This document shows, piece by piece, positions 1-51,793 of a stretch of 51,793 nucleotides of DNA. Position 1 is the stretch's first letter; the number at the start of each line of letters is the position of its first letter. The position numbers were made by a program, and so were the translations under genes. The stretch spans positions 1 to 51,793 of the forward strand of contig DASPGR010000323.1 in the NCBI GenBank assembly GCA_035620515.1, in the 5' to 3' direction. Source of the DNA: Burkholderiales bacterium. GTDB lineage: Bacteria; Pseudomonadota; Gammaproteobacteria; Burkholderiales; SG8-41. Under the pieces are notes generated by a model, which was given only the letters and a program-made list of their open reading frames with translations, had not been told where the DNA came from and made no database searches.

Positions 1-453
1 ATAGTCGTTGCCCATCATGCTGCTGTCGTAGCGGAAGCCGTGTTTCAGGAGCAGCGCCACGGAGTTTGGACTGAGGTCCCAGGACGGAGAGCGGTAGCCC
101 CGGGCCCGGCGACCTGTCAGTTTCCGGATTTGCTCGTTGGCGCGTTCCAGCCCTTCCTCTTCCTGTTCACGCGACAGGGCGGCAGGCGCCAGGTGGGTCC
201 AGCCGTGATGCCCGATCTCGTGGCCGGCCTCAAAAACGCGCGCGCACACGTCGGGATAGGTTTCCAGGGTATGTCCGGGGATGTACCAGGTCGCGGGGAC
301 GTCGTGCCGGGTCAACAGCGCGAGCAGCCGCGGCGTCGCAACGTCGGCCCCGAACTCGCCGCGCGATAGCGCAGAAGGTGAGGTCATGCCGCGGGCGATA
401 AACCCGGACATGGCATCAAAATCGAACGTCAGGCAAACGATGTGACGCGGCAT
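1..453 (-). CDS. Polysaccharide deacetylase (NodB-fold) family protein; C-terminus lies beyond the window edge
   Basis: Own minus-strand translation from ATG 453..451: MPRHIVCLTFDFDAMSGFIARG...WYIPGHTLETYPDVCARVFEAGHEIGHHGWTH...GYRSPSWDLS. Has NodB-like TFDxD and HxxxH motifs. Absent from the ORF track because it runs off the window. The track ORF 40..369(+) is its antisense shadow. Confidence 0.75.
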   Translation of the reverse strand, partial: MPRHIVCLTFDFDAMSGFIARGMTSPSALSRGEFGADVATPRLLALLTRHDVPATWYIPGHTLETYPDVCARVFEAGHEIGHHGWTHLAPAALSREQEEEGLERANEQIRKLTGRRARGYRSPSWDLSPNSVALLLKHGFRYDSSMMGNDY

Positions 454-561
454 GGGCCTTCCGGCGGTTCCAGACGAGCTCGTCCGGCCGGTGTTCAGTA
501 TGGCCGATTCCGCGCCGTGCTGGCAAAATACAGCTCCCGGATTCGCTTCCAATTACAAACC

Positions 562-1881
562 ATGACGCCGCGCGATTTCCCTCTTGAGCCGTTCTGGATG
601 CCCTTTACCGCCAACCGGCAGTTCAAGGCGTCCCCCCGGATTCTGGTCTCGGCGCAGGACATGCATTACACGGCCGAGGACGGACGAAAGATCCTGGACG
701 GGACGGCGGGACTATGGTGCGTGAACGCCGGGCACTGCCGCCCGCGCATCATCCAGGCGATCCAGCGCCAGGCGCAGACCCTGGATTATTCGCCGCTGTT
801 CCAGATGGGCCACCCGGGGGAATTCCGCGCTGCGGGTCTCATTGCGGAGCTCGCGCCCGCGGGTCTCGACCGCGTTTTCTTCGCGAACTCGGGGTCCGAA
901 GCGGTCGATAGCGCATTGAAAATCGTTCTCGCCTATCACCGCGCTCGCGGCGAGGGCCATCGCACGGTCCTCATCGGCCGTGAACGCGGCTACCATGGCG
1001 TCGGATTCGGCGGAATCTCCGTAGGCGGCATTCCGGCCAACCGCAAGGTCTTCGGAAGTCTGTTGCCGCGCGTCGACCACCTCCCCCATACCCACAGCCT
1101 AGAACGCAATGCCTTCAGCCGTGGCCAGCCGCAATGGGGTGCCCACCTTGCCGATGAGCTGGAAAGCCGGTTAATTGCGCTTCATGATGCGTCCAACATC
1201 GCAGCAGTTATCGTGGAGCCCGTTGCCGGCTCGACGGGCGTGCTGGTGCCGCCCGTGGGCTATCTCGAGCGGCTGCGCAAAATCTGCGACAAATACGGCT
1301 TGCTCCTCATTTTCGACGAAGTCATCACCGGCTTTGGTCGAACCGGCCGGGCCTTTGCTGCAGAGACCTTCGGTGTGGTCCCGGACCTCATCACCTTTGC
1401 CAAGGGGGTCACCAATGCCACCGTTCCACTTGCAGGTGTGATTGCGCGCCGCGATATTTACGACACGATCGTCGATCAGTCCCCGCCCGATACCGTCGAG
1501 CTGTTTCATGGCTACACCTATTCCGGGCATCCGCTGGCCACAGCAGCGGCCGAAGCAACCCTGGCGCTCTATCACGAAGAGCGGCTCTTCGAGCGTGCGC
1601 GCACGATCGCGCCCCGTTTCGAGTCGGCGCTGCATGCGTTGAAGGGGCTGCCTCACGTGGCGGACGTGCGCAATTTCGGCCTGATGGGCGCAGTCGAGCT
1701 GGAACCCATCCGCGGGAAGCCGGGAGCGCGCGGATTCCAGACGTTCCTGCAATGCTTTGAAAAAGGGATTCTCGTCCGGGTGACGGGCGACATCCTGGCC
1801 TTGTCGCCTCCACTCATCATCAGCGAAAGCCAGATCGATCAGCTCGCGGACACGATCGGGGCCGTGCTCCGCCAGAAGTGA
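562..1881 (+). CDS. Class-III (omega-amino acid / beta-alanine:pyruvate type) aminotransferase
   Basis: Track ORF 442..1881, trimmed to ATG 562. The N-terminus MTPRDFPLEPFWMPFTANRQFK matches this family as I recall it. Also has GLWCVNAGHCR, FDEVITGFGRTG and a PLP-lysine context DLITFAKG. Confidence 0.9.
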   Translation: MTPRDFPLEPFWMPFTANRQFKASPRILVSAQDMHYTAEDGRKILDGTAGLWCVNAGHCRPRIIQAIQRQAQTLDYSPLFQMGHPGEFRAAGLIAELAPAGLDRVFFANSGSEAVDSALKIVLAYHRARGEGHRTVLIGRERGYHGVGFGGISVGGIPANRKVFGSLLPRVDHLPHTHSLERNAFSRGQPQWGAHLADELESRLIALHDASNIAAVIVEPVAGSTGVLVPPVGYLERLRKICDKYGLLLIFDEVITGFGRTGRAFAAETFGVVPDLITFAKGVTNATVPLAGVIARRDIYDTIVDQSPPDTVELFHGYTYSGHPLATAAAEATLALYHEERLFERARTIAPRFESALHALKGLPHVADVRNFGLMGAVELEPIRGKPGARGFQTFLQCFEKGILVRVTGDILALSPPLIISESQIDQLADTIGAVLRQK

Positions 1882-1904
1882 GCACGGAACGGGCTTAGGG
1901 ACTC

Positions 1905-4900
1905 TTAGACGCGCTGCATGTTCCTGCGCCTCGCCTCGACGAGGCAATGATCGATCCATTCCGCGGTGAGCTTTTCCTGAACGGCGTTCTGGTGCAGCCG
2001 CGCGTCGAGCACTCCCCAGTCCACGCGATCCATGGGCTGGTCCTGATTGAAGCATGAGAACACGTAGCTCACCTCCTGAGTTGCCGGATCGATGTGCGGC
2101 TGCAGGCACTGGGCACAGATCTCTTTCATCATGCATTGCATCGGCGAGTTGATCGAGCCGAGCGCTACGTGATGAGGCTTCAGGAAGGGTTTCAATCCAT
2201 TGTGACGGGCCCGCGCCACGGCCGCCATCATCCGGTCCGATCCGATTGCCATGATCCGGTCGGCGTCCTTGAGCCTGATGGCCGGATTGCCCAGGTTGCC
2301 GATCGCGTAGGCATGCATCCCCTGCACGATCGTGCCCACGAAGCTGCGGTCCTGGGGGCGATCCGGGGTAAATCCCGGCTCCTCATCACAGCACCACACG
2401 ACGACGTCGGCCGCCGCCTCGATCTCGGCGACCTTGTATCGGTCCTCCATATGCTTGTACCCGGCGAAATACAGCACGCGGTTTCCCGCCCGCCGCATGG
2501 CCTGGCCGATCGAGAACAGCACGGCATTTCCGAGGCCCCCGCCCACGAGGACGACGGTCTCGCCCGACGGAATCTCCGACGGTGAGCCCGTGGGCCCCAT
2601 CAGCACGACGGGGTCTCCCGGCTTCAGCAGCACGCACAGGTCGGACGAGCCGCCCATCTCGAGCACGATCACCGAGACAAGGCCGCGCGCCGCGTCCACC
2701 CACGCGCCGGTCAATGCAAGGCCTTCCATGGTGAGGCGGGTGTCTTCCACGCGTGCTGCCGCGGTCTCATAGTTCTGTAACCGGTAGAACTGTCCGGGCC
2801 GGAATCGCCGCGCCGCAAGCGGTGCGCGCACGACGACCTCCACGATGAGCGGAGTGAGTCTCGATACCTGGTGCACGGTGGCCCGCAACTCACCATTCAG
2901 CCGCGTCATGAAATCCGCATCGGTTTCCCTGCTCGATGGAGCGATGTTCGCCAACGCGCGGGTCACCGCGGGGTAGCCCTGCTTCGCGCTCCCGATCGCC
3001 TTGACCACGTTGCCGAAGTACGATGGATGCACGTCCCCGAAGTAGCTCATGCAGCGTCCATCGGGCCGCCGCGACAGCAGAACGCGCACTTGTGAAGGTT
3101 TTGAAATCGCGGGCTCCGGAGCGCTCGGCATTCCATTTTCGTCGCAGGCCTGAAAGTAACGCCCCTGCAGCTTGAAATGCTCGGGATCCTCGCGCGCCAG
3201 CACGGTATTGGGCTGCGTTCCCGCTGCAATCAGGATGGTCCGCGCAGGCAGCTCATGCTGCGAGGTCTCCGCCCATTTGCCTTCGGGCGTGAAGGTGCCC
3301 GCCGAAACCCGCAGGGCGCGCGCATGGCCGTCCCGGTCTACCTCCACCGCGAGGGGGATCAGGCCCTCGGCAAACCGAATGCCCTCCTCCAGCGCCCTGT
3401 GCACCTCCTCGTGATTCAAGGTGTAGGACGGGCTGTCGACGAGGCGCCTGCGGTAGGCGATCGTGACGCCCCCCCAGGACTGGAGCAGCCCGAGCACCCG
3501 CGCGGGACGCCCTTGGACGCTGGCCAGAGAGCGCTCCTCACGGATCGCCCGCGCGTGAGTCAGAAACTCATCGGCGATACCGCGTTCATCATCGTTCCAG
3601 GAAACACGTGCCGCCGTCTCTCCGTGCTCCCTCGCGAGGCGCTCATAGCGCTCGAGAAATTTCTCGACCTGAAGAGGATAGTATGCGAGCGCCTCGGTGG
3701 CGGTATCGATGGCCGTCAATCCGCCACCCACAACGATGACCGGCAGGCGAAGCTGCATGTTGGCGAGGGAATCGGCCTTTGCGGCGCCGGTCAGCTGCAG
3801 CGCCATGAGGAAATCGGATGCCGCTCGAACCCCGCGGGCAAGCCCGTGCGGCAGCGCCAGCACCGTCGGGCGACCGGCGCCGATAGCGAGCGCCACGTGA
3901 TCGAATCCGAGCGCAAAGGCATCCTCCGCGCTCAGCGTTCCGCCGAATCGCACTCCGCCCATCAGGCTGAATTGGTCGCGGCGCTCGAGCAGCAGCCGCA
4001 GGAGCTTCAGAAAATTCTTGTCCCAGCGCACGGTAATGCCGTACTCGGCCACCCCGCCAAAGCCTGCCATGACCCGCTCGTCGAGCTCTTCGTGCAGCTC
4101 CGAGATCTCGCGCACGGGGCGGAACTCAGCGCGCGCGCCTCGTGCGTCGACACCCGAGAGCTCGGCCGGGAGGGGCTCGATCTTCAAGCCGTCAATGCCG
4201 ACGACGGCATGCCCGTCGTTCATCAGATAGTGCGCCAGGGCCGCGCCGGCAGGGCCCATCCCCGCTACCAGCACGCGCTTTCCGGTCGCCGGTGCCGGGT
4301 ACGGCTGGCGAAGATTCAGCGGGTTCCAGCGCGTGAGCAGTGAATAGATCTCAAACCCCCAGGGCAATTCGAGCACGTCCTTCAACGTGCGCGTCTCGGC
4401 CTGAGGAATGTCAACCGGCTCCTGCTTCTGGTAGATGCACGACTTCATGCAGTCGTTGCAGATTCGATGGCCGGTTGCAGCCACCATCGGGTTGTCAACG
4501 GCAATGATCGCGAGCGCCCCGATCGGCATGCCTTCCGCTTTGGCCTGCTGAAACTCGGAGATTTTCTCTTCGAGCGGACATCCCGCGAGAACGACGCCGA
4601 AGGGACTTTTCCTGAAGCTCGCGGCTCCACCGCCTGGCGCATTTTTCTCCCGGAGGCCTTTCGAACACGAGTCCTTGTCCTGGTGATGGCACCAGATGCA
4701 ATAGTTGGCCTCATCGAGTGCGCCGGCGAGATCCGTTCCCGGGTCGGTGAGCTTGAAGCCGGCGCGACGGCGCAGGTGGCGCTGATCCAGGCGATGCACC
4801 GTGTAGCCTGACGAATCGTCGGTCACGACCGGGACCAATCGCTGGTAGTCGAGCTTCTCTGGCGCCTTGAACAGGATGCCCTTCCCGCGCCGCTCGTGCC

Positions 4901-5432
4901 CCGCGGCCGAGTGCGCGGCCCATGCCGCGTAGCGCAGCGCAAGGTCGAGCTTCTCCGCGTGCGTTGTTTCGTCCTTCTGCCATTCGCTCACCTGCCTGGC
5001 AAACGCGAGCTCGGTAAAAGGGCCGCCGAACTCGCGCTCGAGCGCCTGCTCCAGGGCGCTCCCGTCAAACCGCGCCGCGTCAGCTGCCTTGTATTTGTGC
5101 ATGGCCTTTCGCTGCACGAAAAGCCGCTTGACCGCGTAGAGGGGCGCCAGCGCGTGATGTTTCTTGACCAACGCGCCCGCTTCCGCTTCGATCCCGAACA
5201 ATCGCACGAGGAAGCGCTCGACGTGGGGCGCGAGAGCCAGCAGCAAGTCGGACTCTTCTTTGGCCGACAGCGCGTTGAACCCGCTACGCGCTCGCATGAG
5301 CCGGTCACGGAGATCCTTGTCCTCACGCTCGAGCGCCTGGCAGAAGTGCTCGTCGAGCCGCAGCAACCCCTCGCGACGGTAGAGATCCGCGATCGTCAGG
5401 CCAATCTCGGTGAGGGGAATGGCGTGTTCCAT
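1905..5432 (-). CDS. Large fused Fe-S flavoprotein oxidoreductase: unassigned N-terminal domain + GltD/NfnB/SudA-like module + PyrK/NfnA/SudB-like module
   Basis: 1175-aa ORF. Cys clusters at aa 245-256, 285 and 325-332 (CIWCHHQDKDSC, GCPLEE, CNDCMKSC). Dinucleotide folds VLVAGMGPAGAA (aa ~388) and VIVVGGGLTAID (aa ~565). C-terminal RPGQFYRL, VVLVGGGLGNA and a 2Fe-2S-type C-x5-C-x2-C-x17-C (aa 1100-1127). Confidence 0.85.
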   Translation of the reverse strand: MEHAIPLTEIGLTIADLYRREGLLRLDEHFCQALEREDKDLRDRLMRARSGFNALSAKEESDLLLALAPHVERFLVRLFGIEAEAGALVKKHHALAPLYAVKRLFVQRKAMHKYKAADAARFDGSALEQALEREFGGPFTELAFARQVSEWQKDETTHAEKLDLALRYAAWAAHSAAGHERRGKGILFKAPEKLDYQRLVPVVTDDSSGYTVHRLDQRHLRRRAGFKLTDPGTDLAGALDEANYCIWCHHQDKDSCSKGLREKNAPGGGAASFRKSPFGVVLAGCPLEEKISEFQQAKAEGMPIGALAIIAVDNPMVAATGHRICNDCMKSCIYQKQEPVDIPQAETRTLKDVLELPWGFEIYSLLTRWNPLNLRQPYPAPATGKRVLVAGMGPAGAALAHYLMNDGHAVVGIDGLKIEPLPAELSGVDARGARAEFRPVREISELHEELDERVMAGFGGVAEYGITVRWDKNFLKLLRLLLERRDQFSLMGGVRFGGTLSAEDAFALGFDHVALAIGAGRPTVLALPHGLARGVRAASDFLMALQLTGAAKADSLANMQLRLPVIVVGGGLTAIDTATEALAYYPLQVEKFLERYERLAREHGETAARVSWNDDERGIADEFLTHARAIREERSLASVQGRPARVLGLLQSWGGVTIAYRRRLVDSPSYTLNHEEVHRALEEGIRFAEGLIPLAVEVDRDGHARALRVSAGTFTPEGKWAETSQHELPARTILIAAGTQPNTVLAREDPEHFKLQGRYFQACDENGMPSAPEPAISKPSQVRVLLSRRPDGRCMSYFGDVHPSYFGNVVKAIGSAKQGYPAVTRALANIAPSSRETDADFMTRLNGELRATVHQVSRLTPLIVEVVVRAPLAARRFRPGQFYRLQNYETAAARVEDTRLTMEGLALTGAWVDAARGLVSVIVLEMGGSSDLCVLLKPGDPVVLMGPTGSPSEIPSGETVVLVGGGLGNAVLFSIGQAMRRAGNRVLYFAGYKHMEDRYKVAEIEAAADVVVWCCDEEPGFTPDRPQDRSFVGTIVQGMHAYAIGNLGNPAIRLKDADRIMAIGSDRMMAAVARARHNGLKPFLKPHHVALGSINSPMQCMMKEICAQCLQPHIDPATQEVSYVFSCFNQDQPMDRVDWGVLDARLHQNAVQEKLTAEWIDHCLVEARRRNMQRV

Positions 5433-5468
5433 TACAAATAGGGCGCGCGACTGCGCGCTAAATCGATA

Positions 5469-5474
5469 ATTATA
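5469..5474 (-). promoter_or_regulatory. Candidate -10 box (TATAAT on minus strand) upstream of the fused oxidoreductase gene
   Basis: Perfect TATAAT about 35 nt upstream of ATG 5432, inside an AT-rich patch. No convincing -35. A GCGCGC-GACT-GCGCGC palindrome lies between this box and the start codon. Confidence 0.3.
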
Positions 5475-5639
5475 TCAACCGGTTCAAGGCTCTCTCGAAC
5501 CCTGCGGCACCCTGCACGTGCGCGTGGCACCGCCAGATGACCGCGCGCTGCTGCCGCGGACGGGCCGCGCCGCAGCCGTCGGCGCCGGGGTCTATGCAAT
5601 AATGACTGGAACCAAGGAATCCTGGCGGCCGCGAACGAC

Positions 5640-5786
5640 ATGCTGAGCGCGCGGATGAGCGAGTCCAGGCGTATTGCCCTTTGGGTGATACTGGGGGCGC
5701 TCGCGGCCCTCCTGACATACCTCGCTTTCCGCGTTTACCTGTCGCCGGATTTTCTGATCAACTTCTCGAACTCTTTCCGCTGCTGA
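5640..5786 (+). CDS. Hypothetical small membrane protein (48 aa)
   Basis: Own translation: MLSARMSESRRIALWVILGALAALLTYLAFRVYLSPDFLINFSNSFRC. One clear TM helix. About 79 percent G/C at third codon positions, like the real genes here. Below the track length cut-off. No obvious Shine-Dalgarno. Confidence 0.35.
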   Translation: MLSARMSESRRIALWVILGALAALLTYLAFRVYLSPDFLINFSNSFRC

Positions 5787-5795
5787 GCCGGACTC

Positions 5796-6653
5796 TCAGC
5801 CCTGGGCGGCGAGCGCCTGTTCTGCTGCCTGCACCGTGTTCTCGATCACCATCGCGATGGTCATCGGGCCTACACCTCCGGGAACCGGAGTGATCCACCC
5901 GGCGCGCTGGCTTACTTCTGCAAAATCCACATCCCCCACGAGGCCGAATGGGCCGCGGTTGATGCCCACGTCGATCACGGCTGCGCCCGGTTTGACCAGG
6001 CTTGCCGCGATCAGTCCGGGCCGCCCGGCGGCAGCGACGAGAATGTCGGCGCGCCGGGTGTGGCCCGCAAGGTCCCGGGTTCGGCTGTGGCACAGGGTCA
6101 CCGTGGCGCTGCGGGCGGTGAGCATCATGGCCATGGGCTTTCCGACGATCGTGCTCCGCCCCACGACAACCGCTTCGCGGCCCTCCACCGGCACCCCGGC
6201 CCGCTCGAGCAGCATCATTACCCCTCGCGGCGTGCAAGGTTCGAACCGGGGCTCGCCGGCGAGAAGCGCGCCCAGGTTCTGCCACGTCAATCCGTCGACG
6301 TCCTTCTGGGGCGCCAGCGTCGTTGCGACCAGCGACGGAGACAGATGCTCCGGCAACGGCAACTGGACCAGTATTCCATGTACGTCGGGGTCAGCATTGA
6401 GGCGCAGCAGAGTCTCCACGAGCCCGCTCGAGGACGCATCGCCAGGCAGGGCTTCGACCGTCGAATGAATTCCCGCCTCCGTGCACGCCCTCACCTTGTT
6501 GCGGATATAAATCCGCGACGCAGGATTATCCCCGACGAGGACTGCAGCGAGGCCCGGGCGCACGTTGCGGCGCGAGAGCGCTGCCACGCGCATGGTCAGC
6601 GCTGCGTATACGTCGCGGGCAAGGGCCGCGCCGTCGAGAACGATCGCTGCCAT
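5796..6653 (-). CDS. folD: Bifunctional methylenetetrahydrofolate dehydrogenase / methenyl-THF cyclohydrolase
   Basis: 285-aa ORF with NPASRIYIRNK, GILVQLPLP, VVVGRSTIVGKPMA and TPVPGGVGPMT. Confidence 0.95.
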   Translation of the reverse strand: MAAIVLDGAALARDVYAALTMRVAALSRRNVRPGLAAVLVGDNPASRIYIRNKVRACTEAGIHSTVEALPGDASSSGLVETLLRLNADPDVHGILVQLPLPEHLSPSLVATTLAPQKDVDGLTWQNLGALLAGEPRFEPCTPRGVMMLLERAGVPVEGREAVVVGRSTIVGKPMAMMLTARSATVTLCHSRTRDLAGHTRRADILVAAAGRPGLIAASLVKPGAAVIDVGINRGPFGLVGDVDFAEVSQRAGWITPVPGGVGPMTIAMVIENTVQAAEQALAAQG

Positions 6654-6703
6654 GAATCAAACAGGAGGCGCCGCGCCGGTCGACCGCGCACTCAAAGGCG
6701 AAA

Positions 6704-6988
6704 TCATGGTTTGCGCGCAGGCTCCATGACCTGGAAGAAGATCTCGTCGCGCTTGATCATTCCTATTTCGCTTCTCGCCCGCTCTTCTATCGCCTCAAGG
6801 CCGACCTTCAGGTCCTGGACCTCGGCGTCCAGGGCCACGTTGCGCTCTTTCAAGCGGCGATTGACGTCCCGCTGCGCCTGGATCTGCTGGTCGATTTGCC
6901 GCACCCGGAACCAGCTGCCCTTGCCGAGCCACAGCGGATACTGGATCAGCAAAATCAGGATGGCCAGGGCCAGGGCGAGCAGTTTCAC
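6704..6988 (-). CDS. ftsB: Cell division protein FtsB
   Basis: 94 aa with an N-terminal TM helix (LALAILILLIQYPLWLGKGSW) followed by a coiled coil. Sits in the conserved position downstream of eno. Confidence 0.9.
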   Translation of the reverse strand: MKLLALALAILILLIQYPLWLGKGSWFRVRQIDQQIQAQRDVNRRLKERNVALDAEVQDLKVGLEAIEERARSEIGMIKRDEIFFQVMEPARKP

Positions 6989-6996
6989 CGGCTCGT

Positions 6997-8322
<1,326 letters not shown>

Positions 8323-9162
8323 CTACAGGAGATCCTCGGCAAGGCCTCTGCTCTTGACCGACGCATCCAGTGCCTTGAGCGTCTCGAGCAAGGGCTTCAT
8401 GAACTTCAGCGGCCAGGCATTGGGGCCGTCCGACAATGCCTTCTCCGGATTCGGGTGGGTTTCCATGAACACTCCCGACACGCCGCTTGCAACCGCAGCC
8501 CGTGCCAGGACCGGAACGAACTCGCGCTGTCCGCCGCTGGCGGAACCCTGGCCACCCGGCAGCTGAACGGAATGCGTTGCGTCAAACACGACCGGGCATC
8601 CGGTCTCGCGCATGATCATGAGCGAGCGCATGTCGGAGACAAGATTGTTGTACCCGAAGGAAGCTCCCCGCTCGCAGACCAGGATGTTGTCGCGACGGCT
8701 TGCCGCCTTCGCCTTTTCGACGACGTTTTTCATGTCGCCTGGCGCGAGAAACTGGCCTTTCTTGATATTGACCGGTTTTCCGGCCGCGGCGACGGCGCAA
8801 ATGAAATCGGTCTGCCGGCACAGGAATGCCGGGGTCTGCAGGACATCGACCGCGGAGGCGGCGGCATCGATCTCGTCCAGCTCGTGCACGTCCGTCAGAA
8901 CCGGGACGTGGAGTTGATTCCTTACTTCATCCAGGATCTGAAGTCCTTTCTCTATCCCCAAGCCACGAAAGGATTTTATTGATGTTCTATTCGCTTTGTC
9001 GTAGGACGATTTGTAGATGAAAGGTATCCCGACCGACGTGCAAATCTCCTTCAACTCGCCCGCGGTATCGAACGCGAGCTGGCGCGATTCGACGACGCAG
9101 GGGCCGGCTATCAGGAACATCGGCTGATCGAGCCCCACCTTGAAGCCGCAGAGGTCCATCAC
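8323..9162 (-). CDS. kdsA: 3-deoxy-8-phosphooctulonate synthase
   Basis: 279 aa: [34 protein letters not shown]. Confidence 0.95.
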
Positions 9163-9242
9163 GTCCGCCTTTCCTGGCTCGCGGGCCCCGCGCGGCCTCC
9201 CGCAGGCAGGACCTTCACGCGCATTCGCAATAGGGACCTGCA

Positions 9243-9266
9243 GCGATGCCGCCCAGCGGGCATCGC
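9243..9266 (-). terminator. Hairpin downstream of pyrG (8-bp perfect stem GCGATGCC/GGCATCGC, 8-nt loop); possible terminator or processing site
   Basis: Inverted repeat read directly from the sequence, 27 nt past the pyrG stop. No U-tract follows, so the function is uncertain. Confidence 0.25.
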
Positions 9267-9292
9267 GGACGAATTGGAATGCGTCATGACAA

Positions 9293-11008
<1,716 letters not shown>

Positions 11009-11180
11009 TCAGTCCAATGAGGCGCGCGCGGATCGGGTGTTTGCGCGCCTCCCGGCTTCGCGAGCCCGGGTGCACGGGCGAGCTCGCCTTCAACATGCCG
11101 CACGAACGCCCGCGAACCCGAATTGTGGTTCCGTTGAAAACACGATACTTTACCGGCAACTTGCGCAGCGGATGGTGCTC

Positions 11181-12005
11181 ATGGCGCAGAAGCGCACCGC
11201 ATTCTTTGTCTCCGACCGCACCGGCATTACGGCGGAAATGCTGGGGCACAGCCTGCTCACGCAGTTCGACGAGGTGCCTTTCAACGAGGTGACGCTGCCA
11301 TTCGTCGATTCCGTGGACAAGGCTCACGAGGCGGTCCGGCGAATCAACGAGCAGGCGGCACACGATGGAACCCGTCCGATCGTCATCAGCACTCTCGCGA
11401 GAACGGATATTGCCCAGGTCGTCGGGACGGCCAATGCTCTTTTCCTGGACTGCTTCGAGATCTTCATCTCGCCGCTGGAACGCGAGCTCGGAAAGAGCGC
11501 CTCTCATGTCATCGGGCGCACCCACAATGTGTCGGACTTCGTCAATTATCACCATCGAATCGAGTCGGTAAATTACACGCTTTCGCATGATGACGGCCTG
11601 TCATCGCGCGAGCTGGGCGACGCCGACGTGATTCTCGTCGGCGTTTCGCGCTCCGGCAAGACGCCGACCTGCCTCTATCTGGCGATGCAGTTCGGCATCC
11701 GCGCCGCCAACTATCCGCTGATCCCGGAGGATTTCGAGGGGAGCCAGCTCCCCGGACAGCTGCAGCCGTTACGCTCGAAGCTCTACGGACTGACGATCCG
11801 GCCTGAACGGTTGCACCGGATTCGCACCGAGCGGCGCCCGGGAAGCAAGTATGCGACCCTTGCAAACTGCGAGTTCGAGGTGCGCGAAGCCGAGGCGCTC
11901 ATGCGGCAGGAAGGCATCCCCTACCTGGACGCCACGACCAAGTCCGTGGAGGAGCTTGCTACGACGATCCTTCAGGAAGCCAAGCTGGTGCGACGCATCT
12001 ACTGA
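11181..12005 (+). CDS. ppsR: PEP synthase regulatory protein (bifunctional kinase/pyrophosphorylase, DUF299)
   Basis: Track ORF 11037..12005, trimmed to [22 protein letters not shown] 11181 is used; ATG 11172 is an alternative. P-loop [10 protein letters not shown]. Confidence 0.85.
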
Positions 12006-12808
12006 AGTTCGGGTCGTGACTCGGGGCCCTTGGCCGCAATCTGACGAACCCGCTCGTAGAGACAGACGGCGACCGCAGCCGCCACATTGAGGGACTCGGT
12101 TCGGCCCGGCATGGGGATGGCCACCTCGACCCGAGCTTTCGCACGCAGCGCTGCCGACAGCCCGCCGCCCTCGTTTCCGAAGAGCAGTGCGACGGGGCCG
12201 GACAGATCCGTATCGAATAGTGAGCGCGAGGCCGTGGCGCTCGCCGCGACGGGCGTGCCGGGGAATGCATCGAGTGCCGCGGGAAGGTCGACCTGTTCAT
12301 AGACCTGCAGCATGAAATGCGCGCCCATGCCTGCCCGCAGGACGCGTGGCGACCAGGCGTGGACCGAAGAGGCGGACAGGAAAACCTGCTTTATTCCCGC
12401 TGCCGCGGCCGTTCGCAGGATCGAGCCCAGGTTTCCGGGATCCCTCAAGTCCTCCAGCATGACGCATGTTTCGAGCCGCGCCGGCAGCGAACGGGACTGG
12501 GGGGTCTTTACCACTGCCACGACGCCGGTGGGGCTGACGACCGGGGAGATGTCCTTGAACAGCGTGTCGCTCAATACGAGGAGTTCGGAGCCGCCCAGGC
12601 GATCGACGAGCGTCCGGATCTCCGGCTTGTCGAGCCCGGATGCGCTCAGCACAAGCTGCTCGGGCACCCCTATGTGAGCCCCGTAGGCAGAGACGAGATG
12701 GGGCCCGTCAAGAAGTGATAGTCCGGCGCTCTTGCGTTCCCGGGAAGACTCGGCGAGCCGCCGCAGGGCCTTGTAACGCGCGTTGTCGCGGGAATTGATC
12801 CGCCTCAC
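11999..12808 (-). CDS. TrmH/SpoU-family RNA 2'-O-methyltransferase
   Basis: Only the C-terminal 269 aa of the 601-aa track ORF look real: [50 protein letters not shown]. The in-frame GTG at 12808 overlaps the upstream stop (GTGA). Confidence 0.85.
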
Positions 12809-13251
12809 AGCGGACCCAGCGTCGCCACTGCGACGTTGATGAGCCCGAGCGCCAGATTTGCCGCCACGGCCTTGCGGATCGCCTCGAGTGCCGTTGCGCC
12901 CGTCTTCCAGTCCTGCGCCGCTATCGCGCGCCTGAGCGCCGGGAACGGAACCAGGAACACATACGCAAAAATAAACGTCATGATGACGCCTACGTACAGC
13001 ATCACATGAATGTTGAGCGGCACCCGGGTCGCTCCCGCGATCACCGTCATCATGTAGAAGCCGCTGCCGAGGATCAGGACAACGGCAATCCATACCCAGC
13101 GGAAGAAACGTCCCAGCGTGGCGGCCCAAAGCGAAAGGCGCTGCGCCGGATCGAGCGTCGCGGCTGCCGGCCGCAATGCAAAATAGGCGAAGAACATTCC
13201 TCCGACCCAGATCACCGCACCGATGAGGTGCGCGAAAAGAGCTGTCTTCAT
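12805..13251 (-). CDS. CopD-family-like small integral membrane protein (148 aa, about 4 TM)
   Basis: Track ORF 12805..13470, trimmed to [21 protein letters not shown]. The His-x6-W-x-GG first helix resembles the CopD/HemJ-type fold. The ATG overlaps the rnhB stop (ATGA). Confidence 0.7.
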
Positions 13252-13838
13252 GCGCGCTGCCCTCCGGAAAGAATGGCGCGCACCGGGCCGAAGCTCCGTC
13301 GATGCACCAGGGAGACACCGTGCGCCCGCAGCGCCGCGAGGTGTGCCGGCGTCGGGTAGCCCTTGTGCTGGTCGAACCCGTACTCCGGGTGAAGACGATG
13401 CAGTGCAAGCATCTCCGCATCCCTCGTGACCTTGGCCAGAATCGAGGCCGCGGAGATTTCGGCAATGCATGCGTCACCCCGCACGACCCCACGCACTGGA
13501 AGATCAAGAACGGGGCACTGCACGCCGTCAACCAGCACGAGCTCCGCCTCCACTTCAAGGGCTGCGACAGCGCGGCGCATCGCGAGCAGGGTTGCCTGCA
13601 GAATATTGAGCGCGTCAATTTCGTCCACGCTGGCGCTTGCAACGGCCCATGCGCGGGCACGGGCCCGTATGCTGGAAGCGAGTTCATCCCGCACGCGCGC
13701 GGAGAGCTGCTTGGAGTCGGCAAGCCCGGCAATGGGCTGGCCGGGATCGAGTATGACCGCTGCAGCCACCACGGGGCCTGCGAGTGGCCCCCTGCCCGCT
13801 TCATCCACCCCGCAGATCAGCGTCTGTCCGGCCATCAT
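13248..13838 (-). CDS. rnhB: Ribonuclease HII
   Basis: 196 aa: [17 protein letters not shown]. The start overlaps the lpxB stop (ATGA). Confidence 0.95.
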
Positions 13839-14998
13839 GCCACCCCGGCTCCGATGAGCGGCACAATCTCCTGAGCGGCCTTGCTCCCAGTATCCTGGCG
13901 TAATTGTGCCAAAAGCTCGCTGAACCGGGCTTCCACCCGCTGGCGCACCGTTGCGTCAAACAGGAGATTCGTGACGGCCTGCGCAAGATTGTCCGCGGTG
14001 GCCTCCTCCTGCAGGAACTCCGGAGCGACGAACTCGCCGGCCAGTATGTTCGGCATCCCGACATAGGGCAGATAGGTCTGCCTGCGATGGATGAACGCGG
14101 TAACGGGAGCGACCTTGTACGTGATGACAAGCGGGCGCCTGAGCAATGCCGCCTCCAGCGTGGCAGTGCCCGATGTGGCCAGCACTACGTCGGCAGCGGC
14201 CATGGCTTCGTGCGCATGCCCGAACAACATCTGGATATTGAGCGTGCGCGACTCATCGCGATACAGCGCGTGCTCGAAGAGCTCCCGCGTCTCCCGGCTG
14301 ACGAACGGCACGAGGAAGAGAACGCCTGGCACGCTCGCCGAAATCCGGTGCGCCGTTGCCACGTAAAGCTCCGCCAGCTGCGTCAACTCGCTTACACGGC
14401 TTCCTGGAAGCAGTGTCACGATTCGGGCCGATACTGGCAAACGCAGCTGTTCGCGCATTGCCGCGGCGTCCGGGAACTCCGCGAGAACGTCGGCGAGCGG
14501 GTGGCCAACGAACGCAACGGGTATCTCGGCCCGCTCGTACAAGGGCGGCTCGAACGGGAACAGCACCAGGACCTTTGATACCGCGCGCCGGATCTTCTCG
14601 ATCCTGCCGCGCCGCCACGCCCAGATCGTCGGTCCGACATAGTGAACGGTTGGAATTCCCGCCCCCTTGAGCTTGACTTCCAGATCGAGATTGAAATCGG
14701 GGGCGTCGATGCCGATGAAGACGCCCGGCGGCTCGCGCAGGAAACGCGAGGCGAGCTGGCGCCGGATGCTCATCAGTTCCGGAAAATGACGCAGCACTTC
14801 GACGAGACCCAGCACGGAGAGCTTTTCCATGGGAAACATCGTCTCGAAACCGAGCGCCTGCATCTTGGAGCCGCCGATGCCCGTGAAGCGCGCGCCCGGG
14901 AGGTGCTCCCGCAGTGCCTTGATGAGATGGGCCCCCAACGTGTCGCCGGAGGGCTCGCCGGCGACCATGCCGATGGTCAGGGGCTTTGTGAGCGACAC
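13835..14998 (-). CDS. lpxB: Lipid-A-disaccharide synthase
   Basis: Track ORF 13835..15502, trimmed to the in-frame GTG at 14998. The resulting N-terminus [28 protein letters not shown] aligns with the E. coli LpxB N-terminus as recalled. One-nt overlap with the lpxA stop. Confidence 0.92.
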
Positions 14999-15771
14999 TA
15001 GCGCACGACCCCTCGTGTGGCAGCCGCCAGAAAGTCCAGCGTCAGGCATACCTCCGGACAGGTTCGTGCCTGGCGCTCGAGCTCCTTTGTCGCCTGCTCG
15101 ATCGTCAGCCCTGATCGGTAGAGGGTCTTGTAGGAGCGCTTTAATTTGGTGATCGTGGACCCCGCAAATCCGCGACGCTTGAGGCCCTCCACGTTCAGAC
15201 CGAACGGCTTCCCGGGATTTCCGGACACCATGACGTACGGCGGTATGTCTTTCAGCACGACGGTGCCTGCACCGGTGATGCTGTGGCCGCCGATATGGCA
15301 GAACTGGTGCACACCCGTCAGGCCTCCGAGAATCGCGTAGTCTCCCACGTGAACATGGCCACCGAGCTGCACGCCGTTGGCGAGTATCGCGTGATTTCCC
15401 ACCTGGCAGTCGTGCGCCACATGCACGTAGGCCATGACCCAGTTGTGGTTGCCTATGCGGGTTACGCCCGTGTCCTGGATCGTTCCGCAATTGAACGTGC
15501 AATACTCGCGGATCGTGTTGTCGTTGCCGATCTCGAGGCGCGTCGCTTCGCCCCCGTATTTCTTGTCCTGCGGTATCTCACCCAGCGACGAATGCTGAAA
15601 GAGCCGGTTGCGGGCGCCGATACGCGTGCGCCCCGTAATAACCACGTGCGGGCCGATCCAGCAGCCGGGGCCGACCTCCACATCCGGCCCGATGATGCAG
15701 TAGGGACCGACTTCGACATCGGGCGCAATTTGCGCGCGCGGGTCAATGACGGCTGTTGAATGCTGCTTCAC
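14998..15771 (-). CDS. lpxA: Acyl-ACP:UDP-GlcNAc O-acyltransferase
   Basis: 257 aa with left-handed beta-helix hexapeptide repeats, in the conserved fabZ-lpxA-lpxB order. Confidence 0.96.
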
Positions 15772-15813
15772 GGCGGCGGATCACGAGCGGGAATCAAGCA
15801 AATTGGCGGCGCC

Positions 15814-16260
15814 TCAGGACTCCTCGTTCACCTTTCGAACGGTGCACATGAGCTGGGCCTCCGCCACCACCATGTCTTCGACGAGTGCACGGGCATCGAA
15901 CTTCCAGATGCCGCGCACCTGGCGGTTGAGACTCACGTCGAGGTGCAGCGAGTCGCCGGGCACGACCGGCTTCTTGAAGCGCGCGTTGTCGATTCCGACA
16001 AAATAGTAGAGCGAGCGCTCGTCGGCCTTCGCCTTCTCGCTGTGAAAAGTGAGAATTGCGGCGGCCTGTGCCATCGCTTCCACGATGAGCACGCCGGGCA
16101 TGACCGGGAAATAGGGAAAGTGGCCCTGGAAGAAAGGCTCATTGATCGTCACGTTCTTCAAGGCCACGACTCGCCGGCGGGGCTCGCACAACAGCACGCG
16201 GTCGATCAGCAGGAACGGGTAGCGATGCGGCAGGTATTCCAGAACGTCGCGGATTTCCAT
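15814..16260 (-). CDS. fabZ: 3-hydroxyacyl-ACP dehydratase
   Basis: Track ORF trimmed to [22 protein letters not shown] (148 aa). Has FFQGHFP and [11 protein letters not shown]. Confidence 0.96.
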
Positions 16261-16265
16261 GTTGT

Positions 16266-17315
16266 TCAAGACTTGCTCCTCTTTTTCTGCGCCTGTTTTT
16301 TCTCCAGCCCGCGCACGCGCTCGGCGAGCTCGCCGAGGTGCCGCAACTGTACCGCGTTCTTGCGCCACTTGGCGTGCGGCTCGAAACCATATACGCCGCT
16401 GTACCGTCCCGGCCGGTCGATCGACTTCGTGACCGCCGTGTAGCCGGAGATATCGACGTGGTCGGTGATCACGATATGGCCCGCGATGCCGGACGCACCG
16501 CCGATCTTGCAGTGCTGCCCGATTCTCACGCTCCCTGCGATACCCGTGCACGCCGCGATCGCGGTGTGCGCCCCGATACGCACGTTGTGTCCGATCTGGA
16601 TCTGGTTGTCGAGCTTGACGCCCTCTTCGATCACCGTGTCCTCGAGCGCGCCCCGGTCAATCGTCGTGTTGGCGCCGATCTCGACGTCGTTGCCGATCAC
16701 CACCGAGCCGACCTGAGGCACCTTGATCCAGCGTCCGTGCTCCGTCGCAAGGCCGAACCCGTCGGCGCCGATCACGACGCCGGAGTGCACGATGACGCGA
16801 TCACCGATCGTGCAGCCGTGGTAGACCGTGACGTTTGCCTCGAGACGCGCATGCTTGCCGATACGGGTATCGTCGCCCACGCAGCAGCTCGCGCCGATCC
16901 GGGTTCCCTCTCCGATCTGCACGTTACGTCCGATGGTGACAAACGGGCCCACTTCGGCGCCTGGTGAGATCACGGCCGAAGAATCGATCACCGTGGTCGG
17001 GTGGATTCCAGGGCAGACCTCGCGCGGCGGATTGAAGAGTCCCGATACGCGGGCGAAATACGCGTGGGGATCAGCGCATACCACTCGGGGAATGCCGGTC
17101 GCACGACGCGCCGATTCGCCCACGATCACCGCTCCAGCCCGGCTTTTACCCAGCTGCGAGGCGTAGCGCTCGTCAGCAAGAAACGTTATGGAGTCCGGCG
17201 TTGCGCTCTCCAGGGATGCGACGCGGCACACCTTCGTCCTGGGGTCGCCGATGACCTCTCCGCCCAGCCGCTCCACGATCTCGCCCAGGCTGAAAGAGGA
17301 AGTCTCGCCGGCCAT
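16266..17315 (-). CDS. lpxD: UDP-3-O-acylglucosamine N-acyltransferase
   Basis: 349 aa with an N-terminal [15 protein letters not shown] followed by long hexapeptide repeats. Confidence 0.95.
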
Positions 17316-17344
17316 GGCTGCGCTGACGCAGGCTGCTTGCGCCG

Positions 17345-17848
17345 TTATTTGCTCTCGGAGAGGGCTTTCAACACCTTGTCGGTGATGTCGATGCGCGGAC
17401 TGCGAAATACCGCTTCCTGAAGAATCAGATCGTATTTCTCCTCGTTCGCGATCCTCTTGATGACCCGGTCCGCGCGCTCGAAGAGCGAGCCGAGCTCCTG
17501 ATTACGCCGCAGATTGAGATCTTCCCGGTACTCGCGCTGCATGCGCTGGTAGTCGACGCTCAGGCGGGCCAGCTCCTGCTCGCGCGCACGGCGGTCGCTC
17601 TCGCTCATCGTCATCGCCTCTTTTTCAAGGTTGCCTTGCGCCGTCTTGAGCTGTGCCTCACGGCGTTGGAGCTCCTGAGCCCGCGGCGCAAACTCCTTCT
17701 CGAGCTGTTTGCTCGCGCGCTCGGCCGGCGCCGACTCGCGGCGGATGCGCTCCACATCGACGAATCCGATCTTGATCTCGGCCGCCTCGCTTGCTACGAC
17801 GCTGAACATCAGCGCCGCCGCTCCCAGTATCCCGTACACGCGCTTCAA
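17345..17848 (-). CDS. skp: Periplasmic chaperone Skp/OmpH
   Basis: 167 aa: signal peptide then a charged coiled-coil body. Conserved position between bamA and lpxD. Confidence 0.9.
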   Translation of the reverse strand: MKRVYGILGAAALMFSVVASEAAEIKIGFVDVERIRRESAPAERASKQLEKEFAPRAQELQRREAQLKTAQGNLEKEAMTMSESDRRAREQELARLSVDYQRMQREYREDLNLRRNQELGSLFERADRVIKRIANEEKYDLILQEAVFRSPRIDITDKVLKALSESK

Positions 17849-17907
17849 TGCTTGCTCCTTGCAGTTAATCGACGGCCCCTTACTCTCGATGCCGGCGCGC
17901 CGCCGAA

Positions 17908-20175
17908 TCAGAATACTCCGCCAAACGTAAACTGGAACGGCTGCGTGCGATCCAGATTGTCATCCCGGAAGGGCGCCGCCGCGCTGACTTTCAGCGGACC
18001 GAAAGGCGATACCCACAAAGCCCCCACCCCGATCGAATAGCGAAAGAACGTCGTCTCCCATTTGTCGTCGACCATTCCCGCGTCGACGAACGCGCTCAAC
18101 CGCACCGAGCGGTCCGTCTCGGCTCCGGGAAACGGGAACAGAAACTCGAAATTGCCGAGGAGCTTGATCGAGCCCCCACGCGGATCTCCATTCGAATCCT
18201 TCGGTCCTATGGTATAGGACTTGAAGCCGCGCAGCGACGTCGCGCCCCCGGCATAGAAATTCTTGAAGAACGGCAACGGTTGCCCCGTGTAGCCATCACC
18301 GTATCCGATTTCGCCATTTACCATCAATGTATAGATCCGTGTCAACGGAAAGTAGCGCTGGTAGCGGTACGAGAGCTTATAGTACTCCAGATCTGCAAGC
18401 GGGGTCCCGGCTTCCGCCGTCGCCCTTTGAAGTGTACCGGAGGTCGGATAGATCAGGCTGTCGCGACGATCGCGCTGCCATGATGTGGTGAGGAACAGGT
18501 TTGTCGGGTCGGAGCCGAAGGTCGCGACGTAATCCTTGTATATGAGCGGGCTGTTGTCGAAGAGGGTGATCTCGGTGTCTTCGTATCCGATCCCGTATTG
18601 TATGCTGTCATAATCCGTCAAGGGGACGCCGAAGCGCACCTGGCCGCCCTTGGTCTTCGTGTCGTATTGCCCGAGATTATTGGTCGAGGCGTTCACCTTC
18701 CTGTAGTAGATGTCGAATCCCCGGCTCACCCCATCGATCGTGGAGTACGGGTTCGTGTAGCTAAGAGCGTAGGCCGTGTTGACGTCGCTCGTGTTAAAGG
18801 CGAGGCTCAAGTGCCGCCCGGAACCAAAGATGTTCTCCTGGGCAATGGACGACGACAGCACGAGTCCGTCGTCGCTTCCGAAGCCCGCACCGAACAGCAG
18901 TCGTCCCGTGGGCTTTTCAACGACAGCCACGTTGACGTCCACCTGATCTGTCGTGCCCGGTACAGCGGGGGTTTCAATGTTGACCTCGGTGAAGTAGCCG
19001 AGCTTGTCGATCCGCTGGCGCGACAAAGTGATCTTCTCGGACGAGTACCAGGCGCCTTCAAGCTGGCGCATCTCGCGCCGGATGACCTCGTCGCGCGTGC
19101 GCGTGTTGCCGGAGATATTGACGCGCCGGACGTAGACGCGCCGCCCCGGGTCGATCACGAACGTGAAACCCACCACCTGCTTCTGCTTGTTGATATCCGG
19201 AACCGCATTGACGTTCGCGAAGGCGTACCCGTCATTGCTCAGCCGGTCGCTGATCAACTTGCTCGATTCGGTCAGTGACGCCCGGGAGAAGACATCGCCC
19301 GGCTTGACCTTGATCATTTTCCGGATCTCGGCTTCGGGTATCAGCAGCTCGCCCGCGATCCTGATGTCGCCGACGACGTACTTCTGTCCTTCGGTGATGT
19401 TGATCGTGATGAAAATGTCCTGCTTGTCGGGCGTGATCGAGACTTGCGTCGAATCGATGTTGAACTCCGCGTAACCGCGGTCAAGATAGTAGGTGCGCAG
19501 CGATTCCAGGTCTCCGGCGAGTTTCTGGCGGGAGTACTGGTCATTCTTGGTGTACCAGGTCATGAGCCCCGGCGTTTTGAGCACGAACTGCCCGAGAAGA
19601 TCCTTCTCGGGAAACGCCTTCGCCCCGATGATCTTGATCTGGCGGATCTTCGCGATCTGGCCTTCATCGATATTGAAATTGATGGACACGCGGTTGCGTT
19701 CGAGGGGCGTGATGGTCGTGTTGACGGTGACGGCGTAGTAACCCTGGCTCAGGTACAACCGCTTCAGTTCCTGCTCGGCCCGGTCGAGCAGGCCGCGGTC
19801 AAAAATACGGCCTTCGGCGATGCCGATCTGGCGCATGCCGGCGTTGAGCTGATCCTTGGTGAGCTCGCGTGCCCCCACGAAGTCGATCTGCGCGATCGAG
19901 GGGCGCTCGCGTACCGAGACGACGAGGATGCTGCCGTCCCGCTCGATGGTGACGTCCTGAAAGAAGCCCGTCGCGAACAACGTCCGAATGGCCTCGGCCG
20001 CCTTCTCCTCCGTCATCGTGTCGCCCACCTTGACGGGGAGATAGCCGAAGACCGTGCCCGCTTCCGTTCGTTGAATGCCCTCGACCCGGATGTCCTTGAT
20101 GACGAAAGGCTCGAGGGCGGCTGCGGTGGCTGCGTGGAGGGCGGTGAGCAGCACCGCAACGCGGAACCAACGCAT
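17908..20175 (-). CDS. bamA: Outer membrane protein assembly factor BamA
   Basis: Track ORF 17908..20202, trimmed to ATG 20175. Has the signal peptide MRWFRVAVLLTALHAATAAA, POTRA motif IKDIRVEGIQRTEAGTVFGYLP and C-terminal FQFTFGGVF. The 9 extra track codons (MPIYEIGSN) read into the repeat element. Confidence 0.96.
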   Translation of the reverse strand: MRWFRVAVLLTALHAATAAALEPFVIKDIRVEGIQRTEAGTVFGYLPVKVGDTMTEEKAAEAIRTLFATGFFQDVTIERDGSILVVSVRERPSIAQIDFVGARELTKDQLNAGMRQIGIAEGRIFDRGLLDRAEQELKRLYLSQGYYAVTVNTTITPLERNRVSINFNIDEGQIAKIRQIKIIGAKAFPEKDLLGQFVLKTPGLMTWYTKNDQYSRQKLAGDLESLRTYYLDRGYAEFNIDSTQVSITPDKQDIFITINITEGQKYVVGDIRIAGELLIPEAEIRKMIKVKPGDVFSRASLTESSKLISDRLSNDGYAFANVNAVPDINKQKQVVGFTFVIDPGRRVYVRRVNISGNTRTRDEVIRREMRQLEGAWYSSEKITLSRQRIDKLGYFTEVNIETPAVPGTTDQVDVNVAVVEKPTGRLLFGAGFGSDDGLVLSSSIAQENIFGSGRHLSLAFNTSDVNTAYALSYTNPYSTIDGVSRGFDIYYRKVNASTNNLGQYDTKTKGGQVRFGVPLTDYDSIQYGIGYEDTEITLFDNSPLIYKDYVATFGSDPTNLFLTTSWQRDRRDSLIYPTSGTLQRATAEAGTPLADLEYYKLSYRYQRYFPLTRIYTLMVNGEIGYGDGYTGQPLPFFKNFYAGGATSLRGFKSYTIGPKDSNGDPRGGSIKLLGNFEFLFPFPGAETDRSVRLSAFVDAGMVDDKWETTFFRYSIGVGALWVSPFGPLKVSAAAPFRDDNLDRTQPFQFTFGGVF

Positions 20176-20177
20176 GT

Positions 20178-20200
20178 TAGAACCTATTTCATATATAGGC
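20178..20200. repeat. Left terminal inverted repeat TAGAACCTATTTCATATATAGGC
   Basis: Exact reverse complement of 20425..20447. Confidence 0.9.
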
Positions 20201-20424
20201 ACGTGTGCGACGGAGGCGATGTGGGATGCAGTTCAAGGAGGAGGGCCCGAAGGAATATGTCGATATTTCGAGGGCCCCCGACGAAGAAATGCGCCCAGAT
20301 CGCCCCGTCCCTGCGGGTTGCGGCCAGGACGGTCGCCTGCGTCGTTGCCCTCCTCGACCATATCGACATATGGCCTTCGTCGGGCGCCTTGCATCCGCTC
20401 CGTCCTGGCCGCAACGCATCACGC

Positions 20425-20447
20425 GCCTATATATGAAATAGGTTCTA
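20425..20447. repeat. Right terminal inverted repeat GCCTATATATGAAATAGGTTCTA
   Basis: Exact reverse complement of 20178..20200. Its last 3 nt form the rseP stop codon (TAG on the minus strand). Confidence 0.9.
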
Positions 20448-21821
20448 GCCGCCTATCAGACGGTGTATGTCGTTATAGAGAGCAAAGGCCATCAAGACAA
20501 ACAGAAGCGCAATTCCCACGTGCTGCCCGATCTCCATCGCCCGGTCAGACACTGGCGCGCCCTTGATAATCTCGACCGTATAATACATTAAATGCCCGCC
20601 GTCCAATAACGGGATCGGCAGCAGGTTCAGTACGCCGAGACTGATGCTGATCAAGGCGAGAAAAAGCAGGTACGATGCGAGGCCGCTTTGCGCCGACTGC
20701 CCGGCGTAATCGGCAATCGTGATCGGGCCGGACAGATTCTTCAGCGAGACCTCTCCGACGATCATCTTTCCCAGCATTTGCAGGCTGAACCAGGACGTGT
20801 CCCAGGTCTTGCGCATGGCCTTCTGTGCGGCCGTGAGCGGGCCGTAACGAACCTCGGTCATCAAATCAGCTATCGCGTCGCGATCGATCCGGGGCGCCGC
20901 ACCGATTCGCCCCACCTTGCGTTCCCCTTCCGTGATCGTGGCCGGCGTGATGGAAATCGGTGGTATCGCAATTCCATCGCGTCGGAGTTCCACTGTGAGC
21001 GCTACGCCCGGGCTGCCGCGCACCGTTGTAACGATCTGCCGCCAGCTCTCGATGCGCTGACCGTTGATCGCCGTGATTACGTCGCCCGTCCTGAGCCCTG
21101 CGCTTTCGGCTGCGCCACCTCGAACGACCTCCCCGATGACGGGCTCGAGAGGCGGCTGATAGCGCGCGAGTCCGAGACCGGTGAGGAAGTCGCGGTCGAG
21201 ATCGGCCGGCGTCAGGCGCGACATATCGAGCCGGAGCAGGCGAATATCGCCTTTCGCCGTGCGCACGTCGATCCTGACCGGCGGCCCCCTGCGCTCGACC
21301 GCGTGCTGCAGGAGAACCCAGCGCGCCTCCTGCCACGTGGGTACCGCTTCATCGCCGATCGTGAGCAGCGTGTCTCCCGCAGAGAATCCGGCGCTATGCG
21401 CCGCGGTCCCGGGCGGCGGAGGTCCAATGACCGGCTTGATCCCCGGCACCCCGCTCACAAACAGGTACCAGTAAAGCGCGATGGCCAGGAGAAAGTTCGC
21501 CGCGGGGCCCGCGATGACAATCGCGAAGCGACGCCATACCGACTTGCGGTTGAATGCCCGGGGCAGATCCTGCACGGGAACAGCCCCTTCCCGCTCATCG
21601 AGCATCTTCACGTAGCCGCCGAGCGGAAATGCAGCAATGACCCACTCGGTCGCGTCGCGCCCGAGCCTGCGCGACCACAATGCGCGACCAAAGCCGACCG
21701 AGAAACGAAGGACTTTCACGCCGCAGGCGCGCGCGACAAGGTAGTGCCCGAATTCATGCACTACGATGAGACAGCCCAGCGCGACCACGAACGCCAGAAT
21801 GGTGGTGATGAGGTCCATCAT
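20445..21821 (-). CDS. rseP: RIP zinc metalloprotease RseP
   Basis: Track ORF 20445..22136, trimmed to MMDLITTILAFVVALGCLIVVHEFGHYL (458 aa). Has the HEFGH motif, PDZ region and a C-terminal TM segment. The longer track ORF overlaps dxr. Confidence 0.95.
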   Translation of the reverse strand: MMDLITTILAFVVALGCLIVVHEFGHYLVARACGVKVLRFSVGFGRALWSRRLGRDATEWVIAAFPLGGYVKMLDEREGAVPVQDLPRAFNRKSVWRRFAIVIAGPAANFLLAIALYWYLFVSGVPGIKPVIGPPPPGTAAHSAGFSAGDTLLTIGDEAVPTWQEARWVLLQHAVERRGPPVRIDVRTAKGDIRLLRLDMSRLTPADLDRDFLTGLGLARYQPPLEPVIGEVVRGGAAESAGLRTGDVITAINGQRIESWRQIVTTVRGSPGVALTVELRRDGIAIPPISITPATITEGERKVGRIGAAPRIDRDAIADLMTEVRYGPLTAAQKAMRKTWDTSWFSLQMLGKMIVGEVSLKNLSGPITIADYAGQSAQSGLASYLLFLALISISLGVLNLLPIPLLDGGHLMYYTVEIIKGAPVSDRAMEIGQHVGIALLFVLMAFALYNDIHRLIGG

Positions 21822-21847
21822 CGCTCCGGGCGCGCGCTTATCCCCGC

Positions 21848-23077
21848 TCAGGAGCCGGTTGCGTGCTGCTTCGCGCGCGCATCGGCGGGCGGGCGCAAGC
21901 GGCCGAGCAACCGTTCCGCGGCTGCGCGTGCCCTGGCGTCGGCTTCCATGATGTCCTCGAGTTCCCGCGCCGGCCGGAAATCCGTTTCGGACAGCACCTC
22001 TTCGATGATCGCCGAGATGCGGGGAAGACTGATCTCTCCCGAAAGGAAATGCGCAACGGCCACCTCGTTGGCCGCGTTCATCGCGGTGGGTGCCGACCCG
22101 CCCGCGGCAAGCACCTGATACGCGAGCCGCAAGCACGGAAAGCGCTGCAGGTCGGGGGCCTCGAAGCGCAGCGTACCGATACGTGCTAGGTCCAGAAAGG
22201 GCACCCCGGCCGCGATGCGGGACGGAAAATCGAGCGCGTGGGCAATGGGTGTGCGCATGTCGGGGTTCCCGAGCTGCGCGATGACGGAGCCGTCAATGTA
22301 CTCCACGAGCGAATGAATGATGCTCTCCGGGTGGATCACCACCTGGATACTCTGCGGGGCAATGTTGAAAAGCCAGTGCGCCTCGATCACCTCAAGGCCC
22401 TTGTTCATCATCGTCGCCGAGTCAACGGAGATCTTGCGCCCCATGACCCAGTTCGGGTGGGCGCACGCCTGCTCCGGCGTTACATGCTCCAGCTCGCGAA
22501 GCGGCAATACGCGGAAGGGCCCTCCGGAGGCGGTGAGGAGAATGCGCCGCACCCCTGCCGCCTGGGGATCGCCCGCGTATGAGGCCGGCAACGCCTGGAA
22601 GATGGCGTTGTGTTCGCTGTCTATCGGCAGGAGCTCGGCACCGCTCTTCCGTGCCGCCTCGATCAGCAGCGGCCCGCCGGTCACCAGGGACTCCTTGTTA
22701 GCCAGCATGATTCTCTTGCCAGCGCGCGCCGCGGCGAGCGTCGAGCGCAATCCCGCGAAGCCTACTATCGCGGCCATCACGCTGTCGACATCTGGCAGCG
22801 TCGCTACTGTCTCGAGGGCTTCCAGGCCGCACAACACTTCGCACTGCAGGTCCGATTGCTGAAGGCGGCGCCGGAGGTCCTCTGCCATGGCGGGATCCAG
22901 AACGACCGCATAGCGCGGCCTGTGCTTCAGGCACTGCTCAAAAAGCAGGGGTATCTGATTGCGAGCCGTGAGCGCCACGATCTCGAACTTTTCGGGATGA
23001 AGCGCTACCACTTCAAGCGTGCTGACGCCAACGCTGCCCGTGGACCCGAGGATGGTCAGGCGCCGCTTTGCGCTCAT
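21848..23077 (-). CDS. dxr: 1-deoxy-D-xylulose-5-phosphate reductoisomerase
   Basis: 409 aa: RLTILGSTGSVG, LANKESLV, and the NAANEVAV region. Confidence 0.97.
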   Translation of the reverse strand: MSAKRRLTILGSTGSVGVSTLEVVALHPEKFEIVALTARNQIPLLFEQCLKHRPRYAVVLDPAMAEDLRRRLQQSDLQCEVLCGLEALETVATLPDVDSVMAAIVGFAGLRSTLAAARAGKRIMLANKESLVTGGPLLIEAARKSGAELLPIDSEHNAIFQALPASYAGDPQAAGVRRILLTASGGPFRVLPLRELEHVTPEQACAHPNWVMGRKISVDSATMMNKGLEVIEAHWLFNIAPQSIQVVIHPESIIHSLVEYIDGSVIAQLGNPDMRTPIAHALDFPSRIAAGVPFLDLARIGTLRFEAPDLQRFPCLRLAYQVLAAGGSAPTAMNAANEVAVAHFLSGEISLPRISAIIEEVLSETDFRPARELEDIMEADARARAAAERLLGRLRPPADARAKQHATGS

Positions 23078-23093
23078 CGGTCAGCCGCTTCCA

Positions 23094-23885
23094 TTAGTTC
23101 AGATACAGCAACAGGGCGGCCGCCAACGGGATGCCCGACGTCAAGCTGTCGACCCGGTCGAGAATTCCGCCATGCCCCGGAAGAAGCGAACCGCTGTCCT
23201 TCACGCCCGCCTGACGCTTCATCCATGATTCGAACAGGTCTCCGACCATGCTTGCGGCCGTCACGACGGCAAACAACGCGACGCCCGTTTCGTCGCTCCA
23301 CCAATTCCATCCGGGCAGGAACTGCGACAGTACACCATAATACACCGCTACTGCAGCGACGCCGCCCGCAACGCCTTCCCAGGTCTTGCCGGGACTGATC
23401 GCGGCCGCCAGCCGGTGTCTGCCGCAGGCCCTGCCGACAAGGTACGCGCCCGTATCGGCCAGCCATATGATGCCGAGAACAGCGAGCAGCTGCCCGGGCT
23501 CGACCTGCAGGTGCCCCATGGCGAGCCATGCGGGCACCAGCACGACCCACCCGGTGAGCAGCAGCACCGCCTGCGATTTTACCTGCCAGCGCCGTACCAG
23601 CCAGGCCGGCGCGAGGAGGAGCCAGAACGCGCAACTTAATGCCAGCACCGTCGCGAAGAGAATGTCGCTTCGTGCCCACCAGAGTGCGACTGCAGTCGCA
23701 ACGGTTAGAGCGCAGAAGCCCCATCGCACATGGGGCGCACACCCTGATAACCGGCTCCATTCCCAGCCTGCCCCGGCGAGCAGCGGCACGAGAAAAGCCA
23801 TCCACCACGCGCTCGGGAGGTAGAGGAGCGCCGCGACAAAGACGGCCAGCAACGCTGCCGCGGTAGCCGCTCGCGCAGGGAACAT
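23094..23885 (-). CDS. cdsA: Phosphatidate cytidylyltransferase
   Basis: 263 aa, multi-TM, with the C-terminal signature SGSLLPGHGGILDRVDS. Confidence 0.9.
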   Translation of the reverse strand: MFPARAATAAALLAVFVAALLYLPSAWWMAFLVPLLAGAGWEWSRLSGCAPHVRWGFCALTVATAVALWWARSDILFATVLALSCAFWLLLAPAWLVRRWQVKSQAVLLLTGWVVLVPAWLAMGHLQVEPGQLLAVLGIIWLADTGAYLVGRACGRHRLAAAISPGKTWEGVAGGVAAVAVYYGVLSQFLPGWNWWSDETGVALFAVVTAASMVGDLFESWMKRQAGVKDSGSLLPGHGGILDRVDSLTSGIPLAAALLLYLN

Positions 23886-23913
23886 GGGAGAGTTGAAATT
23901 TGACGCGCGGCCG

Positions 23914-24702
23914 TCAGCCGGCGTCGCTCACGTCCTGGACGCGGTGGGCCGATAGCCCGGCGCCTTCCGGCAGCTGCTCGCTCGTCCGGCCGAATCGCCG
24001 CTCCCTCTGCTGATAGGACGTGATCGCTCGATCCAGCGTAGCCGCATCGAAATCCGGCCACAGGACCTCGGTGAAATAGAGCTCGGTGTAGGCGAGTTGC
24101 CAGAGCAGGAAGTTGCTGACCCGCTGCTCTCCCCCGGTGCGGATGAAGAGATCAGGTTCCGGCGCGTCGGCCATGGAAAGATAGGGGGTGAAGTCCTCCT
24201 CGCCGAAGCCGCGCACCAATTCGGGCCGCTCCCGGATCATTCGCCTGACGGCCTGCATGATGTCCCAGCGCCCGCCATAGTTCGCCGCGACCGTGAGCGT
24301 AAGTCTCCGGTTGCCCCTGGTGCGTGCCTCCGCGTCCTCGATGAGACGAACGAGCTTGGGCTCGAAGCGCTTGATGTCGCCGATGACCCTGAAGCGAACC
24401 CCGGCCTCGTGCAGCTTTTCGACTTCCTGCTCCAGGGCCATTACGAAAAGCTGCATGAGCAGCGACACCTCCTCGGGCGGCCTGCGCCAGTTCTCGCTGC
24501 TGAACGCAAACAAGGTGAGATATTCGACGCCGCGCTCGACGCACGCCCGCACGATGTTTCGCACGGCTTCGGCGCCGCGCCGGTGGCCCGCCACGCGCGG
24601 CAGGCCCCGTTGCTTCGCCCAGCGCCCGTTCCCATCCATGATGACGGCGATATGGCGCGGAATGCGGCGCGGTTCCGGTATCTCGCGAGTCGTGCTAGCC
24701 AT
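23914..24702 (-). CDS. uppS: Undecaprenyl diphosphate synthase
   Basis: 262 aa: [13 protein letters not shown] and [15 protein letters not shown]. Confidence 0.95.
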
Positions 24703-24709
24703 GGGGTGA

Positions 24710-25267
24710 TCAGACCGCCATCAGGTCGGTTTCCTTCTGCTGCAGCAGCTTGTCGATATCGGCAACATGCCGGTCGGTCAGCTTCTGGACGTCATCTTGC
24801 GCCCGTCGCTCTTCGTCTTCAGCGACTTTTTTCTGCTTGAGCAGTTCTTTCAGCTGATGAATCGCGTCGCGCCGGACATTTCGCACGGCGACACGCGCGT
24901 TCTCGCCCTCGTGCCGCACGACTTTGATCAGTTCCTTGCGGCGCTCCTCGGTAAGCACGGGCATCGGCACGCGAACAGTTTCCCCCGTGGTTGATGGGTT
25001 CAACCCCAGGTCGGAGTCACGAATGGCCTTCTCGATGGTGCCCGCCATTTTCTTTTCCCACGGGGTCACTCCGATGGTGCGGGCATCGAGCAACGTGACG
25101 TTCGCCATCTGCGACAGGGGCGTCGGCGTGCCGTAGTAGTCCACGGTGATGTGATCCAGCAGGCCGGTATGGGCGCGGCCGGTACGCACCTTCGCCAGAT
25201 CGCTCTTCAGGGTATCGATGGTCCTTTTCATCTTCTGCTCGGCGGTTTTCTTGATATCGGCAATCAT
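24710..25267 (-). CDS. frr: Ribosome recycling factor
   Basis: Track ORF trimmed to [21 protein letters not shown] (185 aa). Confidence 0.96.
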
Positions 25268-25296
25268 GATCGTCCTCCCGCGTCTGCTGGGCTTGC

Positions 25297-26016
25297 TCAA
25301 TTATGCAGGAATGTACCCTCATCCTCGCCCAGAACGACGCGCTTCAACGCCGATGGCTTGAGGATGCTGAAGACGTTGATCGGCAGCTTCTGATCACGGC
25401 ACAGCGTCAGTGCGGTTGCGTCCATCACCTTGAGGTTCTTGAAGATCGCTTCATCGAATGTCAGGCGCTGATAGCGCATGGCCTCCGGGTGTGTTTTCGG
25501 ATCGTCCGTGTAGACCCCGTCGACCTTGGTCGCCTTGACCACGAGATCCACATTCATCTCCATGCCGCGCAATGCGGCGGCCGTGTCAGTCGTGAAAAAA
25601 GGATTTCCCGTCCCGGCTGCGAATATCACAACCTTGCCTTCCTCGAGATAGCGCATTGCCTTGCCCCGGATATAGGGCTCGACCACCTGCTCGATGTTCA
25701 GCGCGGACTGGACACGGCTCACCAGGCTTACGCGCCGCATCGCGTCCTGCAATGCCAGTGCGTTCATGACCGTAGCGAGCATGCCCATGTAATCGGCCGT
25801 GGCCCGGTCCATGTGGGAGACGGCGGGCGTAACGCCCCGGAATATATTGCCACCCCCGATCACCACGGCCACCTCCACGCCCAGGTTCACGATGTCGGCA
25901 ATTTCTCCGACGATCCGATCGACGGTGTCCCGGTTGATGCCGTAGGTGTCCTCGCCCATGAGCGCCTCGCCGCTCAGTTTCAGCAGAACGCGCTTGTATG
26001 CGGGCGTTTGCGGCAT
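25297..26016 (-). CDS. pyrH: UMP kinase
   Basis: Track ORF trimmed to [19 protein letters not shown] (239 aa). Confidence 0.96.
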
Positions 26017-26062
26017 TTTCTCTTCCGGCGAATTCAGGAGGGGGATCCGGGTTGCGGCGCGC

Positions 26063-26947
26063 TCAGCTCGCGTGTCCCACCTGCGCCATGACCTCAGACA
26101 CGAAATCGTCCTTCTTCCTCTCGATTCCCTCTCCCACCAGATAGAGAGCAAAACCGGCCACGGAAGCAGCCCTGGATTTCAGAAGCTCTCCGACGCTTTG
26201 CTTGTCGTTCTTGACGAAGGGCTGTCCGAGGAGCGTCACCTCCCGCAGGAACTTCTGCACCGAGCCTTCCACCATCTTCTGGGTGATGTTGGCGGGCTTT
26301 CCCGACTCGGCGGCCTTCGCGGAGGCGATCTCGCGCTCCTTGTCGACCATGGCCGCGGGGACTTCCGCCGAACTCAATGCAACCGGCCTGCTCGCTGCGA
26401 TGTGCATCGCAAGGTCCTTCGCGAGCACATCGTCGCCTCCGACCACGTCGACGAGAACGCCGATTTTCGCCCCGCCATGAATATAGTTCGCAAGCTTGCC
26501 CTGTGCCGACATCCGGGCGAACCGGCGGATCGTCATGTTCTCGCCGATCTTGCCTACCAGCGCCCTGCGCACGTCGTCCACAGTCGAGCCGTTGCACGGA
26601 AGGCCGGCGAGAGCACCTACGTCCGCCGGCCGGTGCTCGACAACGAGCTGCGCAAGCCTCTCCGCAAAGGCCAGAAACTCGCCGTTCTTCGCTACGAAAT
26701 CGGTTTCGCAATTGAGCTCTATGAGAGCGCCCGTTTTTCCGTCCCCGGTGATATGCGAAGCGACCACGCCCTCGGCGGCCACCCGCGAGGCCGCCTTGCT
26801 CGCCTTGTTGCCCAGCTTGATTCGCAGGATCTCCTCGGCCCTGGCGAGGTCGCCAGCTGCTTCCGTCAGCGCCTTCTTGCACTCCATCATCGGCGCGTCG
26901 GTCTTGTCCCGAAGCTCCTTCACCAAGTTTGCGGTAATTGCCGCCAT
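26063..26947 (-). CDS. tsf: Elongation factor Ts
   Basis: [27 protein letters not shown]. The second ATG is used (GGGGA lies 5 nt upstream); ATG 26953 is an alternative. Confidence 0.96.
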
Positions 26948-26964
26948 GCCCATCCCCGCTGGTT

Positions 26965-26987
26965 AAAAAAAAGGGGCTCGCGCCCCC
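26965..26987 (-). terminator. Intrinsic terminator/attenuator in the rpsB-tsf spacer
   Basis: The minus strand reads GGGGC-GCGA-GCCCC (5-bp GC stem, GNRA loop) followed directly by T8. It lies between the rpsB stop (27007) and the tsf start. Confidence 0.6.
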
Positions 26988-27006
26988 GAAGTCGTGTCGC
27001 GAAGGA

Positions 27007-27750
27007 TCAACCGCCCTCGCTTTCGTCGACCTCGACGAATTCCTCGCTGCTCCGGACGATCTCCTTCAGGCTGTCCTGCCGCCCCTCGAGCACGGCATCG
27101 GCGATGCCCCGGACATAAAGCCTGATCGCGCGACTCGAATCGTCGTTGCCGGGAATCACGTAGTCCACTCCGTCCGGGGAGTGATTCGTGTCGACGACTC
27201 CGATCAAGGGAATGCCGAGCTTCCGCGCCTCGGCGACCGCGCCTTTCTGGAAACCGACGTCGATCACGAACATGGCGTCCGGCAGCCCGTTCATGTCCTT
27301 GATGCCACCGAGGCTGCGCTCGAGCTTGGCGATCTCGCGCTGATAATGGAGGGCCTCTTTTTTCGGCAGCTTGTCGAGCGTTCCATCCTGCACCATCGCT
27401 TCCATGTCTTTCAGGCGCTTGATAGACTGCTTGACCGTCTTGTAGTTGGTGAGCATCCCGCCGAGCCAGCGATAATCGACATAGGGCGAGGCACAGCGCT
27501 GGGCCTCTTCGCGGATAATGTCGCGGGCCTGCCGCTTGGTCCCCACGAAGAGGACGCTGCCTTTGTTGGTGCACAGCTGGCGCACGAACTTGGTCGCTTC
27601 CTGGTACAGGGCCAGCGTCTGCTCCAGGTTGACGATGTGGATCTTGTTGCGGTGACCGAAGATGTACGGCGCCATCTTCGGGTTCCAATAGCGGGTCTGG
27701 TGGCCGAAATGCACGCCCGCTTCGAGCATTTCACGCATGGTGACCGACAT
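27007..27750 (-). CDS. rpsB: 30S ribosomal protein S2
   Basis: 247 aa: [32 protein letters not shown] Shine-Dalgarno upstream. Confidence 0.98.
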
Positions 27751-27779
27751 GCTGCATGTCTCCTGTAAGGGTTAGCCTC

Positions 27780-27830
27780 CATTCGCCGAGAGGCCGCCCT
27801 TCACGGCGGCCACCCTCACGTTGGCGAATG
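27780..27830 (-). promoter_or_regulatory. Extended stem-loop in the rpsB 5' leader (candidate S2 autoregulatory structure)
   Basis: Outer 8-bp stem (27780-27787 / 27823-27830) and inner 7-bp stem GGCCGCC/GGCGGCC (27792-27798 / 27805-27811), ending 29 nt upstream of the ATG. Confidence 0.35.
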
Positions 27831-27874
27831 TGCGAATTGCTCCGCCAGATTTCGGATGGCAGAGCTAACTTGTT

Positions 27875-27883
27875 AGTTTAACA
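27875..27883 (-). promoter_or_regulatory. Candidate extended -10 promoter (TGTTAAACT) for rpsB-tsf
   Basis: TGn + TAAACT on the minus strand, in the AT-rich part of the rpsB/map divergent region, about 125 nt upstream of the rpsB ATG. Confidence 0.3.
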
Positions 27884-28017
27884 CGTGAATCAGAATGCCC
27901 TCAACAGAAACAGCGCGCGATGCGTCGAGGTTCATTCTGGACTAAAATCCGCTCTCCCTGAAAAACCAGCCGCTTACCACTCAGCGATCGCGCCACATGC
28001 GGCGCGGGTCGAGCTCC

Positions 28018-28818
28018 ATGCCCGTCAAAATCAAGACTGCTGATGAAATCGCGAAGATGCGGATTGCCGGCCGCCTGGCGGCAGATGTCCTGGATTTCAT
28101 CGCACCGCACGTGCGCCCGGGCGTCACCACGGGCGAGCTTGACCGCTTGTGTCACGACCATATCCTGCACGAGCAGCAGGCCACGCCGGCTCCGCTCAAT
28201 TACGCGCCGCCCGGGTATCGGCCGTTTCCGAAATCGATATGCACGTCGGTGAACCATGTCGTGTGCCACGGTGTCCCGGGCGACAAGAAACTGCGCGCGG
28301 GCGACATTGTCAATATCGACATCACAGTGATCAAGGACGGCTATCACGGCGACACCAGCCGCATGTTCTATGTCAGCGAGCCGTCCATACAGGCAAAGCG
28401 CTTGTGCGATGTCACTTACGAGTGTCTGTGGCTCGGCATTGAGGCGGTCCGTCCCGCCGCCCACCTCGGCGACATCGGTTACGCCATCCAGAAGCATGCG
28501 GAGCGGCACGGCTACAGCGTGGTCCGCGAATTCTGCGGCCATGGCATCGGCGAGAAGTTCCATGAGGAGCCGCAGGTACTCCACTACGGACGTCCGGGGG
28601 CCGGGCTGCGCCTGGAGGCTGGAATGACCTTCACGATTGAGCCAATGATCAATGCGGGGAAGCCCGAGATCCGCCAGCTCGCGGACGGATGGACGGTCGT
28701 CACCAAGGACCACAGCCTGTCCGCCCAGTGGGAGCACACGGTCCTTGTGACGGAGGATGGCTACGAGGTTCTGACCCTCTCGCCGGACGCTCCGGAGAGG
28801 CCGCCCCTGCATGGCTGA
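28018..28818 (+). CDS. map: Type I methionine aminopeptidase
   Basis: Track ORF trimmed to MPVKIKTADEIAKMR (266 aa). Metal ligand contexts NIDITV, HGIG and TIEPM. Confidence 0.95.
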   Translation: MPVKIKTADEIAKMRIAGRLAADVLDFIAPHVRPGVTTGELDRLCHDHILHEQQATPAPLNYAPPGYRPFPKSICTSVNHVVCHGVPGDKKLRAGDIVNIDITVIKDGYHGDTSRMFYVSEPSIQAKRLCDVTYECLWLGIEAVRPAAHLGDIGYAIQKHAERHGYSVVREFCGHGIGEKFHEEPQVLHYGRPGAGLRLEAGMTFTIEPMINAGKPEIRQLADGWTVVTKDHSLSAQWEHTVLVTEDGYEVLTLSPDAPERPPLHG

Positions 28819-31414
28819 ACAGGCGAGCCCGCAGCGTGCAAGCAACGCGGCAGCGCAACGGTTTCACGTGCGCGTTGGCGCGTGGAAGGCCAGGCTCGCT
28901 GATACCCGTCAGCGCCTGCGGGACGAATTCTTCGCGCGTGAGGCTCCAAACGAGCTCCTGCGCCGGCACTCGGCGGCGATCGACCGGCAGCTGAAGGAGG
29001 TGTGGGCGAGCCAGGTCATGCCCCGTGACGCGGTACTCGCGGCCGTGGGCGGGTACGGCCGCGGTCAGCTCTTTCCCTCTTCCGACATCGACCTCTTGAT
29101 CCTGCTCTCGACCCCGCCGGACGACCGGTTTGTCCGCAACCTGGAGGACCTTGTCGGCATACTCTGGGACATCGGTCTCGAGGTTGGCCACAGCGTACGC
29201 ACCGTCGAGGAGTGCCTCACGCTGTCGGCTACGGACCTGACCGTTCAGACGACGCTTCTCGAAGCGCGACGACTGGCGGGCAAGCGGGAACTCTTCGCGC
29301 GGTTCGCAAAGCGGTTGCGGGACGCGCTCGACCCCGGGGAATTCCTCCAGGCAAAGCTCCTCGAGCAGCAGCAACGCCATTCCCGATACGCGGAGAGCAG
29401 TCTTGAGCCCAACATCAAGGAGAGCGCCGGCGGCCTGCGCGATCTGCAGAACATCATCTGGATCTCACGCGCGGGCGGTCTCGGCAGCTCGTGGCGCGAG
29501 CTCGCGCGCAGGGGCTTCATCATCCTCAGCGAGGCGCGCGAGATCCAGCGTCACGAGCAGTTCCTCCAGGACCTGAGAATACGGCTCCATTACCTCGCCG
29601 GGCGGCGGGAAGACCGCCTGCTATTCGACTACCAGGCCTCGCTGGCGCGAGCCCTGGGTCTGCACGACAGCGCGAACCGGCTCGCCAGCGAGCAGCTGAT
29701 GCAGCGCTACTACCGGACCGCCAAGGCGGTGTCGCAGCTCAATACAATACTGCTGCAGAATCTGGGCGCCCGTATCGTTCCGCAGCACGACGCGGAATAC
29801 CACGCCGTCAATGAGCGCTTCGGAGTGAGGGACGAGCGGCTCGAGGTCCGGGATGAGCGGCTTTTCCGGCGCCACCCGGAGGCCATCCTCGAGAGCTTTG
29901 GGCTGCTGCAGGCCCGCCACGAGTTGAAGGGCATGAACGCCCGGACACTGCGCTCGCTATGGCGTGCCCGCCGGCTCATCAACGCCGCGTTCCGGCGCAA
30001 CGAGCGCAACCGCCGGCAGTTCATGCAGATCCTGCGCAGCCCCGATCGCGTCGAGCGCACGCTTCGGCGCATGAACGAGAACGGCGTCCTGGGCGGCTAT
30101 CTGCCCGCCTTCGGCCGCATCGTCGGGCAGATGCAGCACGACCTCTACCATGTTCACACGGTGGACGAGCACATCCTGCGGGTCGTGCGTAATCTGCGGC
30201 GCTTCTCGATCCCGGAGCTCGCTCACGAGTTTCCGCTTTGCAGCCGCCTCATGAGCAACTTCGACCGGCCGGAGGTGCTTTATGTGGCCGCCCTCTTCCA
30301 TGACATCGCGAAGGGGCGCGGCGGGGACCATTCCCAGCTGGGGGCGATCGATGCGCGCCGCTTCTGCCGCGAGCATTCTCTGCTTCCCGAGGACACGGAG
30401 CTCGTGGCGTGGCTCGTCGAGCATCATCTTGTCATGTCGGCCACCGCCCAGAAGCAGGATATTGCCGATCCCGAAGTGATCGCGGCGTTTGCCGCGCGCG
30501 TGCGCGACGAGCGTCATCTCGCCGCGCTCTACCTTCTCACCGTCGCGGATATTCGCGGAACGAGCCCGAAGGTGTGGAACGCCTGGAAAGCCAAGCTCCT
30601 CGAGGATCTCTTCGGCGCAACGCGCCGCCGGCTCGCGGGGCACCACGCCACGGTCGCAAGCAGCCTGCAGACCCGCCAGGACGATGCGCGTGCCAAGCTG
30701 CAGCTCTACGCCGTGCCGGAGCGCGCGCAGGACGCGCTATGGTCCAAGCTCGACGACACGTATTTCCTGCGCCACGAGCCCCAGGAAATCGCGTGGCACA
30801 CGCGGCTGCTTTACTACCGCGTGGACTCCCCGGAACCCGTCGTCAAGGCGCGCCTGTCTCCTGCGGGCGAAGGCTTGCAGGTGATGATCTACGTGCCGGA
30901 TCAAAAGGAGCTCTTTGCCCGCATCTGCAGTTTCTTCGAGAGCATCAGCTACGACATCTACGAGGCCAAGATCTACACAACCCGGCATGGCTACGCGCTC
31001 GACTCGTTCCAGGTCCAGGATCCCGACAACCGGCGGCCGCAGTACCGCGACGTGATCGGGTTGATCGAATACGAGCTGGCCGACCGTCTGAGGAACAAAT
31101 CGGCGTTGCCTCCGCTCGGGAAGCCGCGGTTGAGCCGCCAGCTCCGTCACTTTCCGATCTCGCCTGAAGTCAACATCCAGCCGGATGATCGGGGCGTCTA
31201 TTGGGTGCTATCCATCATTGCGGGGGACCGGCCGGGGCTGCTCTCGAGGATCGCCCGCGTGCTGACCGCGTTCGACATCAATCTGCATACCGCAAAGATC
31301 AACACGCTTGGCGCCCGCGCCGAGGACGTGTTCCTGATTACGGGTGGCGGGCTCAAGAATCCGAAAACGGTTGTGAAGCTGGAAAGCGCCCTGGTCGAGC
31401 AGCTCCGCACCTGA
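28811..31414 (+). CDS. glnD: [Protein-PII] uridylyltransferase / uridylyl-removing enzyme
   Basis: 867 aa with a nucleotidyltransferase domain (GGYGRGQLFPSSDIDLL), an HD domain (LFHDIAKG) and two C-terminal ACT-like regions. The start overlaps the map stop (ATGGCTGA). Confidence 0.95.
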   Translation: MAEQASPQRASNAAAQRFHVRVGAWKARLADTRQRLRDEFFAREAPNELLRRHSAAIDRQLKEVWASQVMPRDAVLAAVGGYGRGQLFPSSDIDLLILLSTPPDDRFVRNLEDLVGILWDIGLEVGHSVRTVEECLTLSATDLTVQTTLLEARRLAGKRELFARFAKRLRDALDPGEFLQAKLLEQQQRHSRYAESSLEPNIKESAGGLRDLQNIIWISRAGGLGSSWRELARRGFIILSEAREIQRHEQFLQDLRIRLHYLAGRREDRLLFDYQASLARALGLHDSANRLASEQLMQRYYRTAKAVSQLNTILLQNLGARIVPQHDAEYHAVNERFGVRDERLEVRDERLFRRHPEAILESFGLLQARHELKGMNARTLRSLWRARRLINAAFRRNERNRRQFMQILRSPDRVERTLRRMNENGVLGGYLPAFGRIVGQMQHDLYHVHTVDEHILRVVRNLRRFSIPELAHEFPLCSRLMSNFDRPEVLYVAALFHDIAKGRGGDHSQLGAIDARRFCREHSLLPEDTELVAWLVEHHLVMSATAQKQDIADPEVIAAFAARVRDERHLAALYLLTVADIRGTSPKVWNAWKAKLLEDLFGATRRRLAGHHATVASSLQTRQDDARAKLQLYAVPERAQDALWSKLDDTYFLRHEPQEIAWHTRLLYYRVDSPEPVVKARLSPAGEGLQVMIYVPDQKELFARICSFFESISYDIYEAKIYTTRHGYALDSFQVQDPDNRRPQYRDVIGLIEYELADRLRNKSALPPLGKPRLSRQLRHFPISPEVNIQPDDRGVYWVLSIIAGDRPGLLSRIARVLTAFDINLHTAKINTLGARAEDVFLITGGGLKNPKTVVKLESALVEQLRT

Positions 31415-31419
31415 CCAAA

Positions 31420-31953
31420 TCATTCGTCCTGCAGGTCCTGGCCCGGGAAGAGCTCGGCGTTGAATCCGAAATTTCGCAGGTCGCGGATCCTCATCGGGTA
31501 GAGGATCCCCGCGAGGTGATCGCACTCGTGCTGCACCACGCGTGCGTGAAAATCGCTCACCGTGCGGTCGACCGGGCGCCCGAACTGGTCCTGCCCTCGA
31601 TAGCGCAGGCGACGATGACGGGGAACAAGCCCGCGCATCCCGGGCACGCTGAGGCATCCCTCCCAGCCCTCCTCCATCTCGTCACCCAGAGGCGTGAGTT
31701 CGGGATTGACGAGAACCGTATGCGGCACCGGCTCCGCGTCCGGGTAACGCGGATTGCGCTCCACGCCGAATATGGCCACCTGCAGGCCGACACCGATCTG
31801 GGGCGCCGCCAGCCCGGCGCCGTTCAGCGCGCGCATCGTATCTTCCATATCCGCGATCAGGGAATGCAGCTCCGGGGTATCGAACTGCACCACGGGTTCC
31901 GCGACCCGCAGAAGCCGGGGATCTCCCATGCGCAGCACGGACCTAATTGCCAT
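31420..31953 (-). CDS. def: Peptide deformylase
   Basis: 177 aa with [16 protein letters not shown] and HECDHL. Confidence 0.93.
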
Positions 31954-32689
31954 CCGCGCTCACCAGGTGATCGAGTATCCTGCGCACCCGGGCCATGGCG
32001 TCGCGGGAAACCGCGTTGATTTCGTCGAGGTGCACGCCGTCGCTGCTCGAGCCGCGGCCCGCGGCGTAGTTGACGACGACGGCAATTGCCGCGTAGCAGA
32101 TTCCGAGCTCACGCGCGAGCGCCGCCTCGGGCATGCCGGTCATGCCCACCATGTCGGCTCCGTCGCGCTCCAGACGGGTCACTTCGGCCGCGGTTTCGAG
32201 GCGAGGGCCTTGCGTCGCTGCATAGGTTCCCCCCGCGAAGATCGGCTCGTGCGCCGCTGCCGCCGCCGCGGCGAGCTGGTCGCGCAGCGCAGCGCAGTAC
32301 GGGTGCGTAAAGTCGATATGCGTCACGCTGCGGTCGGCCTGATCGAAGTACGTCGAGCCGCGCCCGTGGGTATAGTCGATGATCTGATCGGGCAGGGCGA
32401 GGCTCCCCGGAATGAGATCGGACCTGATGCCGCCCACCGATGCCACCGAGACGACAGGATCGGCGCCCTGCGCGTGAAGCGCCCAGATGTTGGCCCGGTA
32501 GTTCACCTCGTGGGGCGGGATCGTGTGCCCGTATCCGTGCCGCGCCAGGAACACGACTTCGCGTCCCCGGATCGTGCCGAAGGTAAGCGCCCCGGATGGC
32601 TCGCCATACGGCGTGCGCACGACCTGCCGCCGCGTCATCTCGAGGTTGGCGAGCTGCGTGAGCCCGCTGCCGCCGATGATTCCTAGCAT
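31943..32689 (-). CDS. mtnP: S-methyl-5'-thioadenosine / methylthioinosine phosphorylase (PNP family)
   Basis: 248 aa: [10 protein letters not shown]..., [35 protein letters not shown]. Whether the substrate is MTA or MTI cannot be told from the sequence. Confidence 0.85.
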
Positions 32690-32695
32690 CGCGAA

Positions 32696-33247
32696 TTACT
32701 GCTCTTTGAGAGCGTAAATCTCGGGGAGATTGCGCCAGAGGCCTCCAACGTCCATGCCGAAGCCGAACACATAGCGGTTGGGAACGCGCACACCCACGAA
32801 ATCCGCGCGGATCGGCTTGGGTCGTCCCGTATCCTTTTCGGCAAACACGACGCTGTAGAACCCCCTGGCGCCCGCGGATTGCACCTTGTCGCGGATGGCA
32901 GCGAGCGTCTTGCCCTCGTCCAGGATGTCGTCGAGCACCAGGACAATGCGCCCCGCCACGCCGGCGTCAGGAGTGACTTTCCAGTCAACCTCGCCTCCCC
33001 GCGTCGCCTTCCCGTAGCGGGTGATGTCCAGATAGTCGACCTCGAGCGGGAAACGAAGCTGCAGCAGCAGCTGGCCGGCGAAGATCACGCCTCCCCGCAT
33101 GACGCACAGCACGAGCGGAAACTCATTCGCCAGCTTCGCCGAAATCTCTCGTGCCACGCGGGCGACGGCCTGAGACACGGCGAGCGCAGGCACGATGAGC
33201 TCGGCCGCCTCCAGGACCTGCTGCGCTTTCTCGGGCGGAAGGCTCAC
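32696..33247 (-). CDS. hpt: Hypoxanthine-guanine phosphoribosyltransferase family protein
   Basis: 183 aa with the PRPP loop IVLVLDDILDEGKTL and C-terminal VFGFGMD. Confidence 0.85.
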   Translation of the reverse strand: MSLPPEKAQQVLEAAELIVPALAVSQAVARVAREISAKLANEFPLVLCVMRGGVIFAGQLLLQLRFPLEVDYLDITRYGKATRGGEVDWKVTPDAGVAGRIVLVLDDILDEGKTLAAIRDKVQSAGARGFYSVVFAEKDTGRPKPIRADFVGVRVPNRYVFGFGMDVGGLWRNLPEIYALKEQ

Positions 33248-33616
33248 TCAGTACGTAAACGTGACAACCCGCTCGTCCATCGCCTGCTGGATGACATAGG
33301 CGCCACCCACGGTCTCTTCGATCTCCGGAATGAGATCGTTGCCCCACAGTTCCAGAGTCGGCGTGCACACCTTGAAGTGCACGCCCGCTTCGTGGGCGTC
33401 CTTCATGAAGTCGTAGACGCTCTTAGGGGAGCCCGCCTTCACATAGAGCTTCTCGGCTACGCCTTTCTTCGCCAGCTCGCCTGCGCGGGCGGTCAGGATC
33501 ACCTCGACCTCGAATTCCATCGCGGCGGCCACGGTGGCCTGGAAAAACGGCGCCCCCAGCTCTTCCGCGTTGCGGGGGTCCGTATTGACCATCACGATCA
33601 TCAGTTTTTCAGCCAT
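33248..33616 (-). CDS. DsrE/DsrF-like family protein
   Basis: 122 aa: MAEKLMIVMVNTDP...FKVCTPTLEL. Small alpha/beta protein with a single conserved-looking Cys. Its stop abuts the hpt start with no gap. Confidence 0.65.
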   Translation of the reverse strand: MAEKLMIVMVNTDPRNAEELGAPFFQATVAAAMEFEVEVILTARAGELAKKGVAEKLYVKAGSPKSVYDFMKDAHEAGVHFKVCTPTLELWGNDLIPEIEETVGGAYVIQQAMDERVVTFTY

Positions 33617-33687
33617 GCCGCCCTCCTTGCGCGGACTTCCCGCACCCGAGCAAGCATCTTACATCGCCGCGTGCTGGAATGGGGCCT

Positions 33688-34566
33688 TCACACCTTCCGG
33701 CAACCGAGCTTCCGGAGGTACTTCCGGACGTCCGGCCCGACTTCCGGATGCTTCAGCGCGTACGCCAGGTTAGCCTGCAGATAACCGAGCTTGCTGCCGC
33801 AATCGTAGCGCACGCCCTCGAACTCGTATGCATACACCGCTTCCTCACGGAGCAGCGATGCGATACCGTCGGTAAGCTGTATTTCTCCCCCTGCGCCGGG
33901 CTTCACCCGCTGCAGGTGCCGGAAGATGGCAGGCGTCAGAAGGTAGCGGCCTACGACCCCGAGCGTCGAAGGCGCCCTCCGCGGCTCGGGCTTTTCGACG
34001 ATCCCGATCATGCGGTGCGGCGAGCGCGAGCGTCCCTGCGTCTTGACGATGCCGTACTGGCTGGTGCGCCGACGCGGCACCTTCTCCACCGCCACGACGG
34101 ACGAGCCGGTATCGCGGTAGACCTTGACCATTTGCGCGAGCGCCGGCGTCTCCGCGTCGATGAGATCGTCCGCGAGCACGACGGCAAACGGCGCATTTCC
34201 GACAACCGGCATCGCGCAGAGGATGGCGTGCCCGAGCCCGAGCGCCTGCGGCTGCCGCACGTAGGCGCAGGTGACATGCGACGGAATGACCTCGCGCACG
34301 GCCTTGAGCAGTTCCCCCTTGCCGCGGCCGGTCAATTCCGTCTCGAGCTCGTAGGCCGTGTCGAAATGATCCTCGATCGCACGCTTGCCGCGACCGGTTA
34401 CGAAAATCATGTCGGTCATCCCCGCTGCCACGGCTTCCTCCACGGCGTACTGGATGAGCGGCTTGTCGACGATCGAGAGCATCTCCTTCGGGCTCGCCTT
34501 GGTCGCCGGCAGAAACCGCGTGCCCATTCCCGCCACGGGGAATACCGCCTTCGTAATCTGCGTCAT
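33688..34566 (-). CDS. galU: UTP--glucose-1-phosphate uridylyltransferase
   Basis: 292 aa: [24 protein letters not shown]. Confidence 0.95.
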
Positions 34567-34569
34567 TCC

Positions 34570-37717
<3,148 letters not shown>

Positions 37718-37733
37718 TGCATGTTCCCGGAAT

Positions 37734-40700
37734 TCAGGCGGCTTCTTCGGTCAGCTTCATTGCCTCTTCAATATCTACCGCGACCACCCGCGATACCCCC
37801 GGCTCCTGCATGGTGATGCCCAGCAGCTGCTCGCCCACTTCCATTGTGATCTTGTTATGGCTGATGAAGAGAAACTGCGACTGCTGCGACATCCTCTTCA
37901 CCAGGTCGCAGAAGCGGGCGGTATTGTTGTCGTCGAGTGGAGCGTCGACCTCGTCAAGCAGGCAGAACGGCGCGGGGTTCAGCTGGAAGAGCGAGAACAC
38001 GAGCGCAAGCGCGGTCAGGGCCTTCTCGCCTCCCGAGAGCAGGTGGATCGAGGTGTTTTTCTTGCCGGGAGGCTGGGCGATCACCTGCACGCCGGCATCC
38101 AGGATCTCCTCGCCGGTCAGCAAGAGATGCGCATGGCCTCCGCCGAAGAGGGCGGGAAAAAGCTCGCCGAAGTGTCGATTGACATCGTCGAAGGTCGTCT
38201 GGAGCCGTTCGCGCGTCTCGCGATCGATGCGGCGGATGGCGTCCTCCAGCGTCGCCATTGCCTCGCTCAGGTCGCGCGACTGCGAATCCAGATACTCTTT
38301 GCGCTCCCGGGCAGCCTGCAATTCTTCCAGCGCGGCGAGATTCACCGCCCCCAGGTCCTTGATCTCTTCCTGCAGTCGTGCGATCTCTGCCTGGAGAGCA
38401 CCCGGGCGGGTCCCCTTTTCCAGGGATGCCGCGAGCTCCTCTTCATTCGAACCCGCCTCCACAAGGTTCTGGGTGTACTGCTCCTCGTTCAGGCGGGCTT
38501 CCTGTTCCTTGAGACGCACTTCCGCAGCTTTCTCGCGCAGCGGCTCCAGCTTTTGCTCGTGCGTGTGGCGTTCCTCGTCGAGCCCCTTTAACTCACCTTC
38601 CATCGCCGCCTGGGCATCGCGGGCCCGCGCCAGCACCTGCTCGCGCTCCCCGCGCACCGCGAGCGCCTTCTGCAGCTCGTCCTGCAGGGCCCCGTCCTGG
38701 TAGCCGCTGAGCTCCCGATGCCGCCCCTGCAACGTCTGCGACAGCCGCTCCGATTCTTCACGAATGGCTTTAATAGAACTACTTATCTCATTGATCTTAC
38801 TGTCACAAGTAGACTTCACGAAGGAGGTCTGCTGGACGGCATCCCGCGCTTGCTGAAGCGCGTCGCGCTGCCGGCCCAACACGGCCTCGGCTCGATGGTA
38901 AAGCTCGCTTGCGAGCGCAAGCTGCTCGCCCAGAGCGTCCGCCTCCGCCCGCAACTGGACACTTTGCGCCTGGGCCGCGCTGCTCGTTTCACTGGCGTTG
39001 CGGCCCTGCGCCTCGACTTCCGACAGCTCGCCGGCGATCTGCCGCGCCCGCTCGGTGCTGTGCTCATTGGTTTGCGCGAGTCGTTGCGCTTCGATCTGCA
39101 GAGCGTGGTGGCGCTGCTGCAAATCGCCGATTTTCTGTCGCAGCTCATCGATACGCTGCCGGCGCTCCTCCACGTCACGATCGGCGCGCTCAGCGCGCGC
39201 ACGCGCCGCCGCGACGTCCGTGCGAACTGCCGCCAGGCTCGTCTCAAGGCTCTCGATCTCGCGTTGCCGGGAGAGCACGCCGTGGAGCTCGGTATCCGGC
39301 GCGTGAAAGCTCACGCTCTGCCTCGTAAACGTGTGCCCCTCGCGCGTCACCAGCATGGCCCCGGCCGGCAGCGCTTCGCGCGCAGAAAGACCCTCGATCG
39401 CGCCGGGGACAACGAAGACCTGGTGGAGCCAATCGCCCATCACAGCTTCCGTGCGCGGATCGCTGCAGCTCACGTAGCGCCGCAACGGTTGGTAGTCCTT
39501 CCACGCCTCGCCCGGACGAGTCGCCCCGGCGGTCGGCGCATAGACCGCGACCCTCCCCGGAGGCGGTTTCTCAAACCAGCTCTTCGTCTCGCCGAGCTGC
39601 TCCACGGCGATCGCATTCAACCGTTCGCGCAGCACCGCCTCGAGTGCGTCCTCCCAGCCCTTTTCGATCTGGATGCCATGCCACAGCCGCGGCGCACGAT
39701 CCAGTCCATGCGAGGCGAGCCAGCTCTCGGTGTCGGTGCCACGCGAAAGCCGCTCCTGAAGCTGCACGAGAGCCTGCAACCGCGCTTCCAGGCTCCCAAG
39801 TTTCTGGTTTTCCAGGTCAAGCGCAGCGTCGGCCTCGTGCGCAGCCTGGTCGGCGACCGGCAGCTCCGCCTCCTGCGCCGAGAGCGTCGACTGCGCATCC
39901 CGAAGCTGCCTGTCGACATCGGATTCCTCTCGCTGCAGGCGCCTCTGCTGCTCGTCGTCAACCGGCTCCAGGGACTCATTCTCCTCGCGCAGGCGCTGCG
40001 CACGCTGAGCAAGCTGTTCCTGCAGCTGGAGGGCGTGCGCATGCTTCGTGCGTTCGACCTCGAGCCTTTGTTCCGCCAGTGCGAGCGAGCGCTGCAGCTC
40101 GTCATGGCGCTGGCGCGTGGCGCGGAACGTCTCCTCCGCCACCGGCAGCTTGTCGGCCTCCGCCTGCGCCAGCTGCTCGGACTCCGCGAGCCGCTGCTCC
40201 GCCTGTGCGTGCGACTCGCGCCACCGGGCAAGTTCGGATTGCGCCAGGGAAAGCTGTCCGCGATGCCGTTCCTGCTGCCCCTGGAGCTCCGCGATATCGC
40301 GCTCGGCCCGATTGCGGTTCTCCCGCTGGTGCGCGATCTCCTGTTCCAGGCGCGCCGTGTCGGCGTTCGACTCGTAGAATGCCCCCTGCGCGCTCTGCAC
40401 CTCATCGCTTGCCCGATAGTGCTGGGCGCGCATCGTCTCCAGGCGGCTCTCCGTCTCGCGCAGGCGCGCGATCTCCGATTCGAGCTCGAGCCCAAGGCGC
40501 TCGATTTCCCGGGCGTGCCTCGCCCGCTGGGCCGATGCCTCCTGGCGGCGCACCAGCCACAGCAGACTCTGCGTCGTTCGCAGCGCATTCTGGCGCTCGT
40601 GGTAGCGCGTTGCCACCTCGGCCTGCGCCTGCAGATGCTCAAGCTGCGTCTGCAGCTCCTGGCGGATATCCTCCACGCGCTGGAGATTGTCGCGGGTGTC

Positions 40701-41255
40701 CCGCAGCCGAAGCTCGGTCTCCCGTCTCCGCTCGCGGTACTTGGAAACGCCCGCCGCCTCCTCGAGGAACACCCGCAGCTCCTCGGGCTTGGCTTCGATG
40801 ACGCGAGAGATCATCCCCTGCTCGATGATGGCATAGGCGCGGCTGCCGAGCCCGGTGCCGAGGAAGATGTCAGCGACATCCCGCCGGCGCACGTGGAGGT
40901 TGTTGATGTAGTAAGACGAGTCCGCGTCGCGATTGAGCACGCGGCGCACCGAGATCTCGGCGTAGCTTGCCCATTGCCCGCCGGCCTTGCCCAGGCTGTT
41001 GTCGAAGACGAGCTCGACGCTCGCGCGGCTCACGGGCTGGCGCTGGCCCGAGCCGTTGAAGAGAACGTCCTGCATGGTCTCGCCGCGCAGGTGGCGCGCC
41101 GACGTCTCGCCGAGCACCCAGCGTACTGCGTCGATGACGTTCGATTTTCCGCAGCCGTTGGGGCCGACGATGCCTACCAGTTGCCCGGGGACAGGGATGT
41201 GAGTGGGATCTACGAAGGACTTGAAACCGGCGAGATTGATCTGCTTGAGGCGCAC
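37734..41255 (-). CDS. smc: Chromosome partition protein Smc
   Basis: 1173 aa with a GTG start. Walker A GPNGCGKSN, long coiled coils, signature LSGGEKALTALAL and Walker B FCLLDEVDAPLD. Confidence 0.96.
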   Translation of the reverse strand: MRLKQINLAGFKSFVDPTHIPVPGQLVGIVGPNGCGKSNVIDAVRWVLGETSARHLRGETMQDVLFNGSGQRQPVSRASVELVFDNSLGKAGGQWASYAEISVRRVLNRDADSSYYINNLHVRRRDVADIFLGTGLGSRAYAIIEQGMISRVIEAKPEELRVFLEEAAGVSKYRERRRETELRLRDTRDNLQRVEDIRQELQTQLEHLQAQAEVATRYHERQNALRTTQSLLWLVRRQEASAQRARHAREIERLGLELESEIARLRETESRLETMRAQHYRASDEVQSAQGAFYESNADTARLEQEIAHQRENRNRAERDIAELQGQQERHRGQLSLAQSELARWRESHAQAEQRLAESEQLAQAEADKLPVAEETFRATRQRHDELQRSLALAEQRLEVERTKHAHALQLQEQLAQRAQRLREENESLEPVDDEQQRRLQREESDVDRQLRDAQSTLSAQEAELPVADQAAHEADAALDLENQKLGSLEARLQALVQLQERLSRGTDTESWLASHGLDRAPRLWHGIQIEKGWEDALEAVLRERLNAIAVEQLGETKSWFEKPPPGRVAVYAPTAGATRPGEAWKDYQPLRRYVSCSDPRTEAVMGDWLHQVFVVPGAIEGLSAREALPAGAMLVTREGHTFTRQSVSFHAPDTELHGVLSRQREIESLETSLAAVRTDVAAARARAERADRDVEERRQRIDELRQKIGDLQQRHHALQIEAQRLAQTNEHSTERARQIAGELSEVEAQGRNASETSSAAQAQSVQLRAEADALGEQLALASELYHRAEAVLGRQRDALQQARDAVQQTSFVKSTCDSKINEISSSIKAIREESERLSQTLQGRHRELSGYQDGALQDELQKALAVRGEREQVLARARDAQAAMEGELKGLDEERHTHEQKLEPLREKAAEVRLKEQEARLNEEQYTQNLVEAGSNEEELAASLEKGTRPGALQAEIARLQEEIKDLGAVNLAALEELQAARERKEYLDSQSRDLSEAMATLEDAIRRIDRETRERLQTTFDDVNRHFGELFPALFGGGHAHLLLTGEEILDAGVQVIAQPPGKKNTSIHLLSGGEKALTALALVFSLFQLNPAPFCLLDEVDAPLDDNNTARFCDLVKRMSQQSQFLFISHNKITMEVGEQLLGITMQEPGVSRVVAVDIEEAMKLTEEAA

Positions 41256-41272
41256 TCGTGTACGGGCGAAGT

Positions 41273-41278
41273 TATAAT
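41273..41278 (+). promoter_or_regulatory. Candidate -10 box (TATAAT) for queF
   Basis: Perfect hexamer 52 nt upstream of the queF ATG. The context TATAATCCG recurs at 41774. Confidence 0.3.
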
Positions 41279-41304
41279 CCGTCGAACAACATTAACGACG
41301 GATT
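41276..41304. repeat. 9-bp perfect inverted repeat AATCCGTCG / CGACGGATT with an 11-nt spacer in the smc-queF divergent region
   Basis: Read directly from the sequence. CGGATT is repeated again at 41309-41314, and a 10-bp palindrome TAGGCGCCTA lies at 41315-41324. Confidence 0.6.
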
Positions 41305-41307
41305 GTA
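41302..41307 (-). promoter_or_regulatory. Candidate -10 box (TACAAT on minus strand) for smc
   Basis: 5/6 match to consensus, 47 nt upstream of the smc GTG. The -35 (TTATCG) is weak. Confidence 0.25.
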
Positions 41308-41329
41308 GCGGATTTAGGCGCCTACGATA

Positions 41330-41752
41330 ATGCCATCCCGGCCCTCGAAGCGGCTCGAAACGTTTGCCAACCCGAATCCGGCGCGCGACTATCGGATTCA
41401 CATGGAAATACCGGAGTTTACCTGCCTGTGTCCGCGCACGGGACAGCCCGACTTCGCGACCCTCCATCTCGAGTACGTTCCGGACCGTCTGTGCATCGAG
41501 CTGAAGAGCCTCAAGCTCTACGTCTGGTCGTTCCGCAACGAAGGCGCGTTCCACGAGTCCGTCACCAACCGGATGCTCGAGGACCTCGTCCGGGCCGCCC
41601 GCCCGCGCTTCATGCGCCTCACCGCGCGGTTCAACGTTCGCGGCGGCATCTACACCACGGTGACCGCGGAGCACAGGAAGCCGCGCTGGAAGCCCGGGCC
41701 CGCGCTCGACCTTGCCGTGATCCCGCAGGTCCGGGATCGCCCGGCGGGCTGA
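41330..41752 (+). CDS. queF: NADPH-dependent 7-cyano-7-deazaguanine (preQ0) reductase, short unimodular type
   Basis: 140 aa with the catalytic Cys context [14 protein letters not shown] and the QueF motif [12 protein letters not shown]. Confidence 0.93.
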
Positions 41753-41773
41753 TGGGCGCGCCGGAGCAGTCCG

Positions 41774-41779
41774 TATAAT
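41774..41779 (+). promoter_or_regulatory. Candidate -10 box (TATAAT) for dapC-dapD
   Basis: Perfect hexamer in the queF-dapC spacer, 52 nt upstream of the proposed dapC start. No clear -35. Confidence 0.3.
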
Positions 41780-41830
41780 CCGCACTTTTTCTTCTCCGCG
41801 GGATGCCCTCGCGGTGTGATCCGAGGCAGC

Positions 41831-43036
41831 GTGAACCCCGACCTAGAGCGCCTTCAGACCTATCCCTTCCAGAAGCTCACCGCGCTTCTCGAGGGCGCTC
41901 GTCCCCCCGCGGGCAGGACGCCGGTCGCGCTCTACATCGGCGAGCCCAAGCATCCCACGCCTGAATTCATCAAGCGCTCGCTGGTGGACCATCTGGACGG
42001 ACTCGCCGGCTACCCCCTGACGGCCGGCGGTGAGCCGCTGCGCACGGCCATTGCCGAGTGGCTGCAGATGCGCTACGGGCTCGACACAGTCGATCCGGTA
42101 ACGCAGGTGATCCCTGTGACGGGCAGCCGCGAAGCGCTGTTCTCCTTTGCGCAGGCGGTCGTGGACCGCGGGAGGCCCGAGCCCGTCGTCGTCTGCCCCA
42201 ACCCGTTTTATCAGATCTACGAGGGTGCCGCGCTTCTCGCGGGGGCCACGCCCCGCTATCTCAATACGCTGCCGCAACGGGGCTACACTTTCGATTTCGG
42301 CGAACTGCCGGAGCCGGTGTGGCAGCGCGTCCAGCTCGTCTATGTCTGTACGCCTGGCAATCCCACCGGGCACGTCATGACGCTCGACGAATGGTCGCAG
42401 CTCTTCGCGCTCTCCGACCGTTACGGGTTCATCATTGCCTCGGACGAATGCTACTCGGAGATCTATTTCGAGGAGGGGCAGGCTCCGCTGGGAGCCCTGC
42501 AGGCCGCCGCGCAACTGGGACGCAAGGGCTGGCCGCGCCTCGTCATGTTCTCGAGCCTCTCCAAACGCTCCAATGTGCCCGGCATGCGCTCGGGCTTCGT
42601 CGCCGGTGACAGCGCCATACTCAGGCGCTTCCTCCTTTACCGGACCTATCACGGATGCGCGATGAGTCCCGCCGTGCAGGCCGCCAGCGCCGCCGCATGG
42701 AAGGACGAAGCGCACGTGATCGAGAACCGGCGCCTTTACCGCGACAAGTTTGCGGCCGCCCTGGAGATTCTCGGCCCGGTCATGGATGTCGGGATGCCGG
42801 AGGCCGGGTTCTACCTCTGGCCCTCGACGCCGCTGCCGGATCCCGAGTTCGCGCGTCGGCTCTACGAGGAGCAGGCCGTATCGGTGCTGCCGGGAAGCTT
42901 CCTCGCGCGCACGGCCCAGGGAATCAATCCCGGGACCCACCGCATTCGGATCGCGCTCGTGGCATCGGTTGAGGAATGCGGCGATGCGGCGCGCCGGATA
43001 CGTGCCTTCGTCGAAACTTTGGGACACCGGGGATAG
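41831..43036 (+). CDS. dapC: Succinyldiaminopimelate transaminase
   Basis: Track ORF 41816..43036. The start is moved to GTG 41831 ([16 protein letters not shown] matches DapC N-termini as recalled, and GAGG lies 4 nt upstream). Class I aminotransferase with FSSLSKRSN. Confidence 0.88.
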
Positions 43037-43046
43037 GATCATCATC

Positions 43047-43868
43047 ATGGAGAAGCTGCAATCGGTGATCGAGCAGGCCTGGGAGCGCCGCGCGGAGTTG
43101 GGCGGCGCCAATGCGGACGCCGCACTGAGACAGGCGGTGTCCGACACGATCGAGCTGCTCGATCACGGCACGCTGCGCGTCGCCGAGAAGGTTGGCGGAC
43201 GCTGGATCGTACATCAATGGGCGAAGAAGGCCGTGCTGCTCTCTTTCCGGCTCCAGGACAACGTGGTGATGCAGGACAGCTACACCCGCTACTTCGACAA
43301 GGTGCCCGCGAAGTTTGCGAGCTACACGGCCGACACGTTCCGTGAGGGCGGCTTTCGCGTCGTACCGCCCGCGGCCGTCCGCCGGGGCGCGTATATCGCG
43401 AAGAACGTCGTGCTGATGCCGAGCTTCGTCAACATCGGCGCCTACGTCGACGAGGGCACGATGGTCGACACCTGGGCGACGGTGGGCTCGTGCGCGCAAA
43501 TCGGCCGCAATGTCCATCTCTCGGGCGGAGTCGGGATCGGCGGCGTACTCGAGCCTCTTCAGGCCAACCCCACCATCATCGAGGACAACTGCTTCATCGG
43601 CGCCCGATCCGAGATCGTCGAAGGCGTAGTGGTCGAGGAAGGGGCGGTGATTTCCATGGGCGTTTTCATTGGCGCCAGCACCCGCATTTTTGATCGCCAG
43701 TCGGGCCAGATCCTCTACGGGCGGGTCCCCGCCGGCGCCGTCGTGGTGCCCGGCAGCCTGCCTTCCTCCGACGGGCGCTGCAGCCTTTACTGCGCGGTCA
43801 TTGTCAAGCAGGTTGATGCCAAAACACGTGCAAAAACCAGCATTAACGAACTGCTCCGAAGTGACTAA
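43047..43868 (+). CDS. dapD: Tetrahydrodipicolinate N-succinyltransferase
   Basis: Track ORF 42750..43868, trimmed to [15 protein letters not shown] (273 aa). Has hexapeptide repeats. Confidence 0.95.
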
Positions 43869-43874
43869 TTTGGC

Positions 43875-43893
43875 TAGCTTTAGTAGCTTTAAG
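43875..43893 (+). repeat. Tandem AT-rich direct repeat TAGCTTTAG / TAGCTTTAAG downstream of dapD
   Basis: Read directly from the sequence. An unusually AT-rich patch in GC-rich DNA; it may be part of the pilU promoter. Confidence 0.5.
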
Positions 43894-43928
43894 TTGGCAA
43901 AATAGCCCTCGTCGCGGGCCTCACCCGG

Positions 43929-43982
43929 GCACAGGGGCAAAAGGGGACCTCGTTGGTCCCCGCAGACCCGGTGGGGTCCCGC
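43929..43982 (+). promoter_or_regulatory. Structured pilU 5' leader with GEMM-I (c-di-GMP-I riboswitch)-like sequence blocks; unverified
   Basis: GCACAGGGGCAAAA (43929-43942), then a 7-bp hairpin GGGGACC-UCGUU-GGUCCCC (43943-43961), then CGCAGACC, then a 5-bp hairpin GACCC-GGUG-GGGUC (43965-43978). The resemblance to the Vc2 aptamer 5' half is judged from memory only. Confidence 0.2.
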
Positions 43983-44008
43983 ATCGCGAGTAGCCACGGA
44001 GGACGGTG

Positions 44009-45169
44009 ATGTTCGTGACCCCGCTATTCAAGCTGATGTCCGACAAGCAGGCGTCGGACCTCTTCTTCACGGCCGGCGCGCCGATCCAGATCAAGATCAA
44101 CGGCGCGGTCATGCCCATCAACAACCAGCTTCTCGACCCGGAGCAGGTGAAGAAGATCTGCTACGAGGTCATGAGCGAGGCGCAGGTGAAGGAGTTCGAG
44201 ACCACGCACGAGATGAATTTCGCGATGGTGGCGGGCGAGCTCGGCAACTTCCGGATCAACATTTTCCACCAGCGCAACACGGTCGCGATGGTCATCCGCT
44301 TCGTGAAGCCGGATGTGCCGGCATTCGACACGCTCAATCTCCCGGCGATTCTCAAGGAAGTCATCATGGAGAAGCTCGGCCTGATCCTTGTCGTGGGCGC
44401 GACCGGGTCGGGCAAGTCGACGACGATGGCCTCCATGATCGACTACCGCAACGGTCTCAAGACCGGCCACATTCTCACGATCGAGGACCCGATCGAGTTC
44501 ATGTTCAAGCACAAGAAGTCGATCGTGAACCAGCGCGAGGTGCGTGTCGACACCAGCAGCTACGAGACCGCCCTCATCAATGCCATGCGCGAAGCCCCGG
44601 ATCTGCTGATGATGGGCGAGATCCGGGACCGCCCGACGCTGCAGACCGCGCTTCTCTTCGCGCAAACAGGCCATCTGTGCCTGTCGACGCTGCATGCCAA
44701 CAACAGCTACAACGCGTTGAACCGCGTCATCAACTTCTTCCCCCTCGAGACCCGTACGGCGCTGCTCTCCGATCTCTCGATCTCGTTGCGAGCTGTGATC
44801 TCGCTGCGCCTCGTGCGCACCGTCGACGGCAAGCGCGTGCCCGCGGTCGAGGTCCTGCTCAACACGAAACATATTGCCGAGCTCATCAAGGATGGCGAGA
44901 TCAGCCGGATCAAGGACGCAATGGAGCAGAGCCTTGCGCCCGGCTCGCAGACCTTCGAGCAGGCGCTGTTCCAGCTCTACTCGGCGAACCGGATCACCCT
45001 GGAAGAGGCGATGGCAAACGCCGACTCTCCGACCAACCTGCACTGGATCATCAATAACGCCGCCAGGGCACCCTCGGACGGGATGGGAGGCCATTCTCCG
45101 ACCTCCCGCGTCACGCAACCTGCCGAGGATCTCTCCAGCATCAAGCTCAACCTCGATGCCCTTGGCTGA
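44009..45169 (+). CDS. pilU: Type IVa pilus ATPase, PilU-like (PilT/PilU family)
   Basis: ATG 44009 has GGAGGA 5 nt upstream; the track starts at GTG 44006. Walker A GATGSGKST. PilU-like blocks GHLCLSTLHANN, VEVLLNT and ADSPTNL. Confidence 0.9.
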   Translation: MFVTPLFKLMSDKQASDLFFTAGAPIQIKINGAVMPINNQLLDPEQVKKICYEVMSEAQVKEFETTHEMNFAMVAGELGNFRINIFHQRNTVAMVIRFVKPDVPAFDTLNLPAILKEVIMEKLGLILVVGATGSGKSTTMASMIDYRNGLKTGHILTIEDPIEFMFKHKKSIVNQREVRVDTSSYETALINAMREAPDLLMMGEIRDRPTLQTALLFAQTGHLCLSTLHANNSYNALNRVINFFPLETRTALLSDLSISLRAVISLRLVRTVDGKRVPAVEVLLNTKHIAELIKDGEISRIKDAMEQSLAPGSQTFEQALFQLYSANRITLEEAMANADSPTNLHWIINNAARAPSDGMGGHSPTSRVTQPAEDLSSIKLNLDALG

Positions 45170-45180
45170 TCGAGCGTCGA

Positions 45181-46140
45181 GTGGTTCGCGGAAGCAGCTC
45201 GGCGCGACGCTCACCGCTCAAGCCTCTCCGCTCGAAAACCGGGACTGACGCGGCAATAGCGCAGCGATTACGCACCGTCGGTTCGCTCGTGCGCTACGGC
45301 GCCCGCCGATTCCGGCGCGCGCGTCTCGCTTTCGGGCACGGCACGTTCAGCGCTGCCGAGGAGGCTACATGGCTCGTGTCGCATGTGCTCAAGGAGGCGC
45401 CCTGGGCGGTGCACCCTGCGCGATCGGACAGGGTATTGCCCGCCGCTGAGAAGCGAATACGGGCACTCTTCGATCAGCGCATCCGGGAGCGTATACCGGC
45501 CGCCTATCTGATGCGCGAAGCCTGGCTGGGGGGGCTGCGCTTCTACGTCGACCAACGCGTCATCATTCCCCGCTCCCACATCGCAGCGCCGTTGCGGGAG
45601 GGCCTCGAGCCCTGGATACGAGACCCGGACAGAATTCGATCGGTGCTCGACCTGTGCACGGGTTGCGGCAGCCTTGCCATCCTCGCAGCACGTGTGTTCG
45701 CGCACGCCCGGATCGATGCAGCCGACATCTCCCCGGAGGCTCTCGCGGTAGCGCGAAAGAACGTGAGCGCCCATCGGCTTCGCCACCGGATCCGGCTGGT
45801 CGAGTCGGACCTGTTTACGAAGCTGGGCGGCCGCTGCTATGACCTGATCCTCTGCAATCCGCCGTACGTCACGGCCTCGAGCATGCGGCGCCTGCCGCCC
45901 GAGTACCGCCACGAGCCCAAGATCGCGCTGGCCGGGGGGGCCGATGGGCTGGGCCTCGTGCGGCGCGTGATGGCGGAGGCGGGCGGGCATCTGAAACCGA
46001 ACGGCTTGCTGGTCATGGAGGTCGGACGCGGCCGCAAGGGCGTGGAGCGGGCGTTTCCGGCAATTTCTTTCATCTGGCCCGACGGCGCTCCCGGCAGCGC
46101 GGTGTTCGTCCTGGAGCGCAGGGCGCTCGCCCGTCAGTGA
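45181..46140 (+). CDS. prmB: 50S ribosomal protein L3 N5-glutamine methyltransferase
   Basis: 319 aa with a GTG start (uncertain). Has AAYLMREAWLGGLRFYVDQRVIIPRS, the SAM motif VLDLCTGCG and the catalytic NPPY. Confidence 0.88.
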   Translation: MVRGSSSARRSPLKPLRSKTGTDAAIAQRLRTVGSLVRYGARRFRRARLAFGHGTFSAAEEATWLVSHVLKEAPWAVHPARSDRVLPAAEKRIRALFDQRIRERIPAAYLMREAWLGGLRFYVDQRVIIPRSHIAAPLREGLEPWIRDPDRIRSVLDLCTGCGSLAILAARVFAHARIDAADISPEALAVARKNVSAHRLRHRIRLVESDLFTKLGGRCYDLILCNPPYVTASSMRRLPPEYRHEPKIALAGGADGLGLVRRVMAEAGGHLKPNGLLVMEVGRGRKGVERAFPAISFIWPDGAPGSAVFVLERRALARQ

Positions 46141-46940
46141 GGCGGCAGCAGGTCAAGGGAAGCGAGAAGCTCCCGGGTACGGCGCGGTGAGAGCTCGAGG
46201 TACTGGCCGCGCCGCAGCTCGCGCGGCAGCTCTAACGGCCCGAAACGAACGCGGATCAAACGGCTCACGGCATGCCCAAGTGCCTCGAACATGCGCCGCA
46301 CGACGCGGTTGCGTCCCTCTTTTATGGCAAGTCGATACCAGTGATTGGCACCCTCCCCGCCCCCGTCACGCACCCATTCGCACCGGGCCACGCCATCCTC
46401 CAGCCGCACGCCGGTGGCAAGGAGCCCCAGTTCGCGAGCGTCAAGGCGCCCCCGGACCCGCACTGCATATTCGCGCGCGAGCCCGTAGCGCGGGTGCATC
46501 ATGCGATTGGCGAGCTCGCCCGAGGTGGTCAGGACCAGCAGACCCAACGTATTGAAGTCCAGACGGCCGACGGAGAGCCACTTTGCGCCGCGCACCGGGG
46601 GCAGGTGCTGGAAAATGCTCGCCCGGCCCGCCGGATCCTCCCGGCTGACGATCTCGCCCTCCGGCTTGTGGTAGAGCAACACGCGCGGCAGACGCGGCTC
46701 GAGCGGCCGGCGCAGCGCCTTGCCTTTGACCCTGATCGCATCGCGCGGTCCGACGCGGGTTCCCACGCCGGCGGCTACGCCATTGACCGTCACCTCGCCC
46801 GCCCGCACCAGGACTTCCATCTCCCGGCGCGACCCGAGCCCGGCATCCGCCAGCACCTTCTGCAGCTTCTGCGTTGCGCCTGTCGCAATCCGCGCCGCTG
46901 CGGAGGGCGAGGGAGTCGGCCGGCGCTTCCACTCAGACAT
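46134..46940 (-). CDS. rluB: 23S rRNA pseudouridine synthase RluB-type (RsuA/RluB family)
   Basis: Track ORF trimmed to MSEWKRRP... (268 aa). S4 domain [15 protein letters not shown] and catalytic [14 protein letters not shown]. The start overlaps the recR stop (ATGTCTGA). Confidence 0.88.
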
Positions 46941-47529
46941 CGCGCCGTTCCGCCACCGCCTGGGCGAGTGTCCCGCTGTCGACATGCTCGAGCTCCCCGC
47001 CGACCGGCAGTCCCCGCGCAATGCGGGTGACCCTGAGTCCGCGCTCACGCAGCAGCTCTCCCACGTAATGCGCGGTTGCCTCGCCCTCGACCGTGAAGTT
47101 GGTTGCGAGAATGACCTCCCGCACAGTACCGTCCGTGGCGCGCTTCAAGAGCCGGTCGAGATGGATTTCCTTCGGCCCGATGCCGTCGAGCGGCGAGAGC
47201 GCGCCCATCAGCACGAAATAAAGACCGCGATAGCATTGCGCCTGCTCCATGACGAGGACCTCCCCCGGACTCTCGACCACGCACAGCTGCGTCGCGTCGC
47301 GCCGCCCCGATCCGCACAACTCGCAGACAGCCTCCTCGGCGTAGCTGTTGCACTTCTCGCAATGGCGGACGCGCTCCAGCACATCGCCGAGCGCGGCAGC
47401 GAGGCGCCCGGCGCCCGCGCGGTCGCGTTGCAGCAGGTGGTTCGCCATGCGCTGCGCCGAGCGCGGCCCCACGCCCGGCAGGCAGCGCAGCGCAGTGATC
47501 AGCTCCTCGAGCGCGGAAGGCGTCTTCAT
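46933..47529 (-). CDS. recR: Recombination protein RecR
   Basis: 198 aa with Hh[12 protein letters not shown], a C4 zinc finger CEKC...CELC and a Toprim domain. Confidence 0.96.
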
Positions 47530-47537
47530 CCCTCTCT

Positions 47538-47861
47538 TCAGAACGGGAGTTTCATCCCGGGCGGAAGCGGCAATCCGGCTGTCACGCCGGCCATTTTTTC
47601 CTGGACGGTCGCCTCGACGCGCCGGGCCGCATCGTTGAATGCAGCGCAGACGAGATCCTCCAGCATGTCGCGCTCGTCAGCGAGCAGGCGCGGGTCAATG
47701 GTGACCCGGCGGGTTTCATGCTTGCACGTCATCAATACCTTCACCATGCCCGATCCGGCCTGCCCTTCGACTTCCATCTGGCCGAGCTGCTCCTGCACGC
47801 GCTTCATGTTTTCCTGCATGAGCTGCGCCTGCTTCATCAGATTGCCGATCCCGCCTTTCAT
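47538..47861 (-). CDS. ybaB: Nucleoid-associated protein YbaB/EbfC
   Basis: 107 aa: [21 protein letters not shown]. Conserved dnaX-ybaB-recR order. Confidence 0.93.
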
Positions 47862-47874
47862 ATCTCCCGCTCCG

Positions 47875-49425
47875 TTACGTAGCCGGCTTGATCGAGGATT
47901 CGATCACCTCGCCGTCAAAGTTCTCCATCAAATCGCGCACAAAAGGATCCTGCTCGATCGCCGCGCACGCCTCGGACTGCCTTTTCTGCTCTGCTCGGTC
48001 GGCAACCGCGGCAGGCGATCCGGCAACCTCCGGGGAAAGCGCGATGACGAGACGCAGGGGGCCGCCGTAGTGACGCTCGAGCGCCGCCTTGAGGCGATCC
48101 TGGTAGGGTCCTTCCAGCAGGTGCTGATGCGCCTGGGCCAGCTTGAGTTCGATCCGCCCGCTCGTGCGCGTTGCCAGCTCACAATGCTGCGCCAGCATTC
48201 GTGCCGCCCCGCCAAGCCCGAGCTGCTCGACGAGCTGGTGCCAACCCGGGTCAGCTGCGTTTTTTTTTGAGTCGTCCGCGCCCGAGGGCCGGGCACCCTG
48301 CGCGGGCCGAGCTGCATCCCGGCGTGTTTCACCGCTCCCCTCGCGCGCGGGGGCAAACGCGCTCATGCGCAGGAGCGTCATCGTGAACCCTGCGTATTCA
48401 TCAGGTGCAAGGCCGAGATCGCTGCGCCCCTGGAGCGCGATCTGGTAATACAGCTGCAAATCCTCGGGGCCGAACTTGCCCGCGAGCTCCTCGAGCGCTG
48501 CGCGATCGGGCTCGCCAGGATCCGCGCCATCCGGAATCTGCTGCCGAAGAGCGAGCCTGTGAAAGAGCGTGCCCAGATCCTGGAGCGCCGTCTCGAACGA
48601 GAGGCTCAACCCCGCCATGCGGTCCGCCTCCGCAATCATGGCCGCGCCGTCGCCGGCGGCAAGCGCGCGCAATATCGCGTAGAGGTGCTCCTGGCCGACG
48701 GTTCCCAGCATGGCCCGGACGGAATCCTGCCCGACCGTGCCCGCCCCATGCGCGATCGCCTGGTCGAGGAGACTCAGCGCATCGCGCACGCTGCCCTGCG
48801 CCGATCGTGAGAGGAGCACAAGCGCCTCCGCGTCGTAACGAACGCCCTCCGCAGCGAGGATTTGCTGCAGCCGCTCCCTGATCTGCTCCCGCGGCACGAG
48901 CTTCAGGTTGAACTGGAGGCAGCGCGAAAGCACCGTGATGGGAATCTTCTGGGGATCGGTCGTCGCGAGAATGAACTGCACATGCTCGGGAGGCTCCTCG
49001 AGCGTCTTCAGCATCGCGTTGAAAGCCGAGCGCGAAAGCATATGGACTTCGTCGATGATATAGACCTTGTAGCGTCCGGCCGTAGGCGCATAGAGCGCGT
49101 TCTCGAGGAGTTCGCGCATGTTGTCGACCTGCGTATTGGATGCCGCATCGAGCTCGATCAGGTCGACGAAGCGCCCGGCGTCGATCTCGAGGCACGCGCT
49201 GCATTTGCCGCAGGGAGTCGCAGAGATGCCCGCCTCGCAATTGAGGGCCTTGGCGACAATGCGTGCGAGCGTGGTCTTCCCCACGCCGCGCGTGCCCGTC
49301 AGGAGGTAAGCGTGGTGCAGCCGCTGCTGATTCAGCGCATTGCTGAGCGCGCGGACGACGTGCTCCTGACCGACAAGCTCACCGAACGTCTTGGGGCGCC
49401 ACTTGCGCGCGAGGACCTGGGTCAC
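47875..49425 (-). CDS. dnaX: DNA polymerase III subunits tau (full length) and probably gamma (by recoding)
   Basis: 516 aa with Walker [10 protein letters not shown], Zn module [10 protein letters not shown] and the SRC motif VLSRCLQF. Confidence 0.96.
48251..48270 (-). other. dnaX: Candidate dnaX recoding site: A9 run (UCA AAA AAA AAC) with a -1-frame UGA three codons downstream
   Basis: The plus strand shows T9 at 48260..48268. In-frame codons are S386 K387 K388 N389. The -1 frame reads AAA CGC AGC TGA (stop at 48253..48251). Confidence 0.5.
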
Positions 49426-49518
49426 GGGAGTGCAGTGATCGATGAACGATGATCAGTGGCCGGTATTTTAACGCCAACCCTCCCGTCGCACGATCACGGG
49501 TGAGCGGTCACGAAACGC

Positions 49519-50067
49519 TCAAAAGTGGTATTGCAGGCGGATCTGGTGAAAATCGATTCCGTCGTTGGGCTTCTTGACGTCGGCGTTGGAGAGATGCTGA
49601 TAGCTGTAGGAGAGGTCGAAAGCCTTCCGCGCCCCGAAACGGTAGCCGATCCCGAGACGGCTTCCGAACTGAAACGACGTGCTGAAACTCTTGTCGCCCA
49701 GCGACGTCTGGGACAGCAGATGAGCCCCAACGCCGGCCTCCACGTAGGGTCCTTCGAGAACGTTCTTCTGCAGTCGGAAGACCGGGGTCACGCCGAGCTC
49801 GAAGAGATCGCCATTCTGTGCGGCTGTCGCATCGCGCTGCCAGTAGCCGACGCCAACGTCCCAGAATCCGCCGACATGCCAGTCCTTGCCTTGAAACCAG
49901 CGCTGCTTCCAATCCCATTGGAGCGCGACTCTCGCCATCTCGGTGCCGGAGCCGTCGCTCGATCCCGCTCCAACGCCGCCCTGAATCGAGACGCCGTCGA
50001 CGGCCGACGCGGAGCCGCTCGCGATCCCCAGGAGCAAAACCGCGCCGATCATCCACGCGACACGCAT
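49519..50067 (-). CDS. pagL: Lipid A 3-O-deacylase PagL-like outer membrane protein
   Basis: Track ORF trimmed to MRVAWMIGAVLLLGIASGSASA (signal peptide; 182 aa). Small beta-barrel with alternating hydrophobic pattern, an HLSNA His/Ser motif and a terminal aromatic (RLQYHF). Confidence 0.75.
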   Translation of the reverse strand: MRVAWMIGAVLLLGIASGSASAVDGVSIQGGVGAGSSDGSGTEMARVALQWDWKQRWFQGKDWHVGGFWDVGVGYWQRDATAAQNGDLFELGVTPVFRLQKNVLEGPYVEAGVGAHLLSQTSLGDKSFSTSFQFGSRLGIGYRFGARKAFDLSYSYQHLSNADVKKPNDGIDFHQIRLQYHF

Positions 50068-50423
50068 TCGCAACAATTCCTTCCCTGCGCGGACTGCTGC
50101 CGCGCTCGATGACAGGATGGAACGAGGGTGGCGAGCCTTACCCCCGGCACTTGCAGAGAATAGCTGTGGCTGCTTCCTTCCGGACCTGACCAGGTTCACT
50201 ACCGTGCAATGCGGGGAGGCCCGCCGAAATCTGCGATGGAATGCATTATGCACCGGCGTCGGCCGGAGCGCCACTGCGTGACACCTGCCCATGGCTTTAC
50301 AAGTGCCTGGTTTAGTGCTTCCATTTACTCCGCATCAACAATCCCGGAACGCGGTGTGACGTGACGGCTTGTGCGCCGGGTTCAATCCCAATGACGATAC
50401 GGCCAACCTGAGCGGAGGGATGC

Positions 50424-51793
<1,370 letters not shown>

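Follow-up and report, generated by a model that had tools for sequence, protein, structure and literature searches.

The stretch of DNA analysed here (the window, 51,793 nucleotides) carries rseP and bamA on its minus strand, in a gene order that matches the canonical cluster rpsB-tsf-pyrH-frr-uppS-cdsA-dxr-rseP-bamA-skp-lpxD-...-lpxA. The rseP coding sequence (20445-21821, minus strand) encodes a RIP zinc metalloprotease of 458 aa that scored 369 bits against TIGR00054 (cutoff 148), and bamA (17908-20175, minus strand; ATG at 20175-20173) encodes a protein of 755 aa that scored 893 bits against TIGR03303 (cutoff 297). The untranslated spacer between them (20176-20444, 269 nt) was found to be filled, as the preliminary description of this DNA had reported, by an element of 266 bp (20180-20445, not assigned to a strand), including both of its terminal inverted repeats. 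The 'A' end (20180-20205, plus strand) reads GAACCTATTTCATATATAGGCACGTG, and the rseP-facing 'B' end (20420-20445, minus strand) has the same sequence with a single mismatch at position 22, the outermost 21 of the 26 nt being perfectly matched. On the plus strand, 20178-20447 reads TA-GAACCTATTTCATATATAGGC...GCCTATATATGAAATAGGTTC-TA, and the outer ends together with the target duplication are TA + GAACCTATTTCA... and likewise TA + GAACCTATTT... The bamA-proximal copy of the duplicated TA (20178-20179) reads ...GGTTC TA AC ATG on the minus strand, with the bamA ATG lying 2 nt past it and 4 nt past the terminal-repeat stem, and the rseP-proximal copy (20446-20447) forms bases 1 and 2 of the rseP stop codon (TAG, 20445-20447, minus strand). 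The stop codon is regenerated because the terminal G of the element turns this TA into TAG, and the length and C-terminus of RseP are unaltered by the insertion (...HRLIGG* in the window, in agreement with ...HRLISG* in relatives).

Sequence searches within the window agreed with the features that had been described from the letters. The five complementary pairs listed there (20178-20200/20425-20447, 20224-20230/20390-20396, 20255-20266/20360-20371, 20268-20273/20352-20357 and 20317-20332/20400-20415) are all exact reverse complements by string check, the 21-nt repeat is indeed bounded by TA at 20178-20179 and 20446-20447, the termini are AT-rich relative to their surroundings (GC 0.51-0.59 at the element ends vs 0.62-0.72 in the flanks), and no transposase-sized open reading frame is present in the 266 bp. 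An inverted-repeat search returned the terminal repeat of the element as the strongest inverted repeat of the entire 51.8-kb window, extensible to 28 nt at 96% (20178-20205/20420-20447). The 21-mer occurs at two sites only in the window with up to 3 mismatches allowed, and none of 100 shuffles matched. Each 21-nt terminal repeat (20180-20200, 20425-20445) also holds a 5-bp mini-palindrome, CCTAT-N7-ATAGG, which may serve as a binding site for a dimeric protein or form a small hairpin. A coding role for the element was rejected, as its longest open frames shift frame between copies and are not conserved. The mechanically called bamA frame (17908-20202, minus strand) starts 9 codons early at a GTG within the terminal repeat (VPIYEIGSN-MRWF...); relatives conserve the ATG at 20175, and mis-annotation of the bamA start by gene callers is possible. 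Elsewhere in the window, the only Rfam match at gathering score was a bacterial small SRP RNA (RF00169, 79.8 bits; 50127-50225, minus strand), and no tRNA genes were found in the window.

The insertion is not an assembly artefact, because L080, which was assembled independently from the same population and is 99.97% identical over 7,377 nt, carries the same arrangement. When the rseP-bamA junctions on the contigs of the closest RseP relatives were compared, eight relatives, the two closest among them, were found to have empty sites in which the stop codon is followed by 3-4 nt and the bamA ATG. L081 (92% amino acid identity) reads GGC GGC TGA ATAC ATG, L082 (90%) reads AGC GGC TAA ATAC ATG, and L084, L085, L086-88 and L089-91 (77-83%) have TGA + 3-4 nt + ATG. 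One relative, L083 (89%), is occupied in the same orientation as in the window and reads AGC GGC TA(266 bp)TA AATAC ATG, which is the L082 junction plus the element and one TA, i.e. 266 + 2 bp. This pair therefore proves a 2-bp TA duplication within a TAA stop codon and regeneration of the stop as TAG, and it bears out the earlier proposal of an insertion at the TA of a TAA stop that was thereby rebuilt. The arithmetic of that proposal, by which subtraction of the element and one TA from the window leaves GGC GGC TAA C ATG CGT, is correct. Its expectation for relatives held in part, in that they do have an intact rseP stop beside the bamA ATG, but the exact empty site TAACATG was absent from the junctions of the relatives, which have 3-4 nt from stop to ATG. 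In a comparison of window 20176-20179 with L083:2144-2150, only AC separates the duplicated TA from the bamA ATG in the window where L083 has AATAC, which suggests that 3 nt before the bamA ATG were lost in the lineage of the window.

These empty sites also bear on whether the spacer might instead be native to the rseP-bamA operon, a conserved structured leader or attenuator RNA with no insertion having taken place. The very stable fold of the element and its presence at the same place in two lineages (the window and L083) would suit such an RNA. The same sequence is, on the other side, found at more than 100 unrelated loci, it has no Rfam match, and the eight empty relatives, including the two closest, have just 3-4 nt between the genes; conservation of the same 270 bp here across distant relatives, named in the preliminary description as an observation that would count against an insertion, was tested for and is not the case. 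Together, the empty sites and the dispersal of the copies refute a native structured spacer, and the chance that this reading is correct is negligible. In one further RseP relative, P0004 (JGI 3300056388, 87% identity), the contig of 2390 nt ends within 213 nt of the rseP stop and has no called bamA fragment there, a hint that the site is occupied in a third lineage or that the assembly broke in the repeat.

The window and L083 could owe their elements to one insertion or to two. A single ancestral insertion that was later precisely lost in the sister lineages L081 and L082 would account for the use of the same TA in the same orientation, and for the two minority character states, no more than these, that the window and L083 copies have in common, both of which are polymorphic in the family. 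It fits poorly with the divergence of the host sequences: the two MITE copies are 96.2% identical, whereas four-fold degenerate sites of the same pair are only 68% (rseP) and 72% (bamA) identical. In rseP the four closest lineages are separated by similar distances (85-88% nt identity), the occupied L083 is more similar to L081 and L082, both empty, than to the window, and two precise excisions would be needed. Nor is there a recent recombination tract, because the flanks adjoining the element are only 92-93% identical between the window and L083. The alternative of an old insertion would call for concerted evolution or strong constraint in addition to two precise losses, and we regard it as unlikely. 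The simplest reading of these comparisons, and probably the correct one, is that the element was inserted twice, independently, at this TA and both times in one orientation.

Copies of the element are widely dispersed, as expected from the earlier suggestion that multiple copies should be sought. Nine betaproteobacterial/Burkholderiales MAGs together hold 79 stretches with the exact 21-mer repeat, of which a lake MAG contributes about 36 and a second MAG about 25, and the repeat also occurs, among the matches listed, in at least 120 metagenome contigs. Full-length copies share 83-98.5% identity with the one in the window, which itself is 97.7% identical to the family consensus, and the sizes have their mode at 260-269 bp (79 copies). 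The hosts are uncultured Betaproteobacteria of Burkholderiales type, and the family, which is abundant in environmental Burkholderiales, appears to be undescribed so far. The element is non-autonomous and multi-copy and has every generic feature of a prokaryotic MITE (PMC10969869): a length of 266 bp (below 500 bp) with no transposase ORF, terminal inverted repeats, which are invariant in 28 aligned copies, dispersed copies at the genomic and metagenomic stretches given above with eight relatives empty at the present site, and flanking direct repeats that decay with age.

Size variants were also observed. Larger forms of about 297, 335-341, 410 and 482 bp carry additional GC-rich modules, and these extra palindromic modules sit near the centre (L016:4813-5297, L032:679-1162, L040:453-933 and L065:5897-6378; further longer variants in L012, L078:5227-5567, L041, L056, L068 and L141). 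The 482-bp form is present in at least 4 copies within one MAG, 90-97% alike, and therefore the enlarged variant has itself spread. Derivatives of 39-69 bp retain the terminal repeats only; across the range 23-69 bp they consist of both repeats alone or of one repeat + GGTTC, with TA flanks kept (L035:2541-2579, L027:6050-6103, L006:6410-6455, L023:5617-5643, L165:806-830), as might be left when a cut-and-paste element undergoes internal deletion or abortive gap repair. Three half-elements (L044:5187-5327, L047:1826-1969, L069:1760-1903) all break at the palindrome centre, at element position ~141-144 after ...CCCTGCGGGTTGC, and continue into unrelated DNA, a pattern compatible with breakage directed to the centre of a long palindrome. 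In the long-read MAG CAWDIV01, L056:3469-8000 and L068:1-4549 share 4.5 kb at 94% identity, including a 299-bp MITE variant, and this tract is either a segmental duplication or the product of two strains binned together. Many of the repeat matches lie at contig ends, in keeping with a repeat that interrupts assemblies, and for annotation it is relevant that the family often causes contig breaks and spurious ORFs of 76-78 aa in these MAGs.

After removal of duplicates, 71 complete copies were available for analysis of the target. TA was present at both ends in 40, at one end in 27 and at neither end in 4. Young copies (consensus identity of 95.5% or more) had TA on both sides in 20 of 21 cases, in keeping with the expectation in the preliminary description that copies be TA-flanked, compared with 4 of 15 older copies; decay of the direct repeats of MITEs with age is known (PMC10969869). 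Targets rebuilt from the 40 copies with TA at both ends were CTAG (13), TTAG (7), CTAA (6) and TTAA (3), YTAR targets making up 29 of the 40, and the preference was the same on both flanks and hence symmetric. The base outside the left TA varies (C 24, T 11, A 5, G 4), so the duplication is of 2 bp and not of 3 or 4. The element thus inserts at TA within YTAR targets, with CTAG preferred, and the TA is duplicated.

Stop codons were found to be frequent landing sites. With an ORF of at least 100 codons and a coding GC3 signature required, in about 21 of the 71 complete copies the duplicated TA forms bases 1 and 2 of a stop codon, whereas by a crude baseline estimate from the same loci stop codons account for 6% of the TA sites that are tolerated (binomial p = 1.5e-9) and for 17% of YTAR sites (p = 0.007). 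Orientation among the stop-codon insertions was unbiased (8 vs 6), and either end yields TAG for an inward-reading gene because the first base of the element is G and its last is C; in several of these copies a co-directional gene begins 19-56 nt past the element. The insertion in the window had been called unusual, but it is less so than it seemed: the terminal G invariably completes TA to TAG, about 30% of the copies lie in stops, and the rseP-bamA junction is the tightest case of a common family outcome. As TA is rare outside genes at ~65% GC, stop codons supply much of it, and in GC-rich genomes with scarce TA they are a favoured safe harbour.

An IS630/Tc1-type transposase with matching terminal repeats, which had been proposed as the partner to look for, was not found. 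Across 211 loci there was no pair of repeats 550-4000 bp apart, at up to 5 mismatches, enclosing an ORF that would mark an autonomous partner. No transposase lay beside the solo repeats in L006, L023, L027, L139, L146, L196, L198, L047 and L069, where ordinary genes were found, and an all-against-all megablast of the first 79 loci returned no other repeated IS. The IS630/Tc1 motif YSPxLNPIE was absent by regular-expression search from ~1 Mb of six-frame translations (stretches of up to ~15 kb around repeat matches), and no related ends were found in PLSDB plasmids (distant mode) or in viral contigs. In L044, one of the half-elements abuts and truncates an IS200/IS605-type Y1 tnpA (ORF 5242-5634, minus strand).

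We lean towards an enzyme of the IS630/Tc1-mariner type, an assignment drawn entirely from the TA duplication and the symmetric CTAG-like target. A MITE mobilised by such an enzyme is expected to show a 2-bp TA duplication, as seen here both in the L082/L083 pair and in the family counts, and IS630 makes 2-bp duplications at CTAG (PMC2577343, Table 1), matching the palindromic target preference of the family, in which CTAG is the commonest target. The main rival is an IS5-family source (for instance of the IS427 or ISL2 subgroups, or a PIF/Harbinger-like relative) from which the MITE derived or by which it was mobilised. YTAR is the classic IS5 target and also the target consensus here, the terminal repeat begins with GA, and the absence of an IS630-type motif near the copies would be in keeping with such a source. 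An IS5-derived MITE would be expected to duplicate 3-4 bp (YTAR/TNA), whereas here TA alone is duplicated and not the 4-bp YTAR: the bases outside the TA differ between the flanks in most copies, the left flank base is variable, the L082/L083 difference is exactly 266 + 2 bp, and a 2-bp target-site duplication at CTAG is a documented IS630 signature (PMC2577343). We therefore consider an IS5-type source improbable.

Much less probable still is a REPIN/REP-like hairpin moved as single-stranded DNA by a Y1 transposase (RAYT or IS200/IS605-type), with the TA belonging either to the element or to its recognition site. The CCTAT-N7-ATAGG palindrome in each terminal repeat and the hairpin nature of the entire element recall such systems, and one truncated copy adjoins the IS200/IS605-type tnpA of L044; that tnpA is itself truncated by the half-element and is thus a victim and not a partner. 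A REPIN would show no target duplication and a strand-specific target, whereas one TA is present in the empty site and two in the occupied site, and the palindromic, symmetric target is as expected for a DDE enzyme acting as a dimer and unlike that of a strand-specific Y1. A length of 266 bp with perfect 21-nt ends is also atypical for REPINs. A Y1/REPIN mechanism is thus disfavoured by the TA duplication and the symmetric target.

The transcript of the element was predicted to fold with -172.7 kcal/mol (z = -12). In the consensus fold of 28 copies, a terminal-repeat stem of 28-30 bp closes two hairpins of ~100 nt, giving a Y shape with a three-way junction. Hairpin 1 (20317-20415, minus strand; helices 2-4) has the perfect 16-bp repeat 20317-20332/20400-20415 as its base and shows a compensatory pair at alignment columns 51:110, and hairpin 2 (20209-20309, minus strand; helices 6-9) shows such pairs at columns 172:204, 171:205, 162:214, 151:226 and 147:230. 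In the consensus Y structure 98.7% of cells were paired and 7 pairs had compensatory changes, a number reached by 0 of 500 shuffles, with slid controls giving at most 2. These changes may reflect selection, or templated correction of quasi-palindromes. The single long hairpin implied by the preliminary description was set aside, as it folds at about -143 kcal/mol compared with -162 for the Y fold, and it is the Y fold that has the compensatory changes.

Opening of the bamA ribosome-binding region (-18 to +12) was computed to require 31-34 kcal/mol when the element is present, compared with 13-16 in the empty relatives, and by this model the bamA ribosome-binding site should be buried by the folded element. 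The same opening was computed to cost 8-10 kcal/mol when the rseP stop region was held single-stranded, as a terminating ribosome would hold it, and because the stop and start codons are on opposite strands at the foot of a single stem, bamA could become accessible through translation of rseP. RNase III cuts Correia-containing transcripts at the terminal repeats (PMC10969869, PMC2229807), and by analogy cleavage of the perfect stem could provide an alternative route to bamA translation. No Rfam match for the element was found, permissive E-values included.

Retention of the element as a promoter or terminator that uncouples bamA transcription from rseP was also considered. Correia elements can create promoters at their ends (PMC2649163), and the terminal repeat here has a TATATA stretch; a scan of the element, on the other hand, found no sigma-70-like promoter and no intrinsic terminator inside it, and the stop-codon insertions show no orientation bias. 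Such a role is very unlikely. Because the element is without promoter or terminator, bamA would still be transcribed from upstream.

Taken together, we consider it highly probable (roughly 85%) that a 266-bp MITE entered the rseP stop codon at its TA, with the stop rebuilt and bamA left intact. The ancestral rseP stop that received it was a TAA a few nt from the bamA ATG, and a TA-specific DDE transposase acting in trans, most likely of IS630/Tc1-mariner type, would have cut and pasted the element. The left TA with the G of the element became TAG, and the right TA with the old flank kept the bamA start, neither RseP nor BamA being altered. The selfish insertion would have been tolerated and the two genes would remain co-transcribed because the element carries no promoter or terminator. 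In the mRNA, the terminal stem and the two hairpins would, going by the computed energies, hide the bamA ribosome-binding site, and bamA would be translated once a ribosome terminating at the rseP stop melts the stem base or RNase III cuts the stem.

In a further, less probable reading, the MITE would be 'operon-compatible' by virtue of its ends, since TA|G...C|TA remakes TAG in TAA and TAG stops, and in this model the terminating ribosome would melt the mask and coupling would survive a 268-nt insertion. If true, this would explain why ~30% of the copies lie in stop codons, why two lineages received an insertion independently at the same rseP-bamA TA, and why there are compensatory changes in the internal hairpins, and coupling through the stem would amount to a simple structural rule for mobile hairpins tolerated inside operons. 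The L082 and L083 junctions, with the window, provide a clean before/after pair for a TA-duplicating bacterial MITE, and the locus shows that a transposon can sit between the essential, translationally coupled envelope genes rseP and bamA with neither protein altered.

The class of element and its behaviour are already well known. What goes beyond the textbook is the unusually complete chain of evidence, the recurrent insertion at one dinucleotide, and the juxtaposition of stop and start by a stem. The RUP elements of Streptococcus pneumoniae resemble the present family in their 2-bp TA duplication, IS630 having a preference for TA within CTAG (PMC2577343), and in their short terminal repeats, lack of coding capacity and many intergenic copies, and they have been linked to IS630-Spn1 through repeat similarity and TA targets (PMC2229807). 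RUP is 107 bp in length compared with 266 bp here, the hosts here are GC-rich Betaproteobacteria, and a partner IS with matching ends was not found for the present family in the 211 loci, PLSDB or the viral contigs. The window element is unrelated to any plasmid-borne IS in PLSDB. Plant Stowaway MITEs, mobilised by Tc1/mariner elements, also duplicate TA; they are eukaryotic and the relation is limited to mechanism class. With the autonomous elements by which they are cross-mobilised, Stowaway MITEs have just the terminal repeats in common.

Correia elements (CREE, NEMIS) of Neisseria, which also belongs to the Betaproteobacteria, are ~105-155 bp long and have a different terminal-repeat sequence. 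The 266-bp element of uncultured Burkholderiales-type hosts, with its differing repeats, was accordingly not assigned to them. They carry IHF sites and can create promoters, whereas no promoter-like site was found here, and in place of a simple stem-loop the structure predicted for the present family has a three-way junction and a Y shape. They share with the present family the TA duplication, terminal repeats of ~26 nt, frequent co-transcription with neighbouring genes and a hairpin RNA, which in Correia is cut by RNase III (PMC2229807, PMC10969869, PMC2649163). RUP/IS630-Spn1 likewise combines TA duplication and terminal repeats with co-transcription and a hairpin RNA. Chunjie of Geobacter uraniireducens (Chen et al. 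2008, cited in PMC10969869) differs in host, sequence and target, but it too has size variants and partial copies, and it is likewise a recently active MITE found inside an operon whose structure it has left intact.

Follow-up and report, generated by a model that had tools for sequence, protein, structure and literature searches.

The dnaX gene and its A9 run

The window analysed here is the whole 51,793-nucleotide stretch of DNA. It belongs to a metagenome-assembled genome (MAG) of an uncultured organism, of 3.3 Mb and 64.8% GC in 373 contigs and 92% complete. The minus strand of the window encodes a 516-aa ORF which was identified as dnaX by the NCBIfam models PRK07994 (8.9e-212) and TIGR02397 (7.3e-129). 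Pfam matches on DnaX to DNA_pol3_delta2, the ATPase lid, gamma3 and tau_5 represent the clamp-loader ATPase, its lid, domain III and domain V, respectively; going by its family name, we take domain V to be the polymerase alpha-binding domain. The ybaB gene, followed by recR, is located downstream of dnaX on the same strand (minus). That one dnaX gene yields both tau and gamma is a textbook example of recoding, and the features that concern it in the window were as follows.

47875-49425, minus strand: dnaX coding sequence, a 516-aa ORF whose zero frame encodes full-length tau (55.9 kDa)
48358-48732, minus strand: clamp-loader collar domain III, residues 232-356 (Pfam PF12169, 3.2e-21), the last domain common to tau and gamma
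48247-48357, minus strand: Pro/Ala/Gly-rich linker, residues 357-393 (from the protein alignment), hypervariable in relatives except at the slip site
48260-48268, minus strand: slippery A9 run (template strand, T9); TC[A AAA AAA AA]C encodes S386 K387 K388 N389
48251-48253, minus strand: -1-frame TGA stop, two sense codons (CGC AGC) past the run
47890-48246, minus strand: tau domain V, residues 394-512 (Pfam PF12170 DNA_pol3_tau_5, 3.1e-13), found in the zero-frame product only
48251-49425, minus strand: predicted gamma region, 391 aa and 42.4 kDa by translation, in which domains I-III (Pfam) are kept

Tau is short here (516 aa). Domain III and domain V are separated by a linker of only ~37 residues, and tau domain IV, which is the DnaB-binding region in E. 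coli, had no Pfam match. As domain V comes right after this short linker with no match to domain IV, gamma and tau would differ essentially by domain V alone. An antisense shadow ORF, also of 516 aa, was present opposite recR, ybaB and dnaX (46720-48270, plus strand) and ended exactly at the T9 tract (...VSCVFF, then a stop codon). Such a shadow ORF is typical of GC-rich DNA, and long ORFs here are no proof of genes.

The coding strand at the run reads GAC TCA AAA AAA AAC GCA GCT GAC, which encodes D385 S386 K387 K388 N389 A390 A391 D392. Two in-phase heptamers, A_AAA_AAA and A_AAA_AAC, are contained in this sequence, and the -1 stop follows them three and two codons later, respectively. The -1 frame reads AAA AAA AAA CGC AGC TGA and gives a predicted product that ends in SKKKRS (residues 1-388 plus KRS; 391 aa). 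Within the linker the run sits at the C-terminal end, ~26 residues past LLRMSAFAP and five residues ahead of domain V. In this genome, no stop interrupts the +1 frame for 110 codons after the run. The original prediction, made from the window alone, had described the A9 run, its heptamer, the -1 codons, the position in the linker and a product of about 391 aa ending in KKKRS against a full-length protein of 516 aa, and all of these statements held.

It had further been claimed that such a homopolymer is conspicuous in GC-rich coding DNA, which was borne out by counting. Runs of A8 or longer were found at two sites in the window compared to 0.22 expected. Genome-wide, there were only four A9/T9 runs and none longer; two of the three outside dnaX follow terminator-like hairpins and the third lies in low-GC3, probably non-coding sequence, such that dnaX is the only confident gene in the genome with an A9/T9 run. 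The slip site is made up of codons that are rare in the genome (AAA, 15.6% of Lys; TCA, 4.4% of Ser; GCT, 5.3% of Ala), and the probability of TCA AAA AAA ... GCT given the amino acids was ~6e-5 under the genome's own codon usage. Rare codons were also seen at the site in relatives, namely CCA (4.5% of Pro), TTA (0.4% of Leu) and GGT (8.1% of Gly). The other A8 run of the window (26965-26972, plus strand) has an ORF on either side and is no slippery site within coding sequence; on the minus strand it forms the T8 tail of a hairpin resembling an intrinsic terminator (GGGGCGCGAGCCCC, then T8).

Conservation of the run and of the -1 stop

Forty relatives were searched in all six frames, and dnaX was recovered from every genome containing the region; the contig of one genome, G014, stops just short of the dnaX run. 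Of the 21 dnaX genes of the genus that cover the site, 20 had a run of precisely nine A's, with the phase unchanged (xxA AAA AAA AA[C/G]). The run was flanked by C or T on its 5′ side and by C or G on its 3′ side, and its length was never 8 or 10. The heptamer ended in AAC in 18/20 genes and was A_AAA_AAG in two congeners (L005 and L011). Of 18 full-length genes, 17 had the -1 stop two codons past the run, and one had it three codons past. Elsewhere in these genes, at positions taken as controls, the -1 frame was open for a median of 75 codons (P(<=2) = 0.026). Past the run, the +1 frame was open for 9-68 codons in relatives and the control median was 25, showing no clear difference from controls. 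The original prediction had proposed, as a check, that related genomes be compared for the A-run and the -1 stop, and both are retained in nearly all genes of the genus. Two congeners (L026, G024:C214; L027, G004:C20) had a dnaX frame that was broken ahead of the run, at approximately residues 305-342, with the A9 run and the -1 TGA intact; these frame breaks are most likely assembly indels in the MAGs and not biology.

At the protein level, x-KK-[N/K] was found at the site in 117 of 120 metagenome protein-cluster representatives. The residue before KK was only S, P, L or I, for all of which A-ending codons exist. E, K or Q, residues which would make the run longer, were never seen at this position. 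A metagenome search by run length (A8-A11) returned at least nine dnaX contigs, all of them A9 among the matches listed, and the list was mostly of unrelated A8 sites. A recurrent context among the latter, gcgcagTCAAAAAAAACCGCGGTGA, was found in L203 (1081-1548, plus strand) and in more than 20 similar metagenome contigs (such as L145, L151, L152, L178, L204 and L232). It forms the end of a 155-aa ORF (...ERALARSQKKPR, then a stop codon) that is IS ORF-A-like, and another frame continues past the A8 run. This context is probably a classic IS slippage site that is unrelated to dnaX.

Errors of sequencing or assembly might have produced the A9 run, or it might be a tract that mutates readily by replication slippage (phase variation); the MAG is fragmented (373 contigs, 92% complete) and homopolymers are error-prone. 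However, 20 species-level genomes, all independent, had the same A9, as did separate contigs from metagenomes and Logan, at exactly nine among the matches listed, and this effectively refutes an artefact already. Phase variation is countered by tau being essential, such that heritable out-of-frame switching would be lethal. We therefore find this explanation, in either form, scarcely credible.

The linker around the site was too variable for alignment between species. Within the site, the third-base entropy was 0 at the xxA codon (S/P/L), at both Lys AAA codons and at the NNT codon (D/G/A/V), and in the flanking codons it was 1.0-1.7 bits. The invariant T of the NNT codon is the first base of the -1 stop. 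In L141, a Logan contig from a further relative, the zero-frame Asp was changed to Asn (GCT AAT) and the -1 stop was still present, as TAA. As the third bases were invariant where the amino acid varied, the constraint is, on this comparative evidence, one that acts on nucleotides and not on amino acids, and the A9 site is under selection.

A non-recoding reason for conserving the run, with the -1 stop as a by-product, could be a basic KKN/KKK patch or a protease site where domain V begins, or a function of T9 in the DNA itself. The K-K-N/K residues are indeed conserved in the protein too, and D/E ahead of a conserved Trp would favour GAN codons, which supply two-thirds of a TGA. Against this, the rare AAA codon (15.6%) was exclusive at both Lys positions in 20/20 genes, third-base A was fixed under S/P/L and third-base T under D/G/A/V, the stop was kept as TAA where D became N, and the site coincides with the tau/gamma boundary of other bacteria. 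With these observations a non-recoding reason appears highly improbable. The original prediction that the organism would make a gamma-like product by ribosomal and/or transcriptional slippage, on the other hand, is supported by the conservation of the run and the stop, the frozen synonymous positions and the retention of the stop as TAA.

In the dnaX tree, G009, a congener without the run, branched off first within the genus. L142 also lacks the run but was nested within the clade; it reads TCG AAA AAC AGC and has retained a relic TGA. This topology indicates that the A9 signal was gained once, later than the G009 split, and lost once (L142). With two lineages of the genus lacking it, the A9 run is not essential. 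The genes from other families of the order were mostly without the run and without any other in-phase heptamer, and no plausible alternative in-phase slippery heptamer was found in the run-less relatives. An A10 run in a different phase was present in the linker after domain III of three genes, from L029 (G039, another family of the order), L041 (a Methylophilaceae MAG) and L043 (a Burkholderiales MAG), that of L029 being at the aligned position of the A9 run of the genus. Stops were close in both alternative frames of these three genes (4-13 codons). Their design is thus two-sided, as in Thermus, whereas that of the window's genus is one-sided.

Comparison with known dnaX systems

In Thermus thermophilus, transcription of dnaX is programmed to slip on a run of nine A's (Larsen et al. 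2000, as summarised in PMC1088944 and PMC5009743). The site described here is similar in that a sense-strand A9 run follows domain III of a single-ORF dnaX whose zero frame encodes tau, and in that a short product is predicted from extra-A mRNAs which would end a few codons on and would need no ribosomal stimulators. The Thermus parallel drawn in the original prediction thus stood for the A9 run; it did not extend to a nearby +1-frame stop. Thermus has nearby stops in both non-zero frames, whereas here a stop is near in the -1 frame only and the +1 frame is open for 110 codons. The host also differs, as it is a mesophilic-type GC-rich betaproteobacterial MAG and not a member of the Deinococcota, and slippage is predicted here from sequence.

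In E. coli, Salmonella, Neisseria and Vibrio, dnaX has a -1 programmed ribosomal frameshift at A_AAA_AAG (Recode-2; PMC3711429 Fig. 1), and the E. coli type uses a Shine-Dalgarno (SD)-like element and a stem-loop (PMC5009743; PMC3711429). The present site likewise sits just past the clamp-loader core, with an in-phase lysine heptamer and a -1 stop within one to three codons, and the predicted product is without the polymerase-binding C-terminus. Unlike in the E. coli type, the site is preceded by no SD-like element at a distance of ~10 nt and followed by no stem-loop, the heptamer ends in A or C and not in G in 18/20 genes, and there are two tRNA-Lys species and not one. The likeness to E. coli that had been proposed is therefore confined to the position in the gene; the stimulators are absent and the tRNA-Lys set differs. 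For both the Thermus and the E. coli families, the first defining feature was found at this dnaX site and the other testable ones were absent.

Two further systems were compared. In two-ORF dnaX genes with A7-A10 runs, the zero frame encodes gamma and tau requires slippage, which has been read as transcriptional realignment (Antonov et al. 2013, PMC3711429). The window's gene shares with these a poly-A tract at the tau/gamma boundary, but it is one uninterrupted 516-aa ORF with domain V in frame and tau in the zero frame. In Caulobacter crescentus, gamma is produced from tau by ClpXP proteolysis (10.1101/2022.11.10.516041). A C-terminally truncated DnaX beside tau is predicted here as well; the Caulobacter mechanism, however, is post-translational and has no nucleotide signal. 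By analogy, the run-less relatives (G009, L142 and the other families) may use Caulobacter-type proteolysis to make gamma.

The search for stimulators gave consistently negative results. An SD-like 4-mer was present between -24 and -4 in 2/20 genes compared to a control rate of 0.21, revealing no SD-like stimulator. Fold energies were no better than those of shuffled sequences (mean z -0.37 downstream and -0.11 upstream), and the RNAalifold consensus around the site contained 0 pairs. The only recurrent helix, between CCGCG past the run and GGCGCG ~55 nt downstream, was rejected; it had no covariation, its pairing was at the shuffled level and it is missing from the window's own sequence. The original prediction had likewise reported no convincing downstream hairpin, and folding, RNAalifold and the covariation check all came to the same outcome. 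The site itself, its exact conservation and the absence of E. coli-type stimulators are all direct observations.

The tRNA-Lys set was taken from congeners, in which both tRNA-Lys(CUU) and tRNA-Lys(UUU) are present; ARAGORN found 33 tRNAs and no tRNA-Lys in the window's own MAG. A match to a CUU-type anticodon-arm/T-arm pattern was found in this MAG at G000:C85:7394-7423 (L123), ~200 nt upstream of tRNA-Pro(TGG). Congeners have tRNA-Lys(CUU) at this place upstream of tRNA-Pro(TGG), and ARAGORN makes no call there in the MAG; the absent tRNA-Lys(CUU) call may be a defect in the MAG sequence. E. coli has a single tRNA-Lys for AAA and AAG which pairs more strongly with the -1-frame AAA than with AAG, and this underlies the shiftiness of A_AAA_AAG (PMC5009743). 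With a dedicated tRNA-Lys(CUU) in the genus, the E. coli basis for AAG shiftiness should not apply.

Proposed slippage by RNA polymerase or by the ribosome

The explanation we favour, with a probability of about 0.58, is that the A9 run is a selected recoding site which yields a truncated gamma-like DnaX alongside tau, mainly via transcriptional slippage and with a possible ribosomal contribution. That slippage occurs, how efficient it is and which machine slips we infer from the features of the site. When RNA polymerase moves past the T9 template, the entire 9-bp RNA:DNA hybrid would be rA:dT, which would let the transcript realign and pick up one extra A. The resulting A10 mRNA, read normally, would be translated as ...S K K K R S followed by a stop, and A9 (or A12) mRNA would be translated as tau. 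The ribosome may also play a part; by slipping into the -1 frame on the in-phase A_AAA_AAA, it would arrive at exactly the same protein. The predicted product would keep domains I-III and lose only domain V, as does gamma elsewhere.

The polymerase is favoured over the ribosome because none of the nine A's varies, whereas seven would suffice for either heptamer. In the fourth codon of the slip site, only AAN occurs, encoding Asn or Lys, the sole amino acids with AAN codons. Nine is also the length of the RNA polymerase hybrid (9-10 bp) and, according to published work, the number at which bacterial RNA polymerase begins to slip efficiently (PMC5009743; PMC1088944). On the A9 run of Thermus dnaX, slippage adds at least one A, in diminishing proportion, as far as these accounts describe it (PMC5009743; PMC1088944); the largest aberrant class would therefore be the one with a single extra A, read here as ...SKKKRS and a stop. 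The lack of an SD-like motif and of a conserved hairpin also counts toward the polymerase over the ribosome. Against the polymerase route, only the -1 frame is closed at this site, whereas Thermus and the A10 relatives (L029, L041, L043) close both frames quickly. Additionally, the perfect in-phase heptamers within the run speak against a polymerase-only reading and make a ribosomal share possible.

Alternatively, gamma could be made mainly by stimulator-free -1 programmed ribosomal frameshifting on A_AAA_AAA or A_AAA_AAC, with K387 in the P site and K388 in the A site, where tRNA-Lys(UUU) would re-pair perfectly in the -1 frame; RNA polymerase slippage would then be minor. The chief argument for ribosomal frameshifting is that the conserved nearby stop exists in the -1 frame only, the +1 frame being unconstrained, and Antonov et al. 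2013 take one-direction conservation as a hint of ribosomal frameshifting (PMC3711429). In-phase heptamers exist, two congeners (L005 and L011) have A_AAA_AAG itself, and some utilised frameshift sites need no stimulators (PMC5009743). However, shifting in E. coli is far more frequent at A_AAA_AAG than at A_AAA_AAA or A_AAA_AAC (PMC5009743), and the presence of tRNA-Lys(CUU) beside tRNA-Lys(UUU) should remove the basis of the high shiftiness of AAG in that species. Both the SD-like element and a conserved downstream structure are absent, and a heptamer does not account for the last two A's being invariant, or for a length of exactly nine. We regard frameshifting as the main route to gamma as possible but unlikely.

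A different view of the same asymmetry is that the genus has a distinct one-sided design, a stimulator-free A9 tuned such that one added A, the most frequent error of the polymerase, and a -1 slip of the ribosome give the identical ...SKKKRS end, and the +1 frame is left unconstrained. This proposal is doubtful and is offered tentatively. As a whole, the support drawn from sequence comparison is unusually clean, and the open +1 frame stands out as the one interesting deviation.

A literature search found no description of an A9-type dnaX site in Betaproteobacteria. The only betaproteobacterial example of dnaX recoding named in the literature found was the A_AAA_AAG frameshift of Neisseria (PMC3711429). 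The site adds a dnaX case with good comparative support, from a GC-rich betaproteobacterial genus that is uncultured. Baranov et al. 2005 pointed out that sites at which slippage truncates the product are difficult to confirm by comparing sequences, and the frozen synonymous sites, together with a stop that is retained as TGA or TAA, supply such validation for a truncating site. A consequence for annotation is that genomes of the genus should carry two dnaX products. Why cells need gamma is still debated (10.1101/2022.11.10.516041). If the one-sided design is true, the clade would be a natural experiment on why bacteria need gamma and on what replaces a lost run, because the signal appears to have been gained once, after the G009 branch, and lost once, in L142.
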